Assembly (NCBI GenBank): GCA_963727525.1
Contig: CAVSGO010000003.1
Coordinates: 224,001-288,000 of the forward strand
Length of the DNA stretch: 64,000 nt
From: an uncultured bacterium
GTDB lineage: Bacteria; Krumholzibacteriota; Krumholzibacteriia; LZORAL124-64-63
Reading direction: 5' to 3'
Under the pieces are notes generated by a model that ran no database searches, had not been told where the DNA came from, and saw only the letters and a program-made list of their open reading frames with translations. This document shows positions 1 through 64,000 of this stretch, piece after piece. The translations under genes and the position numbers were made by a program. Position 1 is the stretch's first letter. Each line of letters begins with the position of its first letter.

Positions 1-489
1 CCTGCCCCGTGCGACTGGATCGATGGCTACGCGATCGACGATCTCTATGCCCGGGGTGCTGGCAAGCTCATGCATTTCGACGGACAGACCTGGTCGACGG
101 TTCTCGGCGACTCGACGCTCTACGTCGGCTCGGCCTATTGCAGCCGCCAGGGCCATCGCGTGTATCTCGGCGTCAGCCATGGTTATCCTACCTACGGCGT
201 GGGATACTATGAAGACGGCGCTTTCGTCGAGGACGATCCGGATGTCGGCTTCGCCCCGTCGCGAAACTTTTGCGAGGTGGCACCGGGAGAATTCTACTGC
301 CTCGGCGTCCTGATTCCTTCGTTTGCCAATGTGCTCTACCATCGCACGCCTTCGGGAATCTGGGATCGTGTCGAGGTCGTCAGCGTTTTCAGCGACTTCA
401 ATCGCATCTACGCCCACGCGGGCCTGGGTATCGTCGCCGTCGGTTACGACGGGCTCTTCCGCCGCGACCTTCCGACTGGAGCACCATGA
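1..489 (+). CDS. 5'-truncated hypothetical protein, probable beta-propeller repeats
   Basis: Frame is open from base 1 (PAPCDWIDGYAIDDLYARGAGKLMHFDGQTW...) to TGA at 487-489. Short beta-rich repeats such as 'HFDGQTW' and 'IVAVGYDG'. Confidence 0.6.
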   Translation, partial: PAPCDWIDGYAIDDLYARGAGKLMHFDGQTWSTVLGDSTLYVGSAYCSRQGHRVYLGVSHGYPTYGVGYYEDGAFVEDDPDVGFAPSRNFCEVAPGEFYCLGVLIPSFANVLYHRTPSGIWDRVEVVSVFSDFNRIYAHAGLGIVAVGYDGLFRRDLPTGAP

Positions 490-1688
490 TTCGAAGCGAC
501 CGACTCGCCATCGCCGCCCTCGTCGTCTCCCTGGTCCTGGCCGGCCAGGCCTCGGCCACGCTCACGCGCGTGCGCGCGCTGGGCGGCGGGCTCTCGTATC
601 TCGAGGACGATGCCAACGCCACGCTGTGGTATGCGAGGCTCGTGGACTATCCTGATCGCGCGGTCTTCGACGTGGGCGACATCCCCATCGATGCCGGCGG
701 TGGCGGTCTCGCGAACTCGGGCGGTGGGTTGCACGTGGGGATGAGCCGCACCGACCCGCGCACCTGCCTGGGGGTCTACGTGCAGGACACGCTGCCGGCC
801 GATGCGCCCGGTGGCGGCATCACGCTTCTGGGGGCGCATCGCTTCGGGGGGCTGGCGCTCGGGCTCAAGGCCGGGCTCACGTCGTACTTCAACGGCGAGA
901 ACACCACCGAGACCTACGGCGCCGGGCAGGGGCTCTACTACCACGACTTCGGGCTGGGTGCGGCGGTCGACCTGTCGCCGCGCCTGCAGACCGACCTTGC
1001 CGTCGACCTCGTCAACGTGCAGGGCGATGCCGCGTCGCAGGACCTCTACGCCCTCCCGTACCAGCAGTCGTGGTCCACATGGGGCGTGCGTGCGCGGGCC
1101 GCGATGACGGTGAGCGACGTCGTCACGCTGGTACCCATGATCAGTCATCGCCGGGACGACCGTGCCTTGTTCGCGCCGCAACTGGGCTCGCCGGCCGACT
1201 TGCACATGTTCGAGAACATCTTCGGCGTGGGCTTCCGCGTGCGTACCGACGACGCCAATCTCATCATCGTCTCCGGCGAGTACCGCCGCCTGCATGAGCG
1301 GCAAACGCGCATCGTGGGCGCGGCGCTGGCCTGGGACTACGACAGCGCCGACCTCTCGTCGAACGAGGTGCACGCGCGCGTGGGGCTGGAGTCGACGGTG
1401 CGGCCGTGGCTCGTGGTGCGCGCCGCGATGCAATACGTACGGTTGCAGCACGATCGCTTGACGACGCGTGGCCACACCGTGCCCGATGAGCCCGACCGCT
1501 GGGCCGAGAGCACGTCGATCCAGGTGCTCACGCCGGTCACGCTGGGGGCGGGTGTCGCGCTGGCGCCGTTCACGGTGGACGTGACGCTGAACACGCGGTG
1601 GCGCGAGGTGTATGGCGTGTTCCCGTTCGGAGCCACGCCGGCACCCACGGGCACCTACACGGTGATCACGGTGGGGTACGCGTTCTAG
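486..1688 (+). CDS. Outer-membrane beta-barrel protein of unknown function
   Basis: ATG overlaps the upstream stop (ATGA). Signal peptide (LAIAALVVSLVLAGQASA), amphipathic beta strands, C-terminal aromatic beta-signal 'ITVGYAF'. Confidence 0.7.
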   Translation: MIRSDRLAIAALVVSLVLAGQASATLTRVRALGGGLSYLEDDANATLWYARLVDYPDRAVFDVGDIPIDAGGGGLANSGGGLHVGMSRTDPRTCLGVYVQDTLPADAPGGGITLLGAHRFGGLALGLKAGLTSYFNGENTTETYGAGQGLYYHDFGLGAAVDLSPRLQTDLAVDLVNVQGDAASQDLYALPYQQSWSTWGVRARAAMTVSDVVTLVPMISHRRDDRALFAPQLGSPADLHMFENIFGVGFRVRTDDANLIIVSGEYRRLHERQTRIVGAALAWDYDSADLSSNEVHARVGLESTVRPWLVVRAAMQYVRLQHDRLTTRGHTVPDEPDRWAESTSIQVLTPVTLGAGVALAPFTVDVTLNTRWREVYGVFPFGATPAPTGTYTVITVGYAF

Positions 1689-1713
1689 CCCGGACTACTC
1701 AGGAGTAGCCGGG

Positions 1714-2325
1714 CTAGTCGGGAGGCAGCGTCTTCGCGATCTCGTCGGCCGTGCCCAGGTCGCGGGGCTCGCCGCGCTCCCGAAGCGCGGCGATGAGCTT
1801 GCGTCGCACCGTCACCGACTCGTTGCTGGCGAATTTCGACTTGCCCATCCAGTTCGTCACCGCGATGCGGAACACGCCCACCGTGCGCAGCGCCTTGGCG
1901 TAGCGCGAGTCGGCGGCCGTGATCGTCTTGAAGCGGCCCTCGGGCTGGTACTTCTCCATCAGGGCCTGCAGACCGCGCGCTTTCTCGTCGACCTCGGTCA
2001 CGGGTGCGCCAATGCCGCGTGCGTCGACCGACTTGAATAGGTGCGTGGCAGGGCACGCGTAGTCGGGCGCCACGAAGTACGAGGGGATGAGGCTGTAGGG
2101 CAGCGCCATCATGAAGCTCACCGGCGCACCGTTCTCGAGCACCGTGAACTTCTCGCCTGCCAGCGCGCCGTGGAAGTAGATCGTCTGCTCCACGGCGGCG
2201 AAGTTCAGGGGCACGACGCGCGGCATGCCATCGGGCGTGAGCAGGCCCAGGTAGCCCACCTCGCACCGCCGCGCCAGCTCCGCGAAGAACGCCGGGTCCT
2301 GGTTCTGCAGTTCGTGCCGCCGCAT
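1714..2325 (-). CDS. Pyridoxamine 5'-phosphate oxidase-like flavin-binding protein (NimA-like)
   Basis: 'GYLGLLTPDGMPRVVPLNF...IYFHGALAGEK' and 'FKSVDARG' split-barrel FMN-binding motifs. Start overlaps the upstream stop. Confidence 0.8.
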   Translation of the reverse strand: MRRHELQNQDPAFFAELARRCEVGYLGLLTPDGMPRVVPLNFAAVEQTIYFHGALAGEKFTVLENGAPVSFMMALPYSLIPSYFVAPDYACPATHLFKSVDARGIGAPVTEVDEKARGLQALMEKYQPEGRFKTITAADSRYAKALRTVGVFRIAVTNWMGKSKFASNESVTVRRKLIAALRERGEPRDLGTADEIAKTLPPD

Positions 2326-3293
2326 CAGCGCAACCACACGCCGCAGCCGTGCATGGTCGTGCCGTCGAGCGTGATGTCGACGGTGGCGGGATACGGCCAG
2401 CCGCTCATGGAATCGACGCAGAGCGCGTCGACGATCGACATCCGCAGCTCGTGCCCATCGGCCTTGACGGTGAGCGTGGCGCCGGGCGCCACATCCTCGG
2501 GCGTGGCGCCGGGAAAGTCGAGGTCGGGTTCGGACGGAAGGCTCACGCGCACCCGGTCGGGGCTCACGCTCACCGACCAGAACGGCTCGTTGCCGGCCGC
2601 GCGGAAGTGGTAGCCGGCGGCCCACGCCTCATCAAGGGTGCGCTGGCGGGCGCTCACGGCGCAGTCGCCGACCGCTTTGCCACCGCGTTCCATTCTTATC
2701 AGTTCGCGACCCTTGGTCCAGACGACGATCTCATCGTCGCCATATTTCGCGCCGGATGCGGCGATCTGGTGGGCGAGCAATCGGGCGCCGTCCGGCGCGT
2801 AGAGAGTGGCGGTGTCGTGGACGAGATCGTAGGTGATGAGGTAGGGCGTGTCGCCGCAATCGAAGGCGAGCATGTGCGGCATGCCGCGATCGCCCACCGC
2901 ACCGGCCTTTGCCTGGTGCAGGATGACCTCGAGCGGGCTCGCCATCGATTTCTTCGTGAGCGGCACGGCCGACGTGTTCAGCCACAGCAGCTCGCCACCC
3001 GCCGTGATACGGGCCTGTACGAGCACGGTGTGCCCATCGGCCAGGCTCGTGGGATCATAGTCGAGCGTGAAGGCGATGGGCACCTGCCCGGCCGGGTCGA
3101 TCACCTGCTCGGCCAGGGTCGGGGACGGCGCATCCTGCTTCGACGCATCCACCAGCCTGACGGTGGCCACGGCGTCCGGTGGCAGGGCGATGCGCTGGCG
3201 GTAGGTGAGTGTGCCGGTCACCTGAGTCGGTTGCGAGCCGCAGCCGGCCAGCGAAGCGGCCAGCGCGAGGACGAGGGCGAGGCGTCGGCGCAT
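2325..3293 (-). CDS. Lipoprotein: YbaY-like + MliC-like + COG3650-like domains
   Basis: Lipobox LAGC. YbaY 'GTLTYRQRIALPPDA...GQVPIAF', MliC 'IAASGAKY...WTKG', and C-terminal 'FRAAGNEPFW...C.DSMSG...GCG'. Confidence 0.8.
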   Translation of the reverse strand: MRRRLALVLALAASLAGCGSQPTQVTGTLTYRQRIALPPDAVATVRLVDASKQDAPSPTLAEQVIDPAGQVPIAFTLDYDPTSLADGHTVLVQARITAGGELLWLNTSAVPLTKKSMASPLEVILHQAKAGAVGDRGMPHMLAFDCGDTPYLITYDLVHDTATLYAPDGARLLAHQIAASGAKYGDDEIVVWTKGRELIRMERGGKAVGDCAVSARQRTLDEAWAAGYHFRAAGNEPFWSVSVSPDRVRVSLPSEPDLDFPGATPEDVAPGATLTVKADGHELRMSIVDALCVDSMSGWPYPATVDITLDGTTMHGCGVWLR

Positions 3294-3448
3294 GAGTGAA
3301 CTCCTGTCCGGGGTATCGGGCTGCGCTGACAGTGTAGCCCCTGTGCCCGCGACCGGACAGGCCGAGATTGCCGGTATCGGCTCGTGGCCGTATCCTGGTT
3401 CCGCTCGCGCGTTTGCACGATAAACCCATCGCCGAGAAGGAGTTTCGC

Positions 3449-4840
3449 ATGGCGGAGTCTTGCCCGACCGACACCATCACCGCCCGCATGGCCCGGTGGG
3501 CCGCGGGTCTCGAGTTCGAACACCTGGGCCAGACCGCGATTCACGAGGCCAAGCGCTATCTCCTCGATTCCCTCGGCTGCGCGCTCGGCGGCTTCCGCCA
3601 GGAAGATGCGCGGCACGCCCTCGATGTGCTCGACGAGATCGCGGGCGCCGGTCCGGCCACCATCATCGGCAGCGGCAAGCGTGTCGACGTGGTGTCGGCC
3701 TCTCTCGCCAACGCTCTCATGGTGCGCGTGATGGACTACAACGACATCTACTGGCGGCAAGACCCGTCGCACCCGTCGGACATCATCCCGGCTGCCATCG
3801 CGGCGGCCGAGCGCCAGGGGACCGGCGGCCGCGAGTTGATCGTGGGTATTGTGCTGGGCCACGAGTTCGAGATGCGCCTGTGCGAGGCTGCGTTTCCCGG
3901 CATCCGCGAGCGCGGCTGGCACCATGCCACGCTCACGGCCTTCGCGTCGCCCATCGTGGCGGGACGTCTGCTGCGCCTGTCGGCCGACCAGATCCAGCAC
4001 GCCATCGGCATCAGCGCCTCGCGGCACGCCACCCTGGGCGCCGTGACGGCGGGCAAGCTGACCATGATGAAGAACACGGTCGATCCCCTGGCCACCCAGT
4101 CGGGCGTGCTGGCGGCGCTCCTCGCGGAGAGGGGCTACACCGGTCCCGAGCATGTGATCGACGGCAAGGAAGGCCTGGTACACGTCTTCGGCCCCGAGTG
4201 GAAGCTCGACGTGCTCACGGACGGACTGGGCGAGGGCTGGCGCATCGAGCGCTGCGGCATGAAGGCGTTTCCCACTGAGGCGCTCACGCATACGCCCATC
4301 TCCGCCGTGCTGCAGATCGTTGAGCAGCACGACCTGCAGCCCGAGCAGATCGCCGAGGTGCACATCCGCTCCCTCGCGCGCGCGGCCGACATCCTGGCAG
4401 ACCCCTCGAAGTATGATCCGCGTTCCAAGGAGACTGCCGATCACAGCCTGCCTTACGTGATTGCCGCCGCCATCGTGCACCGCCAGGTCACGCCGAAGCA
4501 GTTCACGCAGGACGCGATCATGAACGATCGCCTGCGCGCGCAGCTCCCCAAGGTGAAGGTTACCGCCGATCCGGAGATCGAGGCCATGTTCCCGAAGCTT
4601 CAGCGCGTGGCCGTCACCATCGCCACCACCGATGGCCGCAGCTTCGACGCCAGGCTCGACTACCCCAAAGGCGACCCCCGCAACCCGCTCACTGACCGCG
4701 AGGTGGAGGCCAAGTTCGACGCGCTGGCGGAGCCGGTACTCGACGCGGAGGCACGTCAGCGCCTGAAGGACGCCGTTTGGGGGCTCGAATCGCGGGGAAG
4801 CGTGAGCGAGTTGATGGAAATGACGACAGCGAGGGCGTGA
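3449..4840 (+). CDS. prpD: MmgE/PrpD family protein (2-methylcitrate dehydratase-like)
   Basis: RBS AAGGAG. Motifs 'DYND', 'SHPSD', 'KETADHSLPY' and 'PKGDPRNPL'. Confidence 0.85.
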   Translation: MAESCPTDTITARMARWAAGLEFEHLGQTAIHEAKRYLLDSLGCALGGFRQEDARHALDVLDEIAGAGPATIIGSGKRVDVVSASLANALMVRVMDYNDIYWRQDPSHPSDIIPAAIAAAERQGTGGRELIVGIVLGHEFEMRLCEAAFPGIRERGWHHATLTAFASPIVAGRLLRLSADQIQHAIGISASRHATLGAVTAGKLTMMKNTVDPLATQSGVLAALLAERGYTGPEHVIDGKEGLVHVFGPEWKLDVLTDGLGEGWRIERCGMKAFPTEALTHTPISAVLQIVEQHDLQPEQIAEVHIRSLARAADILADPSKYDPRSKETADHSLPYVIAAAIVHRQVTPKQFTQDAIMNDRLRAQLPKVKVTADPEIEAMFPKLQRVAVTIATTDGRSFDARLDYPKGDPRNPLTDREVEAKFDALAEPVLDAEARQRLKDAVWGLESRGSVSELMEMTTARA

Positions 4841-5012
4841 CCACTCGAGCACGACCAGGGAAGTCCTGCTTGCCGACTCCCAGGGTACAGGCTAGAGTGA
4901 CCGCTCTTGCCCGGATGGTCGTCACGATCGGTCCGTGGCACTCGTCTCACCGCGGGGGAGGACCGGCCCACGGCTGTCCCGCCGTTTCGATGACTCATGG
5001 AAGGGGAGAACA

Positions 5013-5423
5013 ATGATGAGGAATCGTCGCACGGTTGCACTCGTGGCGCTCGTCATCGCATTGACCACGGTCGGCGCCTGCGGCAAGTCGCAGAAAGCGC
5101 TCGATACCGAAGGTCTATCGCTTGGCAAGGACATGAGCGAGATCGTGAATCAAGCGGTCAAGGCCCTCGGCGGCGTCACCGACGTGGCGAGCGCGCAGGC
5201 GGCACTCCCGCAGCTCACGGATGTCGATGGAAAGCTCGGCGATCTCGTCGCCAAAGCCGCCAAACTCTCGCCCGAGAGCAAGCAGACCATGATCGACCTC
5301 GTGAAGACCGCCGTCCCCTCGCTCAAGACGGCGATGGAGCGCGTCAACGCCATCCCCGGCGTCAGCGATACTCTCAAGCCGATCCTCGACTCCCTCATGG
5401 CCAAGCTCCAGGGCGTGATGTGA
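5013..5423 (+). CDS. Small helical lipoprotein, hypothetical
   Basis: RBS GGGGAG, lipobox VGAC, amphipathic helices. Confidence 0.75.
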   Translation: MMRNRRTVALVALVIALTTVGACGKSQKALDTEGLSLGKDMSEIVNQAVKALGGVTDVASAQAALPQLTDVDGKLGDLVAKAAKLSPESKQTMIDLVKTAVPSLKTAMERVNAIPGVSDTLKPILDSLMAKLQGVM

Positions 5424-5429
5424 TCCCGC

Positions 5430-5462
5430 CGGCGATCCCCGGCGCGACGCCGGGGATCGCCG
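5430..5462 (+). terminator. Stem-loop, probable intrinsic terminator
   Basis: 15-bp perfect inverted repeat CGGCGATCCCCGGCG / CGCCGGGGATCGCCG just after the stop codon, with a T-run a few bases downstream. Confidence 0.7.
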
Positions 5463-5936
5463 CCGCTGCTTTTCCGTCCCCTGCCTTCGAGTCCGGCCCT
5501 TCAGGAATGCGCCGGCGAAATCGTCGATCCCTCCGGCCGTGGCTCCGAGATGCCGGGCGGCCTCGCAACCCAAGATTCGTGGCGACCGAGCCCGGCCAGG
5601 ACATGTTCAGCCGGTGGGATGACATATCCTGACCCCGCGGATGTGGGCGGGGGGGGGGGGGGCGCCGCCGGCGGACCCGCTTGCCGCGCTCGATCGCGTC
5701 AAAGCGGTGGCGGCGTTGGTCTTCGGCGTCCATGCCGGCCAATGATCTAGCGATTTGATGCGTAGTTCTGTATAATAGAAACCTCAAATCGAAGAACGGT
5801 ACCGGGAGACGGGCCACCGGTCAGGTGACACGCGACAGTTCCGCCGCTTCCGGGACTCATTCTCCGTGCCAGTATGGACCGTGCGACGTAGGGGCGACCC
5901 ATGGCGCGCGCTCTTGCAACGTTTTAGGAGGAACCG

Positions 5937-7067
5937 GTGCGCACCCTTGCGATCCTTTCGGCCAGCATCATCGTTCTGGCCGCCTGTAGCGGCGGCAATC
6001 CGGTGGAAGCCTCGCCGCAGGCCAATACCGCCAGCGTGATCTTCATCCATCATTCGATAGGACGGGTCTTCTTGGAACCGGGTGCGGGTGCCATGAGGGA
6101 TTCGCTGGATGTCTGGAACGGCCGCCACCAGACCTCGGTGAAGCTCTGGGATCACGACTACGGCGAGGGGCATCCGATCTGGGGTCTCTCGAATCCCCAG
6201 GGTACCAATCTCGGCTACGCCTACGGCGACGAGTTCAACAACACCATCCAGGTCGATGGTTACCGGCAACTCTTCACCACGTCCAACGCTTCGCGCGATT
6301 CGCTGATGCGCAATCACGATGTGATCGCGTTCAAGTGCGGCTACGAGAGCGGCTGGATGTGGCTGACGTCGGATGCGGAACTCGAAGCGGCCAAGGCCGA
6401 CTACCGTGCCATGCGCGACTTCTTCGACCAGCATCCCGAGAAGAGATTCGTGGTCGTCACGCAGCCGCCGATCAACTGCAATGCCGATTACGTCGACGCG
6501 CGCCGGGATCGTGCCCGCCAGCTGGCGAATTACCTGAAGAGCACGTCGTTCCTGTCCGGACACCCGAATGTGTTCTGCTTCGACCTCTTCGATCGCCTGG
6601 CTCGGCCCGACAATGCGTCGGACAGCTGCCGCAACACCCTGCGCTACGAGTACGAGCCCGATCACTCGACGGCCGACCCGCATCCGAACGAGCTTGCCGG
6701 CAAGGACATCGGTCCGGATTTCGCGCTGTTCCTGTACGACGTCGCCGTCGGTTCCGGCCAGACCGCGGTGCAGCCGGATCTGGCCTTGCCCCTCATCCAG
6801 CTCGCACCTGCCGCGCCCAATCCATTCAATCCGCGGACGACGCTCAGGTTCACGCTGGCGCGGTCGGCGCGGGCGCGTCTGAGCATCTACGACCTCGCGG
6901 GGCGGCTGGTGAAGACCCTGGTCGACGGCCAGCAGGCCACGGGCGACCACGCGGTGACCTGGGACGGCTGCGATACGAGCGGCCGTGCGGTGGCCACGGG
7001 GGCGTACGTGGTACGCCTCGTGGCCGAGCGCCAGGAAACCTCCGAGCTCATGACGCTGGTGCGCTAG
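5937..7067 (+). CDS. Secreted alpha/beta (SGNH-like) protein with C-terminal FlgD-Ig/T9SS-like domain
   Basis: RBS AGGAGG with GTG start, lipobox-like LAAC, 'FIHHSIG' and 'DPHPN' motifs, and CTD 'PNPFNPRTT...IYDLAGRLV...WDG'. Confidence 0.75.
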   Translation: MRTLAILSASIIVLAACSGGNPVEASPQANTASVIFIHHSIGRVFLEPGAGAMRDSLDVWNGRHQTSVKLWDHDYGEGHPIWGLSNPQGTNLGYAYGDEFNNTIQVDGYRQLFTTSNASRDSLMRNHDVIAFKCGYESGWMWLTSDAELEAAKADYRAMRDFFDQHPEKRFVVVTQPPINCNADYVDARRDRARQLANYLKSTSFLSGHPNVFCFDLFDRLARPDNASDSCRNTLRYEYEPDHSTADPHPNELAGKDIGPDFALFLYDVAVGSGQTAVQPDLALPLIQLAPAAPNPFNPRTTLRFTLARSARARLSIYDLAGRLVKTLVDGQQATGDHAVTWDGCDTSGRAVATGAYVVRLVAERQETSELMTLVR

Positions 7068-7083
7068 CACGACCGTAAGAGCG

Positions 7084-7120
7084 AGGGGTCGGAAGCGATG
7101 CTTCCGACCCCTTTTTCTCT
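7084..7120 (+). terminator. Intrinsic terminator between convergent genes
   Basis: AGGGGTCGGAAGC-GAT-GCTTCCGACCCCT followed by TTTTCTCT. Confidence 0.8.
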
Positions 7121-7134
7121 GGCAGGACGAGGCG

Positions 7135-8469
7135 CTAGTTGTAGATGGCCAGTCCGAGCGTCCAGGCGATTCCCGAGCGCAATCCGCCCTTGTTCATGGG
7201 AAGCGTCATGTTGGCCTGCAGAATCGAGCGATCGAAGGCCGCCACGCGCATGCCGAACGACGCATCGACGACGGTGTCGCGCTTGTAATCGGGCACGTTC
7301 GAGTTCTTGATGTCGCGGAATACCGCCGTGTGTGTGGCATCGGCCGGCCGGTCGAGAATCGCCGTCGTACCGGGCGCGATGGAGACGGTCTCATTCGTGT
7401 TGAGAGGCACAACCCCGAGCACATCGAACGCGAACGACATGCTCGAGCTGACACTCTGGTCGAAACCCGTGGCGAAGACGAAGTCGTCGCTCACGCCCTC
7501 GGCGCCACGGTAGCCGTAACCGAGATTCACGTGAGGAGTGAAGCGATCGAACGATCGCGATGCCACGCCCACGAGATTGACGTTGGTGCTTCCGGAGCCG
7601 AGGAAATCCGCCTCGGCTCCGGTCGGTAGACGCGCGTCCAGCAACAGTGCGTACTGCTCCTTCGACGAACTGCCGATCGCATACTTGGCGCGCAGCGCGA
7701 TGTCGCCGATGCCGGTGGCGCTCTCGTCATACGGCTGCGTGGTCGTGAAGATCGGATCCGTGGACGTACCGCTGAAGAAATGCAGGGCATTGCCGGTCTG
7801 TGCGAACGTGAAGCTGCTGACCGTGGCCTGCGCGTCGCCGTACATGCGCAGCTTCACGAACGGCACGGCCACGCCGACATCGAGATTCGGCAGCAGTCCA
7901 TATGTTCCCGTGAGCGCAAAAACATCGGCATCGATGTTGAGGTCCATCACGACATTGATCAGGTCGCGTTCCATCGGCAAGGTGCCGAGGGGGCCGTCGT
8001 CCGGAAAGACGTTCTCATGCGTGAATGTGAACGAGATGTCGCGCGTATCGAGGCCGCGCAGGCGATCCAGGCTGCTCGACGTGTAGTTGACGCCGAAGCT
8101 GAGACCGCCCTTACCGAGGGTCGTGCCGGTTTCGGCGAAGATCGGGCCCCAGCTCGTGCGCAATTTGCGCGGCGTGCCGTCTGGCGCCTTCTGCCAGATC
8201 GTGCCGGCGATCGAGGAACTCAGAGGCAGGGAACCGATGTTGCGAACGATCATCTGTTCAAGGGCGGGCGACAGCGTCTGGCTGGCAGCTTCCGCAGCCG
8301 GGATGAAATGGTTCTTGTGTTCGCCCGGGCTCACCGACATCTGGTCGATGAGGATCCCGTTGAATATGCTGTCGAAGACCGTGTTCATCTGTGCCTGCGC
8401 CCGCGGCGCGGGCAGCAATATGACGAGCGCGATCTGTATCGCGAGCCATGTCGTGAACATATGGCGCAT
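7135..8469 (-). CDS. Outer-membrane beta-barrel, putative transporter family (COG4313-like)
   Basis: RBS GAGGGAG, signal peptide ending AQA, 'TLGKG', 'GIGDIALRAKY', 'LPTG...LGSG', C-terminal 'LGLAIYN'. Confidence 0.7.
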   Translation of the reverse strand: MRHMFTTWLAIQIALVILLPAPRAQAQMNTVFDSIFNGILIDQMSVSPGEHKNHFIPAAEAASQTLSPALEQMIVRNIGSLPLSSSIAGTIWQKAPDGTPRKLRTSWGPIFAETGTTLGKGGLSFGVNYTSSSLDRLRGLDTRDISFTFTHENVFPDDGPLGTLPMERDLINVVMDLNIDADVFALTGTYGLLPNLDVGVAVPFVKLRMYGDAQATVSSFTFAQTGNALHFFSGTSTDPIFTTTQPYDESATGIGDIALRAKYAIGSSSKEQYALLLDARLPTGAEADFLGSGSTNVNLVGVASRSFDRFTPHVNLGYGYRGAEGVSDDFVFATGFDQSVSSSMSFAFDVLGVVPLNTNETVSIAPGTTAILDRPADATHTAVFRDIKNSNVPDYKRDTVVDASFGMRVAAFDRSILQANMTLPMNKGGLRSGIAWTLGLAIYN

Positions 8470-8480
8470 TGCGAACTCCC

Positions 8481-11114
8481 TCATTCGAGTTGAACGTCGA
8501 CGACACTCCACTCGCCATCGACGGCTCGTAGTTTCCAGGTGAATGCGAGCCGATACGGATCCGAACTCACGCGACTGCCATTCTTGTAGTAGAGCGAGGC
8601 CGTGAGCGTGACGGTGGCCGATTCGTGATCGTCGCCCAGGAGGATCTCGCTGTGGCGATCCTGCAGGGATGCGGCCGACTCGATCAGCTCTCGCCAGTTC
8701 TCGTCCTGCGCATCGCTCCAGTGCAGGATCGACTTGAAGCGCTGATAGTCACCTTTGGCGATGCTCGCGAAGAACGACTCGACCAGATCGGTGATCTCGG
8801 CTCTGGCGGCGCGGTCGTCGTTCGCGGCTGTGGCCAGCTGAAGTTCCCCCGCAGCCGCGTGATAGAGGTCGGCGGCTGCGCCGTATCTGTGCTGCGCGAG
8901 TTCGTAGTCCTTCTTCGCGAAGGCTCGGTCACCGGCCACCGCGGCGGATTCGGCTTCGCCGTACTTCGGACTCCGCGATCGGCTATCGGCGGGGTAGGGC
9001 GCAAGTGCCTTGCGCGCACCATCCATGGACTTCCGCGCCGCCTCGGCTCCGGCCTTATCGCGAGCCCGCGAGGCTTCGCCCGCCGCGGCCGCCCTGGCGG
9101 CAGCGCTGTCGAAACCCGAGGTTGCCTGCGCAAAGAGCTTGTCGGCGCGTCGGTATGCGTCGGTGGATTCCTGGGAGAGGAGCGCCTCCGCCTGGTCCGC
9201 GAGGTCGCGCGCGCGTCGGTATTCGGCCGACGCGGTCGCGGCGTCGCCGGCCCTGTCGGCCGCGGCTCGGGCGCGGGTCATGGCGTCCCGCGACGCCGCG
9301 GCGCCGGTCTTCGACTCCGCGATTCGCTTCGACGCCGCTTCCGCCACCAAGCGGGATCGGGTCGCCTCGGCCCCGTCGAGCGCGCGCGCGGCGTCGGCGT
9401 AGAGGCCCTCGGCGGAGGTGAAACCCTGCAGCGCCGTGTCGTACTGACCCTGGGCGAAGGACCGGGTCGCGTTTTCGGCCAGGTTCCCGGCCCGCTGGAA
9501 GATCGCAGCCGCCGCGGGCACGTCGTCATAGTCCCCGGCGGCCCGCGCGTCCCGGGCCGCCAACATCGCAGTCTGTGCGCTGGCCGCCGCGGCCGCGACG
9601 TTCACCCCGCTGTCGGCGGGAGTGTCGGCGGGATGTCCCCTGTCCGCCAAAGCGGCACTCGTGTCGCGGTCCAGAGTCGCCACGGCATGGTCGCGGGTGC
9701 TCGGCGCGGCCCCGCTCCGGTCGGAACCGGACGACCGCGGCCAGAAGATGGCGACCGCGGCCAGGGCCGCCAGCACCAGCGCCGCGGCGATACCCACATA
9801 CTTCGTCGTCGGTCGCTTCGCGGTCGCATGCTGCGCCTGCGGCGCGGGAGGGTGTTTCGGCGGAGGCGGTGGTACGACCGCGTCTCGCGGCGGCGGCGGC
9901 GGCGGGGGCGCTGGTGCGGCGGCGAACACCTTCGTCTCGTCGCTCCCGGCGGTGCGCGGCGCCGACGGTTCCGGTTTCGGTGGGGATGACGCGGGGACCA
10001 GCATCACCCCCGACTCTTCCGCCTTCTTCCGGAGTTCCTGCAGCTCATTCCCGGCGCGGGGATGGTTGGCGTCGAGCGAGAGCACGAACGTGAACTCCCG
10101 GACCGCATCGCCGATCGACGACAGGCCGAGATTCTTGAAGTAAAAGCCGCGTTTCAGATAGCCGTCGATCGCCAGCGTCTGCAGCTCGTCCGAGAACGCG
10201 GCCGGCGCCTCGGCGAAGCGAGCCATGTACTCGCGCTTGTGCTTCAGCACGTTGCCATTGACGTCGATGCTCTCCAGCGCCGCCGTCAGGGCGCGGAGAA
10301 CCTGGTCCATCGACTGGAAGCGCCGCGCCGGATCCTTGGCCAGCATCTTCGCGAGGAGGTGGCCGATTTCCGGGGTGTATCGCGGACAGTTCTCCACACC
10401 GAGCTGCGGCATCTCCGCGTTGATGATCTGTTCCTGAACGTCGGCGATCGATTTCCCGGTGAACGGCTTGTGTCCGATGATGAGCTGAAACGCCATGACA
10501 CCGAGCGAGAAGATGTCGGTGCGCACGTCCACCTTGCCGCCGGCCGCTTGCTCGGGCGCCATGTAGGACGGCGTACCGACGACCCGACTCGGCATCGTCA
10601 GATCCTGGGCGGATTGCCAGTTCACCCCGTCGACATCGCGAGCGAGACCGAAATCCGTCAATTTCACGAAACCCGTCGAGCTTAGCAGGACGTTGCTCGG
10701 TTTGACGTCGCGGTGGATGATCCCTTGCTTGTGCGCGACCTGGAGCCCGTAGGCGACTTCCTGGAGGATCGGTAAAGCGATTTCCAGGGGAAACCGCGCG
10801 CCTTCGCGCTCGATCACGACCTCGTTGAAGACCTTGCCGAGATCCGCGCCATCGATGTACGGCATCACGATGAAGAAGATGTCGTTCTCGCTGCCGAAGT
10901 CGATGACGTTCACGATGTTGTCGTGATTCAACGACGAGGCGGCGCGGGCTTCGCGCTCGAAGCGCGCGATGAATTCGTCGTCGCCGCTCAGGCTCGGATG
11001 CAGGACCTTGATCGCCACGGGATAGCCGAGGGTGCTGTGGTGGCCCATGAACACGGTCGACATGCCGCCGGCACCGATCTTGTGTCCGAGCGTGAAGCCA
11101 TGGAAGGTGTTCAC
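8481..11114 (-). CDS. Hanks-type Ser/Thr protein kinase with TPR-like segment, TM helix and extracytoplasmic helical domain
   Basis: IGAGGMSTV, VAIK, HRDVKPSN, DFG, GTPSYMAPE and DIFSLG motifs. Pro-rich linker, TM 'VGIAAALVLAALAAVAIFW', Ala-rich helical region. Confidence 0.92.
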   Translation of the reverse strand: MNTFHGFTLGHKIGAGGMSTVFMGHHSTLGYPVAIKVLHPSLSGDDEFIARFEREARAASSLNHDNIVNVIDFGSENDIFFIVMPYIDGADLGKVFNEVVIEREGARFPLEIALPILQEVAYGLQVAHKQGIIHRDVKPSNVLLSSTGFVKLTDFGLARDVDGVNWQSAQDLTMPSRVVGTPSYMAPEQAAGGKVDVRTDIFSLGVMAFQLIIGHKPFTGKSIADVQEQIINAEMPQLGVENCPRYTPEIGHLLAKMLAKDPARRFQSMDQVLRALTAALESIDVNGNVLKHKREYMARFAEAPAAFSDELQTLAIDGYLKRGFYFKNLGLSSIGDAVREFTFVLSLDANHPRAGNELQELRKKAEESGVMLVPASSPPKPEPSAPRTAGSDETKVFAAAPAPPPPPPPRDAVVPPPPPKHPPAPQAQHATAKRPTTKYVGIAAALVLAALAAVAIFWPRSSGSDRSGAAPSTRDHAVATLDRDTSAALADRGHPADTPADSGVNVAAAAASAQTAMLAARDARAAGDYDDVPAAAAIFQRAGNLAENATRSFAQGQYDTALQGFTSAEGLYADAARALDGAEATRSRLVAEAASKRIAESKTGAAASRDAMTRARAAADRAGDAATASAEYRRARDLADQAEALLSQESTDAYRRADKLFAQATSGFDSAAARAAAAGEASRARDKAGAEAARKSMDGARKALAPYPADSRSRSPKYGEAESAAVAGDRAFAKKDYELAQHRYGAAADLYHAAAGELQLATAANDDRAARAEITDLVESFFASIAKGDYQRFKSILHWSDAQDENWRELIESAASLQDRHSEILLGDDHESATVTLTASLYYKNGSRVSSDPYRLAFTWKLRAVDGEWSVVDVQLE

Positions 11115-11630
11115 CGAGCCCTCGGCCCTCTCCGGAGATCAACAAGCAGTGTGGAGTCACGATGCGAAACTGTCGCGTGGCGTGGCGAAAGCGAAATCCT
11201 ATGAAAAATATCTGAAATTGGCAATACGGGTTCTCTTCGGCCCCCGGCCGCGGATGCACGATCATCCTCCTTTTTCGTGAGAACAGGAACTTCCTCGGCG
11301 TCCGTGAACGACTCGCCGCTCGGCCCGCAAGGTTGCGTGGTGGTTCCGTGAGCGTTCACCTATCACGGGCATCTGCCCGAGGCGTTGTAATGAGATCCTT
11401 CGTGATATCGCGTTTTCGTCGATGCCGGTAGCGGCGCAAGTTTCGATCCACCAGCGCCGCCCGTGTGCAGACCATGCAGGGGATCCCCTATCGGCGTCGG
11501 ACATCCGGGCGCCACAGGCCTATGTCGGCACCATGAAAACACAATTCGGAGTCTTATTCACTGGATTTATTGCCTGCCTCGTTTTTAGGATGGTCGAGCT
11601 CCCATCATAAACTGCATAAGGAGGTTTCCC

Positions 11631-14027
11631 ATGTCTCGCCCCAAACTCGCCCGTGCCCTCGGCGCCCTTGCGCTGTTGACGCTCGTGGTCCTTTGCATCC
11701 CATCCACGGCCCATGCCCAGACTCCCGACCCGTCGTTCTGGATGGCCAACAACACCGTCCGCGCCATCGCCCGGACGAACGACACGGTGTACATCGGCGG
11801 CAATTTCTCGCAGGTCTATCCCTATACTGGTGGTGGCGCGTCCATCGACGTGAACACGCGCATGCCGGCGTATCCGTTTCCCCGCGTCACCGGGACCGTG
11901 TATGCCGCCACGCCCGATGGAACCGGAGGCTGGTACATAGGCGGCGACTTCGACGCGGTGGGCGCCTTCCCGCGCGCGAACCTCGCCCACATCGCCGCCG
12001 ACGGTTCCGTCACCGACTGGGATCCCGATGCGAACAACGTCGTACGCGCCATCGTCGTGACGCCCGACGGCATCATCGTCGGCGGCTTTTTCACGTTCAT
12101 CGGGAATCAGACGCGCAACCGAATCGGCATGATCGACGCCACGACCGGACTCGCGCTCGCCTGGAATCCCAACGCGAACAACGCCGTCTACACGATGGTT
12201 CGTGACGGGTCGTCGCTGTACGTCGGCGGTTCGTTCTCCAACATCGGCGGCCAGGCGCGCCTGCGTCTCGCGGAATTCTCGCTGGCGAGTGGCAATACGA
12301 CGGCCTGGGATCCGCAATGCAACGGCATCGTCTACGCCATCGCGCTCACCGCGGGATCCGTGTACACCGGCGGCGCCTTCACCACCGTCGGCGGGCAGGC
12401 GCGCAACCGTATCGCCGAGGTCTCGCGCACCACGGGGTTGCCCACGAGCTGGGATCCCAACGCGAACAACGCGGTCTGGTCGTTCGTCATCGACGGTTCC
12501 ACCGTTTACGCCGGGGGGGCGTTCACGAGCATCGGCGGCGAGGTCCGCGGGCACATCGCCGCGTTGGATGCCGGCACGGGCGCGGCGCTCTTCTGGAATC
12601 CGAACGCCAACAGCACGGTATACAGCATGGTGCGCAACGGGTCGCTGCTCTACGTCGGTGGTGGCTTCACCAGTGTCGCCGGCACGACGCGCCTGCACTT
12701 CGCCGCCGTCGATCTCGTCTCGGGCGACGTGAACGACTGGGAGTCCAATGCCAACAACCAGATCAACACGCTCACCCTCGACGGAACCTCGCTCTATGCG
12801 GGCGGCGCCTTCACGACGATCGGCGGCCAGACGCGCAACCGCATCGCGGCGCTCGACGCAGTCACCGGTGTGCTCAAGGACTGGAATCCGAACGCGAACA
12901 ACCAGGTCTACAGCATCGTCCCCGACGGGGATACCGTCTACGTCGGCGGTGCCTTCACGAATATCGGGGGCCAGGTCCGCAATCGACTCGCCGCCCTCGA
13001 TGCGACCTCCGGCCTCGCCCTGATCTGGAATCCCAACCCCAACAGCACCGTGCAGACGATGCTCCTCGATGGCACGAACCTCTACGCCGGCGGGCTGTTC
13101 ACGCAGATCGGCGGTCAGACCCGCGCCCGGCTCGCGATGGTCGACGCGCAGACGGGCGTCGTCAGCGCCTGGGAACCGGCACCGAACGGCACGGTCAATG
13201 ATCTGGTGAAAGTGGGCAGCACCCTCTATGTCGGCGGTACGTTCACGACCATAGGCGGCGCGACGCGCAACCGTCTCGCGGCCGTCAATGCCACGACGGG
13301 CACGGCGACGAGCTGGGATCCTGCGCTGAACAACACCGTCAACACGATCGCGGTGGACGGGACCACCATCTACGCCGGCGGCTCGTTCACGATGGTTGGC
13401 ACCGAAACCCGCAATCGCCTCGCCGCGATCAGCACCACGACGGGCCAGGCGACCGCGTGGAATCCGGACGCCAACAACGTCGTGAACGATCTGGTGGTGG
13501 ACAACGGCGACGTCCTCGTGGGCGGCTCCTTCAACTTCATCGGCGGTCAGACCCGCAACCGGCTGGCGCGCATCGCCCCCGATGGCCTCGCGGTGTTCGA
13601 CTGGGATCCCAATGCGAACAACGTGGTCTACGCCATGCTGGGAAGCGCGACGTCGCTCTTCACTGGTGGCAATTTCAATCAGATCGCGGGCGTGTATGCC
13701 CAGGGCCTCGCCTGGCTCAAGGTCGAGGGCACGGCGGTTCCGCAGGGAGAGCAACTCCTTGCCAACGCGCTCGGTCTGTCGTTCCACCCGAATCCGGCCG
13801 CCTCGCACACGACGGCGAGCTTCGCCCTGCGGCGGCCTGCCTCCGTATCGCTGGCGATCTATGACGTGCGCGGGCGACGGGTCGCCACCGTCGAGTCCCA
13901 TGCGCAGCGCGAGGCCGGTCGGCAGGAGATCGGCTTCGACCTCGACCAGCTCAGCAGCGGCGTGTACTTCGCGCGATTGAACACGAGCGCGGGAGCGGCC
14001 GTGCAGAAATTCCTCGTGGTGAAGTGA
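11631..14027 (+). CDS. Secreted repeat protein (about 14 x 49-aa beta-propeller-type repeats) with C-terminal T9SS/FlgD-like domain
   Basis: RBS AAGGAGG, signal peptide ending AHA. Repeat unit W[DN]PNANNxV...YxGGxFTxIGGQxRNRxAxxDxxTG. CTD 'HPNP...IYDVRGRRV...SGVYFARL'. Confidence 0.85.
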   Translation: MSRPKLARALGALALLTLVVLCIPSTAHAQTPDPSFWMANNTVRAIARTNDTVYIGGNFSQVYPYTGGGASIDVNTRMPAYPFPRVTGTVYAATPDGTGGWYIGGDFDAVGAFPRANLAHIAADGSVTDWDPDANNVVRAIVVTPDGIIVGGFFTFIGNQTRNRIGMIDATTGLALAWNPNANNAVYTMVRDGSSLYVGGSFSNIGGQARLRLAEFSLASGNTTAWDPQCNGIVYAIALTAGSVYTGGAFTTVGGQARNRIAEVSRTTGLPTSWDPNANNAVWSFVIDGSTVYAGGAFTSIGGEVRGHIAALDAGTGAALFWNPNANSTVYSMVRNGSLLYVGGGFTSVAGTTRLHFAAVDLVSGDVNDWESNANNQINTLTLDGTSLYAGGAFTTIGGQTRNRIAALDAVTGVLKDWNPNANNQVYSIVPDGDTVYVGGAFTNIGGQVRNRLAALDATSGLALIWNPNPNSTVQTMLLDGTNLYAGGLFTQIGGQTRARLAMVDAQTGVVSAWEPAPNGTVNDLVKVGSTLYVGGTFTTIGGATRNRLAAVNATTGTATSWDPALNNTVNTIAVDGTTIYAGGSFTMVGTETRNRLAAISTTTGQATAWNPDANNVVNDLVVDNGDVLVGGSFNFIGGQTRNRLARIAPDGLAVFDWDPNANNVVYAMLGSATSLFTGGNFNQIAGVYAQGLAWLKVEGTAVPQGEQLLANALGLSFHPNPAASHTTASFALRRPASVSLAIYDVRGRRVATVESHAQREAGRQEIGFDLDQLSSGVYFARLNTSAGAAVQKFLVVK

Positions 14028-14107
14028 TCCGGACACCGGTCGGTCACGGATGGCAAGACCCGTCGGCGCGATCGCGACGGGTCTTGTGCCATGCGCGGGG
14101 AGCGATC

Positions 14108-15687
14108 TCAGCGTTCCCCGACGGCGACCGCCACCGGCCGTGGTGCCGGCACCAGCGCCGGCGCCACGGCGAAGGCGCCCAGGGCGGGATCCGGCTGATC
14201 ATCGCGGGCCTCGCCGCGCTGATGCACGAGGTACTGCCGCGTCACCGGGTGGTTCGCGGCAGTGGCGGCGAGGGGCCCGGCTTCTCCGAGCAGCGGCGCA
14301 TCGACGCGCGGTGCCAGCGCCCAGTTGCCGAGATCCACGAAACCCGGGTCGGAGCCGACGACGCAGTCCTGCGTCGCGAGGCTGCCATTCGGTGCACCGT
14401 CGTGGCTGTCTACCCAACCTTCCGTCAGCCAGCAGTGCGAGAGCGAGGCCACGCCGGCATCGGCGCGGATGGCGAGATGCGAACCGCTGGCGGTGACGTG
14501 CACCACGCAGTTGCGCACGTCGGCGTGCTCGTCGTCGGTGGACAGACGCAGCAACGTGGTGTTACCCGTGCGCGTGGAGACGATGGTGTTGTGGTAAAAA
14601 TAGAGCGTGCCCTTGCGATACCAGTCGGTGTCGCCGCTGTCGCCACCGTAGTGGAGGATCTGCGAGTTGCCCGTGTTCTCCGTCTCGAGCAGCACGTTGC
14701 CGTAGACCAGCGTGGTGAGGTAGCGCGGGTCGTCGCGCAGCGCCTGATGATCGGTGTCGACGAGGTCGAGCTGGCGATTGCCCGCCTCGATCCAGTTGTA
14801 GCGGATCACCGTGCCGGCCGAGCGATCCTTGAGATTGTTGCCGCCGCAGTCGGGGCGCAGGGGGCCGTAGCGGTTGTACTCGAAGAGGATGCCGAGGCAC
14901 TCGGTGTACGAGTTGTGCTCGTAGATGCTGCCCTCGATGCCGTTGGCGTGCACGAAATTGCCACGCACGCTGAGGTCGCTCACCTCGGCGCCGGCGAACA
15001 GGCCGTTGCCGCAGTCGGAGATCTCGCAGTCCTCGATCGTGATGTGTGCGCCGATCTCCACGTGCACGGCGGCGGCATTGCTGTTGTAGGTCCCCGCGTT
15101 GCCCGCGTCGTCGGTGAACGTGTAGCCGGGGCGCCCGCTGCGGATGTCGAGGCCCTGGATGAATACCCACGCGGGCACGAGATCGTCGGTCGGCAGGTTC
15201 GAGCCACCCACCTTCACCACCGAGCGCCCCTCGTTCCAGTAATCGAGGGCCAGACGCGTGGTGGCGCCGTCGCCGCTGATCATGGGGCGCGCGCCCGTCG
15301 TGTCGTCGCGCAGGCCGAGTACCACCAGCGGCGCCGACTCCGTGCCGACCGTGTTCACCACCCACTTGCAGCGGTAGGGCTCGTTGCGATGGTGAATCCG
15401 CACCAGCGTGGACGGTGCCAGCGCCTCCCAGGGCACGTCGTTCGGCGTGGCGTACTGCTCACCGGGGCCGACGTCGAGCACGATGTCGAACGTCGCCGGT
15501 TCCCAGGTATGGAAGCCCACATCGCTGGCGCCGGGCGGCGGGGATGGGGCGATCCGCCATCGCCAGGACCGGTGGGGTCGTCGCCGCCGCAACCGGCCAG
15601 CATGAGTCCCGTGGCGAGCGCGATCGCGAGGTGCCATCTCTTGGTCGGTAATGTGCTCTTGGTCGATAATGTGGGCCTGGTGGTCAT
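14108..15687 (-). CDS. Lipoprotein with right-handed parallel beta-helix (polysaccharide-active enzyme-like), frameshifted near 15546-15549
   Basis: RBS AGGAG, then MTTRP...LMLAGC-GGDDPTGPG in one frame. It continues as PPPGASDVG...HNSYTE...NLKDRSAGTVIRYNWIE in another frame across a C4 run. Confidence 0.7.
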
Positions 15688-15808
15688 CGTGCACATCTCC
15701 TGGCTGGACGCCCGGTTGGCGGTGCAAGCAAGGCACGGGCCCGGGTCGGCTGCTCACGCACACCATATTGCCGCCGGCCTTGACGCCCCATACGCCGTAT
15801 TCCCATTC

Positions 15809-15857
15809 TTGACTGCGACGGGCCGGTCGCCTACAATGTTCGGAGACAGAACAAAGT
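15809..15857 (+). promoter_or_regulatory. Sigma70 promoter plus ROK-type operator (copy 1)
   Basis: TTGACT-N17-TACAAT (15809-15837). Palindrome ACAATGTTCGGAGACAGAACAAAGT (15833-15857) overlaps the -10 box. Confidence 0.8.
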
Positions 15858-15885
15858 TCGCATTCACCCGATGGGCGGGCCAGAC

Positions 15886-17490
15886 ATGACCCTGACGCGT
15901 GTAAACCGGACCATCCTGGGGCTTGGTGCCCTCGCGCTCCTGCTGGCGAGCCAGGCCAGCGGCCAGTGCATCCTCGCGAACCCCAGCTTCGAGCTGCTCG
16001 GGCAGGGCGGTGCCGCTTTCGGCGGCTGGAATCAGTTCGGTGTGGTGGGCGTGTCGAGCCAGGCGGTCCACGGGTCGCGCGCGGCGCAGGTCACCGGGCT
16101 CGACCAGGGCGGCTGGGACGTCTCGGCCGTGTGGCAGCCGCTCGACTGCGCCCCCGGCGAGCAGTGGCACGTGTCGGTGCAGGTACAGCATGCGTCCGCG
16201 CAGCCCCTCACCGATCAGTCGCTGGCCATCGTGAATCTGGAATGGCGCGACGGCGGCGGGAATCTCATCAACTACGAGTCGCACACGGCCGCCGACGCCT
16301 CCACTCCCACCGACAGTTACCAGGCGTACAGCGTTGACAGCGGCCCGGCGCCCGACGGGACGGCGTCCGTGCGCCTGCTGCTGGGCGTGCTGCAGGCGCC
16401 GGGCGATCCAGTGCCCGTGGTCACCTTCGACCTCGCCGAGATCACCAGCCTCTCGTCGCCCACGCTCGACGAGATCCAGTGGAACGACTTTCCGGGCGGC
16501 CGCACGCTCGACTTCGCCGGCCGCACTTGGCGCGTGAAGGGACCCGGCTACTATGGCCCCGGTCCCAACCTCTTCAGCGACAACCCCGCCAACGTGTGGG
16601 TCGATGCCCAGCAGCGCCTGCACCTGACGAACACGCAGGTGGGCAGCAACTGGTACAGCACCGAGGTGGCGCTGGTCGATGCGCTGGGATACGGCGATTA
16701 CGTCTTCACCACCCAGGGCGCGCTCGATCAGCTCGATCCCGCCGTGGTGTGCGGGTTCTTCCTCTGGCAGTATGGCCCATGCTACGACTCGGGATACCTC
16801 TGGTGGAATCCCTACAACGAGATCGACGTGGAGTTCAGCTACTGGGGCAATCCGGGTATCGGCGTCGCCCAGTTCGTGGCGCAGCCCGCCGACTACCCGG
16901 GCAACGTGAGTCGTTTCGATGCGACGTTCGGTGCCGACGAGGTCACTAGCCACGCCTTCCGCTGGCTGCCCGATCGCGTGGAGTACCGCAGCTGGCGCGG
17001 CGGACCGGCCGACGAGAATACGGGCACCCTGATCCACGCCTGGACGTACACCGGTCCGCATATCCCGCGGCCGGAGCAGCCGCGTGTCCATCTGAACCTC
17101 TGGCGCTTCTCCAATCCCCCGGCCACGAACCAGGAGGTGATCCTCACGGACTTCACCTTCGTGCCCGAGGGCACCGCGATCGGTGTGCCCGACCCGACCG
17201 CGCTCGCCGCGGCGCCGGCCCACCTGGACGCGGCGGCGCCGAATCCGTTCAACCCCCGCACGACGATCCGTTACACTCTGCGTGGCGACGGTCCCGTGAC
17301 GCTGGTCGTTTTCGATGTGCAGGGGCGCCGCGTACGCACCCTCGTGGATGGCGCCGTCCCGGCCGGGACCCACGCCGTCACCTGGGACGGGCGCGACGAC
17401 GTGGGCGCGGGGATGCCCTCGGGCCTGTACCTGGTTCAGCTTCGCAGCGGCCGCGTCGTGGAGACGCGGCGGATGACGCTGGTCCGCTAG
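15886..17490 (+). CDS. Secreted GH16-family beta-glucanase with N-terminal carbohydrate-binding module and FlgD-Ig CTD
   Basis: Signal peptide, 'NPSFE' CBM-like start, GH16 catalytic motif 'NEIDVEF', CTD 'PNPFNPRTT...WDGRD'. Confidence 0.8.
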   Translation: MTLTRVNRTILGLGALALLLASQASGQCILANPSFELLGQGGAAFGGWNQFGVVGVSSQAVHGSRAAQVTGLDQGGWDVSAVWQPLDCAPGEQWHVSVQVQHASAQPLTDQSLAIVNLEWRDGGGNLINYESHTAADASTPTDSYQAYSVDSGPAPDGTASVRLLLGVLQAPGDPVPVVTFDLAEITSLSSPTLDEIQWNDFPGGRTLDFAGRTWRVKGPGYYGPGPNLFSDNPANVWVDAQQRLHLTNTQVGSNWYSTEVALVDALGYGDYVFTTQGALDQLDPAVVCGFFLWQYGPCYDSGYLWWNPYNEIDVEFSYWGNPGIGVAQFVAQPADYPGNVSRFDATFGADEVTSHAFRWLPDRVEYRSWRGGPADENTGTLIHAWTYTGPHIPRPEQPRVHLNLWRFSNPPATNQEVILTDFTFVPEGTAIGVPDPTALAAAPAHLDAAAPNPFNPRTTIRYTLRGDGPVTLVVFDVQGRRVRTLVDGAVPAGTHAVTWDGRDDVGAGMPSGLYLVQLRSGRVVETRRMTLVR

Positions 17491-17551
17491 TGCCGCTCAC
17501 ACGCGCGGCGCGGCGCCCATTGCCACGGCTCGAACGTCACGGAGGCACGTC

Positions 17552-18934
17552 GTGACCCCGATCAACCGTCAGCGATGCATGTCCGGTCTGCTCGCCGCCG
17601 CGGCTCTCGTCGCGCTGGCCGGCTGCAGCGGCCGCAACCCGGCCGACCTCGACGTGGCCCGCGCCACCGACGATCCCGTGGTCTTCGAGGACGGGTATGA
17701 CACCGACATCTATCCTCAAGCCTTCGCCGGCACCGACATCTACGCCACGACCCTCGACTCGGTCTTCGCCCATGCGGGCACCCGGTCGCTCAAGGTGACG
17801 GTGCCGCCCCAGGGCTCGGCACTGGGCGCCTACGCCGGGGGCGTGCTCACCTCCGCGGGTGCGCGCGATCTCACCGCGTACAATGCGCTCACGTTCTGGG
17901 CGCGGTCGAGCGTGGCCTCGAACCTGAACGAGGTCGGTTTCGGCAACGACAACACGGGCACCTCGCGATACAGCGCCGGGCGGGCCGGCATCCCGCTCTC
18001 CACGGCCTGGGTGCGCGTGGTCGTGCCCATCCCCGCGCCGCAGAAGCTGATCGCCGAGCGCGGCCTCTTCACCTATGCCGAGGGCTGGGAAGCCCAGCAC
18101 TCCGCCGGCCACACGCTGTGGTTCGATCAGATCGCGTTCGCCCATCTCGACAGCATCACGAATCCGCGGCCCATGATGGTGACGACAGACAAACCTTACT
18201 TCGTGGGCGCGACGGTGAGTCTCGACGGGTGTTCCACCACGTTTTCCGTGGACGGTGCCGATGTCGTGGTGAACCACATGCCCGGGTACTTCGACTTCAC
18301 GTCGTCTGCTCCGTCCGTGGCGCGCGTGGAGGGCGGTGTGGTGAAGGTGATCGGCGCCGGCGATGCCGAGATCAACGCGACGCTCGCGGGCGCTCCGGTC
18401 ACGGGCACCGTAACGGTGAAGGGGTACCGGCCCCCGGCCGGGCCGCCGCCCACGCCCACGCTTCCGGCCGCCAGCGTGATCTCCATGTACAGCGATGCGT
18501 ATACGAACGTGCCGGTGGGCTCCTGGAACACGCACTGGCAGTACTCCACCACCGACGACTCCGAGTACACGGTCGCCGGCGACGTGACGCGGATGTACGC
18601 CAATCTCAACTTCGTGGGCATCGATCTCAGCGCCGACACCATCGACGCCTCGCGGATGACCCACCTGCACATCGACGTCTACGCCCCCGCCGGCACGAAC
18701 TTCAAGGTGAAGCTCGTGGCCTTCGATGCGGACGGCGGTCATATGACCGGTCAGTCGGAGCTGACGTTCGATGGTGCGAGCACGCCCGCCTTCATTGCCG
18801 GCCAGTGGTCGTCGCTCGATATCCCGCTCGCCGATTTCCAGTTCGCCGTGCCGCTGGATCACGTGGGCCAGCTCGTCTTCAGCACCGACGATGCCTCGCT
18901 GGTCCTGGTGGACAACATCTACTGGCACTCTTAG
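17552..18934 (+). CDS. Lipoprotein with carbohydrate-binding jelly-roll domains and an Ig-like (Big_2) domain
   Basis: Lipobox LAGC. 'RDLTAYNALTFWAR', Big_2-like 'FTSSAPSVARVEGG', and 'VISMYSDAY...DASRMTHLHIDVY...VDNIYW'. Confidence 0.7.
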   Translation: MTPINRQRCMSGLLAAAALVALAGCSGRNPADLDVARATDDPVVFEDGYDTDIYPQAFAGTDIYATTLDSVFAHAGTRSLKVTVPPQGSALGAYAGGVLTSAGARDLTAYNALTFWARSSVASNLNEVGFGNDNTGTSRYSAGRAGIPLSTAWVRVVVPIPAPQKLIAERGLFTYAEGWEAQHSAGHTLWFDQIAFAHLDSITNPRPMMVTTDKPYFVGATVSLDGCSTTFSVDGADVVVNHMPGYFDFTSSAPSVARVEGGVVKVIGAGDAEINATLAGAPVTGTVTVKGYRPPAGPPPTPTLPAASVISMYSDAYTNVPVGSWNTHWQYSTTDDSEYTVAGDVTRMYANLNFVGIDLSADTIDASRMTHLHIDVYAPAGTNFKVKLVAFDADGGHMTGQSELTFDGASTPAFIAGQWSSLDIPLADFQFAVPLDHVGQLVFSTDDASLVLVDNIYWHS

Positions 18935-18990
18935 GCTAGGAATCCTGGGCCGGGGCCCAACCCTGCCGATCAGCCGAGGGAGACGAGACC

Positions 18991-20244
18991 GTGCACGACG
19001 ACATCCTGGCCTGGAAGGGGCTGCGGCGCACCGATCCCGACCGCCCGCGCCCTCTCGCCGACGCGGTGCTGCGCCTCATCTGGGAGGAGCGCCGCATCTC
19101 GCGCGCCGACATCGCGCGCCGCGCCGGCCTCTCGCGCTCGACCGTGTCGGAGATCGTGGGCGAGATCCTGCCCACCGGCCTCGTGGCCGAGGTGGGCGAA
19201 GGCCCTTCGCGCGGCGGGCGTCGGCCCGTGGTGCTCGAGTTCCAGGATGACATCTGCGTGATCCTCGGCGTGGAGATGGGGGCGGCCCACGTGGCCGTGG
19301 CCCTCACCGACCTGCGCGGCCGCGTGCTGGCGTGGGAAAGCCAGGACCATTCCGTACGCAACGACCCGCCCGGCACCCGCGCCGTCATCGCCGCGCTGTG
19401 CCGCGCTTGCCTGGCCTGCGAGGTCGCGAAGGGGCGGCCGCTCGTGGGCGTCGGCGTGGCCGTGCCGTGCCCCGTCGACCCGTTCGACCCGGCGGGACTC
19501 TCCACCGTGGTGCTTCCCAGCTGGCGCGGCCGCCTCGATCTCGGCGACCTCGGCCGCGAGCTGGGTGTGCCGGTCCTCGTCGACAACGATGCCAACCTCG
19601 GCGCCCTCGCCGAGCGCTGGTGGGGTCTGGGCGAGGGTGTGGACAATCTCGCTTATATCAAGGTGGCCACAGGCGTGGGTTCGGGGCACATCATCAACGG
19701 CGAGATCTATCGCGGCGCCACCGGCGTGGCAGGTGAGATCGGCCACGTGGCCATCGATCCGCACGGCAAACCCTGCATCTGCGGCCTGCGGGGCTGTCTG
19801 GCCACCTTCGTGGGCGCCGAGGCCCTCGTGGCCCGCGCCGCGGAGCTTCTGAAGGCGCATCCGGAGAGCCCGCTCGCCACGCAGACGATCACCGCGCACG
19901 CCATCGAAGACGCTGCCCTGGTGGGCGACGCCCTCGCGTTGCAGGTGGTGAACGAGGCCGCCGAGCACCTGGGCACCGCCATCGCCGGCCTGTTGAACCT
20001 CTTGAATCCCGCCATGGTCGTGCTGGCTGGCGATTTCTCGCGCCTCGACGAGCTGGTGCTGCGCCCGCTGCGCGCCAGCGTCCGCAGCCGCACCCTCATC
20101 AGCTCCGTGGCCGCCGCCGAGATCGCCATCAGCAAGCTCGGCCCGCGCTCGGTGGCCGTGGGCGCCGCCACCCTGGTGCTGAAAGCGGCACTCGATGATT
20201 CGCGGCTCTTTCCGAGCGTGCCGGCGTCGTCGACGCGCGCCTGA
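18991..20244 (+). CDS. ROK-family transcriptional repressor (NagC/XylR-like)
   Basis: N-terminal wHTH 'SRADIARRAGLSRSTVS', 'GGRRP', 'NDANLGALAE', 'GEIGH...CICGLRGCL'. Confidence 0.93.
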   Translation: MHDDILAWKGLRRTDPDRPRPLADAVLRLIWEERRISRADIARRAGLSRSTVSEIVGEILPTGLVAEVGEGPSRGGRRPVVLEFQDDICVILGVEMGAAHVAVALTDLRGRVLAWESQDHSVRNDPPGTRAVIAALCRACLACEVAKGRPLVGVGVAVPCPVDPFDPAGLSTVVLPSWRGRLDLGDLGRELGVPVLVDNDANLGALAERWWGLGEGVDNLAYIKVATGVGSGHIINGEIYRGATGVAGEIGHVAIDPHGKPCICGLRGCLATFVGAEALVARAAELLKAHPESPLATQTITAHAIEDAALVGDALALQVVNEAAEHLGTAIAGLLNLLNPAMVVLAGDFSRLDELVLRPLRASVRSRTLISSVAAAEIAISKLGPRSVAVGAATLVLKAALDDSRLFPSVPASSTRA

Positions 20245-20266
20245 CCCGCGAGTGCGAGCACGAAGA

Positions 20267-20290
20267 AGGGCGCCCTCGTGAGGGCGCCCT
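20267..20290. terminator. Stem-loop between convergent genes
   Basis: AGGGCGCCCT-CGTG-AGGGCGCCCT. A-rich flank on the left gives a T-rich tail on the minus strand. Confidence 0.65.
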
Positions 20291-20313
20291 GTCCGTATCC
20301 GCGGCCGTCCGGA

Positions 20314-22005
20314 TCAGTCGCCGGGCCAGTTCGCGAGAGGACCGGCCCACGACAGGGTCTGGTCGGTGGTCGAGGCACGATCCGGCTCCACCTCGTGCAC
20401 GTACTCGCGCACCACGCCGGCGCCCGGTGCGTACCAGAGGGTCTGGTCACCCGTCGTCTGCGTCTCGCCGCCGGCGGTCACCACGTAGTGGAGTGTGACC
20501 TTGCGGCAGGCGAGCCAGACGATCGGCGGGCCGGACCCGGCCGGCACCTCCACGTCCTCCGTACCCGCCAGCACCTCGCCGTTGTAGGTCACGGTGGCGT
20601 CTCCTTCGGCCAAGTGCATCGTCGCCGTGCCGTTCCAGGTCCCGGTTGCCACGGGCAGCGGCAGCCACGTCACGGCGGGGTCGAAGGCCACGTCGCTGGG
20701 GTCACCGTCGTTGTCCTCGTGGAAGCCCAGGAACTGGAGCGCCGACGCCGTGAGCTTCATGCTGTCATAGTCGAGGAACGGCGGCAGATCCTTGGCGACG
20801 GTGGTCCAGTTGTTGACCTGCCAGCGCTTGAACGTGCCGTTGCCGGTGTCCTCGTACTTGTAGAGCGTCTCCAGGTTGCCGGCGTCCTTCGCCGGCGTCG
20901 TCTCCTCCCAGGTACCGGTGAAGTATTGCAACCAGCTGTCGGTCACCGGGGAGTACTGAGCCGCGCCAGACACGGTTGCCTGCCAGTCGTAGCCATCGGT
21001 ATTCACGTTGCCGTGCGCGTCGGCGAACGACGAGAATTCGACGCGGAAGATCGCGCCGGGTACGAGAGGCGTGCGCAGCGCCAGCGTGAACACCGTGTTG
21101 TTCTGCGACCACAGGCCCGGATTCTCGAGATCGACGAGCGCGGTCGCGAACTGGCCGCTGATCAGCGTGGCCTCGATCGAATCGGAGTTCATCGGCTCGC
21201 TGAACGTCAACGTGACGTGGGAGCGATCGGTGGACAAGGTGGCGCCGTTCGCCGGATCGACCGACAGGATCTCCGGCGGCGTGGTGTCGGCCGTCGTGCC
21301 CGTGGTGAACGTGAAGCTTGCCTCGGCGGCCAGAGGAGTACCCTGGGTGTTCTGCGCGTCCGTCGTCACGGTGACCGTGATGCTGGTGGACGAAGGCAGG
21401 TCCTCGTCCATCGTCAGCGTCCACTCGTTGCCGTCACCGTTGCCGCCTAGCGTGTAAGGCAGATCGGCCTTGGCCGGCGAGGCGACCGTGATCGCGCCGG
21501 GCAACGTGGCGCCGTTCATCGACTGCGAGAATTGCAACCAGATCGTGCTGTTGATCGGCACGTCTTGCGCACCGTCGGCGGGAGCGCTGGTCAGCAGCAC
21601 CACCTGGGGGGTGAATGTCCAGAAACTCCAGGTGAAGGCGGCGGCGAGCGCATTGCCGGCGACGTCCTTCAGTCCGGTTCCGACCGTCGCCGTGATCTGC
21701 GAGCCTTGCGGCCAGGTCCCGTGCACCGCGAGCGTCTGCGCATCGGACCACTGCATGCTGGATACGGTTCCGGGCGTGACCGTCACGTTTCCCGACGCCG
21801 TGGATGCGTCCATGGACTCGTCGAAGTGGACGACGATGTCGCCGTCGGTCGCTACTCCCGTGTCGTTCTGGGGCGGGGTGACATTGACGATCGTGGGTGG
21901 TGTCGTGTCATGCTCCGGCTCGGTTCCGTTGTCATCCGAGCAGGATGACAGTGCCAGCAGGAGCAGGAAGCTGAGGGCGAGAACACCGTAACGGCGCAGC
22001 AACAT
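20314..22005 (-). CDS. Lipoprotein with three bacterial Ig-like (Big_5/SbsA-type) domains
   Basis: Lipobox LSSC. Repeated 'DTTPPxI..V.P.NG...F.E.M...S...D..GN.L....F.F.T' units. Confidence 0.8.
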   Translation of the reverse strand: MLLRRYGVLALSFLLLLALSSCSDDNGTEPEHDTTPPTIVNVTPPQNDTGVATDGDIVVHFDESMDASTASGNVTVTPGTVSSMQWSDAQTLAVHGTWPQGSQITATVGTGLKDVAGNALAAAFTWSFWTFTPQVVLLTSAPADGAQDVPINSTIWLQFSQSMNGATLPGAITVASPAKADLPYTLGGNGDGNEWTLTMDEDLPSSTSITVTVTTDAQNTQGTPLAAEASFTFTTGTTADTTPPEILSVDPANGATLSTDRSHVTLTFSEPMNSDSIEATLISGQFATALVDLENPGLWSQNNTVFTLALRTPLVPGAIFRVEFSSFADAHGNVNTDGYDWQATVSGAAQYSPVTDSWLQYFTGTWEETTPAKDAGNLETLYKYEDTGNGTFKRWQVNNWTTVAKDLPPFLDYDSMKLTASALQFLGFHEDNDGDPSDVAFDPAVTWLPLPVATGTWNGTATMHLAEGDATVTYNGEVLAGTEDVEVPAGSGPPIVWLACRKVTLHYVVTAGGETQTTGDQTLWYAPGAGVVREYVHEVEPDRASTTDQTLSWAGPLANWPGD

Positions 22006-22216
22006 GGCTTCTCCTTCGTCGGTCCGGACGTCGGTCCGGAATCGGACTCCGTCGTGCTACCAGTGAGATGAATTTTCATTATGCAGGATCCATGCCGGAA
22101 ACCGTGAGGCATCCGGAACCTGGTGTCAACAAGGACCGAGACGGTCGTATCTCCAGAGTACCGATTCCACAGGTCGAGCACGAGACCCGGGAGCAAGAGC
22201 CAGAGATCATCGTCGG

Positions 22217-24364
22217 CTAGTCGGCGGTCTCGCTGGACGGCGCGGCCTGCACCACGACCTCGGTCGCTCCCGCATGCGTGTCGAACCAGGCAGCCGCCTT
22301 CAGGTGTTGCTCGCCGTCGAGCTCGAGGATATTGAACCCCCGCCCGGCGAACGACTCCTCGCGCCCATCGATGGTGATGGATGCCGCGTTGCCCACCGCG
22401 AATCCGGCCGACTCCAGGGCGATCGCACGGCTAGCCACGAACGTGCCGCAGGTGTCGCCCGGCGCGAGGGATCGCGAGACTGCGTTCGCCGTCGAGGTCG
22501 ATTGCCACGCGACCTTGCCGTGGTCCACGATCGCCGCGAGGCTCGCCCGGTAGTTGACGTCGTCGATGGCGATGCCGACGTCGCGCAGCGCTCGCCGGTC
22601 GGCGTCCGTGAGGTGGGCGGTGGCCTCATCGCGGACCGCGACCAGGAGGATCGCATCGTGGCGCGCGTCGAGATAGTCCGCCAGCGACACCTGGCGAGCC
22701 GAGAGATAGCGTGGTGATGCCGCGACAGGCCACCGGCGATCGTAGCACACGAAGTAGCCATCCCAGATGGACGCGACGTATGGCCCGCTGACGCCGGCGA
22801 ACACCGGCGCGAAGGAGGTCCGGTTCGCGATGTAGAGCTGCGTCGTGTCGGCCTCGCCGCGGGTGAAGGCCTGCCGCATCGAATCGGCGAGCGCCTTGGC
22901 CGCGGGCGACATGCGGGCGGTGTAGCCCGCGGTGGTCGGTACGCGATGCTGATCGGCGAGCCAGCAGATGTCCCGGAAGTCGGCGCGGTTCACGGTGGTG
23001 TACGCAAATGGAGGCGCCGTGGTGATCGCCGTGCAGTGTGAGGCTACCGAGTCCCAGTCGGCACTGGCCAGACGCGTCACGCAGCGCAGCTGCGCGAAGG
23101 TCGCGTGCGTGACGATCTGGCGCCGGATGTCCACGACCTGCGCGACGAGGGCGACGCCCAGCGCGGCCGTCACGAGCACCCGCGGGCGACCACGTCCCGC
23201 GACCGCCAGCAGGCCTGCCATCGCGGCATAGGTCACCGGCCAGACGAAGCGGCCCGACGAACGGAAGACACCCGCGAGCTGGGAATAGATCGGCGGCAGG
23301 AGGTATTGCGCCACGACCTTGGTGTTCCAGGTCACCTGGTTGCTCAGCGCAAAGATCCATGTGAGGGCCAGCAGCACGAGCAACGCCCTGTGAGGTCGGA
23401 GCCGCGTTCGCAGGCTCCGGCTCATCGCCAGCGCGACCAGACCGAGGCCCGTCAGCAGGAGCCAGCCGGCTCCGAGGTAGGCGTAGCCCTCGTACTGTCC
23501 GCGCGTGGTGGGCAGCGACCGTACGAGCAGGCTGCGGTTCATGGGGTTGATGAAGCTATTAAGATTGGTCGAGAAGACGCCGAATCCGGTGTCTTGGGCG
23601 CGATCGGCCGACATGCCCACGAAGTTGCCCGCCAGCCACCACACCACGCCGATCGTGCCCACGAGGATCGCTCCCGTCACCAGCCTGGTCCTGACCTGGG
23701 CGATCCCGTCCGTACGCAGCAGGCTGCCGATGGCGAAGATCATCACCATGGCCAGCAGATACGGATGCACGAGCGCCGCCACCACGACGAGGATGAGCCA
23801 TCGCCGGCGCCAGCCGGCCGAGTGACCTCCGAGGTAGACGTCCACCGCCGCCAGGATGATCCAGTGCCCCGAAAGCGCGATGTGCCCCTCGCGAAAGATG
23901 AAGGTGGGTGCCAACAGGACGAGCGCGGCCGCGATGATCCGGGCCGACGATCCCTCGAGGTAGCGCCGCGCGATCCGGTAGCCGAACACGCCCTGCAGCA
24001 CGCTGCTCAGACACAGCCAGAATCCGAAGAACTGGAAGACGCGCGGCAACAGAGGTGCCACGAACTTGGCGGGGTATGCGAACAGGGGCAGCCCGTCGAC
24101 GAGCGGCAACGACGTGCCCAGCGGCCAGAGGTACGACGTGATGTGGCCGAGGGGGAACGACCACGGATCGTGACGGAACGCGTCCCAGGTCAGATAGTAT
24201 GCGGACGGATCGTTGCGAGCCATGAGCCAGTCGATCTGGCCGGGATCGAGCACCGTCGCGCCGAAGCGTACGAAGAAGAGCACCAGACCCAGGGCGACCA
24301 CGATCGCGTACTCGACGCGCTCGCGGCGGTTGTTCGCGACGGGCTGCGAATCTTCCCGTGTCAT
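22217..24364 (-). CDS. Multi-pass membrane glycosyltransferase-like protein (DUF6311-like, GT-C/Gtr-type) with C-terminal ILEI-like lectin domain
   Basis: About 11 TM segments, 'W.FPLG', 'QFFGFW', 'HPYL', 'GQYEGYAYLGAG', 'FRSSGRFVWP'. Divergent from gtrA/gtrB-like genes. Confidence 0.7.
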   Translation of the reverse strand: MTREDSQPVANNRRERVEYAIVVALGLVLFFVRFGATVLDPGQIDWLMARNDPSAYYLTWDAFRHDPWSFPLGHITSYLWPLGTSLPLVDGLPLFAYPAKFVAPLLPRVFQFFGFWLCLSSVLQGVFGYRIARRYLEGSSARIIAAALVLLAPTFIFREGHIALSGHWIILAAVDVYLGGHSAGWRRRWLILVVVAALVHPYLLAMVMIFAIGSLLRTDGIAQVRTRLVTGAILVGTIGVVWWLAGNFVGMSADRAQDTGFGVFSTNLNSFINPMNRSLLVRSLPTTRGQYEGYAYLGAGWLLLTGLGLVALAMSRSLRTRLRPHRALLVLLALTWIFALSNQVTWNTKVVAQYLLPPIYSQLAGVFRSSGRFVWPVTYAAMAGLLAVAGRGRPRVLVTAALGVALVAQVVDIRRQIVTHATFAQLRCVTRLASADWDSVASHCTAITTAPPFAYTTVNRADFRDICWLADQHRVPTTAGYTARMSPAAKALADSMRQAFTRGEADTTQLYIANRTSFAPVFAGVSGPYVASIWDGYFVCYDRRWPVAASPRYLSARQVSLADYLDARHDAILLVAVRDEATAHLTDADRRALRDVGIAIDDVNYRASLAAIVDHGKVAWQSTSTANAVSRSLAPGDTCGTFVASRAIALESAGFAVGNAASITIDGREESFAGRGFNILELDGEQHLKAAAWFDTHAGATEVVVQAAPSSETAD

Positions 24365-24519
24365 GCTGTACCTTCGTTGGTGGCAAGCGAATGCGTGCTC
24401 GCCGAGCATCGCATGGGACGGCGCGGGCCGTCAACACCGAGTCCACGCAACTCGATCTAGCCGTTGACCATGAAGGGCCCCGGCTGCCACAATGCGCGGG
24501 GTCTATCGGAAAGGTCGTC

Positions 24520-24900
24520 GTGACGGGGCGCTCGTGGTCGCAGGTGGTCCGCTTCGGGGTCGTGGGTTGCCTGGCGACGGCGACCCATGTCGCGGTCTTC
24601 TACACGCTGATGCGAGGCTTCGGAATCTCGCCGACCGTGGCCACCACGGTGGCGTTTTGCTGCGCTTTCGGCGTGTCTTACGCCTTGAACCGGTCCTGGA
24701 CCTTTCGCGCGCGGGGCAGCCACGCCCGCCATCTGCCGCGCGTATTGATCATCGCTCTCATGGGGGCGGGATTGAACGCCGGCATCATGGAAGTGGGTGT
24801 CCATCGCCTCGGCTGGACACCGACGACATGCCTGGCGATCATCATCCTCGTGGTGCCGGGGTTCTCGTTCCTGACGCAACGATACTGGGGTTTTCGATGA
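24520..24900 (+). CDS. gtrA: GtrA-family flippase-like membrane protein
   Basis: 'RFGVVG.LAT', 'SYALNRSWTF', four TM helices, terminal 'QRYWGFR'. Start codon uncertain (GTG after GGAAAGG). Confidence 0.85.
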   Translation: MTGRSWSQVVRFGVVGCLATATHVAVFYTLMRGFGISPTVATTVAFCCAFGVSYALNRSWTFRARGSHARHLPRVLIIALMGAGLNAGIMEVGVHRLGWTPTTCLAIIILVVPGFSFLTQRYWGFR

Positions 24901-25637
24901 GCGAGACGCGAGAGCGGCGTACGGGCGACACGGTGACGATCGACGGGGGCTACCAGTACCGCGCGCTCACGTCTGGCAATGCGGTGCAGCGCTTCTGGCA
25001 CGCGGCGAAGCAGCAGGCGATCCTGACCCTCTTGCCGCCGGCCCCGGGCGACAGTGCCCTAGACATCGGCTGCGGCTCCGGCGTGATCAGCGATCTGCTC
25101 GCGCGCGGCGGCGCCGACGTCCTGGCCGTCGATGGCAGTCCCGACGCCATCGCCTTCGCCAGGCGCCAGTTCCCGTCGCCTCGCATCGAGTTCCGGCAAG
25201 GGCTGGTGGACGAACACTTCCAGGTGGATCGGCCCGTGACGAGTGCCTACTGCCTCGAGCTCGTCGAGCACATCCACCTGCCCCAGGTTCGGGCGCTGCT
25301 CGGCCATCTGAAAGCGGTGATGGCGCCCGGAGGACGGCTCTTCCTGACGACACCGAACTACCACAGCGCCTGGCCGATGATCGAGTGGGTCATGGACCGC
25401 ACCGGGGCGGCGCCCGAGCTGGCCGGATCGCAGCACGTGGAGCACTTCCACCCCGCCAAGCTGCGCCGCGTGCTCACCGACGCGGGATTCGTCGTGGACA
25501 CGCTCACCACGATGTGCGGCGGGCCGCCCTGGGTGGCACCGCTGAGCTGGCGCCTGGCCGAGCGCTGGCAAGTCGCGGAGCTGCGGTCCCGGTGGCACCT
25601 CGGCAGCATCCTCGTCGCCGTGGCACGGCTGGCGTGA
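24897..25637 (+). CDS. Class I SAM-dependent methyltransferase
   Basis: ATGA overlap with gtrA. Motifs 'LDIGCGSG', 'ELVEH' and 'PGGRLFLTTPN'. Confidence 0.88.
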   Translation: MSETRERRTGDTVTIDGGYQYRALTSGNAVQRFWHAAKQQAILTLLPPAPGDSALDIGCGSGVISDLLARGGADVLAVDGSPDAIAFARRQFPSPRIEFRQGLVDEHFQVDRPVTSAYCLELVEHIHLPQVRALLGHLKAVMAPGGRLFLTTPNYHSAWPMIEWVMDRTGAAPELAGSQHVEHFHPAKLRRVLTDAGFVVDTLTTMCGGPPWVAPLSWRLAERWQVAELRSRWHLGSILVAVARLA

Positions 25638-25647
25638 AGGAGGGCGC

Positions 25648-26601
25648 GTGCGCAGGCGAACGCCGGATGCACTGATCTCGATCGTCGTGCCTGCTTATGG
25701 CGAAGGTGCCCATCTCGAGGTGTCGCTCCAGCGGATTTCGACGGTCGTGTCCGGCACGGGGCACCCCCACGAGATCGTGGTCGTCGACGACGGCTCGCGC
25801 GACGACACCTGGGATGCCATCGTCCGCGCCTGCGCGGCCGATACCGCGGTGATCGGCATCCGGCTCAGCCGCAACTTCGGCAAGGAGTCGGCGCTGGCCG
25901 CCGGCCTCGCGCATTGCCGGGGCGACGCGGTCATCGTCATCGACGCCGACCTGCAGCATCCCCCCGAGCTCATTCCCGAGATGGTGCGACTCTGGCAGGC
26001 CGACGCAGCCGACGTCATCGAGGCGCAGAAGGCGAGGGCGGCGGGCGAATCGGCGCTCGTGGGCGCGCGCCGCCGTGCTTTCAATGGACTCGTGCGTCGC
26101 CTGTCCGGCTTCGATCTCGACGATGCGAGCGACTTCAAGCTGCTCGACGTGCGGGTGCTCGACGCCTGGCGCAAGCTGGGCGAACGGAGCCTCTTCTTCC
26201 GCGGCATGGTGGCTTGGCTCGGCTTCCGGGTCGTCCGCGTGCCCTTCGACGTGGACCATCGCGCGGCCGGCCAATCGAAGTGGTCGCTCGGCGGCCTCGT
26301 GAATCTGGCGCTCGTGGGCCTGACGGCATTCTCGGCCCTGCCGCTGCGCCTGGCGAGTATCCTGGGCGCGCTGTTCTTCGTCTTCGCCATCGGCGCGAGC
26401 GTGTACACTCTCGCGTTGAGGTTGCTGGGCATCGCGCAGCCGGGCTTCACCACGGTGATCCTCCTGCAGGTCTTCACCAGCAGCCTGATCCTCATCTGCC
26501 TGGGCATCATTGGCGAGTACCTGGCTCGGATCTACGACGAAGTGAAGGCGCGGCCACGCTTCGTCGTGTCCGAAATGGCCGGCGCGCATCGCCCGCGTTG
26601 A
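25648..26601 (+). CDS. gtrB: GT2 polyprenol-phosphate glycosyltransferase (GtrB/YkcC-like)
   Basis: 'VVDDGSRD', 'LSRNFGKE', 'DADLQHPPE', two C-terminal TM helices, 'IIGEYLARIYDEVKARP'. Confidence 0.9.
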   Translation: MRRRTPDALISIVVPAYGEGAHLEVSLQRISTVVSGTGHPHEIVVVDDGSRDDTWDAIVRACAADTAVIGIRLSRNFGKESALAAGLAHCRGDAVIVIDADLQHPPELIPEMVRLWQADAADVIEAQKARAAGESALVGARRRAFNGLVRRLSGFDLDDASDFKLLDVRVLDAWRKLGERSLFFRGMVAWLGFRVVRVPFDVDHRAAGQSKWSLGGLVNLALVGLTAFSALPLRLASILGALFFVFAIGASVYTLALRLLGIAQPGFTTVILLQVFTSSLILICLGIIGEYLARIYDEVKARPRFVVSEMAGAHRPR

Positions 26602-26608
26602 TGGCGCG

Positions 26609-27664
26609 TCACTCGAAGAGCGCCTTCACCGTCGACCAGGTCGCCGCCTGGGCGATCACCGGCACCGCCAGGCCGCTGAACTCGACGACATAGTTGAACT
26701 CGTCGCCCCAGCCACTGGGTGCCGTGAACGTGGTCGGCCCCACCCAGAACCACACGATCTGTCCCGGCGCATAGCCGCCGATCGTCATCGTCGTGCTGTT
26801 CGGCCAGTTGTCGGCGCTCTGCACCACGGCCACTGACGCGCAATCCTGTGGTCCCAGCTCGAAGAGATAGACGGCCCAGGTCGCGTAGGCCTCGATCGCG
26901 ATCGTGCCGGTGTTGCCCATCGTCAGCAGGAACCAGTCGGTGTCGCGATACTGGCCCCCTCCCGCGGACTCGTACCACCCGCTGGTGCCGCAAAAGGAGA
27001 GATGGCCCTCGTCATCGCCCACGAGTTCCTGGAAGGGGTGCGACGGTGGCGTGTTGCATCCCCCGTTGAAGGTGTCGACGTATCCGTCGCCCAGGGGTGG
27101 CTCCCCTTCGAGCACATCGTCGTCCTGGCAGAATGCGTAAGGTCCCGTTTGCCATGAGATCGAAAGCTGATAGTCGCCGAAGCTGCCGCCGTAGCCGTCG
27201 ATGACGATGTAGTAAGTCTCTCCCGCATTCAGGCCCAAATGGTCCAATCGCGACACGAACTGTCCGCAGGGTGGACCGGTGTAGAAGTCGTCGTTGCAGG
27301 CGATCAGGCCCAGGCCCCCGTTGTAGACATAGACCTTGGTATCGAACGCGGAGCCGCAGAGGTCGATCGACACCAACTGCCAATACGGCGACACGTACCG
27401 GTAGACGACGTCTGCTGATGTCGAGCTGGTGTACGGGCACACCTCGTCGTAGTCGTTCACGTAGCCGGCCGTCGTGCCCGAATCGGAGAACGGAATGTCC
27501 GCGATGGTGACGGCATCTAAGATCGTGTCGCCGCCCTGGCGCTCTGCGGGCAGGTTGGGAGGACAGACGACCGGCGCCTTGATCGGGGCTCGGTTGCTCA
27601 GGTCGGCGGCCATCGCGACACCGGCCAGCGCGACCACCAGAATGACCGCGAACCTCGTCTTCAT
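26609..27664 (-). CDS. Secreted protein with PPC-like beta domains and C-terminal WxxVKxLF tail
   Basis: RBS AAGGAAGG, signal peptide, 'DLCGSAFDTKVYV...ACNDD...YYIVIDGYGG', ends 'ATWSTVKALFE'. Confidence 0.8.
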   Translation of the reverse strand: MKTRFAVILVVALAGVAMAADLSNRAPIKAPVVCPPNLPAERQGGDTILDAVTIADIPFSDSGTTAGYVNDYDEVCPYTSSTSADVVYRYVSPYWQLVSIDLCGSAFDTKVYVYNGGLGLIACNDDFYTGPPCGQFVSRLDHLGLNAGETYYIVIDGYGGSFGDYQLSISWQTGPYAFCQDDDVLEGEPPLGDGYVDTFNGGCNTPPSHPFQELVGDDEGHLSFCGTSGWYESAGGGQYRDTDWFLLTMGNTGTIAIEAYATWAVYLFELGPQDCASVAVVQSADNWPNSTTMTIGGYAPGQIVWFWVGPTTFTAPSGWGDEFNYVVEFSGLAVPVIAQAATWSTVKALFE

Positions 27665-28086
27665 GAGCACCTTCCTTTCACTCATACCGAGCCCGGCCGC
27701 GCATGGCCTTCCCTCGACGGGGATTTCCAGGGAGGCCTGTGGTCGGGTGGCCGGGAATGAAAAGACTCTATCACATCGGGGCGGGCGGGTGTCACGATTG
27801 CGGCGTCAGGTGTGAGGAATCCGGATAGTCCAGCCGGCTGGACGGCGTATCGTGTTGCGGCAAAACAAGTCAAGAAATAGACCCACGAATCTCCTGATTC
27901 ATCCGGAAAGGACGTGGTGCCGGCACCGCGCCAGGCCATCGGCGTGTTCATCCAGTCCCACCCGTCGCGAAAAGCACCCCGCACTTCATCGCAGCCATGG
28001 TAGGATCCCGCCGGTGCATGAGCGGCGGCGTCCGTCGCAATCATGTTCGACGGATGAGGTCGCTCATGGTGCGCAGGAGGGATACC

Positions 28087-28779
28087 ATGAGACGTTTCCT
28101 TATCGTTATCGGCACTCTGTCACTCGTGGCCTTCGTGCCCGCGGTCGCCCACGCCGACTGGATGGACGACTTCGAGAGCTACGCGGTCGGTACCTCGCTC
28201 GATGGTGTGGGCGGCTGGTTTGGCTGGGACAACGATCCGGCGGCGACCGCGTACGTCTCGGATCTCTACGCCCACGGTGGTTCGAATTCCGTCGAGATTC
28301 TCCCGACCTCGGACCTCGTGCAGCGGTATTCAGGGTACGCGTCGGGCATGTGGGTCTACACGGCCTGGATGTACATCCCGACGGACTTCACCGGCGAGAC
28401 CTTCTTCATCATGCTCAACACTTACGCCGGGTCGACGGGCTCGAACTGGTCGGTGCAAGTCCACTTCACGGCCGGGCAGGTCATCGGCGACAGCGTCACC
28501 GGCGCCACGCTGCCCTGGATCACGGGCCAGTGGGTGGAGCTGCGCTTGGAGATCGATCTCACCAATGACATGCAGATCTTCTACTACGGCGGCAACGTGC
28601 TCTACTCGGCGAGCTGGACCGAGGGCGTCAGCGGCGGCGGTGTCCCGGTCATCGCGGCCGTCGATCTCTTCGGCAACGGCGCGTCGAACGTATACTACGA
28701 CGACATGTCGCTCATGCCGGCGTCGGTCGCGGTCGAGGGCGCGTCCTGGGGGAACGTAAAATCGCTGTTCCGCGAATGA
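28087..28779 (+). CDS. Secreted beta-sandwich (LamG/ConA-like) protein with WxxVKxLF tail
   Basis: RBS AGGAGG, signal peptide ending AHA, 'DDFESY...YYDD', ends 'ASWGNVKSLFRE'. Confidence 0.8.
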   Translation: MRRFLIVIGTLSLVAFVPAVAHADWMDDFESYAVGTSLDGVGGWFGWDNDPAATAYVSDLYAHGGSNSVEILPTSDLVQRYSGYASGMWVYTAWMYIPTDFTGETFFIMLNTYAGSTGSNWSVQVHFTAGQVIGDSVTGATLPWITGQWVELRLEIDLTNDMQIFYYGGNVLYSASWTEGVSGGGVPVIAAVDLFGNGASNVYYDDMSLMPASVAVEGASWGNVKSLFRE

Positions 28780-28852
28780 GCTGACATGAAGTCAGTCGAG
28801 GGCCGCTCCATCGAAAGGAGCGGCCCTGGCCACAACGTCTCCCGACCATACC

Positions 28853-31800
28853 CTACTGCAGCGCAAACTCCAGATACGTGCGGATTTCCCACTCCCGCCC
28901 GTCCGGCAACCCGGCCGGGTAGCGTTCGCCCACGGCCGGTGCCGGCGCGTCGGCCGGCATATACCGGTTCGAGTAGCGGTCCAGCGTGCGGTACGTCGCC
29001 CGTATACCCACGCGCGTCTGCGGATGCCCGAACCACACCGGCCTGCCCAGCGTGTACGACAGATCCGCCATGACTTGCAGAGGGTAGGTGAGGTTGTGGT
29101 CGTGGTGGTAGTCGTAGGGGCCGTAGTCGTTCACCTTGAAGGTGCCCATGAACGCCACCGACGGCCAGGCCACGCGCGAGTCCACGCTGAACCGGTGCAC
29201 GAGGCGGGTGTCGGCACCATTGGGTTCGGCGGTGCCCCAGGTGATGTGGCTGATCATGCGGGCGCCCCGGCCGAGGCGGTTCACGATGCGCGCGTGCAGC
29301 TCCCAGAGGTCGCGCGCCGGCGTGCCGCCGGGGAAGGCGTAGACCATGTCGGTGTCCGAGATGAAGAGGCCCGCGTCGGCCGTGGTGGCGTGGTGGGTGA
29401 GCACCAGGCCGATGCTCGCGGCGAGCTTCGCGTCCTCGCGGACGTCGCTGTCCCATGACCACATCCAGGTGGCCGGAGTGGGGTCGTAGGTGAGCATGAT
29501 CTCGCCCGCGGTGGTCTCGCGGTTGCCGCGCACGGCGAAGGGGTCGGAGAGGATGTCGCGCGGGCGGCCGGCGGTGCCCGCAAGGCGGTCGATCGATGGC
29601 ATCGCCCCGACGATGGGCTTCTGCCAGAGGACATTCGGACCCACCTGCCAGTTGCCGAAGCTCACGGCCACGCCGCTGAGCGCGTTCACCTGGTTGCCTG
29701 AACCCGAGTCGCGAAGTTGCCAGCCGGTGAAGGTGGGGATGGCGGTGGGGCCCGCTTCGGCCACCAGGCCCATGTAGGCGCCCTGGCCGTACCAGTGCCA
29801 GCGGCCGCGTTCCCAGGTGAGCTTGCCGCGGAAGCCGAAGGTGTCGTCGTCCGTGATGGTGTCGGTGTGGATGTCCTGGGGCGCCACCGGGCCGCTACCC
29901 TTCAGGACGCCGTCGCTCACGAGCTGGAACGACTCGCCGACGCGCGGCTGGCCCGACCACAGCGCGCCGCCCTCGAAGCCGAAGGGGCCGAGGTGCGTCT
30001 GCATCTGTAGCGACGCCTTGCGCGTGGTGCGCACCGGAATGGCGACCGAGCTGGTCACCTGGGTCTGCTGGGTGAAGTCTTCCTGGTACATGGCGGTCCA
30101 GGTCATGCCGCGCAACGCATGCTGGTACTTCACGAACACCGCCGGGTTGGCGCCCCACCAGAGCTGTGGGCCCACGGCCATGGCCAGGTCGGAGAAGGCC
30201 TTCTTGCCATGCATCTCGAAGCCGATGGGCGCCTCGCCGTTGTAGATGTCGAGGTTCTCGCCGTAGAACGCGTCGTGGTAGAGGCCGAAGAAATCGCCCT
30301 GGTATTGCCAGTGCAGGTGGCCCGTGCGGTAGAAGCCGTCGAGGGTGAACCAGCGGTCATCCCATGAGAGGTCCGCCTGGTACAGCTTCACGCGCTCGAG
30401 CGAGGACACGTCCACCGGCGCGCCCTGCGCGTCGACGAGGGTGCGCGTGCGGCCACGGTTCTCGTAGAAGATCTCGTCGATGGGGTTCTCGGGCACGTGG
30501 CCGAGGATGTTCATGGCCATGTGGCCGGTCACCGTCTCGCTGGGCTTGGCCTCGAAGCCCACGAACGCCGACTCGAGGTGGTCGAAGCCGAGGAAGCGGG
30601 GCGCCGCGGCCTGCGGCGACTCGGACGGGGGCGTGGAGATGTCCTGTCCGCCCGTGTTGTAGGTTTCCATCTTCAGGCGCAGCGACGACACGCGCACCTT
30701 GCTGAGGGTGTCGGCCTGGAGGGCCGCGCGATCGCCGCGGGCGGCGAGCACGGCGCCCATGACGTTCGGTGCATCGGGGCGGATGCCGGCGAACCACTGC
30801 GTGATGGCCTTGAGGTCGGTGCTCGGCGCATAGGCCGGCAGGCGGAAGGCGTCGCGCAGGGCGTAGTAGGCGGCGCGCGGGTACACGTCGTAGAGGCCGC
30901 GGGTGTCGGGGTAGCCCTTGGCGGTGATGCCCCACCACTCCTCGTTCATGTTGTTGTCGCCCTCGCGAAAGTCGGAATAGCCGGCGTCGGGCCACGAGGC
31001 GTGGGTGTCGTGGATGTCGAGGCGGCTGTCCTGCCCGTACTTCCACCAGCCGTCGCTCCACTGGAACACGAGGCCGCCGATGGCGTTGCCCACGCGACCC
31101 TTGCCGGCCGACTGCGCGTAGATCTCCTGCCACTGGCCCAGCAGGTAGCGGGCCTGCATGGCCTGGTCTTCCTCCATCGTAATGGCGTTGAAGGCGTCGC
31201 TGCCGAACTCGGTGAAGAGCACGGGTTTGCCAAGCTTGTCGTGCACCACCTGGAAGAGGTCGCGCGCCGAGATGCCGCGGTAGACGTTGGTGCCGAAGAC
31301 GTCGACCTCGGGGCACTCCTGCGCGATGACGTCGATGTACTGCACATCGCCGTTGGCGATGGCGACCGGCCGGTCCCGGTCGAGGCTCTTGACATCACGG
31401 ATGATCTCGCCGAACAGCGAGTAGAGCTGACGGGCGCGCGCGGCATCGCGTTCGCCCTCGGGCAGGGCCTCGGTCTCGAACGACGTCCACGACAGGCCGT
31501 AGTTGTTCTCGTTGCCCAGCAACCACATGAGCACGCCGGGCGTGCCGCGGAATTGCGCCACGAGGTCGTGCATCTCCTGTTTCAGCTCGGCGCGCACGCG
31601 TGGGTCGGCATAATCGGTGTTGGGATACCAGATGCCGTCGATCGTCAGCCCGTAGCGGCCGATCGTGTGGTTGAGCACGGTGTAGATTCCGTAGGTTTCG
31701 TAGATGTACTGCACCCACTGCGGAGGGATGCCGGCGTACTGACGGATGGCGTTCACGCCCATGTTGCGTAGAAGGGGCATCTCGCGGTCGAGGGCGGCGC

Positions 31801-32056
31801 GGATGACGTCGTCGGGCTGTTCCCAGAGGCTGTAGGTGTAGTTCTGCCCGATGGGCATGTAGCCCCAGTTCATGCCGTAGACCATGAAGTCCTGGCCATT
31901 CACCTCGAGCCGTGATCCGGCGGCATCGGTGGCCACGTGGATCGTGGGCATGCCGCCGCTGCCGGCGGCCAGGCCGCTGCCGGCGGCAAGGATGAAGGCC
32001 CCGCACAGGGCCAGCGAGCGTAGGCGCGGGACGACGCGATCAGGGTTCGCGAACAC
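28853..32056 (-). CDS. Clan GH-A (GH2-type TIM barrel) glycoside hydrolase fused to a C-terminal putative outer-membrane beta-barrel
   Basis: RBS AAGGAG with GTG start, signal peptide, acid/base 'GNENN' and nucleophile 'TEFG'. The C-terminal ~600 aa are amphipathic strands ending 'WEIRTYLEFALQ'. Confidence 0.75.
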   Translation of the reverse strand: MFANPDRVVPRLRSLALCGAFILAAGSGLAAGSGGMPTIHVATDAAGSRLEVNGQDFMVYGMNWGYMPIGQNYTYSLWEQPDDVIRAALDREMPLLRNMGVNAIRQYAGIPPQWVQYIYETYGIYTVLNHTIGRYGLTIDGIWYPNTDYADPRVRAELKQEMHDLVAQFRGTPGVLMWLLGNENNYGLSWTSFETEALPEGERDAARARQLYSLFGEIIRDVKSLDRDRPVAIANGDVQYIDVIAQECPEVDVFGTNVYRGISARDLFQVVHDKLGKPVLFTEFGSDAFNAITMEEDQAMQARYLLGQWQEIYAQSAGKGRVGNAIGGLVFQWSDGWWKYGQDSRLDIHDTHASWPDAGYSDFREGDNNMNEEWWGITAKGYPDTRGLYDVYPRAAYYALRDAFRLPAYAPSTDLKAITQWFAGIRPDAPNVMGAVLAARGDRAALQADTLSKVRVSSLRLKMETYNTGGQDISTPPSESPQAAAPRFLGFDHLESAFVGFEAKPSETVTGHMAMNILGHVPENPIDEIFYENRGRTRTLVDAQGAPVDVSSLERVKLYQADLSWDDRWFTLDGFYRTGHLHWQYQGDFFGLYHDAFYGENLDIYNGEAPIGFEMHGKKAFSDLAMAVGPQLWWGANPAVFVKYQHALRGMTWTAMYQEDFTQQTQVTSSVAIPVRTTRKASLQMQTHLGPFGFEGGALWSGQPRVGESFQLVSDGVLKGSGPVAPQDIHTDTITDDDTFGFRGKLTWERGRWHWYGQGAYMGLVAEAGPTAIPTFTGWQLRDSGSGNQVNALSGVAVSFGNWQVGPNVLWQKPIVGAMPSIDRLAGTAGRPRDILSDPFAVRGNRETTAGEIMLTYDPTPATWMWSWDSDVREDAKLAASIGLVLTHHATTADAGLFISDTDMVYAFPGGTPARDLWELHARIVNRLGRGARMISHITWGTAEPNGADTRLVHRFSVDSRVAWPSVAFMGTFKVNDYGPYDYHHDHNLTYPLQVMADLSYTLGRPVWFGHPQTRVGIRATYRTLDRYSNRYMPADAPAPAVGERYPAGLPDGREWEIRTYLEFALQ

Positions 32057-33443
32057 GGGAGTCTCCTTGGCTGGCGGCGGGTACGGGCGCGTCGACGGCG
32101 TGGGTGGCCACGACATCGCGATACCAAGCGACACTGTCCCGGGGGATGCGTCGCAGTGTCTGGGGATCGACGGCGTACAGCCCGAAGTGCTGGGTGTAGC
32201 CGTAGCCCCATTCGAAGTTGTCCATCAGCGACCACACGAAGTACGCGTCCACCGGTACGCCGGCCGCGATGGCGCGATGCACGGCCTGCAGGTGGGAGCG
32301 CAGGTAGGCGATGCGCCTGGTGTCGCGGATGCGGCCATCGGGATCGGGCGCGTCGTCATAGGCCGCACCGTTCTCGGTGATGGCGATGCGGGCGGGCCGG
32401 TACTCGCGCTGGATGCGCACGAGGCTGGCGAGGAGGCCGTCGGGGTAGACCTCCCAGCCCATGGTGGTGCGCGATGGCGTGTCCGCGGGGGGCACCGCTT
32501 CGGGCTGTCCGTCGGCGCCTGCGCGCATGACCACGCGGCTGTAGTAGTTCACGCCCAGGAAGTCCAGCGGTGCGGCGATGGCGTCCATGTCGCCCGGCTG
32601 CACGAACGGCAGCTCGGGACCCGCCAGGTGGCCGCGGGCCACGCGGTCGGCGATCGCGTCGGCGGGGTACGTGCCACGGAACACCGGGTCGAGGTACCAG
32701 CGGTTGAAGAAGCCGTCGAAGAAGCGGGCGGCGTCGTGGTCGGCCTCGCTGTCCGTGGCCGGATACGCCGGCGAGTGGATGAGCACGAGCCCCAGTTCGG
32801 CCTGCGGCTGCTCGCGGCGGATGGCCGTCGTCGCGAAGCCGTGCGACAGCAGCAGATGGTGCGCCACGCGCAGCGCCTCGGCCGGGTCGCGATGGCCGGG
32901 GGCGTGGTGCCCCTCCTCGTGGCCGAGCGTGGCGGCGCACCAGGGCTCGTTGTGCGTCACCCAGCGGCGCACGCGGTCGCCTAGGCGCCGGATCACCGCG
33001 CCGGCGTAGTCGACGAAGGCCGCCACCGTGTCGCGGTTCGCCCAGCCGCCGCGGTCTTGCAGCGCTTGCGGCAGATCCCAGTGGTAGAGCGTGGGCCAGG
33101 GTTCGATGCCGGCGGCCAGCAGGGCGTCGACGAGGGCGTCGTAGAAGTCGAGTCCCGCGGGGTTCACGGCACCGGTGCCGCCGGGGATGATGCGCGGCCA
33201 GGCGATGGAGAAACGGTACGCGCCCAGCCCGAGGTCGCGCATCACGGCGATGTCCTCACGCCAGCGGTGCCAGTGGTCGCACGCCCGCGCGGGCGTGGAG
33301 CCGTCAGCAATGCGGCCGGAGGTGGCGGCGAAGCGGTCCCAGATCGACTCCCCGCGCCCACCTTCGCGGCTGGCGCCCTCCACCTGCTGGGCCGAGGTGG
33401 CAGCGCCCCAGAGAAAGCCATCGGGGAAGCGGAGTCGTGCCAT
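32040..33443 (-). CDS. GH1 beta-glucosidase
   Basis: 'FLWGAATSAQQVEG', 'YRFSIAWPR', 'HNEP', 'ITENG', 'WSLMDNFEW'. No signal peptide. Confidence 0.95.
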   Translation of the reverse strand: MARLRFPDGFLWGAATSAQQVEGASREGGRGESIWDRFAATSGRIADGSTPARACDHWHRWREDIAVMRDLGLGAYRFSIAWPRIIPGGTGAVNPAGLDFYDALVDALLAAGIEPWPTLYHWDLPQALQDRGGWANRDTVAAFVDYAGAVIRRLGDRVRRWVTHNEPWCAATLGHEEGHHAPGHRDPAEALRVAHHLLLSHGFATTAIRREQPQAELGLVLIHSPAYPATDSEADHDAARFFDGFFNRWYLDPVFRGTYPADAIADRVARGHLAGPELPFVQPGDMDAIAAPLDFLGVNYYSRVVMRAGADGQPEAVPPADTPSRTTMGWEVYPDGLLASLVRIQREYRPARIAITENGAAYDDAPDPDGRIRDTRRIAYLRSHLQAVHRAIAAGVPVDAYFVWSLMDNFEWGYGYTQHFGLYAVDPQTLRRIPRDSVAWYRDVVATHAVDAPVPAASQGDSRVREP

Positions 33444-33503
33444 GTACGTCCACCCGTGATGCATCCGGTTCATCGCCAGCGGTCACGTGGGGCCCGAAAA
33501 TAT

Positions 33504-33552
33504 TCTTTGTTCGGGCTCCGAACATAGTGTATGATGGGCACCGCCCTGTCAA
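33504..33552 (-). promoter_or_regulatory. Sigma70 promoter plus ROK-type operator (copy 2), between divergent genes
   Basis: Minus strand TTGACA-N17-CACTAT (33552-33524). Palindrome TCTTTGTTCGGGCTCCGAACATAGT (33504-33528). Confidence 0.8.
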
Positions 33553-33613
33553 GACTCCATTCGATCCGCGCCGGCACGCGCCGGGCGGGTCGCTCCCAGC
33601 AGGAGGTCCTTCC

Positions 33614-34589
33614 ATGACTCCACGCGCGACCGCGATCCTCGCCGTGATGGCCCTGGCCTGCGCCCTTCCGGCGGCCAGCTGGGCCATCACGCCCTATAGC
33701 CAGAACTTCGAGGGGCTCAACCAGGCCGATCCTGCCGCCCTCGCCAACGACGGCTGGGTGGTCTACGGCAACGTTTCCAGCCCGAGCGGCACGTATCTCT
33801 ACGGCTACGGACCCTTCCCCGCGCCCAACGACGGCAGCGGTTTCTGCCAGCTCACCACCGGCGAGGGTGGCACCGAGCAAGGCGCCCTGCAGCTCGTGGT
33901 CTACAGCGACTATCAGAACGCCGACCACGCCAACGGCAACATCATCGAGTCGAACGTCTACCATGAACAGACGATCGAAGCCGGCGACGTGGGTACCACC
34001 TGGACATTCGCATTTCAGGCCAAGCTGGGCAACATCGAGGGTGCGTCCACGGCCGCGGCGTTCCTCAAGACGCTCGATCCCGACAACGGCTATGCGCTCA
34101 CGAACTACATCACGACCGACATGACGAGCATCCCGGCCACGTGGAACGGCTACGAGGTGTCCATCACCGTCGACGCCAGCCTCGCGGGCCAGCTCCTGCA
34201 GTTCGGTTTCGTGAATACGGCCACCTACTACGAGGGCTCGGGCATCTTCTACGACAACCTCGACTTCCATCAGGGTGCCGACGTGGCCGTGCCCGACGCC
34301 ACCGAGTTCGCGGGCAACGCCTTGCGCCAGAATCACCCGAACCCGTTCAACCCCCGCACGGAGATCGATTTCTCCCTCGCGCGGACCGGCACCGTGTCCC
34401 TCGTCGGTGTACGACCTCGCCGGTCGCCGCGTCGCCGCCCTTGTGCAGGGCGACCTCGCCGCGGGCGAGCATCGCGTGGCCTGGGACGGCCGCACCGACG
34501 CGGGCGCAACCGCGCCCTCCGGACAGTATCGCTATGTGCTGCGCACGCCCGACGGCGTGGCCGCGCGCAGCATGGTCCTGCTGAAGTAG
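33614..34589 (+). CDS. Secreted jelly-roll (putative carbohydrate-binding) protein with FlgD-Ig CTD, frameshifted near 34400-34407
   Basis: RBS AGGAGG, signal peptide, core domain paralogous to 38130-38852. 'PNPFNPRT...TVSL' continues in the +1 frame as 'VYDLAGRRV...WDGR...MVLLK'. Confidence 0.75.
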
Positions 34590-34596
34590 CGCCACG

Positions 34597-37500
34597 ATGG
34601 CCGGCCGACCGTTGCCCGCAAGGGACCCTTCTGCTGTCGTCGCGAGCTCGACGTCGCCCACTGGCGGCTTCGTCGAGCTCGACGGCGAACGGCACTACCG
34701 GATCGAGGCATACCACCGCCTCAAGCCGTTCCTCATGAGCCTGGCGAGCGACAGCGACCTGTGGATGTTCGTCACCTCCGGGGGCGGGCTCACGGCCGGC
34801 CGCGTCGATGCCGACGGCGCCCTCTTTCCGTACGAGACCGTCGACCGGCTTCACGACGCCCATCATCACACCGGGCCGATCACCCTGCTGCGCGTGGCGC
34901 GGCCCGACGGTGCCACGGTGCTGTGGGAACCGTTCACCGCCGTCACGGCGAATGACGCGGCGATCACGCGCCGTCTGGCCAAGAGCGCTCTGGGCAACAG
35001 TCTCGTGTTCGAGGAGATCGCGCGCGTGCTCGGCCTGGCGCTGCGATACCGCTGGTCGAACAGCGATGCGTATGGCTGGGTGCGCACGACGACGCTCGAG
35101 AACATGGGCGACACCCCGGTATCGCTCATGCTGCTCGACGGTCTGCGCAACATCTTGCCGTACGGAGCGCCAGTTGCGCTCTATCAGCAGGCCAGCGTGC
35201 TCGTCGATGCCTACAAGACGGCCGAGGTGGATCCCGACACCGGCCTGGGCGTTTTCGCCCTCACTGCGGGCATCACCGACCGCGCCGAGGCGCTCGAGGT
35301 GCTGCGCGCCAGCACCGTGTGGTGCCACGGTCTCGAGGGTGGCCGCGTGCACCTCGATGGCAATGTGGTGGCGGCGTTCCGGGCCGGCCGTGTGCTCCCG
35401 GCGCCGCCGACGCTGCACGGCGCGCGGGGGAACTACCTGGTGAGCGCCACGCTCACGCTCGCGCCGGGGGCGAGTGCGCAGTGGCTCATCGCGGCCGACA
35501 GCGGCCGCGATCACCGTCAGGTGGCGGCGCTGCGCCAGCAGATCCTCGGCGACCCCGACATCGACGCGCGCGTACGCGCGAGCATCGCCCACGACACGGA
35601 GCAGCTCCGGGATCGCGTAGCCAGCGCCGACGGCCTGCAGCTCACGCGCCGGCCCGAGGTCGCGAGCCACCACCTGGCCAACGTCCTCTTCAACGGCATG
35701 CGCGGCGGCGTCTTCGTGCATGGACACAGCATTCCCATGGCCGACCTGCGCGCCTTCCTGGCCGAACGCGGCCACCACGTGGCCGCGCGCCACGACGAGG
35801 CCCTCGCCGCCCTCCCCGCGACCATACCCGCGGCCGAGCTGCGCCGGTACGGCTTGGCGTCGGGCGATCCTGATCTGGCGCGCCTATGCCACGAGTATCT
35901 GCCCCTGTATTTCGGTCGGCGCCACGGCGATCCGAGCCGCCCCTGGAATCGCTTCGCCATCCGCGTGCGAGGCGCCGACGGCGAGCGCGAGCTGAACTTC
36001 GAGGGCAACTGGCGCGACATCTTCCAGAACTGGGAGGCGCTCTGTCTGTCGTTCCCGGGCTTCCTGCCGCACATCGTCGCGCGCTTCGTGAACGCCTCCA
36101 CCGTGGACGGCTTCAATCCCTACCGCATCACGCGCGATGGCGTGGACTGGGAAGTCGTCTCGCCCGACGATCCCTGGGGCAACATCGGCTACTGGGGCGA
36201 CCACCAGCTCATCTATCTCGTGCGCCTGCTCGAGCTGCTCAATCGGCACGATCCCGACGCTCTGGGCTCGCTGCTCACGGCGGGCATCTTCAGTTACGCG
36301 GACGTCCCCTATCGCATCCGGCCGTACGCCGAGATCCTCGCCAATCCCCGGGAGACGATCGACTTCGACACCGCGCGCGCCGCCCGTGTCGACGCGCGCG
36401 TGGCCCAGCGCGGCGCTGACGGCAAGCTGGTCGTCGATCGCGACGGCGCCATCCGGCGTGCCACGCTCCTCGAGAAGCTGCTCGTGCCCGCCCTCGCCAA
36501 GCTGTCGCAGCTCATTCCCGATGCCGGCATCTGGATGACCACCCAGCGCCCCGAGTGGAACGACGCCAACAACGCCCTGGCCGGCGGCGGCGTGTCCGTG
36601 GTCACGCTCTGCCACCTGCGCCGCTATCTGGCCTTCGTCGCCGACCTGCTCGAGCGCGAGGACGACGCCACGGTGACGATACCCGTGGAGATCGCCGACT
36701 GGCTCGCGCATATCGAGGTCGTGCTTGTCGAGCACGACGCACTGGCCGCGAACGTGTGCGACCCGCGCCGTCGCAAGCAGGTGATGGATGTTCTCGGCGA
36801 GGCCTTCTCGGACTACCGGACTCGCGTGTACGATCAGGGCTTTACCGGCGAAACGCCGCTGGCCTCGCGTCGCGTGGCCGCGCTGTGCCGGGCGGCGCTG
36901 CCGCTCGTGGAACGCAGCATCGCATCCAACCGGCGCGAGGACGGCCTCTATCACACGTACAACCTGCTCGCGTTCAGCGACGACGGATGCGGCGTGGCGG
37001 TGGTTCCCCTGGGCGAGATGCTCGAGGGTCAGGTGGCGGTGCTCGATGCTGGCGTGCTCGACGCCGCCGAAGCCCGCGCGGTCCTCGATGCGCTCTTCGT
37101 CAGCCAGATGTACCGGCCCGACCAGCACAGCTTCATGCTCTATCCGGCGCGCGATCTACCGGGTTTCCTGGCGCGCAACCAGGTGCCCGGGTCGCGCGTG
37201 CAGGCCGTGCCGCTGCTTGCCGCTTTGCTCGAGGTGGGCGACGTCTCCGTGCTATCCCGTGACGCCGATGGAATCCTCCGCTTCCAGGCCGATCTCGCCA
37301 CGGCGGACGATCTCGCCGCGGCTCTCGACGCGCTCGCGGAGCAGGCCGCGTGGGCCGACGCGGTGGCCCGCGACCGTACCGCCGTGATCGATCTGTACGA
37401 GACCGTGTTCGCGCACCGTTCCTACACCGGCCGCTCGGGCTACATGTATGCGTACGAGGGCGTGGGGTGCATCTACTGGCACATGGTGGCCAAGCTGCTG

Positions 37501-38073
37501 CTGGCCGTGCAGACCACGATCCTGCGCACCGCCGACGCCGACGCTCCGGACAATGCGCTCGTGGCCCACTACTTCCGCATCCGCGCGGGTCTCGGCTACG
37601 AGAAATCGGTGAGGGAGTATGGTGCGTTCCCCACCGACCCCTACTCCCACACGCCGGCCTCCGGCGGCGCCAAGCAGCCGGGCATGACGGGTCAGGTGAA
37701 GGAGGAGATCCTCAGCCGCTTCGGCGAGCTTGGCGTGGAGGTGGCGCGCGGCCTCGTGCGCTACCGGCCGCGTCTGCTGCGCGCGGACGAGGTCTTGCAG
37801 GACGCCTCCACGTTCTTCCACCACGACGCCGACGGCACCGTGCGTCCTCTCGTCGTCCCCGCCGGCGGTCTCGCCTTCACGCACTGCCAGGTGCCCGTGG
37901 TGTACGAGCCGAGCGAGGGCGACGCGTGGATCGAGGTCGCCTGGCTCGGCGCCCCGCCGCAGCGGCGCGCCGGCTGTGCCCTCGACGCGGCGCAGAGCGC
38001 GGCCTTGCTGGCGCGCGACGGCCACCTCGCCCACATCCGCGTGGGCATCCCGCGCCGCTTCCTCCACGCCTGA
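34597..38073 (+). CDS. GH149-like beta-1,3-glucan phosphorylase
   Basis: About 1158 aa, cytoplasmic. Motifs 'RRHGDPSRPWN', 'EGNWRDIFQNWEAL', 'GYWGDHQ', 'QRPEWNDANNAL', 'FPTDPYSHTP', 'QPGMTGQVKE' recalled for GH149, in a beta-glucan gene context. Confidence 0.8.
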   Translation: MAGRPLPARDPSAVVASSTSPTGGFVELDGERHYRIEAYHRLKPFLMSLASDSDLWMFVTSGGGLTAGRVDADGALFPYETVDRLHDAHHHTGPITLLRVARPDGATVLWEPFTAVTANDAAITRRLAKSALGNSLVFEEIARVLGLALRYRWSNSDAYGWVRTTTLENMGDTPVSLMLLDGLRNILPYGAPVALYQQASVLVDAYKTAEVDPDTGLGVFALTAGITDRAEALEVLRASTVWCHGLEGGRVHLDGNVVAAFRAGRVLPAPPTLHGARGNYLVSATLTLAPGASAQWLIAADSGRDHRQVAALRQQILGDPDIDARVRASIAHDTEQLRDRVASADGLQLTRRPEVASHHLANVLFNGMRGGVFVHGHSIPMADLRAFLAERGHHVAARHDEALAALPATIPAAELRRYGLASGDPDLARLCHEYLPLYFGRRHGDPSRPWNRFAIRVRGADGERELNFEGNWRDIFQNWEALCLSFPGFLPHIVARFVNASTVDGFNPYRITRDGVDWEVVSPDDPWGNIGYWGDHQLIYLVRLLELLNRHDPDALGSLLTAGIFSYADVPYRIRPYAEILANPRETIDFDTARAARVDARVAQRGADGKLVVDRDGAIRRATLLEKLLVPALAKLSQLIPDAGIWMTTQRPEWNDANNALAGGGVSVVTLCHLRRYLAFVADLLEREDDATVTIPVEIADWLAHIEVVLVEHDALAANVCDPRRRKQVMDVLGEAFSDYRTRVYDQGFTGETPLASRRVAALCRAALPLVERSIASNRREDGLYHTYNLLAFSDDGCGVAVVPLGEMLEGQVAVLDAGVLDAAEARAVLDALFVSQMYRPDQHSFMLYPARDLPGFLARNQVPGSRVQAVPLLAALLEVGDVSVLSRDADGILRFQADLATADDLAAALDALAEQAAWADAVARDRTAVIDLYETVFAHRSYTGRSGYMYAYEGVGCIYWHMVAKLLLAVQTTILRTADADAPDNALVAHYFRIRAGLGYEKSVREYGAFPTDPYSHTPASGGAKQPGMTGQVKEEILSRFGELGVEVARGLVRYRPRLLRADEVLQDASTFFHHDADGTVRPLVVPAGGLAFTHCQVPVVYEPSEGDAWIEVAWLGAPPQRRAGCALDAAQSAALLARDGHLAHIRVGIPRRFLHA

Positions 38074-38081
38074 AAACCGCG

Positions 38082-38103
38082 GGCCCGGGGCGAACCCCGG
38101 GCC
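38082..38103. terminator. Stem-loop between convergent genes
   Basis: GGCCCGGGG-CGAA-CCCCGGGCC. Confidence 0.6.
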
Positions 38104-38129
38104 ACGCACTGATCGCGAGTCGTGTCCGA

Positions 38130-38852
38130 TTAGTCGAACAGCGCCTTCACCGTGCTCCACGAGGCCGGCTCGGTGGCGACGGAGTCGTCCTGGTGGAAGT
38201 TGATGTTGTCGTAGAAGATGCCCGAGCTATCGTAGTTCGTCGCGTCGTTGGTGAAGCCGAACTGCAGGAGCTGGTTCTCGAGACTCGCATCGATGGTGAG
38301 GTTGATGGTGTAGCCAGCCCATGTGGCTGGGATGCTAGTCATGTCCAGTGTGATGTAGTTCGTCGTCGCGTAGCCGTTGTTGGGATCGAGCGTCTTGATG
38401 AATGCCGCGGCCGTGGAAGGGGCCACGATGTTGCCCAGCTTGGCCTCGAAATCGAACACCCAGGAATGGCCGACGTCACCGGCGGCGACCGTCTGCTCGT
38501 GATAGACGTTCGACTCGATGATGTTGCCGTTGGCATGGTCGGCATTGTTGTAGTCGCTGAAGACGACGAGCTGCTGCGCGCCCTGCTCGGTGCCGCCCTC
38601 GCCGGTGACGATCTGGCAGAACGCCGCGCCGTCGTTGGGCGCGGGGAAGGGACCGTAGCCGTAGAGGTAGCTATGGTCGGGCGCGAAGACGTTGCCGAAG
38701 ACCAGCCAACCGTCGTTGCCGAGGGCGGCGGTATCAGCCTGGTTGAGTCCCTCGAAATCCTGGCTGTAGGCTGCGAGCTGTGCCTGGCTCGTCGCGGGCA
38801 CGGCCACGGCCGCGATCGCGAGGGCACACAGGGCGATCACTCTGAGTTTCAT
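38130..38852 (-). CDS. Secreted jelly-roll protein (paralog of 33614) with WxxVKxLF tail
   Basis: Signal peptide and a core highly similar to 33614 ('YSQ.FEGLNQAD...GYGPFPAPNDG...SGIFYDN'). Ends 'ASWSTVKALFD'. Confidence 0.85.
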   Translation of the reverse strand: MKLRVIALCALAIAAVAVPATSQAQLAAYSQDFEGLNQADTAALGNDGWLVFGNVFAPDHSYLYGYGPFPAPNDGAAFCQIVTGEGGTEQGAQQLVVFSDYNNADHANGNIIESNVYHEQTVAAGDVGHSWVFDFEAKLGNIVAPSTAAAFIKTLDPNNGYATTNYITLDMTSIPATWAGYTINLTIDASLENQLLQFGFTNDATNYDSSGIFYDNINFHQDDSVATEPASWSTVKALFD

Positions 38853-38968
38853 CTTGCCAACCTCTCGTCTGGATGTCCGTGTTCGTCGCGGGACCGGACC
38901 GCGCGGAGGCAGCCGCCGGGCGGCAAGGATGAAGGGCGCACCCGGCCATGGTCCGACCTGATGCGACG

Positions 38969-39000
38969 AGTATAAACTATGTTCGGTAACCGAATCAAGT
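38969..39000 (-). promoter_or_regulatory. Sigma70-like promoter plus ROK-type operator (copy 3)
   Basis: Palindrome ACTATGTTCGGTAACCGAATCAAGT (38976-39000) overlaps minus-strand TTGATT-N18-TATACT. Confidence 0.7.
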
Positions 39001-39195
39001 CATTTTTTCCTGTTTCTGGCCCAGAATCGCCGGGTTTTCCGCTCCACGACTGCCTATCTGATCGCCGCGTGGTACCATCGTCTGGGTCGCGTGCGAGTGG
39101 GACGCGGGCGCGACGGCAGGGAACGGCTTTCAATCCCGCCGCCCGTTCGTTCAGGGAGCGACCTCACCCACTCAAGATCAACCTGGGAGGTAGTC

Positions 39196-39855
39196 ATGAG
39201 AACCCACGGCCTTGCCCTCGCGATCCTGACGGTCACGCTCATCATAGGGGGCTGCCAGACCGATACGGCCACCAAGCCGGACGATGGCGCCATGATCTCA
39301 GGCGCCACCGCGACCAAGGGTCTCGACGACCCGGCCTACTTCGACGATCTCGCCGGACAGATCGACAACCTCACCTGGCGGCGATTCAACGCACAGGTGG
39401 ATCTGGCGGGAGATTACGTCGAGTTCCGGCCGCCGACCTGGCCCCAGGACATGGTCTTCTCGGTGCGGATCGTTCCGCCACCAGAGTGTGGTCTGGTGCC
39501 TGGGACGACCTTCCAGTCCATCGCCATCGACCTGCCGCGGTGGCCCGCGGACGCCGACGCGGGGCCGATCGGCGACGGCACGCAGCTCCCGGTGCGATTC
39601 TGGCACCTTCCCGTGGGCGATTTCGACGTGGAGCTGGGTCTCTGCTTCGCACCGTGGCAAGACCTCGCCGCCTGTGACAATACCATCCTCGTCTATGATC
39701 TGAGCGACGCTCGGGCGGGCTTGCTACGGTTCGACGTCTTCCACGTGACGTATCCGATCCCCTCGAACGACTCCCCGCTGGTCGTCGACCCGTCGGAATG
39801 TACGACGCGTGACGACCCGGCGATCAAGATCGTCGAGCAGAAAGTCATCGACTAG
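39196..39855 (+). CDS. Hypothetical lipoprotein
   Basis: RBS GGGAGG, lipobox IGGC. Confidence 0.7.
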   Translation: MRTHGLALAILTVTLIIGGCQTDTATKPDDGAMISGATATKGLDDPAYFDDLAGQIDNLTWRRFNAQVDLAGDYVEFRPPTWPQDMVFSVRIVPPPECGLVPGTTFQSIAIDLPRWPADADAGPIGDGTQLPVRFWHLPVGDFDVELGLCFAPWQDLAACDNTILVYDLSDARAGLLRFDVFHVTYPIPSNDSPLVVDPSECTTRDDPAIKIVEQKVID

Positions 39856-39896
39856 GGCGCGACGGACCTTCACGCCTCGACGCGAACCGCGCCGGG

Positions 39897-42800
39897 TCAG
39901 AATGCGGTATGGACCGCCGTGAAGGCCCAGTAGTAGGGATGCTGCCAGGACTTGCTCGCCATCCGCACCTCGATCTGGGCGGTTCGCAATGCGGCCGCCC
40001 TCGTCGTTCCTGCCAGCAAGTGGTGATAGAAGCGTTCGGCCAGCATGCGCGCCGCGTCGTCGTCGACCTTGATGGACGACGCGACCACGGCCACCGCGCC
40101 GGCCCCGAGGAACGAGCGCACGAAACTGTCGGTCGATAGGCCACGATCGTTCGCGACCCGCGCCGTCTCGCAGCAGGAGAGATAGACGAGCGCGGCGTCC
40201 AGAGGGAGACTCCGGATCTCGCGGGGCGTGAGACCCCCGCCAGGTGATCCGGCGAGCAGGAGCGCGGAGTATTCCGGCGCACCCGGAAGGAACGTGGCGT
40301 GGCTCGCCACATGAATGGTGCCGAAGCGCGCGATGTCCAGGGACCGAACCTCGTTCCACGTCGCACGCTCACCCATCAGCATCTCGACCCTGCCGGCCGG
40401 CCAGAGAGCGGCCACGGCCTTGCCCTCGGATTCGGCCTGACGGAGTCCGTCGTTGCCGTGCCGTGCGTCATTGTTTGCCAGGACAAGGAGCGGGCGGACT
40501 GCAGGGGTGGGGGCAGGCAAGTCCACGGGTCGGTCGAGAGTCAGGTCGCCGAGGACCACGGGTCCGTGGTCGATCACCAGCACAGGCGCGCCGTCCGGTA
40601 CCGCCGCCTCCGGCTGCATCGGTTCAGGTAGTGCGGCCCAGGGCAGATCGATCAGCTCGGCGTCGGGGACGATCTCGAGCGTGCCTCCTGCCGGCCAGTG
40701 AGACCAGACCTGCGTCAGCAGGATCGACGCGAGTTCGCGCGCGGCAACCCAGTCCACCACGCGATCCGGGTATTCCATGTCCGTGATCACGTCGCGCGCC
40801 AGTGTCGCGATCCGCTGACGGTCGGGCAACTCCGACCACCACCAGTGGCCGTTGTTCGTCACCCACACGAACGCACGCTGGTCGCCGAGCAGGAACACCG
40901 CCAGGGGATCGTCGCGCTTCGCGGGCACGGGCAGTTCGCGCGTGCGGCCCCGGAGGATTCGGGCCACTCGTACGAATGCGGTCGCGCCGCCGTCGCCACG
41001 GGTACGGACCTGGGGAAAATCCCAGAGGAGGGACGCCGTGAATTCCGCCACCTCGCGCGCGAGTCCGTGCTGGGCCGCTCTCACGACCTCGTTCTCGACG
41101 TCGTCGACGGCTTCGCCGCGGACGAAGACGACGTCGCCCAGCAATTGGTTCGCGAGCTTCGGGTCATCCCGGCTCGCGGCGATACGCGCCTGCTCGAGTC
41201 GCAGGCGCGACCGGAGATCGCGGGGAGCGTCATGGGTCAGCATGGCGTCCACTTCCTCGAAGCAACGGCTGGCGTTCCCGACATCAGCCTCGCGCGCCCA
41301 GGCGATGCCGGTGAATAGCCTGGCCGCGATCCTCGGCCAGAACACGGGAGTGTCGAGATTCGCCGCGAAGAGTGCACGCGCCTCCGCGAGACGGCCGTCG
41401 CGGATCAGGATCTCACCGAGCCGGACCTGGCTACGGTCGATCAGCGGATCGTCGCGCATGCGTGTCGCCAGCTCGAGGCACTGCTGGTACGCGTCGACCG
41501 CGGTTGCATCGTCGCCCGCTAGGGCTGCCACCTCGGCGCGGCATTGCTGGAAGCGCCAGGAGGTCTGCAGGTTCTGGGTGGCGAAAGGATGCTCGGCCGC
41601 TCGCCGTAGCCTGTCGCGAGCCGCACCGAGATCGCCCTGCCTGGCACGGACGCGGGCGCCGATCAGCAGCAGTTCCCAGGCCGGATCCTGGTTTCCGCTC
41701 GAGAGAAAGAGCTGGTCGCTCCTGGCCTCGGCCGCGGCAAGATGCTCGATGGCCTGTGCGACGCGACCGGTTTCCAGGTCTTGCTGGACGAGATCGATCA
41801 GGAGCGAGCCGACCGAGCGGGTGTCGCCCTGGCGCGAGTCCCGAGCCTTGACCAGCGAGAGCAGGGAGTCGGCAGAGGCGAATTGCCCTTCCTGAAGGTC
41901 GATCCACATCCAGGCTTCGGTGATGGCATTGGCCGCCCGCCCACCTGTCCAGGTCGCATCGAGGTCCTCGGCCCGGTGCATCCAGTACAGGACCGAGTCC
42001 GGCGCCACGGCACGCCTGTGGACACTTCCGATGCCCAGGATGCTCTTGATGATGCCGAAGGTATCGCGCGTGGCGACCGCCAGCTCGCGCGTGCGGTGGA
42101 TCATCGCCAGCTCGCCGCTCAGATCACCCCGACTGTGCGCCAGGATCGCCAGCCGGCCCACGGCGACCCGTGTCCAGTTGGGGTAGCCCTCCGCGATCGC
42201 AAGAGTTTCGCATTCCGTGAAGATGGAGCGTGCGACATCATACTCGCACCGCGCGTCGCAGATCTGCCCCTGGAGGAGTCGGACCTGGATCTCCAGGTAG
42301 GGAGCATGCGCGCGGCGCGCGCATGCCGCGGCGTCCGCGCAGGCGACCAGGGCATCGCCGAGACTTCCAGCCCACAGGCTCGAACGCGCGATGTCGTACC
42401 AGTAGAGACCCGCGAGTACGGGGCCGCCCTCGTGCCAGGCCTCCTCGAGGTGAGCAGCGAGCCGCGCGATGCCGTCGGCGTGACGACCGGCGCGGCTCTC
42501 CACGAGCGCGAGGCGGTACGTGAGCCAGAGGCGTTGCAACGGATCGAGTTCGTCCGCCCGCGCCGACGCCGCCCAGAAGGCGTCGATGGCATCGGATCGG
42601 CGACCCCATTTGCGGCGGGCAAAGACGAATCGTGCGACGGCCGAGGTCGAGTCGTCACCTGCCGCGAGTGCGACCATCCGCTCGTAGGCGTCCTGCCGTC
42701 GCAGGAACTGATGCTCGGTGACGGCCGCGTCGATGCACAGGAAATCGTCAGGATGGGCTTCCCAGCGGCGGAAGAGGCTGTCCTCGGCGGCTACGCGGTC

Positions 42801-43085
42801 GTCGGGATCGTTGAGCCCGGCCCGGATCCGTAAGTACGCCTGGAGCCGATCGTCGTAGGGGGCGTGCCGGTCTTCCTCCCGGAACAGCGAATGCTGGAGC
42901 GAATCGGTCGGCGCGAGGGCAAGGCTCGGTTGGAGCGACGGTGCGATGTCCGATGACATGTCAGCGGAGAGGCGCTGGCAACCGGAACCGGCGACGATGA
43001 TGAGGAGGGTGATCGTCAGCCGGAATTTGCCGATGTTCGCCGACATGCCGCGGGTTGCCATCGAGATGCCGTTTCGCTCGCGCAT
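39897..43085 (-). CDS. TPR-CHAT (caspase-like) protease, probably exported or lipidated
   Basis: Long helical TPR-like region. CHAT motifs 'IVPD.EL..LPWAAL', 'IHVASH' (His), 'VYLSCCET' (Cys), 'HPYYWAF'. N-terminal hydrophobic stretch ending GSGC. Start uncertain (43085, 43061 or 43046). Confidence 0.85.
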   Translation of the reverse strand: MRERNGISMATRGMSANIGKFRLTITLLIIVAGSGCQRLSADMSSDIAPSLQPSLALAPTDSLQHSLFREEDRHAPYDDRLQAYLRIRAGLNDPDDRVAAEDSLFRRWEAHPDDFLCIDAAVTEHQFLRRQDAYERMVALAAGDDSTSAVARFVFARRKWGRRSDAIDAFWAASARADELDPLQRLWLTYRLALVESRAGRHADGIARLAAHLEEAWHEGGPVLAGLYWYDIARSSLWAGSLGDALVACADAAACARRAHAPYLEIQVRLLQGQICDARCEYDVARSIFTECETLAIAEGYPNWTRVAVGRLAILAHSRGDLSGELAMIHRTRELAVATRDTFGIIKSILGIGSVHRRAVAPDSVLYWMHRAEDLDATWTGGRAANAITEAWMWIDLQEGQFASADSLLSLVKARDSRQGDTRSVGSLLIDLVQQDLETGRVAQAIEHLAAAEARSDQLFLSSGNQDPAWELLLIGARVRARQGDLGAARDRLRRAAEHPFATQNLQTSWRFQQCRAEVAALAGDDATAVDAYQQCLELATRMRDDPLIDRSQVRLGEILIRDGRLAEARALFAANLDTPVFWPRIAARLFTGIAWAREADVGNASRCFEEVDAMLTHDAPRDLRSRLRLEQARIAASRDDPKLANQLLGDVVFVRGEAVDDVENEVVRAAQHGLAREVAEFTASLLWDFPQVRTRGDGGATAFVRVARILRGRTRELPVPAKRDDPLAVFLLGDQRAFVWVTNNGHWWWSELPDRQRIATLARDVITDMEYPDRVVDWVAARELASILLTQVWSHWPAGGTLEIVPDAELIDLPWAALPEPMQPEAAVPDGAPVLVIDHGPVVLGDLTLDRPVDLPAPTPAVRPLLVLANNDARHGNDGLRQAESEGKAVAALWPAGRVEMLMGERATWNEVRSLDIARFGTIHVASHATFLPGAPEYSALLLAGSPGGGLTPREIRSLPLDAALVYLSCCETARVANDRGLSTDSFVRSFLGAGAVAVVASSIKVDDDAARMLAERFYHHLLAGTTRAAALRTAQIEVRMASKSWQHPYYWAFTAVHTAF

Positions 43086-43210
43086 GCCCTCCCGTGGACT
43101 TCCCCCGACTCCGATTCTATAATAATGGCCCCCGGTACGATGGCGGGCAACCCGAGTCACGGGTCGGCCGATTCCTGACGCCGACCGTCAACCTGTCGCG
43201 ATGAAGGCCC

Positions 43211-43861
43211 ATGTCTCCCACGGATCCCAGCTGCTCGCCTGAGGAGCTTGCTCCCCATCTCGACGCCTATCGTGGCGGCGATGGCGAGGCTGCGGACCAC
43301 CTGAGTCGCGTGCTGTGGCCGCCGGTGCGTCGCGCCGTGGCGGATCTGCTCGGTGACGACCACGGGGATTGCGACGACGTCATCCAGGAAGCCCTGCTGG
43401 CGGCAATGGCCTATCTGCGTCGCGACGAGGTTTTCGAGGGCGACTTCGCCCGCCTGGCGGTCACCATCGCGCGGAACCGCTGCCGCGACCTGTTGCGCCG
43501 CCGCACGCGATTCCCTCACCTCGATATCGAGCCGCTCGCGGACTGGATCGTCGACAGGCAAGCCTCGCCTCTCGATCACCTCGAAGCCGAGGAGAAGCGC
43601 CACATGATGCAGCAGGCGCTGGATCGCCTGGGGCCGGCTTGCCGCGAACTGCTGCACGCCATGTACGTGGACGAGGAGAAGACCGAAGTCATTCGACGGC
43701 GGCTCGGGCTGGGCACGGTTCAGGCGGTCTTCTATCGTCGGACCGCATGTGTGGATCAGATGAAAAATTACTTGCAGAAGTGGTCCCGCGTTCGTTCCGG
43801 AGCGGACGGCAAGGCCGCAGCTGGGGGACGAACACGGGGAGAGCGACACCATGAGCGATGA
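43211..43861 (+). CDS. ECF-type RNA polymerase sigma factor
   Basis: Region 2 'DDVIQE...TIARNRCRDLLR' and region 4 'ALDRLGPACRELL'. Confidence 0.88.
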   Translation: MSPTDPSCSPEELAPHLDAYRGGDGEAADHLSRVLWPPVRRAVADLLGDDHGDCDDVIQEALLAAMAYLRRDEVFEGDFARLAVTIARNRCRDLLRRRTRFPHLDIEPLADWIVDRQASPLDHLEAEEKRHMMQQALDRLGPACRELLHAMYVDEEKTEVIRRRLGLGTVQAVFYRRTACVDQMKNYLQKWSRVRSGADGKAAAGGRTRGERHHER

Positions 43862-44606
43862 CCGGAATCGCCTATCCGAGCTCGAGAACTACGAGTGCAT
43901 CGATCCTGCGGTCGGCGCCGAGCTATGGAAGCGCGAGGTTCCGAATACGGACGCCGAGACACGCCGCCGCCTCGAGTCGCACCTCGACTTCTGCGCCGCG
44001 TGCCGCCTGCGCGCCGCGGTCGGCGATGAACTCGCCGCGGGATTACGCACCGGTGAACTTCGTGTGAGCGGTCGGCAACACGTAGCCTGGCGGCGGGCCA
44101 GGCGTTTCAGCGGCGTCGGGGCCGGTGCGCTGGCGGCCGGGCTGGCGCTGATGTTCCTCATACCCCCGGTGCCGGTAGGCCACGGGCACCTCGTTCGCGG
44201 TGGTGAGCGGGCGGGGATCGTGCGCCCGCTCCCGGACGAGGAGATCGTCTCGGCGCGTCCGGAGATCCACTGGCACCCGGTCGACGCCGCTTCCTCCTAC
44301 CGGGTCACGGTCAGGGATGTCGCGGAGAATTACGACTACTCCGAAGAAACGCGCGCGAACCACCTGCAGATCCCTGCGGATCGAGCCTTGCCGCCGCACT
44401 CGCGCTTCCGTGTCACCGTCGAGACCGTGCCGGCCGACCTCTCACCTGCCGGTGGCTGGCGCACGTCGTTCGCGCGCGTGTCGCTCGGCGAGTTCTTGAT
44501 GTACAGGGTTCGCTCGTCGCATCCCTTGGCGCGGTGGACCGGACTCGCCGGGCTGCTGGCGCTCGGTACGGCACTCGTACTCGCCATCAGGTCGCCCAGA
44601 CCGTAG
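43851..44606 (+). CDS. Zinc-finger (ZAS) anti-sigma factor with two TM helices
   Basis: 'HLDFCAAC' HxxxCxxC motif, TM1, Fn3/Ig-like domain, C-terminal TM2. Overlaps the sigma gene. Confidence 0.8.
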   Translation: MSDDRNRLSELENYECIDPAVGAELWKREVPNTDAETRRRLESHLDFCAACRLRAAVGDELAAGLRTGELRVSGRQHVAWRRARRFSGVGAGALAAGLALMFLIPPVPVGHGHLVRGGERAGIVRPLPDEEIVSARPEIHWHPVDAASSYRVTVRDVAENYDYSEETRANHLQIPADRALPPHSRFRVTVETVPADLSPAGGWRTSFARVSLGEFLMYRVRSSHPLARWTGLAGLLALGTALVLAIRSPRP

Positions 44607-44783
44607 CGACCATTCCCTACGCGACCAAAATCTCCTTGCAAGCCGAGTGCTGATCCGTTCTGGGGCGGATCCACCGCAGCCGCGCGGTCGGGTACCGCGA
44701 TGCCGACCGTCGTATCGCGGTCGGGATCGTTCGGAAGGGTCATGCCGAGCCCACGTCGGGCCGGCGCAGAGAGAGGAGATCCC

Positions 44784-47700
44784 ATGTTCAAAGCAGGAAT
44801 GGTATGTCTCGTGCTCGGCATTGCCGGATTGGCTTTCGCGCAGAGCGCCATCGAGGTCACCGGCGTTGGCGCCGGTGGCGAGTTGCATACGGCCGTCTTC
44901 AATCCGCTGAATCCAGACGAGATCCTGATGGGCGAGGACATGTGCGGCGTGGTCATCTCCTCATCCGACGGTAGCCAGGTCCACTGGTCGCCCTACAACG
45001 AGAACCTCATCAACGAGGACAACCAGGAAACCTCCAACGTCTATGAGATCCACGCGATCGAGAGCAACGGCACCGTGCAATACGTCGCCGCGACAGTCGG
45101 GGGGCTCTACACCCGCTGGGCTGGCCAGACGTCCTGGGTTGCCATGACCTCCACGAACCACTGGTACAACGACGGTTCGACGGGCTTTGACCGGGCGATC
45201 CCATTCTGCTGTATCGACGACAACGGCGAAGGCATTCTGGTGGCAGGCGCGGGTGTGAATCTGCATTCGCGGGCCACCGACACCGAGGATGATTCCAATG
45301 GCGTACGGCTCTACCCCGGTCTGGACGGTACGATCTCGAGTCCGTGGGGAAGCACGCAGTACACCGTCTGGATCAAGGAAGGTGCCGGCGCCACGTGGCA
45401 GCCCTACACCTATGGCTCGACCGAATGTGCATTCGGTGCGGCCCGCGACATCATCATCCGCAAGGTCGACGGCACGAATTACATCATCGTCACCACGGAC
45501 TCGGGAATCTGGATGCATGACATGGGCGCGGGTCCCTGGGTGAATCTGGCCGACCTCGACGCGTACGTCTATGGCGTCCAGCGCGGTCCGCTGCGCCACT
45601 ACGGCTGCTCGGAACCATACTCGGGCGCATGCGGCCTCCATCCCTGGAACCTGTATCTCACCGCACGGGGCACGCTGTACGCGACCCTGGCGCGCAAGAC
45701 ACCTCAGCCCGACTACGACTCCCAGGCTGTGATCTACGCCGGGCTCTACAAGATTCACGACCTCTTCAACACCACCGCGCGCGAGTGGCACTGGGTCGGC
45801 AACGCCACGGCCCTGCCACGCAACGATACCGTCTACACCTGGAATGGGTCGTGGAGCGTGCTCGAAACGCTCAGCCTGGACGTCATCGGCAGGGGCGACC
45901 TGAACTGGGGTGCCCACACGCCGCTGACCTATCCGATCCGCCTGAACGTCCTCGAGGGTACCGGAGCCGACGATGACATCGTCTACCTGGGTTGCGCGAC
46001 CAGCGGTTCCTGCGGTCTCCTGGAAGGGACCGTCGAGTACTCGCCCACCGTCGATTCCAGCACCTGGCGCAGCCTGTTCTACTCGCAGGATGGAATCCCG
46101 TACCAGAGCACGCACGAGCCGATGACCGAGGAGGAGTTCGGCTGGAGCGCCATGCATGGCGTTCGCGTCAACTTCAATCCCGACGTCTACCACGACGGTT
46201 CCGACCTGCGCCTGGTAGTGCAGGCAGGCGTCACGCCGCTCTATTCCGAAGACGGAGGCACCCACTGGCACCAGATCCAGGACCAGTACGACGCGACCTG
46301 GCCCGGAAGTCGAACCCTCGGCTACAACGAGATCTGCGTCACCGGTCTCGATGTCGATGCCGGCGGCAACCTCGTGCTGAGTACCGGAGATTGCGGGCTC
46401 TTCGAGGAGAACGATGGCGGGTTCTTCGAGTATCGCGACGTTCGCTCCTGCGACGGCAGCGACACCTGGGAGGATCCGTGTTACGACAACGCCGAGACCG
46501 GCGCGGTTCAGGTGGCGGCAAACTGGGAGGGTAGCGGCTATCCCGCCACCATTGTCGTCGCCGGCGAGGTCAGCCAGGGGTCGACCGGCTCGCACAAGTT
46601 GCTGGCGCTCGAACACGATGGTACGTGGATTCACGTCACCGCCGGATTGAGCAGCGTCATCACGAATATCGCGGACCTGGATCTCCGAATCGAGGACTTC
46701 ATCGTCGTCGACGGTACGACGATCTACATGGCGTTCGAGACGGATTCCAATTATCCGACGGAGAGCCGCGGTGTGGCGATAGGAGCGTATGCCACCGGCG
46801 GCTGGACGTGGACCATCACGACGGCCGGACTCTCCGGCGATCCCAACCTGTCGCAGCTGCGAGACCTGGAGTATTTCCCCGAGTACGGCCGGTTGTTCCT
46901 GGCGGCCAACACGGGTGTCTGGTTCTACGATCTCAACAATCCGACCTGGATCAATCTGTGTGGTTCCGGTGCTCCCGAACTGGCGCCCTTCAAGGACGTG
47001 CTCTGCCTGGCGCGCGATACCGCCGGTACGCGGCTTTACGCAGGGACTCAAGGTGGCACTGGCAGCGAGATCGGAACCGTGCTCAAGTGCACCGATCCCG
47101 GCTCTTTGCGCCCGTTCCCGGGATTCACGCCGATGGTCAACACCACGGGAACGGGGCGGCCGTTCGGATTCGAGCAACCCGCCTTCTACTATCCGCTCGA
47201 CGATCCCGATCAGTCCCTCACTGCTGTCCACGCGCTGGCGGTCAAGCCTGGCAAACCCAACCAGATCGCCGTGGGAATCATGGTGACCGGGTACGAGACC
47301 CATGGCTTCTTCTCGCAGTGTGGCGTCTACATGTACGGGCGAAACCGCAACTGTCCCACGTGGGAGGAGCTCTACGTGAATACGCCCTACAAGGGGCTAC
47401 CGGTCGCTCATCTGAAGTTCAATAACCTGGATGATGATATCCTGCACGTGGGCCACGCCGGATACGGTGCTGTGAACATCGATCTGGGGCTCGTCAATCC
47501 TCCGGGTTGCGGTGGAGGCGGCGATCCGCAGCTGTGGTTCCGCAGTCAGGGGACGCAGGTCAACACCGACGGACAGGCTGTCTTCGCATTGCGCCTCGAG
47601 CAGTCAGCCGAAGTCTCGATGAAGGTGTACGACGTGCGCGGGCGCCTCGTGTCCCGTACGCACTACGGCGTCCTCGCTGCGGGTCAGCACGAGCTTGCGT

Positions 47701-47807
47701 GGAACGGACGGGGTCAGCACGGAGAACGCGTCGCTTCGGGCGTGTACTTTGCGCGGGTCACGGCCGGTGGCGCTGCCGCGTCGCAACGGGTCGTGATGAT
47801 CAGGTAG
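44784..47807 (+). CDS. Large secreted beta-propeller (BNR/VPS10-like) protein with FlgD-Ig CTD
   Basis: RBS GAGGAG, signal peptide, Asp-box 'YSEDGGTHW', CTD 'VYDVRGRLV...WNGR...ASGVYFARV'. Confidence 0.8.
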   Translation: MFKAGMVCLVLGIAGLAFAQSAIEVTGVGAGGELHTAVFNPLNPDEILMGEDMCGVVISSSDGSQVHWSPYNENLINEDNQETSNVYEIHAIESNGTVQYVAATVGGLYTRWAGQTSWVAMTSTNHWYNDGSTGFDRAIPFCCIDDNGEGILVAGAGVNLHSRATDTEDDSNGVRLYPGLDGTISSPWGSTQYTVWIKEGAGATWQPYTYGSTECAFGAARDIIIRKVDGTNYIIVTTDSGIWMHDMGAGPWVNLADLDAYVYGVQRGPLRHYGCSEPYSGACGLHPWNLYLTARGTLYATLARKTPQPDYDSQAVIYAGLYKIHDLFNTTAREWHWVGNATALPRNDTVYTWNGSWSVLETLSLDVIGRGDLNWGAHTPLTYPIRLNVLEGTGADDDIVYLGCATSGSCGLLEGTVEYSPTVDSSTWRSLFYSQDGIPYQSTHEPMTEEEFGWSAMHGVRVNFNPDVYHDGSDLRLVVQAGVTPLYSEDGGTHWHQIQDQYDATWPGSRTLGYNEICVTGLDVDAGGNLVLSTGDCGLFEENDGGFFEYRDVRSCDGSDTWEDPCYDNAETGAVQVAANWEGSGYPATIVVAGEVSQGSTGSHKLLALEHDGTWIHVTAGLSSVITNIADLDLRIEDFIVVDGTTIYMAFETDSNYPTESRGVAIGAYATGGWTWTITTAGLSGDPNLSQLRDLEYFPEYGRLFLAANTGVWFYDLNNPTWINLCGSGAPELAPFKDVLCLARDTAGTRLYAGTQGGTGSEIGTVLKCTDPGSLRPFPGFTPMVNTTGTGRPFGFEQPAFYYPLDDPDQSLTAVHALAVKPGKPNQIAVGIMVTGYETHGFFSQCGVYMYGRNRNCPTWEELYVNTPYKGLPVAHLKFNNLDDDILHVGHAGYGAVNIDLGLVNPPGCGGGGDPQLWFRSQGTQVNTDGQAVFALRLEQSAEVSMKVYDVRGRLVSRTHYGVLAAGQHELAWNGRGQHGERVASGVYFARVTAGGAAASQRVVMIR

Positions 47808-47895
47808 CTGGTCCGTCACTATCCGTCGCGCGTACAAGGAGGCCGGGAGTCGTCGCTCCCGGCCTTCTCGTCGGTTCGGCCGACGGGGTAAACTC

Positions 47896-47944
47896 TTGAC
47901 TGCCCGCCGCCTTTCCGGTACTTTGTTCGGGGTTCGTACAAAGC
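47896..47944 (+). promoter_or_regulatory. Sigma70 promoter plus ROK-type operator (copy 4)
   Basis: TTGACT-N17-TACTTT (47896-47924). Palindrome ACTTTGTTCGGGGTTCGTACAAAGC (47920-47944). Confidence 0.8.
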
Positions 47945-47987
47945 GTCGCCATGTCTCGAACGCGACCCCTGGCAGGAGTTGACGCCC

Positions 47988-49442
47988 ATGACCGCCGCCA
48001 CGCACGCGCCGACCGCACCCGAAGATCGCATCGCCCTGGGGCAGAAGGTCGCCTACGGGGCCGGCGCGTTCGTCAACAACCTGCTGGCCGCGGCCAGCGG
48101 GGGCATGATGATCGTGCTCAACCTCGGCCTGGGCATGGATCCGGCGCTGGTGGGGCTGCTCGGGGCGCTGCCACGCCTCACCGATGCGTTCACCGATCCG
48201 CTGATGGGATACATCTCCGATCACACGAAGACGCGCTGGGGGCGCCGCCGCCCGTACATCTTCTGGGGGGCGATCGCGGCGGGCGTGATATTTGCGCTGT
48301 TGTGGCAATTGCCGCGCGGCCACAGTCAGACCTTCCTCTTCGTCTACTTCCTCGTGGGTTCGATTCTTTTCTATGGCGGCTACACGGTCTTCGCCACGCC
48401 ATGGGTGGCGCTCGGCTATGAGCTCACGCCCGACTACCACGAGCGCACGCGCCTGATGGGCACGCAGAACTTCATCGGCCAGCTCGCCTACGTGGTGTCG
48501 CCATGGTTCCTGTGGATCATGACGTCACGGCGCTTCTTCCCCGACCAGGTGTCCGGCGCAGCGGGCCTGGCGATCGTCGTCGCGGTGGTGGCGATCGGCC
48601 TGGGCATCCTGCCGGCACTGCTGCTGCGCGAGCGCATGCTCAACGTCGCCGTTGCCGAGTCCGAGGCTGCCGATACCGGGGCCACGGGCCTGCGGCGCAA
48701 CCTGGCGGAGTTCTTCCGCGGTTTCGGCACGACGCTGGCGTCAGGGCCGTTTCTCAAGCTCTGCGTGGCCACGTTTACGGTATTCAACGGCTTCATGCTG
48801 ATCTCGTCGTTCCAGTATTACGTGATCATCTACTACGTCTGCGGCGGCGATCAGAACGTGGGCGCCAGATACTCCGGGTACGCCGGTACCGTGGGCGCCG
48901 TGTGCACGTTCCTCGTGGTCGTCTTCGTCACGTGGCTCTCCACGCGCATCGGCAAGCGGTCGGCTTTCTTCGTGGCCACCGGGCTGTCGATGGTGGGGTA
49001 TGCGCTGAAGTGGGTGTGCTACAATCCTGCCCACCCGATGCTGGTGGTGGCGCCGGCACCTCTGCTCGCATTCGGTCTCGGCGGGCTGTTCACGTTGATG
49101 CCCTCGATGATCGCCGACGTCGTGGACACCGACGAGCTGAAGACCCATCAGCGCCGCGAGGGCATGTTCGGTTCGATCTTCTGGTGGATGGTGAAGTTGG
49201 GCATGGCGGCGGCGCTGGCCGGGGGTGGCTACCTGCTCAACGCCACCGGCTTCGACGTGGCGCTCGGTGGCCAGCAGGCGGCGCGGTCGATCATCCTCAT
49301 GCGTCTGTGCGATGCGGGCATTCCCATCGTGACGTCGGCCATCGCGATCTGGGCTGTCGTGCGCTACCCCATCACCGAGGAACGCGCGCGCGAGGTACGA
49401 CGCGAACTCGAAGCCCGGCGAGGTCAAGCATGGGCCCAATGA
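47988..49442 (+). CDS. GPH-family (MFS) glycoside:cation symporter
   Basis: 'DAFTDPLMGYISD...TRWGRRRPYI', 'ELTPDYHERTRL', 'MIADVVD.DEL...RREG'. About 12 TM helices. Confidence 0.92.
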   Translation: MTAATHAPTAPEDRIALGQKVAYGAGAFVNNLLAAASGGMMIVLNLGLGMDPALVGLLGALPRLTDAFTDPLMGYISDHTKTRWGRRRPYIFWGAIAAGVIFALLWQLPRGHSQTFLFVYFLVGSILFYGGYTVFATPWVALGYELTPDYHERTRLMGTQNFIGQLAYVVSPWFLWIMTSRRFFPDQVSGAAGLAIVVAVVAIGLGILPALLLRERMLNVAVAESEAADTGATGLRRNLAEFFRGFGTTLASGPFLKLCVATFTVFNGFMLISSFQYYVIIYYVCGGDQNVGARYSGYAGTVGAVCTFLVVVFVTWLSTRIGKRSAFFVATGLSMVGYALKWVCYNPAHPMLVVAPAPLLAFGLGGLFTLMPSMIADVVDTDELKTHQRREGMFGSIFWWMVKLGMAAALAGGGYLLNATGFDVALGGQQAARSIILMRLCDAGIPIVTSAIAIWAVVRYPITEERAREVRRELEARRGQAWAQ

Positions 49443-50410
49443 CCACCTGGATCATGCTGGCCGCGCTCGCCGGAGCGGGCGGCGCGACGCCAATAGACCG
49501 GGAGGTGCCATTCGTGGTGCGACCCTACCGTGTGGATGACGGCGATACGTGGCGGGGCAACGCCGTATGCTATGGCCCGCACCGCGATGGCGAGCAGCCT
49601 GGCGTGGTCGAGCCTTCGGCATCCGAGATCGCCGAGGACCTGCACCTGATGGCGCCGCACTGGTCGCTGCTGCGCACCTATGGGGCCGATGGATATGCCG
49701 CCACGCTTCTCGCCCAGATCCGCGCGTCGCATCTGCCCCTGTATGTCATGCTCGGGGTCTGGATCGCCGCCGACGATGCGGTCGCCAACCAGCGCGAGAT
49801 CGACGCCGCGGTGCGACTGGCCCGTCAATACCCGGATCTCGTGACCTCCGTCTGCGTGGGCAACGAGACCCAGGTCTCATGGTCGTTCAACCGGGTGCCG
49901 CTCGACACGCTCGTCGCTGCCGTACGCCAGGTGAGGGCGGCCGTGGCGCAGCCAGTGACGGCCGCAGATGATTACCAGTACTGGCGCGAGCCCGAGAGCC
50001 GCCATCTCGCCGCCGAGGTCGACTTCCTCACGGTGCACGCCCATCCGCTCTGGAACGGTCGCCAACTGGAAGACGCGCTGCCCTGGCTACAGGACCAGCT
50101 CGCCGCCGTCCAGACCGTGCACCCCGACCGCGACCTCGTGATCGGCGAGACGGGCTGGGCCACCTCGGTGGCCGATCACGGCGAGCAGGCAAAGCTCATC
50201 AAGGGCAAGGTGGGCGAGCCGCAGCAACGCGAATTCTATCGGTCGCTGCGCGCCTGGGCCGACTCGACCCGGCAAGTGGTCTTCGTCTTCGAGGCCTTCG
50301 ACGAGCACTGGAAGGGCGGCGACGACCCGGCCGAGGTGGAGAAGCACTGGGGGTTGTTCCGGGCCGATCGAACGGCGAAGGCGGCGTTGGCGCCGGCACC
50401 ATCGCGCTGA
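49439..50410 (+). CDS. GH17-family beta-1,3-glucanase/transglycosylase
   Basis: ATGA overlap. Motifs 'RTYG', 'LGVWI', 'VGNE', 'IGETGWAT', 'FEAFDE.WK', 'EKHWGLF'. Confidence 0.85.
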   Translation: MTTWIMLAALAGAGGATPIDREVPFVVRPYRVDDGDTWRGNAVCYGPHRDGEQPGVVEPSASEIAEDLHLMAPHWSLLRTYGADGYAATLLAQIRASHLPLYVMLGVWIAADDAVANQREIDAAVRLARQYPDLVTSVCVGNETQVSWSFNRVPLDTLVAAVRQVRAAVAQPVTAADDYQYWREPESRHLAAEVDFLTVHAHPLWNGRQLEDALPWLQDQLAAVQTVHPDRDLVIGETGWATSVADHGEQAKLIKGKVGEPQQREFYRSLRAWADSTRQVVFVFEAFDEHWKGGDDPAEVEKHWGLFRADRTAKAALAPAPSR

Positions 50411-50576
50411 AACCTACCGGAAGCACTGACGCGACTTCCCTCGTCCGCAATAGCCATATTTCTGCTGGGCATGGCGAACAGCCTGCCCGTGCGTTTCTAT
50501 CGCAAGCGATAGTCATAGGCGCATGAGCGAGTCCAATGGTCGTGGCCGCGCCAGGACCGGTTCCGCGCGGCTCCGC

Positions 50577-51584
50577 CTACTCCATCGGATAACGCAGGCC
50601 GCACTGCGCGCGGATGGTGTCCATCGTTCGCACGATGGCCAGGCTCTCGCGCAGGGGCATGATGTCCGACTCGCGGCGACCGGTGCGGATCAGGTCCATG
50701 AACGCCTCGGCCTCATGCGCGTAGCCGGCGCCGCGACTCGGCAGGTCCATCACCTCGTCGTCATCGCTTTCGCGCTGCACGACGATGCGCGTGGCGCCCC
50801 ACCAGGGCTGGACGATCCGGATCCGGCCCGACGTGCCCAGCACGTGCGCCTCGCGCGGCGTGTCCAGGCGCAAGCTCGCCGCGAGCACCGCCAGGGCGCC
50901 GTCCGCGTGGCGCAGCAGGATCGCAACCTCCTCGTCGACACCCGTCGTGCCGAGGTTCGCTTTCGCCTGGATCTCGGCCGGCGTGCCGCAGAGCATCGAG
51001 GCGAGCGTCAGCGGATAGACGCCCACGTCGAGCAGGGCGCCGCCGCCCAGCTCCAGTGCGAACAGGCGGCTCGTAGGGTCCAGCGGCGCGCGGAATCCGA
51101 AGTCGGCCATGACCAGGCGCACGTCGCCGATGGCGCCGGTTGCGATCAGCTCGCGCACGCGCACGATCGCGGGCAGGAAACGGGTCCACACGGCCTCCAT
51201 CAGGACGCGATCCGCCCGGGCGGCCGCAGCGATCATGCGCTGCGCCTGCGCGGCGTTTATGGCCAGCGGTTTCTCGCACAGCACGTGCTTGCCGGCGGCC
51301 AGGCAGAGCAGCGTGTGCTCCTCGTGGCCCACGTGGGGCGAGGCGACGTAGATGGCGTCCACGTCGGGATCGTCGACCAGGGCGGCATAGCTGGCATGGG
51401 CGCGGGGGATCCCGAATTCGGCCGCGAACGCGGCCGCGCGCGCACCATCACGCGAGCCCACCGCCACCAGTTCGGCGCCCGCGGCCTCGCGCAGCCCCGC
51501 GGCGAATTTGCGGGCGATGCGGCCCGGAGCGAGGATGCCCCATCTGATCGTGCGCCCGGTCTGTCCTGATCTTCGGCGTGACAC
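50577..51584 (-). CDS. Gfo/Idh/MocA-family oxidoreductase
   Basis: 'RWGILAPG.IA', 'GKHVLCEKP', 'GGGALLDVGVY'. Confidence 0.92.
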   Translation of the reverse strand: MSRRRSGQTGRTIRWGILAPGRIARKFAAGLREAAGAELVAVGSRDGARAAAFAAEFGIPRAHASYAALVDDPDVDAIYVASPHVGHEEHTLLCLAAGKHVLCEKPLAINAAQAQRMIAAAARADRVLMEAVWTRFLPAIVRVRELIATGAIGDVRLVMADFGFRAPLDPTSRLFALELGGGALLDVGVYPLTLASMLCGTPAEIQAKANLGTTGVDEEVAILLRHADGALAVLAASLRLDTPREAHVLGTSGRIRIVQPWWGATRIVVQRESDDDEVMDLPSRGAGYAHEAEAFMDLIRTGRRESDIMPLRESLAIVRTMDTIRAQCGLRYPME

Positions 51585-51645
51585 GGTGTTTCCGTATACC
51601 TTGCGATTCTACTCGGTACCGCCCTGCTCGAGCGCGGCCAGCGTC

Positions 51646-52725
51646 TTACCGATCCAGGACCGCGAGCAACTCCTCGATGTTCCAATGTTCGGCGATGGAA
51701 CGCACCGAATCCCCGTCGCTGTTGGCCCGGTCCGGGTCGGCGCCCGCGGCCAGCAGCCGCTTGACCATCTCGCGCTGGCCTTCGAACAGGGCCCACATGG
51801 CTGGTGTGTTGCCAGCCGCGCCGACCGGATCGATCTCTACCCCGGCAGCCAGTAGCCGCGCGACCAGGTCGCTGTTGCCACCGATGGCCGCCAGATGCAG
51901 CGGTGTCAGGCCCAGGCCGGACCGCAGCGACTGATGAGCGGGATCGGCGCCGGCGGCCAGCAGCTGCCGGCCGACACCGGCATGGGCACAACGCCCGGCG
52001 ATCATCAACGGTGTGAACCCGATGGGGTCGGTGGCGTCGACCAGGGCACCGGCTGACATCAGCAACGCCACGACGCCTTCATCGCCGGCGGCGGCGGCCC
52101 GGTGCAAGGGCGAGCGGTCCACGCTGTCCCGGGCATCGACATGGCCACCGGCGGCCAGGGCGGCGCGCAAGGCAGCGGTGTCGGCGTCGGCGATCGCCGT
52201 GAACACCGCCTGATCGGCGGGTGCGACCTGTCGGGCCAGGCCCAGGCGTTCGGCCAGCGGCTGCAGCAGGGCCTCGTGCCCCCGTCGCCGGGCGACGTCC
52301 AGGGCATTGCCATGGCCGACCAGCGACGGATCCGCGCCCACCTCGAGCAGCATGGTGGTTGTGGCCAGGTAGCCGTAGTAGGCGGCCCAGTTCAGTGCGG
52401 TGTCGCCGGCCTTGTCCCGTGCGTCGGGGTCGGCACCGTGCGCCAGGAGCGTGCGGCCGACAGCCGTATTGTCGTGTTCGGCCGCCAACATCAGAGCCGT
52501 CGCGTTGTAGTAGTCGGCGTCGCGGGTTTCGGGCGACGCCCCGGCGGTGAGCCAGGTTTCGACGGCGGCCGGGTCGCCCGCGCGTACAGCGGCCAGGAGC
52601 GAGTCGGCCACGGCCACTGCAGAGGGTGCAGACTCCGTATCACTGGCCGCGAAGGCCGCGCCGGCACTTCCCAGCGCGATGACCAGGAGGCCGCCCAGAA
52701 GAGCCCGCCGCCGATCCCGCCTCAA
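51646..52725 (-). CDS. Secreted ankyrin-repeat protein
   Basis: Signal peptide and multiple TALMLAA/TPLHLAA...GADP repeats. Confidence 0.88.
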   Translation of the reverse strand: MRRDRRRALLGGLLVIALGSAGAAFAASDTESAPSAVAVADSLLAAVRAGDPAAVETWLTAGASPETRDADYYNATALMLAAEHDNTAVGRTLLAHGADPDARDKAGDTALNWAAYYGYLATTTMLLEVGADPSLVGHGNALDVARRRGHEALLQPLAERLGLARQVAPADQAVFTAIADADTAALRAALAAGGHVDARDSVDRSPLHRAAAAGDEGVVALLMSAGALVDATDPIGFTPLMIAGRCAHAGVGRQLLAAGADPAHQSLRSGLGLTPLHLAAIGGNSDLVARLLAAGVEIDPVGAAGNTPAMWALFEGQREMVKRLLAAGADPDRANSDGDSVRSIAEHWNIEELLAVLDR

Positions 52726-53060
52726 GGGCTGACCCCAGACAAACAGAAACTGCCGAGTCCGATAAATTTCATGCCGAGATCTCCTGCTATTGTCCGCAGC
52801 GAATCACCGTGCCGGTGAAGATACGGGACCCATCCAGGAGATTCAACCGGATCCGCTGGCGCACCAGAGTCAGCCGTTCGTCGTTCCGCGGCGAGGGTAT
52901 CCAGCTCGTTCTACGGCCGGTCACGATCGGTTCCGTCAATGGAACGGTGCCGACCGAGCAGGGCGTCGTACGCGAATTCTCAGGTCTCGCCCTGGTGGGC
53001 GACCAACCCACGAGATCGTGATGATTGCGCGGGCGTGCGCGCCGTGACGTCGCACCGGAC

Positions 53061-53089
53061 TTGACTCCGGTCGCCAAAGGTCCGACAAT
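53061..53089 (+). promoter_or_regulatory. Sigma70 promoter of the tusA/dsrE/metE-like operon
   Basis: TTGACT-N17-GACAAT, with the same -35 hexamer as two other promoters in the window. Confidence 0.7.
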
Positions 53090-53119
53090 TCCAGAGGTCT
53101 CCGTCGACAGGAATGTTCC

Positions 53120-53206
53120 ATGCTCCGATTCCTCGTTGTCACCGGCTTCACCTGAGGCCGCCCGCTGGACGCCGCCCGGGTCTGGCAGGCGCGTCGTGTC
53201 GGCTAG
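53120..53206 (+). CDS. Putative selenocysteine-containing leader peptide MLRFLVVTGFT-U-GRPLDAARVWQARRVG (28 aa)
   Basis: RBS AGGA (53109-53112) 7 nt before ATG 53120. In-frame TGA at 53153-53155, then a SECIS-like hairpin, then TAG at 53204-53206. Not in the supplied ORF track. Confidence 0.55.
53168..53195 (+). promoter_or_regulatory. Bacterial SECIS-like hairpin (leader)
   Basis: Apical CCG-GGTC-TGG (loop 53179-53182) on a GC-rich stem, 23 nt after the UGA. The GGUC loop matches the E. coli fdhF SECIS (GCA-GGUC-UGC). Confidence 0.6.
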
Positions 53207-53313
53207 CTGACGAGGAAACCGTCTTCTCCCGCACACACCCCCCGCCCTTCCGATCCCGGCGTCCACCCCTGGGCGTGACCTCGAGGCACATCCTCCAACC
53301 GGGATCAGCGAGC

Positions 53314-53559
53314 ATGGCGGGCTATCCGCGACACTGGAATTTCGACGACGTCTACGACTCCGTCGACCGCGGCTGCGGCGATTTCATCATCGACCTGCGT
53401 CAGGTCGTGCGCGAGCTCGAGCCGGGTGCGGTACTGATGATCGCGAGCCGCGACGCCGGTGCGCCCGTGGAAATCCCGGCCTGGTGCCGCCTCACCGGTC
53501 ATACCCTCCTCGATGCTGAGCCTCCGTTCTACCTCGTGCGCAAGCGCGAGGGCACCTGA
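53314..53559 (+). CDS. TusA/SirA-family sulfur carrier
   Basis: 81 aa. 'D..DRGCGD...LEPGAVL.I...D.GA..EIPAWCRLTGH', with CG in place of the canonical CPxP. Confidence 0.85.
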   Translation: MAGYPRHWNFDDVYDSVDRGCGDFIIDLRQVVRELEPGAVLMIASRDAGAPVEIPAWCRLTGHTLLDAEPPFYLVRKREGT

Positions 53560-53583
53560 CCCTGTTTCCGAAAGGATAGCGAC

Positions 53584-53949
53584 ATGGCAAGCACATTCTG
53601 CGTCACGATCTCCGAATGCAAGACCAACGGCGACAAGGCGACCCTGGGTTTCGTGGTGGCGAATGCCGCCCTGGGCAGCGACAAGGACACGATGGTGTTC
53701 CTGAGTGCCGATGGCGTGTGGGCCGCAGTGAAGGGCGAGGTCGACAAGATCAATGAGGGCGACCCGTTCGCGCCCTTGAAGGACCTCGTGGAGAAGTTCG
53801 TGAAGAACGGTGGCAAGATCCTCGTCTGCTCGCCGTGCATGAAGAAGCGCGGGCTCACGGAGGCGAACCTGGTGGAAGGCGCGTCACCAGCCGGCGGCGC
53901 GGCGCTCGTGGAGTGGCTGTCCAATGGGTCGCCCAGCGTGGGGTACTAG
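53584..53949 (+). CDS. DsrE-family sulfur relay protein
   Basis: 121 aa. 'VFLSADGV', 'GGKILVCSPC.KKRG'. Confidence 0.88.
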   Translation: MASTFCVTISECKTNGDKATLGFVVANAALGSDKDTMVFLSADGVWAAVKGEVDKINEGDPFAPLKDLVEKFVKNGGKILVCSPCMKKRGLTEANLVEGASPAGGAALVEWLSNGSPSVGY

Positions 53950-53950
53950 C

Positions 53951-54698
53951 ATGAGCGATCTCGAGAGCCTGCGGCCCGATCACGTGTTCGACGGCGGCGA
54001 TCTCGACTGCGGCAGCGGTCTGGTGCTGCTCATCCGCGAGCACATGCAGAACGGTGCCCGAGGGCGGCGTGCTGGAGATGCGCAGCGTCGAGGTCACGGT
54101 GATCGACGACCTGCCACCTTGGTGCCGCATGGTAGGCCACGAGTACCTCGGCCACCTGCCGGGCCAGACAGCGCAGCAGAAGCGTTACTTCGTGCGCAAG
54201 GGTGGGGGCGAGGCTGCGCGGGCCGAGCAGCAGGCGCTCGAGGACGACAAGGCGCGCGCCCGCGAGTTCGAATGGCGACTGCGGGCGCGCGCGTCCGGCC
54301 ACCTGGCCACCACGGTCTACTGCCGCAACTTCCAGTGGACCCTGGGGCAGTCGGCAAGTTTCGAGGAGACGGACCAGCACCCGTCGGCGGTGGAGGCGCT
54401 GCTGGGTGCCGTCGCCGCCGATCTGGTCACGGGGTTCGGTACGGCGTGCGCCCAGGCCGGTCTCGATGTGGACGACGTGGAGCTCACCATCCGCGGGCGT
54501 TTGCACGATCCCATGGCCTTGCTGGGCCTTTCCGGCGGCGACCCGTCGCTCGCGTCCATCGACGCGAAGCTGTTCGCGTCCACGTTCGATGATGAGGACC
54601 GCGTGCGCGCGGTGTGGGACACGGTGGTGGCGCGTTCGCCCCTGGTGGCCACGCTGCGCAAGGCCACCGCGATGGAAACCAGGATCGCCATCGTCTGA
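53951..54698 (+). CDS. TusA-like + OsmC-like fusion protein, +1 frameshift near 54050-54054
   Basis: 'FDGGDLDCGSGLVLLIREHM' continues in the next frame as 'VPEGGVLEMRS...DLPPWCRMVGH'. C-terminal OsmC-like fold 'PSAVEALLGAVAAD...RSPL..TL'. Confidence 0.75.
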
Positions 54699-54709
54699 GG
54701 AGGACGACC

Positions 54710-55861
54710 ATGTTCAACGTGACCCAGGTGGGGAGCTGGCCCCGCTCCCGCGACCTGTTGAAAGCTCTGCGCGCCAAGCAGAAGGGTGGGCTGAGCCGCG
54801 CGGAGTTCGAACGCGTGGCCGACGCGGAGGTGCGTCGCTGCGTGCAGCATCAGGTGGACGCCGGGGTGGATGTGATCGTGGACGGCGAGCACCGTCGCGA
54901 CAACTTCTACAGCTTCGTCACCGACAAGCTCGACGGTACCCGCCTCATGTCCCTCGCCGAGATGCTCGATACGGTGGACGACAAGTCTGCCTTCGAGGAG
55001 ATGCTCTCCACCCTCGACGTACCGGCCTCGGCCATCCGCAACCCCACCTGCACCGGCAAGCTGGCCAGGCGCGAACCGCTGGCGGTGGAGGAGCTGCGCT
55101 TCGTGCAGCAGCTCACGGACAGGCCCGTGAAGGTGACGCTCCCGGGTCCGTACCTGCTCACGCGATCGATGTGGGTGGGCGCGTTCAGCAAGGCCGGCTA
55201 CGGCGACAAGACCGAGCTGGGCGACGACGTCGTGCGCATCCTGCGCGAGGAACTCACCGAGCTTCGCGATGCCGGCGCGGCCTTCGTGCAGTTCGACGAG
55301 CCAGTGCTCACCGAGATCGTGATGAGTGAGGACTGCGACCGCCGCACCTTCATGTGAGCGACGCTTGCGACCCGCCGTGATGCGGGTGCCGAGCTGGAAT
55401 ACGCGGCGGACCTGATCAACCGCATCGTCGAGGGCGTCGACGGGGTGCGCACCGGTGTGCACGTGTGCCGGGGCAACTGGAGCCGCCAGGAGGAGGTTCT
55501 GCTCACCGGAGACTACCACGCCCTGTTGCCGGCGTTCACCGCGATGCAGGTGCGTCAGTTCGTGCTGGAGTACGCCACGCCGCGCGCGGGCGAGCTGCGC
55601 GTGGTGGGCGAGAGCCTGTGCGATCGCGAGATCGGCCTGGGCTGCGTGAATCCCCGCACCGACGAGGCCGAGGACCCGGCCACCATCGTGGCGCGGGCCG
55701 AGGAGGCCCTGCAGTACTGGCGCCCGGAGCAGATCTGGCTGAATCCCGATTGCGGCTTCGGCTGCTTCGCCAACCGCTGCGTGAACGAGGAGAGCCACGC
55801 CGTGGCCAAGCTGCGCAGTATGGTGACGGCGTCGCGGATCTTGCGGGAAAGGCACGGTTGA
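54710..55861 (+). CDS. Cobalamin-independent methionine synthase II-like (MetE catalytic-domain) protein with in-frame UGA at codon 216, putative selenoprotein
   Basis: RBS GAGGAGG. Before the TGA (55355-55357): 'VGSWPR', 'DGEHRR', 'KVTLPGP', 'VQFDEP'. After it, same frame: Zn-ligand motifs 'HVCRGN', 'LEY', 'NPDCGF'. 383 aa on readthrough. Confidence 0.85.
55363..55394 (+). promoter_or_regulatory. Bacterial SECIS-like hairpin (metE-like gene)
   Basis: GCTT-GC-(G)-ACCCGC / loop CGTGAT / GCGGGT-GC-(C)-GAGC. The loop lies 18 nt after the UGA and has GU at positions 2-3. Confidence 0.65.
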
Positions 55862-55924
55862 AGGGATTGGGGCGCACCAGGCGGCCCGGCGCAATCGGCG
55901 ATGCACGCGATCGCCGCTGCGAGC

Positions 55925-57769
55925 TCAGATCTGCTTCCGGAACCAGAGCACGATCCCGTACCCGAAGACACCAAACACGACAGACACGATGATGAGCATC
56001 GCCAGATCAAACCCCGACCCCGAGAGTATCTCGATACCCCAGCGTCCGCCCAACCTGATCGCGTGATCGTCGACAAGGCCCTTGAGATTTCCGACGAGAT
56101 CGAAGCCGAACGTACCGATTGCGATCAACCCGAGAAGATATGCGAGTCGGTTGTCATTGCGCTTGGCAATTCGCGCTTCACGATCCTGCGTCTGCTTCTC
56201 GACGTTGTCGACCATCGCTTCGATCGCGGCGACGTTGCGCGCGATGCCGCGCCGCGCCTCGAGAGCCTCGAACGTGTCCTTTTCGGTGTCGTATCGAAAT
56301 ACGTTGATGTAGCGCTTCTGCTGATAGTCGCTGACCTGCCGCCTGCGGAAGGCGTAGAAGAGTTCGGTCGCTGCGCGGAGATCGTGCTTCTCGTCGGCGC
56401 GAATCACCTCCCGGAGCAGGGACGTGGCGCTCCGCTCGTAGGCGCGCACGAAGAACTCATTGTGCATCGCGAGAGCGTGGATGAGAAACGCGTAGGGGCA
56501 GGTCCCGATCCAGTCATTGCCGGCCTCGAGGCTGCGGGAGCGAGACACGAACGTCATCAGTGCGCGAGGATTCGCGAAACGAATGAAGAAGCTCTCCTCT
56601 TCCTGTTCGGCCGTCGCCGGGTAGATCGGATCGAGGCTGTCGAGGACCTCGGAAGCATCCTGATTGATGAAGTCGATGATATTCTGGGTGAAGCCTGCAA
56701 GGAACAGATAGATCAGGTCTTCCTTGGCGAACTTCTCGATCTCGGCAAGGGGAAGTTTGACACGGGCGAGCCCGGAAGACTGGGCCGCGTCGCGACAATC
56801 CGTGACGAACTCCGGATACCGATCGAACGCATCCATCGTGACGCGGTCCATCCGCCTCACGCGAATCGGTTCACCGTGTTCACCCGGCCGGGACGGCGGT
56901 ACCAGCGCCTCGAAAAACTCGCGATCCTGAAAGAAGAACATGTAACGAGCGCGCGGCATCATCAGGCCAGGTATCTCGAGGAACGCGTCTTTCTCGATGT
57001 ACAATTCGAACGGGCTCGTGGCGGGAGGTCGTGACGCCGATGAATTGCGGATCCGGCGTTCCAGGTCCGAGAAGTCACGGTCGAATCGGGATGCGACCCA
57101 CGCCCACAGCGAGATGGTCTGGCCGCCGACAGGTTCACGCACGCAGACCGAATCCAGAGGCAGGATATGCGTCGGACGCGCCAGGACATGGGAGGCGCGC
57201 CCGTGCCCGCCGTAGCGAAATTCCTTGGGGGCGACGGCTTTCTGGAGCAAGCCTAGGCGGTAGAAATCAGCCGCCGAGTGCTCGTACGGTACCGAAAACG
57301 ACAAGTGGTAGGAAAGCGCGTAGGCGAGATGGACGTACCAGAATCGCCGCGCCCGCACCATGCGCACGTCTGGCTCTTCGAGATCGACCTCGAACGTCGT
57401 GCCCTCCGTCGTCCAGGTGATGGACCGCGGCATGTGCAACTCGAGTTCCTCGCCTTCGGGACGCCCCGAAACGTCGAGCAGAAAATCCAGGACCCGACCG
57501 TTACGCTCGCGGTTGGCGATATCGTTGAATAGCGGGTCCATCGCTTCCTGCAGGTCGCGAGTTCCGAGATACTCGCGGGGCGCGGGTGCTCCAGGGGCCT
57601 TGCCGCTCGACGATGCTTTTGGCATCCCCGATCGCGCCGGATCGCGATTCTCCGCGCTGAGGAATTCCTGGAACGTCGCCGGGAGTTCGTCGTGTCCGAT
57701 GTATAGCGAAATCGTGAAAGATAGTGTCCTGTCCGTACAGCTTTCCCATATCAGGCGAGCCTCGCTCAT
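55925..57769 (-). CDS. Hypothetical protein with CorA-like architecture (large soluble domain, coiled coil, two C-terminal TM helices)
   Basis: RBS GGAGG. Long helix 'IEAMVDNVEKQTQDREARIAKRNDNRL' then two hydrophobic segments and a basic tail. No GMN motif. Confidence 0.6.
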   Translation of the reverse strand: MSEARLIWESCTDRTLSFTISLYIGHDELPATFQEFLSAENRDPARSGMPKASSSGKAPGAPAPREYLGTRDLQEAMDPLFNDIANRERNGRVLDFLLDVSGRPEGEELELHMPRSITWTTEGTTFEVDLEEPDVRMVRARRFWYVHLAYALSYHLSFSVPYEHSAADFYRLGLLQKAVAPKEFRYGGHGRASHVLARPTHILPLDSVCVREPVGGQTISLWAWVASRFDRDFSDLERRIRNSSASRPPATSPFELYIEKDAFLEIPGLMMPRARYMFFFQDREFFEALVPPSRPGEHGEPIRVRRMDRVTMDAFDRYPEFVTDCRDAAQSSGLARVKLPLAEIEKFAKEDLIYLFLAGFTQNIIDFINQDASEVLDSLDPIYPATAEQEEESFFIRFANPRALMTFVSRSRSLEAGNDWIGTCPYAFLIHALAMHNEFFVRAYERSATSLLREVIRADEKHDLRAATELFYAFRRRQVSDYQQKRYINVFRYDTEKDTFEALEARRGIARNVAAIEAMVDNVEKQTQDREARIAKRNDNRLAYLLGLIAIGTFGFDLVGNLKGLVDDHAIRLGGRWGIEILSGSGFDLAMLIIVSVVFGVFGYGIVLWFRKQI

Positions 57770-57813
57770 GGGCGCCTCCACAGGTGTCGCTAATTCTGGC
57801 GGTCCAACAGTCA

Positions 57814-58731
57814 TCATCCGAGCGCATGAATCGCGTCGCGCAGATTGACCGGACGCCGAGGCGCGATCCGGCCGATACCGTCCGCTGTCGCGACACGCGC
57901 CAGAAGCATCGTCGGGTCGAGAAGGGGGATCTCCGTACCCGCGACGCACATGTCCGAGAGTAATTCGACCTGACGCCGCGCGACATCGCTATTCTCGATC
58001 GCCGCGCCCTTCAAGACCGAGATGCCGAAGAAGCCGCGGAGATGGTGTTCGAGGATGCACGCCGGCACGGTGGTTGCGGGTGCACCGACAACGGAATATA
58101 CCAGATGCGACTCGGCCACCTGCCCGGGCGAGAGCGGCGGCTGGATATAGGGAAAGTCCACGACACGGGCTCCGCGCCGGGCCCAGACACGCAGGCGATC
58201 GAATTGATCGAGGCCGGTGTACCTCGTGTCGCGCTCATAGGCTTCGGCGCTCATCGCAAACGGATCGTTTTGCTCGATGAACATCAAAGGACGTGTCTCG
58301 AATCGGGCCGAGATCGTCTGGCGAACGGCCGCGAGCATGGGCGTGAATCGGCCAGAGCCGCGGGCCGCCTCATCGATGTAGATGTAGTTGAGGTTTGCCG
58401 TGATAGCATGCTGGTACGCGATGGTGATGACGTTGGCACCACCGACACGAAGACCCGCCGCGATGTCATCGGCAACGAGGCAGATCTCGCTAAACGCACC
58501 GTACTTGGCCGCAAGTTCCTCGTATGCCGGCGAATCGTTCAATGCCAGGCACCGCTCGAAGCCGCTGACATCTTCCTTCTCGTCGGGGAGGACGAAAGCT
58601 CGATCGTAGCCGGCGTAGAATTCCGCGAAGACCTCGCTGCCCGGCTGGCTGGTCGCGTAAACCCGAAGGCCCTCTGCCGTCGTCAAGGCCCAGTCGCCAG
58701 CTGCGAGTCGCAGCGGTCTGGCGTGCGTCAT
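57814..58731 (-). CDS. GNAT-fold acetyltransferase-like protein
   Basis: 'AFVLPDEKE', 'NLNYIYIDEAARGSG' (motif A-like), 'R.RVWARRG...FPYIQPPL'. Confidence 0.65.
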   Translation of the reverse strand: MTHARPLRLAAGDWALTTAEGLRVYATSQPGSEVFAEFYAGYDRAFVLPDEKEDVSGFERCLALNDSPAYEELAAKYGAFSEICLVADDIAAGLRVGGANVITIAYQHAITANLNYIYIDEAARGSGRFTPMLAAVRQTISARFETRPLMFIEQNDPFAMSAEAYERDTRYTGLDQFDRLRVWARRGARVVDFPYIQPPLSPGQVAESHLVYSVVGAPATTVPACILEHHLRGFFGISVLKGAAIENSDVARRQVELLSDMCVAGTEIPLLDPTMLLARVATADGIGRIAPRRPVNLRDAIHALG

Positions 58732-59063
58732 GTTCGTGGGTTCATTCCGCCGTGGTCTCCTGGGAGCCTGGCGCCCGACAGTCGGGCGCGGCCTCGCTCT
58801 TGCATTATGGCACAAAGAGGGCGCGACAAGGATGGACCATTTTCTCGCCCTCCGCCGGCGAACGTACCTTGCCTGGGACCAAACTCGCCATGGAGCGCCG
58901 CGTGGCCAGCTGCATGCCCTGCTCGTTCGGCGCGAAAATTTGGCGTAAATATTCCAGCATCTCCAGGATTCCGCCTCTCAACGGTACCGGCGCGGCTTCC
59001 GGTCTGTTACATTGGACCGTCCCCGACGACCGTCGACCCACCAAACCCGAAAGGTGCTCCGTG

Positions 59064-61151
59064 ATGCGTCTGAACCGTAATGCCCTGATCGCGCTGGTCC
59101 TGCTCGTCGCCGGCTTATTGCCGTATGCGCGCGCGCTGGCCGAGGACAAGGATCCGTATGCCTGGCTCGAGGATGTCGAGGGGAAGAAGGCCCTCGAGTG
59201 GGTGAAGAAGCGTAGCGACAAGGACACCGCCGAGCTCGAGAAGGTGCCGGAGTTCGCGTCCATGCACGAGGAGTTGCTGAAGATCTACAACTCGCGCGAC
59301 CGCATCCCCTTTGCGGGGATCGACGGGGCCTGGCTCTACAATTTCTGGCAGGACGCTGACCATGTGCGCGGCATCTGGCGTCGCACGTTCCTCGACTCGT
59401 ACGTGCAGGCCGATCCGCAGTGGGAGACGGTGCTCGACGTCGACGCCCTGGCCGAGAAGGAGGGCGAGAACTGGGTGTGGCACGGGGCCGAGGGGTTGCC
59501 GCCGGACTACAGCCGCTTCCTGGTCACGCTGTCGCGTGGTGGCGGCGACGCGGCCGTCACTCGCGAGTTCGACGCCATCGCCAAGGACTTCGTGAAGGAT
59601 GGCTTCACCGTCCCCGAGGCCAAGGCGGAGGTGTCGTGGAAGGATGCCGACACTGTCTGGATCGGCACGGATTTCGGCGAGGGTTCGCTCACGACGTCGG
59701 GCTATCCGCGCATCGTCAAGCTGTGGAAGCGCGGCACGCCGCTCAGCGCGGCGAAGACCGTGTTTGCCGGCGAGGAATCCGATGTGTCGGTTGGCGCCGG
59801 TACCAACGTCACGCCCGAGGGAACCTACGACGTGGTCTATCGTTCGCCGGCGTTCTTCCGCGCCACCAGCTATCTGGTACTCGGCGGCAAGCTCGTGAAG
59901 ATCGACGTGCCCGACGACGCGCAGATGCGCGGCATCTTCAAGAACCACATGATGCTCTCCCTGCGGTCCGACTGGACCGTTGGCGGCACCACCTATCCGC
60001 AGGACGCCCTGCTGGCCATCGATCTCGACCGCTTCCTGGCCGGCGATCGCGATTTCACCGTGCTCTTCCATCCCGAGGAGCGCGTGTCCCTCGACCAGGT
60101 GCGCACCACCCGCGACTTCCTGCTGCTCTCCACCCTCGACAACGTGCGTGGGCGCCTCTACAAGCTCACGCCCGGAGATAAGGAGTGGGCGCGCGAGGAG
60201 ATCGCCCTGCCCGGCCTGGGCTCGGTGGGCATCGGTTCCACGACCGACGTCGACAACACCTTCATGTTCACCTACAACGACTTCCTCACGCCGCCCAGCC
60301 TGTATCTCGTGCGCGACGGTGAGGAACCGCAGGCGATCAAGACCATGCCCGCGTTCTTCGACATCGACGGTATGGCGGTGAAGCAATACGAGGCCACGTC
60401 GAAGGACGGCACCAAGATCCCGTACTTCGTCTTCATGCCCAAGGGTTTCACGGCCAATGGCAAGAACCCGACGGTGCTCTACGGGTACGGCGGTTTCGAG
60501 ATCTCCCTCGAGCCCAACTACTCCGCGACCACCGGCAAGGCCTGGGTGAGTCGCGGTGGCGTGTACGTGCTCGCGAATATCCGCGGCGGTGGCGAGTTCG
60601 GCCCCAAGTGGCACCAGGCCGCCATGAAGGAGAAGCACCAGAACGCGTTCGACGACTTCATCGCGGTTGCCGAGGACCTCATCGCCCGCCACATCACGTC
60701 GTCCGAACACCTGGGCATCATGGGCGGATCCAACGGCGGCCTGCTCGTGGGGGCCTGCTTCGTCCAGCGTCCCGAGCTGTTCGGCGCCGTGGCTTGCCAG
60801 GTGCCGTTGCTGGACATGAAGCGCTACAGCCACCTTCTGGCCGGCGCGAGCTGGATGGCCGAGTACGGCAACCCGGACACCGACGACTGGAACTACATGA
60901 AGACGTGGTCGCCGTACCAGAATCTCGACAAGAACAAGACCTACCCCAAGGTCTTCTTCTACACGTCCACCCGCGACGACCGCGTGCACCCGGGCCACGC
61001 CCGCAAGATGGTGGCCAAGATGACCGACATGGGCAAGCCCGTGTATTACTATGAAAACACCGAGGGCGGCCACTCGGCCGGCGCCAACCTCAATCAGCGC
61101 GCCTACATGATGGCGCTGACCTACGCGTATTTCTGGAAGATGCTGCGGTAG
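59064..61151 (+). CDS. Secreted prolyl oligopeptidase (S9A)
   Basis: Signal peptide, 'DPYAWLED', 'ANIRGGGEFG', catalytic 'GGSNGG', 'DDRV', 'GGH'. Confidence 0.95.
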   Translation: MRLNRNALIALVLLVAGLLPYARALAEDKDPYAWLEDVEGKKALEWVKKRSDKDTAELEKVPEFASMHEELLKIYNSRDRIPFAGIDGAWLYNFWQDADHVRGIWRRTFLDSYVQADPQWETVLDVDALAEKEGENWVWHGAEGLPPDYSRFLVTLSRGGGDAAVTREFDAIAKDFVKDGFTVPEAKAEVSWKDADTVWIGTDFGEGSLTTSGYPRIVKLWKRGTPLSAAKTVFAGEESDVSVGAGTNVTPEGTYDVVYRSPAFFRATSYLVLGGKLVKIDVPDDAQMRGIFKNHMMLSLRSDWTVGGTTYPQDALLAIDLDRFLAGDRDFTVLFHPEERVSLDQVRTTRDFLLLSTLDNVRGRLYKLTPGDKEWAREEIALPGLGSVGIGSTTDVDNTFMFTYNDFLTPPSLYLVRDGEEPQAIKTMPAFFDIDGMAVKQYEATSKDGTKIPYFVFMPKGFTANGKNPTVLYGYGGFEISLEPNYSATTGKAWVSRGGVYVLANIRGGGEFGPKWHQAAMKEKHQNAFDDFIAVAEDLIARHITSSEHLGIMGGSNGGLLVGACFVQRPELFGAVACQVPLLDMKRYSHLLAGASWMAEYGNPDTDDWNYMKTWSPYQNLDKNKTYPKVFFYTSTRDDRVHPGHARKMVAKMTDMGKPVYYYENTEGGHSAGANLNQRAYMMALTYAYFWKMLR

Positions 61152-61176
61152 GACGCCGTCGCATCACGGGGACACG

Positions 61177-61204
61177 GCGGGGCGCTCCATTCGGGGCGCC
61201 CCGC
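61177..61204 (+). terminator. Stem-loop after the peptidase gene
   Basis: GCGGGGCGCTCC-ATTC-GGGGCGCCCCGC. Weak U tail. Confidence 0.55.
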
Positions 61205-61584
61205 GTCGTTCGGCGACTCAGGACCGCGCCGCCACCTACCGCGCATCCACTCCCTTGAGCGGCAGCCACAGGCAGAAGCCCACCTCGGCGCCGAGGGCGG
61301 AGGCGTGAGGGCGGGATGGCAACAAGGCGAATCCGTGTCGATGTGGTCGAAGGATCACGGCCAGGCGCGACGGGAAGTGCCTGGTCGCCGCCGGTCTGAC
61401 CTTGCGAATTGCGCGGGGCGCGGGTGACGCGCGCGGAATGCGACCGCGTCGCGGTCCCTCCGCTGGTGTCAGTGGCCACGATGTGCCATCGCGAGGAACG
61501 CCACGCATGACCAGCGCGAGAACGGCACGGAAGTTGGACCGCGTCGCTCGGCATACTGATGTTCGTTGCGAAGTTCGAGGAGAT

Positions 61585-62451
61585 ATGAAGCGATCCGTAC
61601 GCCCGTACTTGCCCATACTCGCGCTACTGCTGGCTCTTCCGCCCGCGCGCGTGACGGCTGACGAGTACTCGCGGCGCCTGACCCGCGTGCCGCCGCCATC
61701 TGCCCCGCGGCCGTCGGACGAGGCGCCGGTGCCGGCACCGGTGCCGCCGGCGCCGCAAGCCGCCCTGCCGAGCATCGTGCGTCCCTCCGTCGCGAAACCG
61801 GCGCTGCTCGAACCGGCATACGAGGTGGCCGGCCTGGGACGTGGCAACGTCGTCAGCTTCCAGGTGGCGGCCACGGATGCCGTGGTCTGGCAACTCGTCG
61901 TGCGCGAGGTGGACGGGCCCGTGGCGCAGATCTTCTCGGGGGAGGGTGCTCCCCCACCCCGGATCAACTGGGATGGCCGTCTCATCGACGGCGGCCTGGC
62001 GTGGTGCGCGCTGACCTACACCTACGACCTGTACTACACCGATGCGGCCGGTGAGGATGGTACCGTCGCCGGCTCCGATTTCACGCTTCCGGCATACACG
62101 CGCGAGGATCCCCAGGGCGTGACGTTCCTCATCCCCGGCGACCAGCTCCGGCCGGGCCACGGCCCGCAGGCCACGCCGGCCGGCGACACCGCGGCGGCGG
62201 CACGCTCACGGCTGGCTCCGGTGGCGGGGCGGCTCGATCGTGCCCCCGACCGGATCACGATCCGCATCGAGGTGTTCGCCCGCGACGCCGGATCGGCCCA
62301 GGATCTCGGCGAGGCGGTACGCGTGGCGCTCCTCGCCCTGCTCGAGCGTCGCGATCGCGCGATCGAACTGTACGTGGGTGATGCGCCGGCGGCGCCAGCG
62401 GCGGGAACGATCGCGATCACCACCGTGCCCGTGTCACCGGGAGCGAGCTAG
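61585..62451 (+). CDS. Secreted hypothetical protein with FlgD-like beta domain and degenerate OmpA-like C-terminus
   Basis: RBS GAGGAG, signal peptide, Pro-rich linker, 'WQLVV...FSGEG.PP..INWDGR'. Confidence 0.65.
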   Translation: MKRSVRPYLPILALLLALPPARVTADEYSRRLTRVPPPSAPRPSDEAPVPAPVPPAPQAALPSIVRPSVAKPALLEPAYEVAGLGRGNVVSFQVAATDAVVWQLVVREVDGPVAQIFSGEGAPPPRINWDGRLIDGGLAWCALTYTYDLYYTDAAGEDGTVAGSDFTLPAYTREDPQGVTFLIPGDQLRPGHGPQATPAGDTAAAARSRLAPVAGRLDRAPDRITIRIEVFARDAGSAQDLGEAVRVALLALLERRDRAIELYVGDAPAAPAAGTIAITTVPVSPGAS

Positions 62452-62464
62452 CCTGACGCGACGG

Positions 62465-63334
62465 TCAGTCATGGAGCAACCGGGCCAGCTCGACCAGGCG
62501 CGCGAGCACCGTCTCGGATCGTTCAACCGCATTGTCGAGGCCATGGATCTCGTACGGGCCTTCGTGGTACATGATCTCCGTGCGCGTGACGCCGAGCACG
62601 CCTTCGCGCGTGTACACCTGTGGCTGGGAGATCGCGAAGTCGGCCATGGCGTCCAGGAACGCCGGTGTCAGCGATTCGCGGACGGCATCGGCGGGCTCGC
62701 CTCGGACGAGGAAATGGCGGTCGAAGCGTTCGTGGCCGATCCGGATGTCGTGCCCCGGGTTCAGGCCGAAATGGTGGGCGAGGGTGGCGTACCAGCGCTC
62801 CTTGTCGATGCGCAGGTCGAACGGTAGCGGCTGGGGGAAGAAAACCTCGATGCGCAGGTAGGTGGCCGGCGTCGGATTGGCACCGATCCCGGGAATCCGC
62901 GCCGGCATGACCTGCGACACCAGATCGACACGTACGAGGAATCCGTCGCGATACTCGCGCAGCTCCTGCGCCGCGTGTGTGGGCGTGAGTGCCTGCAGCT
63001 CGCGGTTCATGGCCGCGAGTTCGCCCCGATCGAGGAAGAACGACTCGCAGCGCGGACACGCGTCGAACACGATGTCGGAGAACGCGAGCAGGTTGACCTT
63101 GCGCATCGCCTCGCCGTCGCAGCGCGGGCAATGCCGTACCGCGTGGTCGTCGTTGTGGAGATTCTCGTCGAGGGAGCAGTACTCGATATCGCCGGCCAGA
63201 CCGGTGGCCAGGACGTTCAGCTCGTCCTTGTCGAGGAAGATGCCGCCACAGTGCGGGCAGCGGTCACTCGTGAAGTCGGGTTCGGTCACACGCTTCATTG
63301 GCGTGCCGCAGGCGGGGCAGGTTCGATTGGCCAT
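62465..63334 (-). CDS. Protein with two zf-TFIIB-like zinc ribbons and an unknown C-terminal domain
   Basis: RBS AGGAGG. 'CPAC...DRCPHCGGIFLDKDEL' and 'CPRC...DACPRCESFFLDRGEL'. Confidence 0.8.
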   Translation of the reverse strand: MANRTCPACGTPMKRVTEPDFTSDRCPHCGGIFLDKDELNVLATGLAGDIEYCSLDENLHNDDHAVRHCPRCDGEAMRKVNLLAFSDIVFDACPRCESFFLDRGELAAMNRELQALTPTHAAQELREYRDGFLVRVDLVSQVMPARIPGIGANPTPATYLRIEVFFPQPLPFDLRIDKERWYATLAHHFGLNPGHDIRIGHERFDRHFLVRGEPADAVRESLTPAFLDAMADFAISQPQVYTREGVLGVTRTEIMYHEGPYEIHGLDNAVERSETVLARLVELARLLHD

Positions 63335-63854
63335 GCGCGTCGTCCTCCTTTCGTCATGAGAGCCTTCGCGTGGGCCCAGCATTCGCGAGATTTGTACGAT
63401 TTTCCAGTGTCCAGACGGCGGCGCGTCCGTCGGCCTGCAGATGATGCGGGATGAATCCCACCGCGGAGTCGGATAGTGCGAGTCCCACCTGGCTCGCGTC
63501 GTCGTTGCGGTCGCCGCGTGGGCGTCGGTCGCACGATGCCGACCGTTGCCTGAATGTGGTGCGTGCGGACATCCCCATGGCCTCCCCCTCGCGCGAGACT
63601 CCATATCCAGCGCGACGCGTCAGACGCGACCGCGTGACCATATCCGATCAAACGGACCGTGACTACAGAACTCTCGCGGGCGGTGGCGCGCATGACCACC
63701 CGCGAACTGGACCGTTTCAATCCGAAACGTTTGCGCAGGCTCGCAAGTCGGCGCAATGCCATGGCATCGCGATCCCAGATATGAGATAATCGCGCTGGCG
63801 CCGGGGATGCCGCCTAGCCTGGGGATTACGCCACGCGAACGAAAGCGACGATCC

Positions 63855-64000
63855 ATGAAGTCCACCCACCGGATCTTCGTGAGGCTGCTGCTTGCAGCGG
63901 CCTCGGTCTCTCTTGCACTGTCTGCCAGTGCGACCGATCAGATCGGGATCTTCTTCGATTCCGAAGGTACCGTGACCACGGCCACCACCACCGCGCCCAT
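63855..64000 (+). CDS. 3'-truncated secreted protein
   Basis: MKSTHRIFVRLLLAAASVSLALSASA-TDQIGIFFD..., open to the window end. Confidence 0.7.
   Translation, partial: MKSTHRIFVRLLLAAASVSLALSASATDQIGIFFDSEGTVTTATTTAP

Follow-up and report, generated by a model that had tools for sequence, protein, structure and literature searches.

The locus analyzed here raises the question of why two TGA codons lie in frame within one operon, the first in a short leader reading frame and the second in a gene related to methionine synthase (MetE), and whether they are read as selenocysteine (Sec). The operon is located in a window of 64,000 nucleotides, the whole stretch of DNA from an uncultured bacterium that was analyzed, and all of its features are on the forward (+) strand. 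The single promoter proposed in an earlier note on this DNA was found as the only promoter-like site within 52700–56100 (mean of 0.3 in shuffled sequences), a sigma-70-like element, TTGACT-17-GACAAT, with a 17 nt spacer at 53061–53089. It is followed by a leader with an upstream open reading frame (uORF, 53120–53206), by a C-rich, G-poor spacer (53207–53313; C 0.45, G 0.23) and by four genes, which encode a TusA-family protein of 81 aa (53314–53559), a DsrE-family protein of 121 aa (53584–53949), a TusA-like/OsmC fusion (53951–54698) and a core-MetE-like protein (PF01717) of 383 aa, a predicted selenoprotein (54710–55861). The tight packing of these genes was borne out by intergenic gaps of 24, 1, and 11 nt, but the third gene is frameshifted in the assembly, which the note had missed. 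TGA serves as the ordinary stop codon of three genes in the same operon. No Rfam family matched the region 52000–57000 at E ≤ 1.

Both in-frame TGA codons lie where they had been reported, at 53153 and 55355. The second one (55355–55357) is codon 216 of the MetE-like gene, whose readthrough product matched PF01717 from end to end (residues 4–375, profile positions 3–322 of 324) with 115 bits (cut-off 21). When codon 216 was compared across relatives, as the note had suggested, the column was occupied by Cys in 116 of the 117 full-length homologues, the remaining one having a 6-residue deletion there, and by TGA in 41/41 related DNA sequences from many lineages (28 genome-contig loci, the window and 12 further loci). 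The tree grouped the Sec forms and the Cys forms into clusters and required at least 4 changes between them. If the TGA were instead a true stop, in a gene that is split, a pseudogene or the product of a sequencing error, no Sec would be inserted; this would agree with the public gene calls, which end the protein at 215 aa (the best 120 short database matches all end in ...RTFM, directly before codon 216, and 108 of these 120 are exactly 215 aa long), and with at least one frameshift nearby in the assembly, that of gene 3. However, the codon is shared by all the related sequences and aligned with Cys, the frame beyond it is open and conserved, including 30 codons ahead of the next possible start, with strong in-frame conservation of residues 217–237 right after the TGA, and both a hairpin and the complete Sec machinery are present. 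A true stop is thus highly improbable and can be considered as effectively refuted by these comparisons.

The hairpin of the MetE-like gene (ACCCGC/loop CGUGAU/GCGGGU, a stem of 6–7 bp at 55371–55388) starts 16 nt past the U of the UGA, and was assigned as a SECIS element by folding, by shuffling and by comparison of orthologues. Its stability was above that of shuffled sequences (z -2.76; 1/200 shuffles equally good). Published bacterial SECIS models place the apical loop about 16–37 nt past the UGA, and in 41/41 Sec-form sequences the loop began 21–24 nt from the U. Two distinct sequence versions of the hairpin occur, both at the same offset from the UGA, and the stem was missing in 5/5 of the Cys-form DNA sequences. 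The source genome encodes the machinery whose presence the note had proposed to check: tRNA-Sec (70.4 bits, with a TCA anticodon according to ARAGORN), selA (462 bits), selB (302 bits) and selD (365 bits, with a TGA of its own). The gene selA was also detected in 10/10 of the other Sec-form genomes tested, but it was present as well in 2/2 Cys-form genomes.

Since its TGA is paired with Cys, conserved in orthologues, followed by a hairpin and accompanied by Sec machinery, the MetE-like gene very probably encodes a real selenoprotein, as had been claimed. As judged by a term search, the main text of two selenoproteome reviews (PMC9312934, PMC13188914) does not name PF01717, methionine synthase or homocysteine, and this putative family, which did not turn up in the further literature searched either, is previously unlisted among bacterial selenoproteins. 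The known Sec/Cys families listed in the same reviews (for example DsrE-like, OsmC-like and arsenite methyltransferase) show the same signature as this gene, namely an in-frame UGA equivalent to Cys, a hairpin in the coding region, Sec/Cys interconversion that is patchy across the tree, and a genome with the Sec machinery. By contrast with the DsrE-like and OsmC-like selenoproteins, the DsrE and OsmC proteins of this operon are Cys or non-Cys forms.

The structural model of the MetE-like protein had its best fold matches in core and canonical MetE, with a Foldseek TM score of 0.74 (3rpd, 1xpg). As in core MetE (PF01717; MesA-D, PMC7857596; 3rpd, 1ypx, 4ztx), the protein is short (∼380 aa), lacks the folate-binding N-terminal barrel and keeps the substrate motifs GS, DGE, and DEP. 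Residues S9, E60, D196, H251, C253, E287, and C348 are all invariant, the last four forming the H-x-C ... E ... C motif that binds Zn in PF01717 enzymes, according to the available part of PMC10861871. Unlike canonical MetE, it has an insertion of about 12 residues after the DEP strand, as seen against MetE 4ztx, which carries the invariant Cys/Sec216. In the AlphaFold model pLDDT fell below 50 at residues 202–221, the mean of the model being 85, and the Sec216 segment is probably mobile, forming a loop above a MetE barrel that is otherwise intact. Cys114 is also invariant, and the Sec clade adds Cys at 352 and 357. The partners of the enzyme are TusA, DsrE, and OsmC proteins, and not the corrinoid proteins or DUF1852 that accompany core MetE; by term search, neither selenocysteine nor TusA, DsrE or OsmC occurs in PMC7857596.

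The nine matches to NCBIfam methionine-synthase models were all far under their cut-offs (best, NF003317, 181 bits versus 406), and NCBIfam contained no model specific to the MetE-like selenoprotein family. MetH is encoded in the source genome, so the MetE-like enzyme is not needed there as a housekeeping methionine synthase. A gammaproteobacterial copy is flanked by genes for an S-adenosylhomocysteine (SAH) hydrolase, a PF02574 homocysteine S-methyltransferase and a PNP_UDP_1 phosphorylase. Because the Zn ligands are retained, along with the MetE residues that bind the amino-acid moiety of homocysteine, the most likely chemistry would be a methyl (alkyl) transfer in which the S or Se atom of a homocysteine-like amino acid is the acceptor or the donor. 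Our best guess, from the sequence and the model, is a homocysteine-type S/Se methyl transfer with the Sec on a mobile loop. The selenolate, together with the invariant Cys114, could then act as a second nucleophile or as a redox partner.

The product of gene 1 scored 32.2 bits for PF01206 (cut-off 28.6), and its Cys21 and Cys58 were invariant in 32 copies; that of gene 2 scored 59 bits for PF02635 (cut-off 22.7), with C82-x-P-C85 invariant in 34 copies. TusA domains are classically persulfide carriers. In gene 3 the assembly places the TusA-like N-terminal part (from 53951) and the rest (from 54054) in different frames, as a result of one extra base within 54050–54053; the orthologues are intact in 33/35 copies, with 243–248 aa. 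The TusA-OsmC composition claimed for this gene stood for its OsmC domain, which was recognized by Pfam (PF02566, 29.8 bits in the window, with a cut-off of 27.5, and 37.5 bits in locus L024), but its TusA part was not detected by Pfam and resembles gene 1 only by similarity (25–37% identity by tblastn). Proteins of the OsmC/Ohr peroxiredoxin-like group have two catalytic cysteines. No conserved Cys pair was found across the copies of the gene 3 OsmC domain, which has a single conserved Cys (position 124, 88%). The model NF041052 (OsmC_like_Se) gave 16.6 bits with the operon, against a cut-off of 95, and the TusA and DsrE proteins fell short of the YedF/TusA equivalog cut-offs of NCBIfam. These Cys-bearing TusA, DsrE, and TusA-like/OsmC proteins could serve the MetE-like enzyme as partners for S/Se relay or for re-reduction.

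Gene-neighborhood conservation, another check proposed in the note, was analyzed in the Sec-form loci, and the TusA/DsrE/TusA-like-OsmC/MetE-like module was present in 34 of the 39 assessable ones (24/28 genome-contig loci and 10/12 further loci). The TusA module was absent from five Sec-form loci (L045, L047, L049, L209, and L210) and from all five Cys-form loci, which carry instead OsmC-like, acyl-CoA-dehydrogenase-like and SBP-like genes. An OsmC-like companion was therefore common to 5/5 Cys-form loci and to the 34 module-bearing Sec-form loci. In locus L035, the module is immediately preceded by genes for YedF (TIGR03527, 198 bits) and SelD (TIGR00476, 370 bits), and L037 and L043 contain homologues of this selD-like ORF; this position in three Bacteroidales loci links the module to selenium metabolism. 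From these comparisons, the four-gene module is conserved across many uncultured bacteria, among which it appears to have spread horizontally.

The leader was compared in the same way. In the window, an AGGA Shine-Dalgarno-like site lies 7–8 nt ahead of the ATG at 53120, from which 11 codons lead to the UGA (53153–53155), and 16 more codons to a TAG (53204–53206). A hairpin of 12 pairs at 53160–53190, with its apical loop at 53174–53177, is SECIS-like by geometry only, and its loop is unlike the SECIS loops of the MetE-like and SelD genes of the same genome. The note had claimed a structured leader and a SECIS-like hairpin after each UGA. The hairpin of the MetE-like gene agrees with this, but that of the leader, taken alone, did not rise above shuffled sequences (z -0.81; 37/200 shuffles as good), the whole leader fold reaching a z of -1.71 (6/200). 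Since its stability as a single sequence is about that of shuffles, it is the conservation in other genomes, and not the fold itself, that argues for it.

This architecture did recur. A UGA-containing uORF with a hairpin was found in 14 loci, eight of type 1 (the window included) and six of type 2, and all 14 have a Shine-Dalgarno-like site, an in-frame ATG 8–11 codons ahead of the UGA, a hairpin and a second stop 14–22 codons further on. The peptides of both types are unrelated, the order of ATG, UGA, hairpin and second stop being what they have in common. On the operon tree each type stays within a single clade, so the 14 cases amount to about two evolutionary events. In type 1, the promoter keeps its -35 and -10 positions across the alignment, and the 5′ region has a mean identity of 49% overall, while the stretch around UGA and hairpin is near-invariant. 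In this hairpin 79.6% of the cells pair across eight sequences, compared with 24–44% when the partners are slid, and no compensatory changes were seen among these eight. In type 2, three compensatory pairs were seen in hairpin H3, which either contains the readthrough stop or follows it within 11 nt. Type 1 yielded no hairpin of terminator-like form downstream of the leader, where the C-rich spacer lies instead. The spacers have more C than G in 13/14 leaders, while the coding DNA of the operon has at least as much G as C in 11/14, C exceeding G in that of L023 and L025. In 6/6 genomes the motif was found a single time, always ahead of this selenoprotein operon. By our screens it is absent from 19 of the 33 assessable module-bearing loci, including L201 and L202 of the type-1 clade; the 34th locus with the module, L203, breaks off 172 nt upstream.

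The uORF with its UGA and hairpin may be a Sec-sensing leader, although there is little support from covariation. In two clades of the module, transcription from the sigma-70 promoter would first cross a translated mini-ORF, with 8–11 codons up to the UGA and its hairpin. A supply of Sec-tRNA and SelB would let the ribosome continue past the UGA for 14–22 codons, to a stop in or just before the terminator-like hairpin (type 2) or the C-rich tract (type 1, including the window), and transcription would be kept on. If Sec is lacking, translation would end early, with attenuation of the operon. Under such control, the operon would be switched on only when selenium is available. The best overall explanation of the locus, and in our judgment a probable one, is a horizontally spread module in which a Sec-containing MetE-like enzyme would carry out S/Se chemistry behind a Sec-sensing leader.

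Two other explanations of the leader have to be weighed. It might be an RNA operator that binds SelB or another factor, or a riboswitch-like element, the uORF and its UGA being incidental. The leader is indeed conserved at the nucleotide level, wobble positions included, radical amino acid changes past the UGA (V/D, W/R, Q/L/H/P) leave the pairing intact, and the available part of bioRxiv 10.64898/2026.03.03.709296 provides the precedent of a SECIS-like operator bound by SelB. Nevertheless, the Shine-Dalgarno-like site and the in-frame ATG are retained in 14/14 leaders despite a peptide that varies in sequence and length, leader types of unrelated sequence have the same layout, the hairpin is at least about 90 nt from the Shine-Dalgarno site of gene 1 (3 nt in Escherichia coli, as given in that part of the preprint), and Rfam gave no match, so that an operator seems unlikely. 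It could also be supposed that the uORF has no selenium role and that this is a clade-specific 5′ UTR with an ORF and a hairpin present by descent and chance. GC-rich sequence folds well anyway, as the z value of the window hairpin illustrates, just about two independent leader lineages are known, L201 and L202 manage without a leader, and more than half of the assessable modules (19/33) do not have one. This supposition has a low probability when set against the invariant UGA/hairpin block, which stands out in a poorly conserved 5′ region, the recurrence of the layout with a different sequence in a sister clade, and a motif that is unique in each of six genomes and always precedes this selenoprotein operon.

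The role of the accessory proteins also admits another explanation, which is possible but rather doubtful: instead of delivering S or Se, they could form a system for re-reduction or protection of Sec and Cys114, resolving a thiol-disulfide or a selenenylsulfide, or the enzyme could belong to the catabolism of organosulfur or organoselenium compounds and not to methionine synthesis. This would fit with the invariant C-x-P-C of DsrE, which resembles the UxxC of a known DsrE-like selenoprotein (available part of PMC13188914). It would also fit with an OsmC-like partner that goes with both Sec and Cys forms, with the SfnB/DszC-related acyl-CoA-dehydrogenase-like and cytoplasmic SBP-like genes clustered with the Cys form, and with a genome that already has MetH. 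Against it stand the established role of TusA domains in carrying persulfide, the adjoining yedF-selD in three loci, which points to selenium handling, the lack of a peroxidatic Cys pair in the OsmC domain, and the retention of the MetE residues that bind homocysteine.

The proposed S/Se relay and Sec-sensing leader both have parallels among known systems. In leader-peptide attenuation, either of the trp/his type or of the Rho-dependent tnaC type, how far the ribosome advances is set by the supply of a single aminoacyl-tRNA. The present leaders resemble these attenuators in having a short ORF in the 5′ region, in the far stop of type 2, located in or beside a terminator-like hairpin, and in the C-rich tract that follows type 1. 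They differ from the trp/his attenuators in that one UGA, requiring SelB and a SECIS-like hairpin, would be sensed in place of a run of sense codons, and no antiterminator alternative is defined. A Sec-sensing UGA leader was not found described in the literature searched (a uORF term search of PMC13188914 gave 0 hits), and nothing matching the combination of genes, which the note had thought undescribed, was found there either. The observations of the note largely hold and were partly confirmed, and its interpretation is supported in part.

Coupling of expression to Sec by a SECIS-type hairpin or a UGA, as predicted for this leader, has been described, in the parts of the sources available, for the E. 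coli selAB 5′ UTR, with a SECIS-like operator whose hairpin lies 3 nt from the Shine-Dalgarno site (bioRxiv 10.64898/2026.03.03.709296), and for fdhF-Sec of Treponema primitia, where transcripts are truncated prematurely at the UGA/SECIS (PMC3892789); the coupling runs through SelB or through that of translation with transcription. As far as these accounts go, the window differs from both in placing its UGA and hairpin in a dedicated mini-ORF before three genes without in-frame UGA, and from selAB in that the hairpin ends about 120 nt ahead of the TusA start and not beside the Shine-Dalgarno site. Finally, the operon shares with the YedF/SelD and TusA/DsrE relays its proteins of TusA and DsrE fold, in which Cys is conserved, and departs from the TusA/DsrE relays in its second TusA-like domain, which is fused to an OsmC-like domain without the usual Cys pair.

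The MetE-like gene of the operon (54710-55861, + strand) contains an in-frame TGA at codon 216 (55355-55357). When this codon is read as selenocysteine (Sec), the product is a protein of 383 aa that matches PF01717, the MetE catalytic domain, over residues 4-375 (115 bits). A word-index search gave thousands of homologues, and 117 full-length proteins (370-420 aa) were compared. Cys was present in the column of Sec216 in 116 of them, within a conserved TFMC motif, and the remaining one had a 6-residue deletion at that column. When the first 215 residues were used as the query, the best 120 matches (80-100% identity) all ended in RTFM and 108 of these were exactly 215 aa long; these short matches are proteins cut by gene callers at the same TGA codon. 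The contigs encoding the prematurely ended proteins were often tens to hundreds of kb long. Among the individual sequences, the homologue P0002 (JGI, 377 aa), a full-length member of the Sec clade, has a 6-residue deletion that takes out exactly RTFM-C/U-A. In G040, another genome, the MetE-like gene was flagged with one TGA, which falls outside the Sec position, and Cys is encoded at that position.

At the DNA level, TGA was found at codon 216 in 28/28 loci from species-representative genomes and in 12/12 further loci of the window's own phylum. The complete set of Sec-form DNA, with the window included, consisted of 41 sequences from 40 distinct places, and the tabulation of codon 216 gave TGA in all 41, versus TGT or TGC in five Cys-form genes, in agreement with the Sec-containing MetE-like enzyme proposed in the earlier note. 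The 20 residues downstream of the TGA showed strong in-frame conservation. A global recoding of TGA was rejected because three genes in this same operon end on TGA as their ordinary stop. These sequence comparisons make it highly probable that the MetE-like gene represents a true selenoprotein family, widespread and apparently not yet listed, located in a conserved TusA/DsrE/OsmC-like module.

The MetE-like TGA is followed by a hairpin whose apical loop begins 21-24 nt from the U of the UGA in 41/41 sequences. This SECIS hairpin exists in two different sequence solutions, ACCCGC/CGUGAY/GCGGGU in most lineages and, in a Bacteroidales group, a longer stem with the loop RGAUGCA and amino-acid changes alongside. 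The earlier note had placed a SECIS-like hairpin after each of the two UGA codons of the operon; the one in the MetE-like gene held up, its stability beating 199 of 200 shuffles, whereas that of the leader was no more stable than its shuffles. The SECIS stem was absent from the five Cys-form genes with DNA (TGT or TGC). The minimum free energy of the 45 nt past the codon was dropped as a discriminator (Sec mean -16.2; two Cys forms, -12.7 and -17.2), and the contrast was judged instead by whether the specific stem is there.

The Sec machinery was sought in the source genome, and tRNA-Sec, selA, selB and selD were all present; selA was also found in 10/10 other Sec-form genomes tested. The selD gene of the window's genome (contig 8 of G000, locus L018, outside the window) encodes a selenoprotein itself; its in-frame TGA falls in an N-terminal ...KSAG-U-AAKL motif, and a hairpin whose small loop is rich in G comes after it.

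In a FastTree tree of 153 proteins, the family forms three clades: one is all-Cys (82 rows), one mostly Cys (33 Cys forms and one Sec form) and one mostly Sec (35 Sec forms plus two). At least four changes between Sec and Cys are required on this tree. Such patchy interchange is the usual pattern of Sec/Cys families. At residues 348-357 (window 55751-55780), C-G-F-G-C-F-A-N-R-C is found in the Sec clade and in the Cys forms closest to it, which places two additional cysteines beside the last zinc ligand, and the distant all-Cys clade has ...G-T-F-x-x-R-P in place of this segment. In the enzyme, Cys114, Sec216, Cys253 and Cys348 were conserved at 100%, and Cys44, Cys352 and Cys357 at about 90%.

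The MetE-like gene is preceded by a TusA-family gene (53314-53559), a DsrE-family gene (53584-53949) and a gene in which a TusA-like domain is fused to an OsmC-like domain (53951-54698), with intergenic gaps of 24, 1 and 11 nt. Conservation of the neighbourhood was checked, and this four-gene order was found in 34 of the 39 assessable distinct Sec-form loci, window included (24/28 in the first set and 10/12 in the further set); the loci without it were three gammaproteobacterial ones plus two that belong to the class of the window. The loci are distributed over many phyla, with labels including Planctomycetota, Krumholzibacteriia, Latescibacterota, Anaerolineales, Bacteroidales, Eisenbacteria, Armatimonadota, Verrucomicrobiia and Desulfobulbaceae, among others. 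No widely shared flanking gene was found outside the four in 28 loci, the other clusters being antisense shadow ORFs, and therefore the module behaves as a mobile unit. In the window's own family the occurrence is patchy. A search with one genome per genus found the gene in 0/24 family members, which reflects sampling and not absence, since a deeper search of the phylum found it in 16/90 genomes.

The five Cys-form loci had no TusA or DsrE genes beside the enzyme; their neighbours were a stand-alone OsmC-like gene, homologous to the OsmC domain of the fusion, and genes for cytoplasmic SBP-like and acyl-CoA-dehydrogenase-like proteins. Since an OsmC-like partner is found in 5/5 Cys-form loci and in the 34 Sec-form loci with the module, it is a companion of both forms, and TusA and DsrE travel with the Sec form. 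The single Sec form within the mostly-Cys clade (L041) has both gene sets. The order OsmC-like, acyl-CoA-dehydrogenase-like, cytoplasmic SBP-like and then MetE-like was observed in six loci of relatives (L216, L217, L218, L041, L021 and L022). The best NCBIfam names, both below cut-off, were "Rv1679 family" for the acyl-CoA-dehydrogenase-like protein, which is also SfnB/DszC-like, and "Rv1680 family" for the SBP-like protein; the TusA of the window gave a weak match to the "Rv1681 family radical SAM" model. A literature search for Rv1679, Rv1680 and Rv1681 returned nothing functional.

In L035 (1688-3432), one of three Bacteroidales MAGs, a true yedF (TIGR03527, 198 bits) and selD (TIGR00476, 370 bits) lie directly upstream of the module, and the other two (L037 and L043) have homologues of the selD-like ORF at the corresponding place. 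This adjacency ties the module to selenium metabolism. Conserved cysteines are found in all three partner proteins: Cys21 and Cys58 in TusA, C82-x-P-C85 in DsrE, and Cys20, Cys58 and Cys124 in the fusion.

The nearest solved structures to the enzyme were core and canonical MetE (3rpd, 1xpg and 4ztx; TM 0.74). The zinc motif is kept (H251, C253, E287 and C348), as are the GS, DGE and DEP motifs, which we take to hold the amino-acid end of homocysteine in MetE structures. Sec216 is located in an insertion of about 12 residues directly after the DEP strand that is absent from MetE. In the AlphaFold model (mean pLDDT 85), residues 202-221 were below 50, which fits a mobile loop for the Sec-bearing segment. 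The window's genome has MetH and no further PF01717 gene, and the MetE-like protein is thus considered an accessory enzyme. In a gammaproteobacterial locus with a Sec-form copy (L045, 48-9438), this gene is surrounded by genes for SAH hydrolase, a PF02574 homocysteine S-methyltransferase and a PNP_UDP_1 phosphorylase; DsrE-like and SBP-like genes are also present there. Elsewhere, L049 contains an ArsM-like SAM methyltransferase and a DsrE-like gene, and L047 a second, distant MetE-like paralogue downstream.

Our best guess for the reaction, possible rather than probable, is methyl transfer at the S or Se of a homocysteine-type substrate, where the selenolate would serve as a second nucleophile. 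The Cys-bearing TusA, DsrE and fusion proteins would be relay or re-reduction partners. A serious rival to methyl transfer is a role in redox maintenance or in organosulfur catabolism. In a bolder and unlikely reading, the loop selenolate would be an intermediate methyl (or S/Se) carrier in a MetE-type zinc enzyme, taking the supernucleophile part that cobalamin plays in MetH, and a TusA/DsrE/OsmC-like relay would feed or recycle it.

Upstream of the four genes, a sigma-70-like promoter (TTGACT-17 nt-GACAAT, 53061-53089, + strand), the sole such site in 52700-56100, is followed by a short leader ORF (ATG 53120, TGA 53153-53155, in-frame stop TAG 53204-53206) and by a C-rich spacer that extends to the TusA gene. 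This type-1 leader was found in eight loci, window included, whose 5' regions share a 12-pair hairpin and a block around CTTCACCTGA that is invariant. All eight carry an SD-like site and an in-frame ATG that precedes the UGA by 8-11 codons, and a second stop follows 15-17 codons past the UGA. In the sister clade, six loci carry another leader (type 2), with an SD-like site and a 9-codon ORF ending ...RRRL-UGA. Its UGA lies in the loop of one hairpin, a near-invariant 7-bp hairpin is located 14 nt past the UGA, and 14-22 codons past the UGA there is a stop that lies within a third GC hairpin or no more than 11 nt ahead of it; this hairpin shows three compensatory pairs and precedes a U/C-rich stretch. 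Since the two types share this layout despite unrelated peptides, the layout itself appears to be selected. In 6/6 genomes the type-1 motif is present exactly once, and the spacers after the leader are C-rich and G-poor in 13/14.

By sequence comparison, then, the leader with its UGA mini-ORF is truly conserved in two clades. The shared layout, the uniqueness of the motif and the C-rich spacers are the reasons for proposing a sensor of Sec supply working by attenuation, in which the single UGA and its SECIS-like hairpin would report the supply of Sec-tRNA/SelB and gate transcription of the whole operon. Type 2 would attenuate by way of a terminator, and type 1 perhaps through Rho. Mechanistic precedents are a SECIS-like element bound by SelB in the E. 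coli selAB leader (bioRxiv 10.64898/2026.03.03.709296) and selenium-dependent truncation of the transcript at the UGA/SECIS of fdhF-Sec in Treponema primitia (PMC3892789). On the other side, each leader type is confined to one clade, so that the evidence amounts to about two events; the covariation test of the type-1 hairpin gave zero compensatory pairs, and the loop is unlike other SECIS loops of the window's genome. By the screens used, no such leader was present in 19 of the 33 assessable modules out of 34 (the L203 sequence ends 172 nt upstream). Two members of the type-1 clade are among the 19: L201, with a promoter directly before TusA and no mini-ORF, and L202, which keeps the SD and ATG with the UGA and hairpin deleted, leaving a 27-codon ORF without TGA. 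A metagenome scan with a loosened pattern gave chance matches only, with the full motif or a nearby operon gene in 0 of the 80 listed loci, and an Rfam search of 52000-57000 (E <= 1) found no family. A Sec-sensing role of the leader is plausible, close to an even call. It is unlikely that both proposals hold jointly, i.e., a dedicated Sec-sensing leader peptide and a MetE-type zinc enzyme using a mobile-loop selenolate as carrier.

The earlier note had put the operon forward as a candidate new one, and no match to this gene combination was found in the literature searched (main texts and full-text search). A term search of the main text of two reviews with selenoprotein family tables (PMC9312934, 2022; PMC13188914, 2026) found no methionine synthase, MetE, PF01717, homocysteine or COG0620, and no TusA, uORF or leader; their supplementary tables might list the family. 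The same kind of search in Price et al. (2021; PMC7857596) on core methionine synthases found no selenocysteine, TusA, DsrE or OsmC. A full-text literature search for the gene and selenium combinations, with subscription-only papers outside its scope, returned nothing relevant, and NCBIfam has no model specific for the MetE-like family.

The putative family would be a new and widespread one in an unexpected host, a methionine-synthase-type zinc enzyme and not a thiol oxidoreductase, and it is at present invisible in annotation because public gene callers end the protein at 215 aa. Bacterial selenium trafficking is poorly understood. The module connects TusA/DsrE/OsmC-like proteins, plus yedF-selD in some genomes, to a defined selenoenzyme, and may thus offer a concrete handle on this process. 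Should the UGA mini-ORF act as a Sec sensor, it would represent a new kind of attenuator, the first to respond to the 21st amino acid, and a genetic switch of natural origin that responds to selenium. The natural Sec/Cys pairs and the leader variants (L201, leaderless; L202, without UGA and hairpin) are ready-made experimental controls.

The earlier note had also described one promoter, a structured leader and four tightly packed genes; the positions and the tight packing were as described, but the third gene is not a single open frame in this assembly. One extra base within 54050-54053 splits its first 33 codons from the remainder, whereas orthologues form a single ORF of 243-248 aa in 33/35 copies. 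Programmed frameshifting was rejected, as the extra base is in none of the other copies. The base is either an assembly error or a real lesion; indel errors are not rampant in the genome, since metH, selA and selB read without internal stops. The MetE-like gene is split over several frames in the L043, L048 and L050 MAGs, and in L043 the fusion gene is as well; the breaks reflect either indels of the assembly or gene decay. Two divergent genes lie on either side of the operon (51646-52725 and 55925-57949, both on the - strand), one a 359-aa ORF, ankyrin-repeat-like in appearance and with a signal-like N-terminus, and the other a 674-aa ORF with a C-terminal membrane segment.

Follow-up and report, generated by a model that had tools for sequence, protein, structure and literature searches.

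Does the short open reading frame that precedes a tusA operon in an uncultured bacterium sense selenocysteine (Sec), the 21st amino acid? How selenium status governs selenoprotein genes in bacteria is, to our knowledge, poorly understood, and the known cases are limited to a SelB operator at E. coli selAB and the polarity of T. primitia fdhF-Sec. In the trp, his, leu and thr attenuators, a promoter-proximal short ORF with a ribosome binding site (RBS) contains codons of the sensed amino acid, and alternative helices form before the first gene. The tnaC-tnaAB system is Rho-dependent; in it, free tryptophan causes the nascent peptide to arrest the ribosome when the stop codon is reached. The window (the whole stretch of DNA that was analysed, 64,000 nucleotides) was proposed in the original prediction to contain a leader-peptide attenuator that senses selenocysteine. 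Comparison of leader sequences makes it probable that the leader ORF (uORF), with a Sec UGA served by a SECIS element, couples expression of the operon in cis to Sec decoding, that is to Sec-tRNASec, SelB and GTP. The leader has the following features.

53061..53089, + strand: promoter-like site of the sigma-70 type, TTGACT-17-GACAAT, 31 nt before the uORF start
53109..53112, + strand: RBS of the uORF, AGGA, 7 nt upstream of the ATG (53120)
53120..53206, + strand: leader ORF of 28 codons including the UGA, with a TAG stop at 53204-53206
53129..53151, + strand: 5' strand of helix P1/P1', uORF codons 4-11; the helix encloses the UGA and the SECIS
53153..53155, + strand: in-frame UGA, codon 12, directly after conserved Gly-Phe-Thr codons
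53170..53191, + strand: SECIS-like hairpin with a 7-bp stem that has one mismatch or bulge, and a loop that starts 21 nt after the UGA
53196..53217, + strand: 3' strand of P1/P1', covering the end of the uORF with its stop codon, and GACGAGGAA

The promoter-like site, the RBS, the ORF of 28 codons and the UGA at codon 12 were all located where they had been predicted. A promoter scan of the window leader gave 1 site where 0.2 are expected from shuffles. Equivalent promoter-like sites lie 34 and 40 nt 5' of the uORF in the orthologous leaders L015 and L026, and the scan gave no site above threshold in L024 and L027. Cores of the AGGA/GGAG type are found 5' of the uORF starts in other leaders too. 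The uORF reads MLRFLVVTGFT-U-GRPLDAARVWQARRVG, and its predicted product has no NCBIfam family match. The arrangement is that of a leader peptide, as a short RBS-bearing ORF, conserved among orthologues, lies past the promoter-like site and ahead of the first structural gene, and the codon of the amino acid that would be sensed is a single Sec UGA located at codon 9-12 in all leaders. An ORF of 148 aa (53113-53559), in frame with tusA, was considered as an N-terminal extension of tusA and was rejected, because the orthologues all start with M[AS]G.P.HW and their upstream parts are unalignable as protein.

The hairpin after the UGA was predicted to have a GGUC loop. It has the loop CGGGUCU at 53177-53183, which contains GGUC, and the hairpin recurs in orthologous leaders. 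These leaders fall into two groups. The stem is paired in 92.9% of cells in the 12 group-1 sequences, and the group-2 loop is GGUC(C). From the UGA to the start of the apical loop there are 21 nt in group 1, with L026 at 18 nt; the distance is 20 nt in group 2, and the MetE-like selenoprotein gene of the same operon has 18 nt. In bacterial SECIS elements, as described in the bSECISearch literature, the apical loop begins roughly 16-37 nt after the UGA. The leader loop, CG(U/G)G(U/A)(C/U), fits the consensus of the SECIS loop of the MetE-like gene, CG(U/G)GA(U/C), taken from 17 distinct sequences. The position directly 3' of an in-frame UGA in an RBS-preceded ORF, the spacing and the loop motif are thus all those of a SECIS. 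A genome descriptor built on these features (TGA, 16-24 nt, loop CG[U/G]G[A/U][C/U], stem of 6 bp or longer) is matched by 95 of the 104,768 genomic TGA triplets, or 0.09%. Like SECIS elements of the fdhF type, the hairpin follows its in-frame UGA at about 20 nt and carries G and U in the apical loop, but here the host ORF has only 25-32 codons and belongs to no recognisable protein family. Rfam has no family at gathering score in the window, and a search of 53040-53340 with E up to 10 gave nothing except two meaningless lncRNA matches. Folding of single sequences was not better than chance (z = -1.9 for the whole leader and z = +0.68 for the piece with the UGA and hairpin), and full-leader minimum free energy folds vary between orthologues. 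The evidence therefore comes from comparison across genomes.

Is the leader conserved beyond the window? The original prediction was to count as refuted if orthologous leaders lacked a conserved uORF, UGA or hairpin; it withstood this check, as all three are present in every leader that could be read. There are 24 distinct leaders with this architecture, and all of them are from metagenome-assembled genomes (MAGs) of one family, several of whose records carry the label Krumholzibacteriia. Since all the sequences are related MAGs of one family, the leader counts are not independent. The UGA lies at codon 9-12 with SECIS-appropriate spacing in 24/24 leaders; in group 1 (n=12) it is codon 11 in 10 leaders and codons 9 and 12 in the other two. 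The orthologous uORFs have 24-32 codons. An RBS-proximal uORF with a TGA at codon 9-12 was found in 14 of the 15 leaders of the first locus set (the window and L015-L028), and L023, with only 172 nt of upstream sequence, has such a uORF with a TTG start. The second locus set (n=8) has the uORF in six; in this set the upstream sequence of L031 ends at 86 nt, and L036 is identical to L024. The conserved core far outranks its flanks in the alignment. Insertions and deletions in the uORF are multiples of three, except for a 1-nt insertion in the window that brings the stop one codon earlier.

The distribution of the leader is narrow. Covariance model (CM) searches gave one match per genome in 17 of the 91 genomes of the family and no convincing match in 90 genomes of eight other families sampled from the phylum. 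The genome of the window has a single copy, and no second was found by regular expression or CM (next best 18 bits). Weak CM matches below 33 bits (L045-L051 and L040) were judged false, being coding-looking sequence without the UGA motif.

The original prediction also placed a helix around the SECIS, formed by TTCCTCGTT (53129-53137) and GACGAGGAA (53209-53217). The two strands are complementary and also pair on folding, and across leaders the enclosing helix covaries. In P1/P1', 8/12 pairs are altered on both sides. Compensatory change was found in 9/23 pairs in the 12 group-1 sequences, which was equalled by 1 of 500 shuffles, and 85.8% of cells are paired compared with 29-42% when the alignment is slid. 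In the 10 sequences of group 2, 93% of cells are paired compared with 40-49% when slid, and compensatory changes occur only in the second hairpin, H3. The uORF stop lies within the 3' strand of P1/P1' in group 1 and beside or inside the covarying H3 in group 2.

The leader precedes tusA-dsrE-tusA/osmC-metE(Sec) in 22 of the 24 leaders and a double-cubane reductase operon in the other 2. The genes of the operon in the window are listed below.

53314..53559, + strand: tusA-like gene, first of the structural genes (81 aa), with the conserved start M[AS]G.P.HW.FD
53584..53949, + strand: dsrE-like gene
53951..54698, + strand: tusA-OsmC fusion gene; compared with its orthologues it carries a 1-nt insertion near 54046
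54710..55861, + strand: MetE-like (Meth_synt_2) selenoprotein gene, with an in-frame UGA at 55355-55357
55370-55375 with 55382-55387, + strand: stem of the SECIS of the MetE-like gene, loop CGUGAU

In all 22 tblastn matches of the MetE-like protein, the in-frame TGA falls in one and the same alignment column. In 17 distinct sequences its SECIS lies 18 nt after the UGA and has the stem ACCCGC/GCGGGU and the loop CGUGAY or CGGGAY. This selenoprotein was not found in the available part of a 2026 review. Components of Sec decoding are present as well, as the genome encodes a SelB wing domain (52.6 bits) and tRNA-Sec (70.4 bits), and SelB is found in 88 of the 91 family genomes. Two genomes of a sister family have a Sec-containing MetE-like gene that is 77% identical, in a related operon, without such a leader, so the leader is not required for such an operon.

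How might the state of the uORF be communicated to tusA? The region between the uORF stop and tusA has four features.

53223..53251, + strand: C-rich, G-poor tract, rut-like by composition, with 19 C and 2 G in 29 nt
53252..53306, + strand: hairpin around H4 in which GATCCCGG (53252-53259) pairs with CCGGGATC (53299-53306) on folding
53257..53265, + strand: CGGCGTCCA, a possible anti-SECIS strand, perfect complement of 53166-53174 (the SECIS base) over 9 bp
53268..53286, + strand: hairpin H4, whose loop CGUGAC (53274-53279) is of the SECIS type, without an upstream UGA, ending 28 nt before the tusA ATG

The composition of the predicted C-rich, G-poor tract was borne out, and the tract recurs in most group-1 leaders. 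Over the 45 nt that follow the uORF stop the C-skew amounts to 0.53, and 0.25% of genome windows reach 0.5; in 6/8 group-1 leaders the same 45 nt contain 44-51% C and 16-24% G. By composition alone, a C-rich, G-poor tract thus adjoins the leader stop as it does in the tna system. No canonical intrinsic terminator was found in the leaders of the window, L022, L024, L027, L015 and L026, and terminator-like sites are not enriched in the 40-60 kb part of the window (6 compared with 8.5 expected).

The proposals that concerned alternative pairing fared less well. A helix of GATCCCGG and CCGGGATC was predicted to cover the tusA RBS; the pairing is present in the window, but its sequence is not conserved in the alignment. 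It was further predicted that the helices which form depend on whether the ribosome terminates or stalls at the UGA or reads through it. Partition-function modelling of 16 leaders, in which a ribosome was placed on the UGA, on the stop or across the entire uORF, showed no consistent effect on the accessibility of the tusA RBS, and a switch that masks the RBS was rejected on these grounds. An alternative pairing of CCGGG in the SECIS with CCCGG did not hold up, as it is weaker than the 9-bp helix of 53166-53174 with 53257-53265. The latter is reached by 0.3% of shuffles, and same-position helices occur in only 4/12 group-1 leaders. A segment-duplex scan against shuffles gave weak z-scores that are not significant overall.

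A scheme that links these features can be suggested. If Sec is inserted, the ribosome would run to the uORF stop and melt the hairpin that contains the stop. It would then sit against the C-rich tract, and transcription would proceed into tusA with the operon on. Without Sec insertion, termination would occur at the UGA and the full hairpin would form. The C-rich RNA would be left bare and transcription would be attenuated, which may be dependent on Rho or on a hairpin without a U-tract. H4, which lies close to where tusA begins, may contribute a further, direct input from SelB. That the operon would be on when Sec is available, and by which output it would be controlled (through Rho, by intrinsic termination, or by SelB binding to the second hairpin), we only infer. 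Of the attenuator that was originally proposed, the parts borne out are a conserved uORF with its UGA, SECIS-like hairpin and enclosing helix, together with the presence of SelB, tRNA-Sec and a selenoprotein gene; neither a canonical terminator nor a consistent RBS switch was found.

Could the peptide itself be the product that matters? The short ORF may be a genuine gene for a selenopeptide of 25-32 residues that works with the operon proteins, for example as a selenium/sulfur carrier or substrate, and has no regulatory role. Its frame is conserved, an RBS precedes it and its SECIS is suitably spaced, and it is always located beside sulfur-relay genes of the TusA/DsrE type. The Gly, Phe and Thr before the UGA are kept in 11, 12 and 12 of the 12 group-1 leaders; their codons carry three synonymous third-base changes, one of which disrupts an RNA pair, and so some constraint at the level of the peptide exists. 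The Leu before Sec in group 2 is likewise retained through a synonymous change, CTG>CTA. However, groups 1 (..GFT-U) and 2 (..RRRL-U) share no motif, though their operon proteins are 70-80% identical, and there is no conserved Cys partner near Sec. The C-terminal tails vary in length and sequence (24-32 codons), and conservation past the UGA coincides with the SECIS stem and loop. Variability outside the SECIS is equal across codon positions 1, 2 and 3 in group 1, which indicates that selection does not act on most of the peptide and argues against a functional peptide. The same type of ORF is also found ahead of an unrelated operon, and the missing NCBIfam match is a further point against this explanation, which is considered unlikely.

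It has also to be asked whether decoding of the ORF is needed at all. The hairpins may be SelB-binding operators of the type found in the E. coli selAB 5' UTR, at which SelB with Sec-tRNA represses or activates translation, and the ORF and UGA would be secondary. For this E. coli precedent, the available text of bioRxiv 10.64898/2026.03.03.709296 describes, after Thanbichler and Boeck, a SECIS-like element that serves in regulation through SelB and lies 3 nt from the Shine-Dalgarno (SD) sequence. Two hairpins with the SECIS loop motif of the lineage are present in the leader, and H4, without a UGA and shortly before the tusA start, occurs in 9/13 group-1-type leaders compared with about 1.4 expected from the genome background. 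H4 is, however, absent from 4/13 group-1 leaders and from group 2, and its loop and the start codon are separated by about 40 nt or more, in contrast to the 3 nt from the SD given in that text. A UGA with SECIS spacing in every leader, the start codon, the RBS and the frame-keeping indels count against an operator alone because an operator alone needs none of them, and there is little probability in this explanation. Even less is assigned to a structured leader RNA that senses some other ligand or protein, with the UGA and the SECIS-like loop coincidental, or to a leader with no function. Such a reading would account for single-sequence folding that is no better than shuffles and for the ease with which GC-rich leaders form helices, and common ancestry within one family inflates the apparent conservation. 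It is contradicted by a core that is far more conserved than its flanks, by the compensatory changes in P1 and H3, by a loop that matches the consensus of the operon's true SECIS and by a UGA, RBS and frame that are kept across two sequence-divergent groups and two operon contexts; the lack of an Rfam match also counts against it.

The reading in which Sec decoding in the leader ORF controls the operon shares with the trp, his, leu and thr attenuators a short RBS-bearing leader ORF with the sensed codon amid RNA helices. In contrast to these systems, the sensed codon is a recoded stop, a UGA that needs SelB and a SECIS within the leader ORF. Failure to decode it would lead to termination by release factor and not to stalling alone, and no canonical terminator with a U-tract was found in the six leaders scanned. 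The logic is likely to be the reverse of trp, with the operon on when the amino acid is available. With tnaC-tnaAB the leader has in common a stop that adjoins a C-rich, G-poor candidate Rho loading site, and the proposed induction by an amino acid, but reaching the stop would depend on upstream insertion of Sec and not on arrest driven by tryptophan.

Two known cases involve Sec itself. H4 resembles the element of E. coli selAB in being a SECIS-type leader hairpin without a UGA. That element, as described in the available text of the preprint cited above, contains neither an ORF nor a UGA, and what it controls is the Sec machinery, whereas the main hairpin studied here would serve the in-frame UGA of a leader ORF and the downstream genes are not sel genes. 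In Treponema primitia fdhF-Sec, translation through the SECIS raises transcription elongation, according to the part of PMC3892789 that was available. Passage of the ribosome over a Sec UGA and SECIS would, as proposed here, decide downstream transcription in both cases; in the T. primitia case, as far as that text goes, the effect is inside a selenoprotein gene, whereas here there is a dedicated leader ORF of 25-32 codons, even before an operon that is free of selenoproteins. No such element was found in the available text of the literature searched, including a 2026 review.

On what can be read from the genomes, the chances are about even that this is the first attenuator for the 21st amino acid, in which a dedicated leader ORF probes the availability of Sec-tRNASec/SelB and sets a small selenium-linked regulon, with the second SelB-type hairpin as an extra input. 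That regulon would comprise the TusA/DsrE relay operon, whose last gene encodes a MetE-like selenoprotein not listed before, and the double-cubane reductase operon of other genera. If this is true, leader-peptide attenuation would be extended to a recoded stop codon, with Sec decoding itself as the sensor. The leader would also be a compact natural reporter of the capacity for Sec insertion, made up of a single promoter, some 200 nt of sequence, a UGA and a SECIS, and the genes under its control, including the MetE-like selenoprotein and the double-cubane reductase operon, could be marked as selenium-linked. The element is small and sharply defined and makes clear mutational predictions, so that the hypothesis is directly testable.

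The double-cubane reductase operon is found behind the same leader in two genomes, G147 and G163. There is no selenoprotein gene among its three genes, which weakens the simple rationale that the leader serves to avoid a truncated selenoprotein. The sole reported tie of this operon to selenium that was found is statistical and comes from the available text of a preprint. A Sec codon at the activase/ECH junction of the operon was considered and rejected, as GC3 collapses past the TGA and the next gene starts later. A separate genome-wide GC3 screen for further selenoprotein genes returned 94 candidates, which are mostly adjacent genes that share one frame.

The 28-codon upstream ORF (uORF) ahead of the tusA operon carries a UGA at codon 12 and a SECIS-like hairpin, and we judge it rather probable, from sequence comparison, that this leader ORF decodes selenocysteine (Sec) and acts in cis. 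The original prediction had proposed a Sec-sensing leader-peptide attenuator at 53096..53316; its core is supported, its mechanistic details are not. All the complementarities it gave were found in the sequence, and the leader it described was confirmed and is conserved in orthologous loci. The leader region, in a window of 66.7% G+C, has a divergent ankyrin-repeat gene on one side and a tusA-like gene on the other. The source genome comprises 4.66 Mb on 8 contigs and is 96.7% complete, and the titles of related records are mostly those of Candidatus Krumholzibacteriia MAGs. The features of the leader and operon are as follows.

53061-53089, + strand: promoter-like site TTGACT-17-GACAAT (1 site found vs 0.2 expected)
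53109-53112, + strand: uORF ribosome-binding site (RBS) AGGA, upstream of the ATG at 53120
53120-53206, + strand: uORF with ATG at 53120, TGA at 53153-53155 and TAG at 53204-53206, translated through the TGA as MLRFLVVTGFT-U-GRPLDAARVWQARRVG
53223-53251, + strand: C-rich tract, 19 C and 2 G per 29 nt
53314-53559: tusA-like gene, downstream of the leader
53584-53949: dsrE-like gene, downstream of the leader
53951-54698: tusA-OsmC fusion gene with a 1-nt insertion near 54046
54710-55861: MetE-like gene (Meth_synt_2, 115 bits) with an in-frame TGA at 55355-55357

The single-sequence folding energy z-scores (-1.9 for the leader, +0.68 for the piece with the UGA hairpin) are unremarkable alone, and the leader has no match in Rfam. 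The ankyrin-repeat protein gene (Ank_2, 131.7 bits) occupies 51646-52725 on the - strand, upstream of the leader promoter. A convergent 674-aa ORF at 55925-57949 on the - strand has a strong GC3 signal and no match in Pfam or NCBIfam.

Selection of the tusA loci did not depend on the leader: they were gathered from relatives by way of the DsrE protein and by way of a TusA alignment that yielded 15 loci on genome contigs (one a poor partial match) and 9 on metagenome contigs (one poor). The uORFs were found with a script listing ORFs that read through one TGA. An RBS-proximal uORF with a TGA at codon 9-12 is present in 14 of the 15 loci of the genome-contig comparison (the window plus L015-L028), and the fifteenth (L023), with only 172 nt upstream, has the same ORF with a TTG start. 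The metagenome set has such a uORF in 6 of 8 loci; of the other two, L031 ends 86 nt upstream and L036 is identical to L024. Of the 24 distinct leader sequences, 12 belong to group 1 (the window among them), 11 belong to group 2 and one is a divergent form. Group 1 peptides read ..GFT-U and then ..DAAR(V/D).., group 2 peptides read M..RRRL-U..P(V/C)PAVRR.., and a GUCGA(A/C)AGGA RBS region is common to both groups. Promoter-like sites lie 34 nt before the uORF in L015 and 40 nt before it in L026; none above threshold was found in L024 or L027. The divergent leader (2905-3003) belongs to one genome, G033, where L011, L024 and L036 are the same. Its uORF, MVSAWDRPS-U.. with the UGA at codon 10, continues in frame into a tusA that has its own strong AAGGAGG site, and it matches neither R1 nor R2, the covariance models (CM) of the group 1 and group 2 leaders. 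This leader may be in decay, or it may encode an N-terminal extension that depends on Sec.

The group 1 hairpin has a CG(U/G)G(U/A)(C/U) loop starting 21 nt past the UGA (18 nt in L026), and the SECIS loop of the MetE-like gene follows the same consensus, including the U/G alternation. The group 2 hairpin, CCCGGC-GGUC(C)-GUCGGG, lies 20 nt past the UGA. Of 104,768 genomic TGA triplets, 95 satisfy a descriptor that requires the spacing, the loop motif and 6 bp or more in the stem; the leader and MetE sites are both among them. Four near-identical stretches of the source genome (C7:60139, C7:2343412, C7:2340515 and C8:262360) fit the TGA-plus-hairpin descriptor with a CGUGAU loop and are probably a multicopy element. 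The UGA and SECIS of group 1 are enclosed by a long helix, P1/P1'. One of its strands is made of uORF codons upstream of the UGA, the other of the final codons, the stop codon and the GACGAG that comes next. The share of paired cells is 86.1% in 8 group 1 sequences (26-47% with the partner slid) and 85.8% in 12 model-aligned group 1 sequences, 4 of them outside model building (29-42% slid). Both-side changes occur in 6 pairs among the 8 sequences, which 1 of 500 shuffles reaches, and compensatory changes in 9 pairs among the 12, again with 1 of 500 shuffles. These group 1 figures are not probabilities, because the model-based alignment favours the model and the sequences are related. The SECIS stem hardly varies. 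In 10 group 2 sequences the share of paired cells is 93% (40-49% slid). Compensatory changes in group 2 are confined to H3, a third hairpin; the uORF stop there is 13 nt or 3-4 nt upstream of H3, or within its loop.

The operon holds a genuine selenoprotein gene whose SECIS is typical of the lineage, because the MetE-like TGA has a conserved column and a hairpin and the source genome encodes both SelB and tRNA-Sec. All 22 tblastn hits from related loci have the TGA at one column (RTFM*ATLA), and the hairpin of 17 distinct sequences begins 18 nt past the UGA with the stem ACCCGC/GCGGGU and the loop CGUGAY or CGGGAY. A homologue in genome G052 (55% identical) has Cys at this column. The MetE-like protein may be a selenoprotein family not yet listed, since 'methionine synthase' has 0 occurrences by term search in the accessible part of a 2026 prokaryotic selenoproteome review (PMC13188914). 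An extra G after ..CAGAAC, absent from the intact orthologues L026, L016 and L024, splits the tusA-OsmC fusion gene; this is a recent frameshift or else an error of assembly.

With one exception, uORF indels relative to the majority keep to multiples of three: upstream of the UGA they measure 3 and 9 nt, between UGA and SECIS 3 nt (L026) and near the uORF end 3 nt (L017 and L019). The window departs from this with a 1-nt insertion, which brings a TAG one codon ahead of the usual UGA stop; the stop position is constant to within one to three codons. Codon-position variability is flat (for codons -8 to -5, for example, 0.48, 0.41 and 0.43), groups 1 and 2 have no common peptide motif and the tails are of unequal length, which argues against a functional peptide; no NCBIfam model matches the uORF peptide. 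The end of the nascent chain may nevertheless matter, perhaps in the competition between release factor and SelB, because Gly-Phe-Thr before the UGA is kept (Gly in 11 of 12 leaders, Phe and Thr in all 12) through three synonymous changes, one of which disrupts an RNA pair.

As to how decoding would be read out, no canonical terminator was found in the window leader or in five other leaders scanned, and terminator-like sites in window 40-60 kb are not enriched (6 found vs 8.5 expected). In equilibrium models of 16 leaders, ribosome footprints had no consistent effect on RBS accessibility. In 6 of 8 group 1 leaders C is abundant and G scarce over the 45 nt that follow the uORF stop, and the C-skew after the window uORF stop is 0.53 (0.25% of genome windows reach 0.5). 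Downstream of the uORF and ahead of the gene start, 9 of 13 group-1-type leaders, including both that precede double-cubane operons, have a second hairpin, H4, against about 1.4 expected; its loop carries the SECIS motif, and it has no UGA. Directly 5' of H4, 4 of 12 leaders have a 7-9-bp perfect complement to the SECIS base (53166-53174 with 53257-53265 in the window), with compensatory differences within the pairs window/L015 and L044/L064. On these results a co-transcriptional mechanism is favoured. The uORF stop, which is part of P1 in group 1 and lies at H3 in group 2, would be reached only by a ribosome that has inserted Sec, and there the ribosome would melt the hairpin and shield the adjoining C-rich RNA. 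Release at the UGA would leave hairpin and tract free, leading to termination.

Classical leader-peptide attenuation and tna attenuation are close precedents for such control. Two others come from E. coli selAB, with its SelB operator (bioRxiv 10.64898/2026.03.03.709296), and from Treponema primitia, with translation-coupled control within fdhF-Sec (PMC3892789). Full-text literature searches, covering main texts, found no description of a Sec-containing leader ORF, and the terms leader, attenuation, upstream ORF and TusA are absent from the accessible part of the 2026 review (PMC13188914).

In the 91 genomes of the family, R1 matches 9 and R2 matches 8, with one match per genome, and the source genome has a single leader copy. 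A tenth R1 match (32 bits) in coding-looking sequence was counted as false. Every convincing match in a 151-genome phylum sample falls in this one family, and 90 genomes of eight other families gave none. The MetE-like gene is present in 16 of the 151 genomes; the 12 in the leader's family all have the leader, 11 detected by CM (source genome included) and 1 in the divergent form. Two genomes of the sister family f6 (G089, loci L068/L073; G113, loci L069/L072) have a 77%-identical Sec-containing MetE-like gene in the operon dsrE - tusA/osmC - SDR - 713-aa protein - MetE(Sec), without a separate tusA, and have neither a UGA uORF before dsrE nor a CM match. Homologues in family f2 are 55-58% identical, one with Cys at the Sec column, and have another operon layout and no leader. 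Since the f6 and f2 operons are without it, the leader is, on this comparative evidence, an addition specific to its family, and the operon does not require it.

All CM matches lie upstream of tusA except those in G147 (L052, G147:C20:12300-24000) and G163 (L064, G163:C19), genomes of different genera in which a group-1-type leader precedes a double-cubane operon. The placement before both operon types marks the leader as a portable module on at least two operon types. The double-cubane operon encodes a double-cubane-cluster reductase (NF040772, 469 bits), a BcrAD/BadFG-type activase and an enoyl-CoA hydratase-like protein; no Sec codon was found in it, and neither genome has a MetE-like match. 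Double-cubane proteins are statistically associated with a selenoprotein system, according to a preprint (10.1101/2022.07.06.499078). The reductase gene of L064 has an internal TAG where G147 has Glu, and in G147 an AT-rich palindrome, ATTGAAT..ATTCAAT, lies ahead of the reductase RBS.

Follow-up and report, generated by a model that had tools for sequence, protein, structure and literature searches.

The question raised by this locus is whether an in-frame TGA in a MetE-like gene of an uncultured bacterium ends the protein or encodes selenocysteine (Sec). The gene lies in the window, that is, the whole 64,000-nt stretch of contig CAVSGO010000003.1 that was analysed, and all coordinates given here are positions within that stretch. 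A preliminary description, made from the letters alone, had noted that the open reading frame halts at ...EDCDRRTFM followed by TGA, yet that the same frame continues with zinc-ligand motifs, and had proposed that the UGA is probably read as Sec. The comparison of orthologs reported here supports this proposal: the TGA at 55355–55357 is very probably a Sec codon, and the gene would encode one 383-residue MetE-like protein with Sec at residue 216.

The reading frame continues past the TGA codon

The gene and its signals are located as follows.
54710–55861, + strand: MetE-like (Meth_synt_2) putative selenoprotein gene, 383 codons plus stop, with the presumed Sec at codon 216 (ORF and read-through translation)
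54697–54703, + strand: Shine-Dalgarno-like GAGGAGG, 6 nt before the ATG at 54710 and overlapping the stop codon of the upstream gene (read from the sequence)
55355–55357, + strand: in-frame UGA, probably read as Sec (U216); a Cys column in homologs, TGA in orthologs
55859–55861, + strand: genuine end of the gene, again a TGA codon; the orthologs terminate here too, by TGA, TAA or TAG

From the ATG at 54710, the frame runs to ...EDCDRRTFM, meets the TGA at 55355–55357 (codon 216), and is then open to the TGA at 55859–55861. Translation and an alignment of homologs (alignment A1) bore out what had been seen in the continuation: it includes HVCRGNW, LEY and NPDCGF, which hold H251 and C253, E287 and C348, respectively, all of them invariant in the alignment. 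The same four residues are invariant across 176 rows of the family, and we take them to be the zinc ligands, an assignment carried over from MetE.

The read-through product matched the Pfam family Meth_synt_2 (PF01717) over residues 4–375 (E = 5.6e-33, 115 bits, cut-off 21), and in a profile search of the genome PF01717 matched the MetE-like gene only. All nine NCBIfam methionine-synthase models remained below their cut-offs, the best being NF003317 (181.4 bits versus 406). With its 383 residues the protein forms one barrel, and the N-terminal folate-binding barrel of the two-domain MetE is absent; the match to Meth_synt_1 is confined to residues 140–212 (27.6 bits, cut-off 27). Since the genome also has a full-length MetH (1623 bits), the MetE-like enzyme is probably an accessory enzyme, and not the housekeeping methionine synthase.

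Cysteine and TGA alternate at codon 216

The preliminary description had placed a Cys in homologs at the position of the UGA, within the motif R[ST]FMC[AG]AL, and this proved right. Inspection of alignment A1 revealed Cys in this column in 21 of 22 full-length homologs, which read TFMCA[AT]LA; the exception, P0002, lacks six residues at this point. In the 176-row family alignment, column 216 is U or C everywhere except in this same deletion variant.

This assembly is not alone in having the TGA, which occupies codon 216 in at least 131 distinct orthologs, spread over many phyla. It was found in two of the four kin genomes that have the gene (G033 and G028), in all 17 further orthologs of the same phylum and, by a scan of species-representative genomes, in at least 119 stretches of other species. 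For the 83 rows that were examined closely, the downstream motif HxCxGN is present in every one, and the upstream DEP in 81, the remaining two ending at a contig edge. The TGA orthologs comprise 122 distinct 75-mers, and cultured carriers of the TGA locus include Desulfopila aestuarii DSM 18488 (L104) and Desulfobulbus alkaliphilus DSM 24258 (L099). On the family tree, Sec and Cys forms are intermixed, with seven changes between them, at least three of which are forced by well-supported branches. At each change, the TGA is accompanied by the hairpin described below.

Horizontal transfer was also considered, as the gene is nearer to some loci labelled as other phyla than to a kin of the same family. 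No transfer is claimed: eight of the 17 stretches from the same phylum match loci among the 122 exactly over 75 nt, so that phylum groupings are unreliable here.

A conserved hairpin follows the TGA codon

Two nested structures were delimited downstream of the UGA.
55370–55387, + strand: conserved core of the putative bacterial SECIS (bSECIS), a 6-bp stem with the 6-nt loop CGUGAU (fold and ortholog conservation)
55363–55394, + strand: extended hairpin of this genome, with a lower stem formed by 55363–55367 and 55390–55394 (fold; not family-wide)

In the upper stem, ACCCGC (55370–55375) pairs with GCGGGT (55382–55387) around the loop CGTGAT (55376–55381). Beyond a 2x2 internal loop, GCTTG (55363–55367) and CGAGC (55390–55394) form the lower stem, for a total of 11 bp, and the minimum free energy (MFE) of the 46-nt fold is −19.3 kcal/mol. 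The hairpin had been placed directly after the UGA, which is inexact, as 12 nt separate the UGA from the upper stem and 5 nt from the lower one. It had also been described as extendable to about 12 bp: the hairpin itself is real, but it reaches 11 bp, the extension is specific to the lineage, and the upper 6 bp alone are conserved.

Compared with shuffled G+C-rich DNA, the single-sequence fold stood only weakly above chance. For 46 nt, z was −2.39 and 2 of 200 shuffles were as good; for 32 nt, the values were −1.12 and 30 of 200, and for 81 nt, −1.40 and 15 of 200. The significance of the hairpin therefore comes from the comparison of orthologs, not from the lone fold.

The bSECIS model quoted in PMC13188914 has a loop of 3–9 nt, an upper stem of 4–16 bp and a G in the first two loop positions, and it further limits the UGA-to-loop distance to 16–37 nt and the MFE to at most −7.5 kcal/mol. 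The 6-bp hairpin conforms to this model in each of its four constraints, and the fit that had been proposed at the outset holds for loop (6 nt), stem (6 bp), G (at loop position 2, then U), spacing (UGA-to-loop 18 nt) and MFE (−12.5 kcal/mol). Among orthologs, the G at loop position 2 is followed by U or G.

At least five of the six stem pairs are kept in 116 of the 122 TGA orthologs, and the other six, of a Bacteroidota type, have a substitute hairpin in the same place, whereas none of 14 Cys-codon relatives reaches five pairs. Mean local MFE is −11.2 kcal/mol for the TGA orthologs, versus −4.6 kcal/mol for the Cys-codon relatives. Each of the six upper-stem pairs is formed in 68 to 83 of 83 sequences. 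Third-codon entropy amounts to 0.17–0.78 bits at four stem codons, versus 1.5–1.9 bits at flanking fourfold sites, and the ortholog search pattern had left the scored third-codon positions free. Synonymous sites in the stem are thus nearly frozen, a sign of constraint at the RNA level.

Changes that preserve pairing were observed from A-U to G-C (L036), from C-G to A-U (L090), from G-C to G-U (six sequences) and from C-G to U-G (L160). True compensatory double changes occurred at two of the six pairs, in one sequence each; they are few because the stem is nearly invariant, and the RNAalifold covariation term was almost nil. The lower stem was rejected as a conserved part, four of its five pairs being formed in 18–49 of 83 sequences; the fifth (columns 14–41, U-A) is invariant. 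A search of Rfam with E values up to 1 on positions 52000–56200 gave zero matches, hence no riboswitch and no described family there.

The Sec form belongs to a four-gene module

Three genes precede the MetE-like gene.
53314–53559, + strand: TusA-like gene 1, start codon uncertain (Pfam TusA, E = 3.6e-07)
53584–53949, + strand: DsrE-like gene (Pfam DsrE, E = 6.4e-16)
53951–54698, + strand: TusA-like/OsmC-like fusion gene (Pfam OsmC on the 54054–54698 frame), split by a +1 frameshift

The order of the module is TusA-like, DsrE-like, TusA/OsmC fusion and, as the last gene, MetE-like. About 79 of 84 informative Sec loci have this module, and none of the Cys loci does. TusA-like gene 1 lies upstream in 70 of the 84 Sec loci and downstream in nine more, the fusion gene is present in 79, and the DsrE-like gene in 78, versus 0 of 15 Cys loci. 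Beyond these three genes, no neighbour is conserved in more than nine of the 122 loci. A scan for promoters and terminators gave a single weak promoter-like site, at 53061–53089.

Judging from their sequences, the three partner proteins look like sulfur or selenium carriers. The product of TusA-like gene 1 retains two Cys, in gCG and WCR, in every one of 48 orthologs, and the CxxC of the DsrE-like protein is invariant (88 of 88); the cysteines in the OsmC domain of the fusion protein are not conserved. The frameshift that splits the fusion gene in this assembly lies near 54050–54054, where DNA comparison revealed one extra base, and the orthologs of this gene are single intact ORFs.

The possibility of Sec in the partner genes was examined and rejected: four internal stops in orthologs proved to be one natural stop and three TAG or TAA codons, with no TGA at a Cys column.

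Selenocysteine, termination or ordinary readthrough

The genome has tRNA-Sec (70.4 bits, anticodon TCA), SelA (388.8 bits) and SelB (302.2 bits, above cut-off), and its SelD has an in-frame TGA of its own, followed by a hairpin. By the established mechanism, SelB with Sec-tRNA(Sec) would bind the 6-bp hairpin 12 nt past the UGA, and Sec would be delivered while the UGA occupies the ribosomal A site.

If the TGA had arisen by nonsense mutation or through faulty assembly, the gene would be a pseudogene here. The +1 frameshift in the adjoining TusA/OsmC gene gives some ground for this view, since the locus could be decaying or the assembly may have errors. Against it, the identical codon recurs in the orthologs of many phyla, the frame and the motifs past it are intact, and synonymous sites past it are constrained at the RNA level, so that a pseudogene is extremely improbable. 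Nor do the orthologs look like copies of one contaminant, as their 75-mers differ. A functional gene in which the UGA terminates would yield a 215-residue N-terminal fragment, perhaps with a separately started C-terminal piece, as a split enzyme. A barrel could in principle form from two chains, and gene callers evidently stop at the TGA: identity nowhere exceeds 72% in the 120 best-scoring of 8000 database proteins, although 19 own-phylum genomes have genes that are 74–90% identical. However, no start codon or ribosome-binding site follows the TGA, the first in-frame start being 30 codons on, within conserved sequence. ATLATRRDAG, the ten residues right after the TGA, is the most conserved stretch in Sec forms, and Cys forms are single chains. 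In addition, the zinc ligands are all in the second part whereas DEP and GSWPR are in the first, so that neither part would be complete, and we hold a split enzyme to be very unlikely.

In general, a hairpin past a stop codon can promote readthrough, and with the aid of this one the UGA might be read as an ordinary residue, such as near-cognate Trp, Cys or Arg; the identity of the inserted residue is not readable from sequence data alone. Yet the relatives without TGA have Cys at this position, which is the signature of Sec/Cys exchange, and the hairpin satisfies a SelB-type SECIS model, including its G[U/G] loop motif. Moreover, SelA is present in 50 of the 52 genomes that carry the TGA form, to be compared with about 21.5% of bacteria overall according to PMC10418091. 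Ordinary readthrough is thus very unlikely as well. Insertion of Sec at codon 216 is the reading that agrees with the conserved Cys column, with the recurrence of the TGA outside this assembly and with the hairpin shared by TGA orthologs, the three points on which the preliminary description had made its proposal depend.

Position of residue 216 in the predicted fold

The predicted structure (pLDDT 86.3, pTM 0.89) matched MetE barrels in Foldseek with an E value of 1.5e-18 and TM-scores of 0.72–0.75, or 0.80 when normalised to 3rpd. The loop bearing Sec216 is disordered in the model, pLDDT being below 50 for residues 212–221. It belongs to a 12-residue insertion situated directly past the DEP motif shared with MetE. 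Inspection of residues invariant across the family revealed two, Sec/Cys216 and Cys114, and no others, that are missing from canonical MetE at the aligned positions. Sec216 may work next to the His/Cys/Glu/Cys zinc site, either as the nucleophile in catalysis or as a redox partner, and the enzyme may act with the putatively co-transcribed TusA-like, DsrE-like and TusA/OsmC proteins, a role that we infer from conservation and gene neighbourhood.

Relation to known enzymes and significance

The gene resembles selenoproteins with an in-gene SECIS (FdhA, SelD and the families of PMC13188914) in that its UGA pairs with the Cys of homologs, that a small hairpin with a G[U/G] loop lies 16–37 nt downstream, that selA, selB, selC and selD would be needed, and that Sec and Cys have been interchanged repeatedly. 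It differs from those of PMC13188914 in that the Sec is outside any UxxC/CxxU thioredoxin-like motif, standing instead in the motif RRTFMU-ATLA on an inserted TIM-barrel loop. The 2026 inventory in Table 1 of that paper comprises 119 prokaryotic selenoprotein families and subfamilies; MetE/PF01717 is absent from them, in agreement with the initial remark that MetE-like proteins lie outside the known families. Searches of the literature likewise gave no MetE-like selenoprotein family, though the supplementary lists of deep-Sep, BSepDB and the GOS papers may contain it among candidates of low confidence. Together, these results point to a selenium enzyme family missing from current inventories.

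With the MetE catalytic domain, the protein shares Meth_synt_2, the motifs GSWPR, DGE..R, DEP, HxC, E and DCG, and the barrel fold, whereas the insertion with Sec/Cys216 and the invariant Cys114 set it apart, and it is at most about 20% identical to solved relatives (3rpd, 1ypx, T. maritima MetE). Like the core methionine synthases MesA-D (PMC7857596), it has a single domain of about 380 residues, but its partners are TusA/DsrE/OsmC-like, not a corrinoid protein or MesX/DUF1852. Methyl-handling selenoproteins are listed in Table 1 of PMC13188914, namely arsenite methyltransferase, methylated-DNA-protein-cysteine methyltransferase and MduS. They offer a precedent for Sec in enzymes that move alkyl groups onto or off a chalcogen nucleophile. 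Their folds are unrelated to the zinc TIM barrel of the MetE-like protein, and those of them that are methyltransferases depend on SAM. As for the partners, they match Pfam TusA, DsrE and OsmC and retain carrier-type cysteines, as do TusA/DsrE sulfur-relay proteins. DsrE-like (UxxC) and OsmC-like (UxxT) families are known as selenoproteins (PMC13188914), whereas the module partners have Cys, not Sec. A literature search for TusA/DsrE/OsmC-type carriers linked to a MetE-like enzyme found none.

A more speculative reading, which we consider possible but rather doubtful, is that this unlisted and widespread selenoprotein family, of which the present gene would be the first example to be recognised, is part of a four-gene sulfur/selenium relay. 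Carriers with cysteine persulfide or perselenide would load or re-reduce the Sec of a mobile loop that overlies a zinc site of alkyl transfer, and protein-bound sulfur or selenium, not free homocysteine, would be methylated or demethylated.

Every gene caller whose output was examined split or truncated the gene which, together with the lack of closer matches among the best-scoring database proteins, indicates that at least 131 genomes have this family wrongly annotated, an error that a profile provided with a Sec rule would mend. The SECIS (ACCCGC-CGKGAY-GCGGGU) is unusually invariant across phyla and illustrates clearly how a signal in RNA constrains a protein sequence. Most known selenoproteins are thioredoxin-fold redox proteins, and a zinc TIM-barrel alkyltransferase that bears Sec in a loop insertion would widen selenium chemistry. 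The tight, Sec-specific link to TusA-like, DsrE-like and OsmC-like carriers is a testable handle on the function of single-domain MetE-like paralogs, and experiments are feasible, since two cultured Desulfobacterota carry the module. If the relay reading is true, the module would represent an undescribed selenium-dependent route in methyl-sulfur or methyl-selenium metabolism.

Identity of the interrupted gene

The MetE-like gene forms a single reading frame with one interruption, a TGA, and is the fourth and last gene of a module. The features concerned are the following.

about 53314-53559, + strand: first TusA-like gene, co-oriented with the MetE-like gene
53584-53949, + strand: DsrE-like gene, likewise co-oriented
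53951-54698, + strand: TusA-like/OsmC-like fusion, likewise co-oriented
six bases 5' of the ATG at 54710, + strand: GAGGAGG, read from the sequence
54710-55861, + strand: MetE-like gene
55355-55357, + strand: in-frame TGA, codon 216, sole interruption of the frame
55363-55367 / 55390-55394, + strand: lower stem, five pairs, from the fold
55370-55375 / 55382-55387, + strand: upper stem ACCCGC / GCGGGT, loop CGTGAT, from the fold
55859-55861, + strand: terminal TGA

The read-through product matched Pfam Meth_synt_2 over residues 4-375 (E 5.6e-33, 115 bits, cut-off 21), the only match to this family in the genome, and its zinc-ligand motifs are intact. An AlphaFold2 model (23 aligned sequences; mean pLDDT 86.3, pTM 0.89) was closest to MetE catalytic barrels (T. 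maritima MetE, E 1.5e-18, TM-score 0.72-0.75); with the single-domain 3rpd the TM-score, normalised to the target, was 0.80. By profile, motifs and fold, the protein belongs to the MetE catalytic-domain family. Its assignment as a methionine synthase proper is not supported, because all nine NCBIfam methionine-synthase models scored below cut-off (best 181 bits versus 406) and it lacks the folate-binding domain. The passages covered of PMC7857596, on MesA-D, mention neither selenocysteine nor OsmC.

Residue 216 is paired with cysteine

The preliminary description had proposed a Cys at the UGA position of homologs, and the alignments confirmed it. Residue 216 of the read-through protein lies opposite Cys in 21 of 22 full-length database homologs (59-72% identity), and exactly six residues are missing at this site from the remaining one, P0002. 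Similarly, in a family alignment of 176 rows, column 216 is U or C everywhere except in this deletion variant. The other functional residues invariant across those rows are C114, H251, C253, E287 and C348, the last four of which we take to be the counterparts of the His/Cys/Glu/Cys zinc ligands of MetE. Sec216 and Cys114, invariant in the family, are missing from MetE at the aligned positions. When profile-aligned with N. crassa MetE, RRTFM-U-A falls in a 12-column insertion immediately C-terminal to the DEP motif, and residues 212-221 have no confident structure in the model.

P0002, which aligns over 100% of the query at 71% identity, lacks RTFM-U-A, retains the SECIS-encoded peptide TLATRRDAG and groups within the Sec forms in the tree; a deletion seems to have taken out its Sec codon. 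The Sec-holding clade also has extra cysteines beside the last zinc ligand (CGFGCFANRC, residues 348-357, about 55751-55780). Of these, C352 occurs in 128 of the 129 rows counted for that clade (P0002 left out); the 46 rows of the all-Cys clade have Thr there without exception. In the main Sec clade, 67 of 91 rows have a Cys at position 209, seven residues N-terminal to Sec.

A SECIS-type hairpin follows the TGA

The hairpin was compared with the bacterial SECIS model and its four constraints, as given in the legend to Fig. 2 of PMC13188914. It agrees with all four, having a 6-nt loop with G in its second position and U/G next to it, a stem of 6 bp, and 18 nt between UGA and loop, with an MFE of -12.5 kcal/mol; the fit first proposed from the sequence thus holds. 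In this G+C-rich DNA the window's hairpin alone is only marginally better than shuffles (z -1.1 to -2.4), and what counts as support is comparison across orthologs, not the single fold.

Among the matches listed, at least five of the six upper pairs are kept in 116 of 122 TGA orthologs. The remaining six (L035, L041, L060, L109, L125 and L135, Bacteroidota-type loci with TRSDAD after Sec) have a different hairpin in the same place, equally far from the UGA, with about 10 pairs, two single-base bulges and a 7-nt loop, which probably serves this gene as an alternative SECIS. In contrast, none of 14 Cys-codon relatives with DNA (10 distinct) reaches five upper pairs, and mean local MFE is -4.6 kcal/mol for Cys relatives versus -11.2 kcal/mol for the listed TGA orthologs. 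The hairpin is therefore conserved with the TGA, either as such or by substitution. The extension proposed earlier does form in the window, as the five pairs of the lower stem, but for four of them only 18-49 of 83 sequences can pair.

Third-codon entropy among the listed matches was 0.17-0.78 bits inside the stem, versus 1.5-1.9 bits at flanking fourfold sites. The search cannot have produced this contrast, because its pattern had N at the third positions of the stem. Such changes as occur in the upper stem preserve pairing: A-U to G-C and C-G to A-U (one case each), G-C to G-U (six cases) and C-G to U-G, the latter through a Thr-to-Ile change. Only two are fully compensatory, and the RNAalifold covariation term is near zero, a thin signal because the stem is almost invariant. 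Sec forms vary far less than Cys forms in the peptide after Sec, ATLATRRDAG, as expected if an RNA signal constrains the codons.

Distribution of the TGA form and of the decoding genes

The MetE-like gene was found in five of 61 related genomes, two with TGA at codon 216 (84% and 78% identity) and two with Cys, and in 22 of 208 genomes of the phylum (E up to 1e-60). Twenty of these 22 have the TGA form; the codon was checked in all of them (the window's own genome G000, its kin G033 and G028, and 17 more). When one genome of each prokaryotic species was scanned with a pattern that fixed only conserved amino-acid codons and the TGA, at least 119 stretches had the TGA form. Since eight of the 17 own-phylum stretches duplicate scan loci (identity over 75 nt), distinct TGA orthologs number at least 131 rather than 139, and the TGA is not peculiar to this assembly. 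Among the matches listed, 83 rows were examined in detail: HxCxGN lies 3' of the TGA in all of them and DEP 5' in 81, the other two ending at contig edges. The listed matches include, as named, Planctomycetota, several Desulfobacterota families, Verrucomicrobiota, Acidobacteriota, Bacteroidota, Calditrichia, Krumholzibacteriia, Eisenbacteria, Gemmatimonadota, Armatimonadota, Anaerolineales and Gammaproteobacteria, with the cultured strains Desulfobulbus alkaliphilus DSM 24258 and Desulfopila aestuarii DSM 18488.

The genome encodes tRNA-Sec (70.4 bits versus a gathering score of 47; ARAGORN anticodon TCA), SelA (388.8 bits) and SelB (302.2 bits versus 242.25, plus the wing domain). Its SelD (G000:C8:225636-226547, locus L011) has its own in-frame TGA (SAG-U-AAK) with a hairpin 3', and is itself a predicted selenoprotein. 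The four genes lie in four separate places on three contigs, not in a single operon. SelA was present in 50 of 52 TGA-form genomes tested, being missing from two metagenome-assembled genomes, and in both Cys-form kin. Sec genes occur in 21.5% of bacteria, according to a passage of PMC10418091.

Sec and Cys forms in the family tree

A FastTree tree, built from 105 Sec loci, 11 Cys loci and alternate proteins of the series P0002-P0121 (176 rows in all), separated an all-Cys clade of 46 rows from a clade of 130, with support 100. The latter comprises a group of 92 (91 Sec forms and P0002) and a group of 38, in which 14 Sec and 24 Cys forms are interleaved. With IQ-TREE (59 rows, rooted on the all-Cys clade), Sec forms were basal with Cys subclades nested within them; seven Sec/Cys changes are required, at least three of them forced by well-supported branches. 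This is consistent with one Sec gain followed by several Cys reversions, each with hairpin loss.

A module of carrier-like genes

Among the matches listed, module genes were counted in the 84 Sec loci that have 2150 nt or more of DNA upstream. The DsrE-like gene was present in 78 and the fusion in 79; the first TusA-like gene was upstream in 70 (69 in the window's order) and just downstream in nine more. The module lies 4 kb away in one locus and is absent from four. In contrast, the DsrE-like and first TusA-like genes were found in none of 15 Cys loci in the DNA examined, and four of these have only a distant OsmC-like gene (33-37% identity). The carrier-like module thus appears specific to the Sec form, in a comparison where few Cys loci (6 of 15) have at least 2150 nt of upstream DNA. 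No further neighbour gene is conserved in more than nine of the 122 listed loci. TusA-like proteins have gCG and WCR (48 of 48), DsrE-like proteins CxxC (88 of 88) and fusions PPWCR (97 of 98), whereas OsmC-domain cysteines vary. Rfam detected no riboswitch or other family in 52000-56200.

The window's fusion gene is split by a +1 frameshift at 54040-54060, where an extra base relative to the kin ortholog separates the MQ and VPEGG codons; the 11 orthologs inspected are single intact ORFs, and the frameshift reflects either an error in the assembly or a genuine lesion of the strain. Single in-frame TAG or TAA codons in the DsrE-like genes of L059 and L135 and the fusion of L070, from three metagenome-assembled genomes, are not Sec codons and probably reflect errors or decay.

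Upstream of the module, a divergent gene (51646-52725, - strand) encodes a 359-residue ankyrin-repeat protein (Ank_2, E 1.4e-38). Long ORFs at 55925-57949 (-), 50523-51569 (+) and 52102-52818 (+), of 674, 348 and 238 residues, had no Pfam match with an E-value of 0.001 or lower, and some may be spurious in this G+C-rich DNA. On the + strand, 44700-47807 encodes a 1035-residue protein ending in a FlgD Ig-like domain, and 48503-50410 a 635-residue protein with a C-terminal glycosyl hydrolase 17 match, overlapped by an MFS_2 sugar transporter frame (47979-49442).

A candidate selenoprotein family and its possible role

The Sec/Cys pair, the conserved hairpin and the decoding genes make the original reading of the in-frame UGA, as a selenocysteine codon, very probable; the gene has every sequence-level hallmark of bacterial selenoprotein genes and would work like them. 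As established for selenoprotein decoding in the relevant passages of PMC13188914, SelB and Sec-tRNA(Sec) would bind the hairpin and insert Sec at codon 216.

Table 1 of that 2026 review, with 119 selenoprotein families and subfamilies, has no MetE, PF01717 or methionine-synthase entry, in line with the initial view that MetE-like proteins are not a known selenoprotein family. Methionine synthase, MetE and homocysteine are not mentioned as selenoprotein subjects in the main text of deep-Sep (PMC12013277), BSepDB (PMC13326102), the GOS paper (PMC2398784) and PMC9402790, and searches of open-access full text found nothing relevant. Within open-access main text, and with the Haft families judged via the PMC13188914 table, this probable selenoprotein family is unlisted.

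The 12-column insertion, the lack of confident structure at residues 212-221 and the invariant Sec216 and Cys114 suggest a mobile loop by which a strong nucleophile, or a redox partner, may reach either the zinc site or partner proteins. This functional model draws on conservation and neighbourhood. Because the genome also encodes MetH (1623 bits) and the gene is patchy (TGA form in 20 of 208 phylum genomes), we think that the MetE-like enzyme would be accessory, rather than the main methionine synthase.
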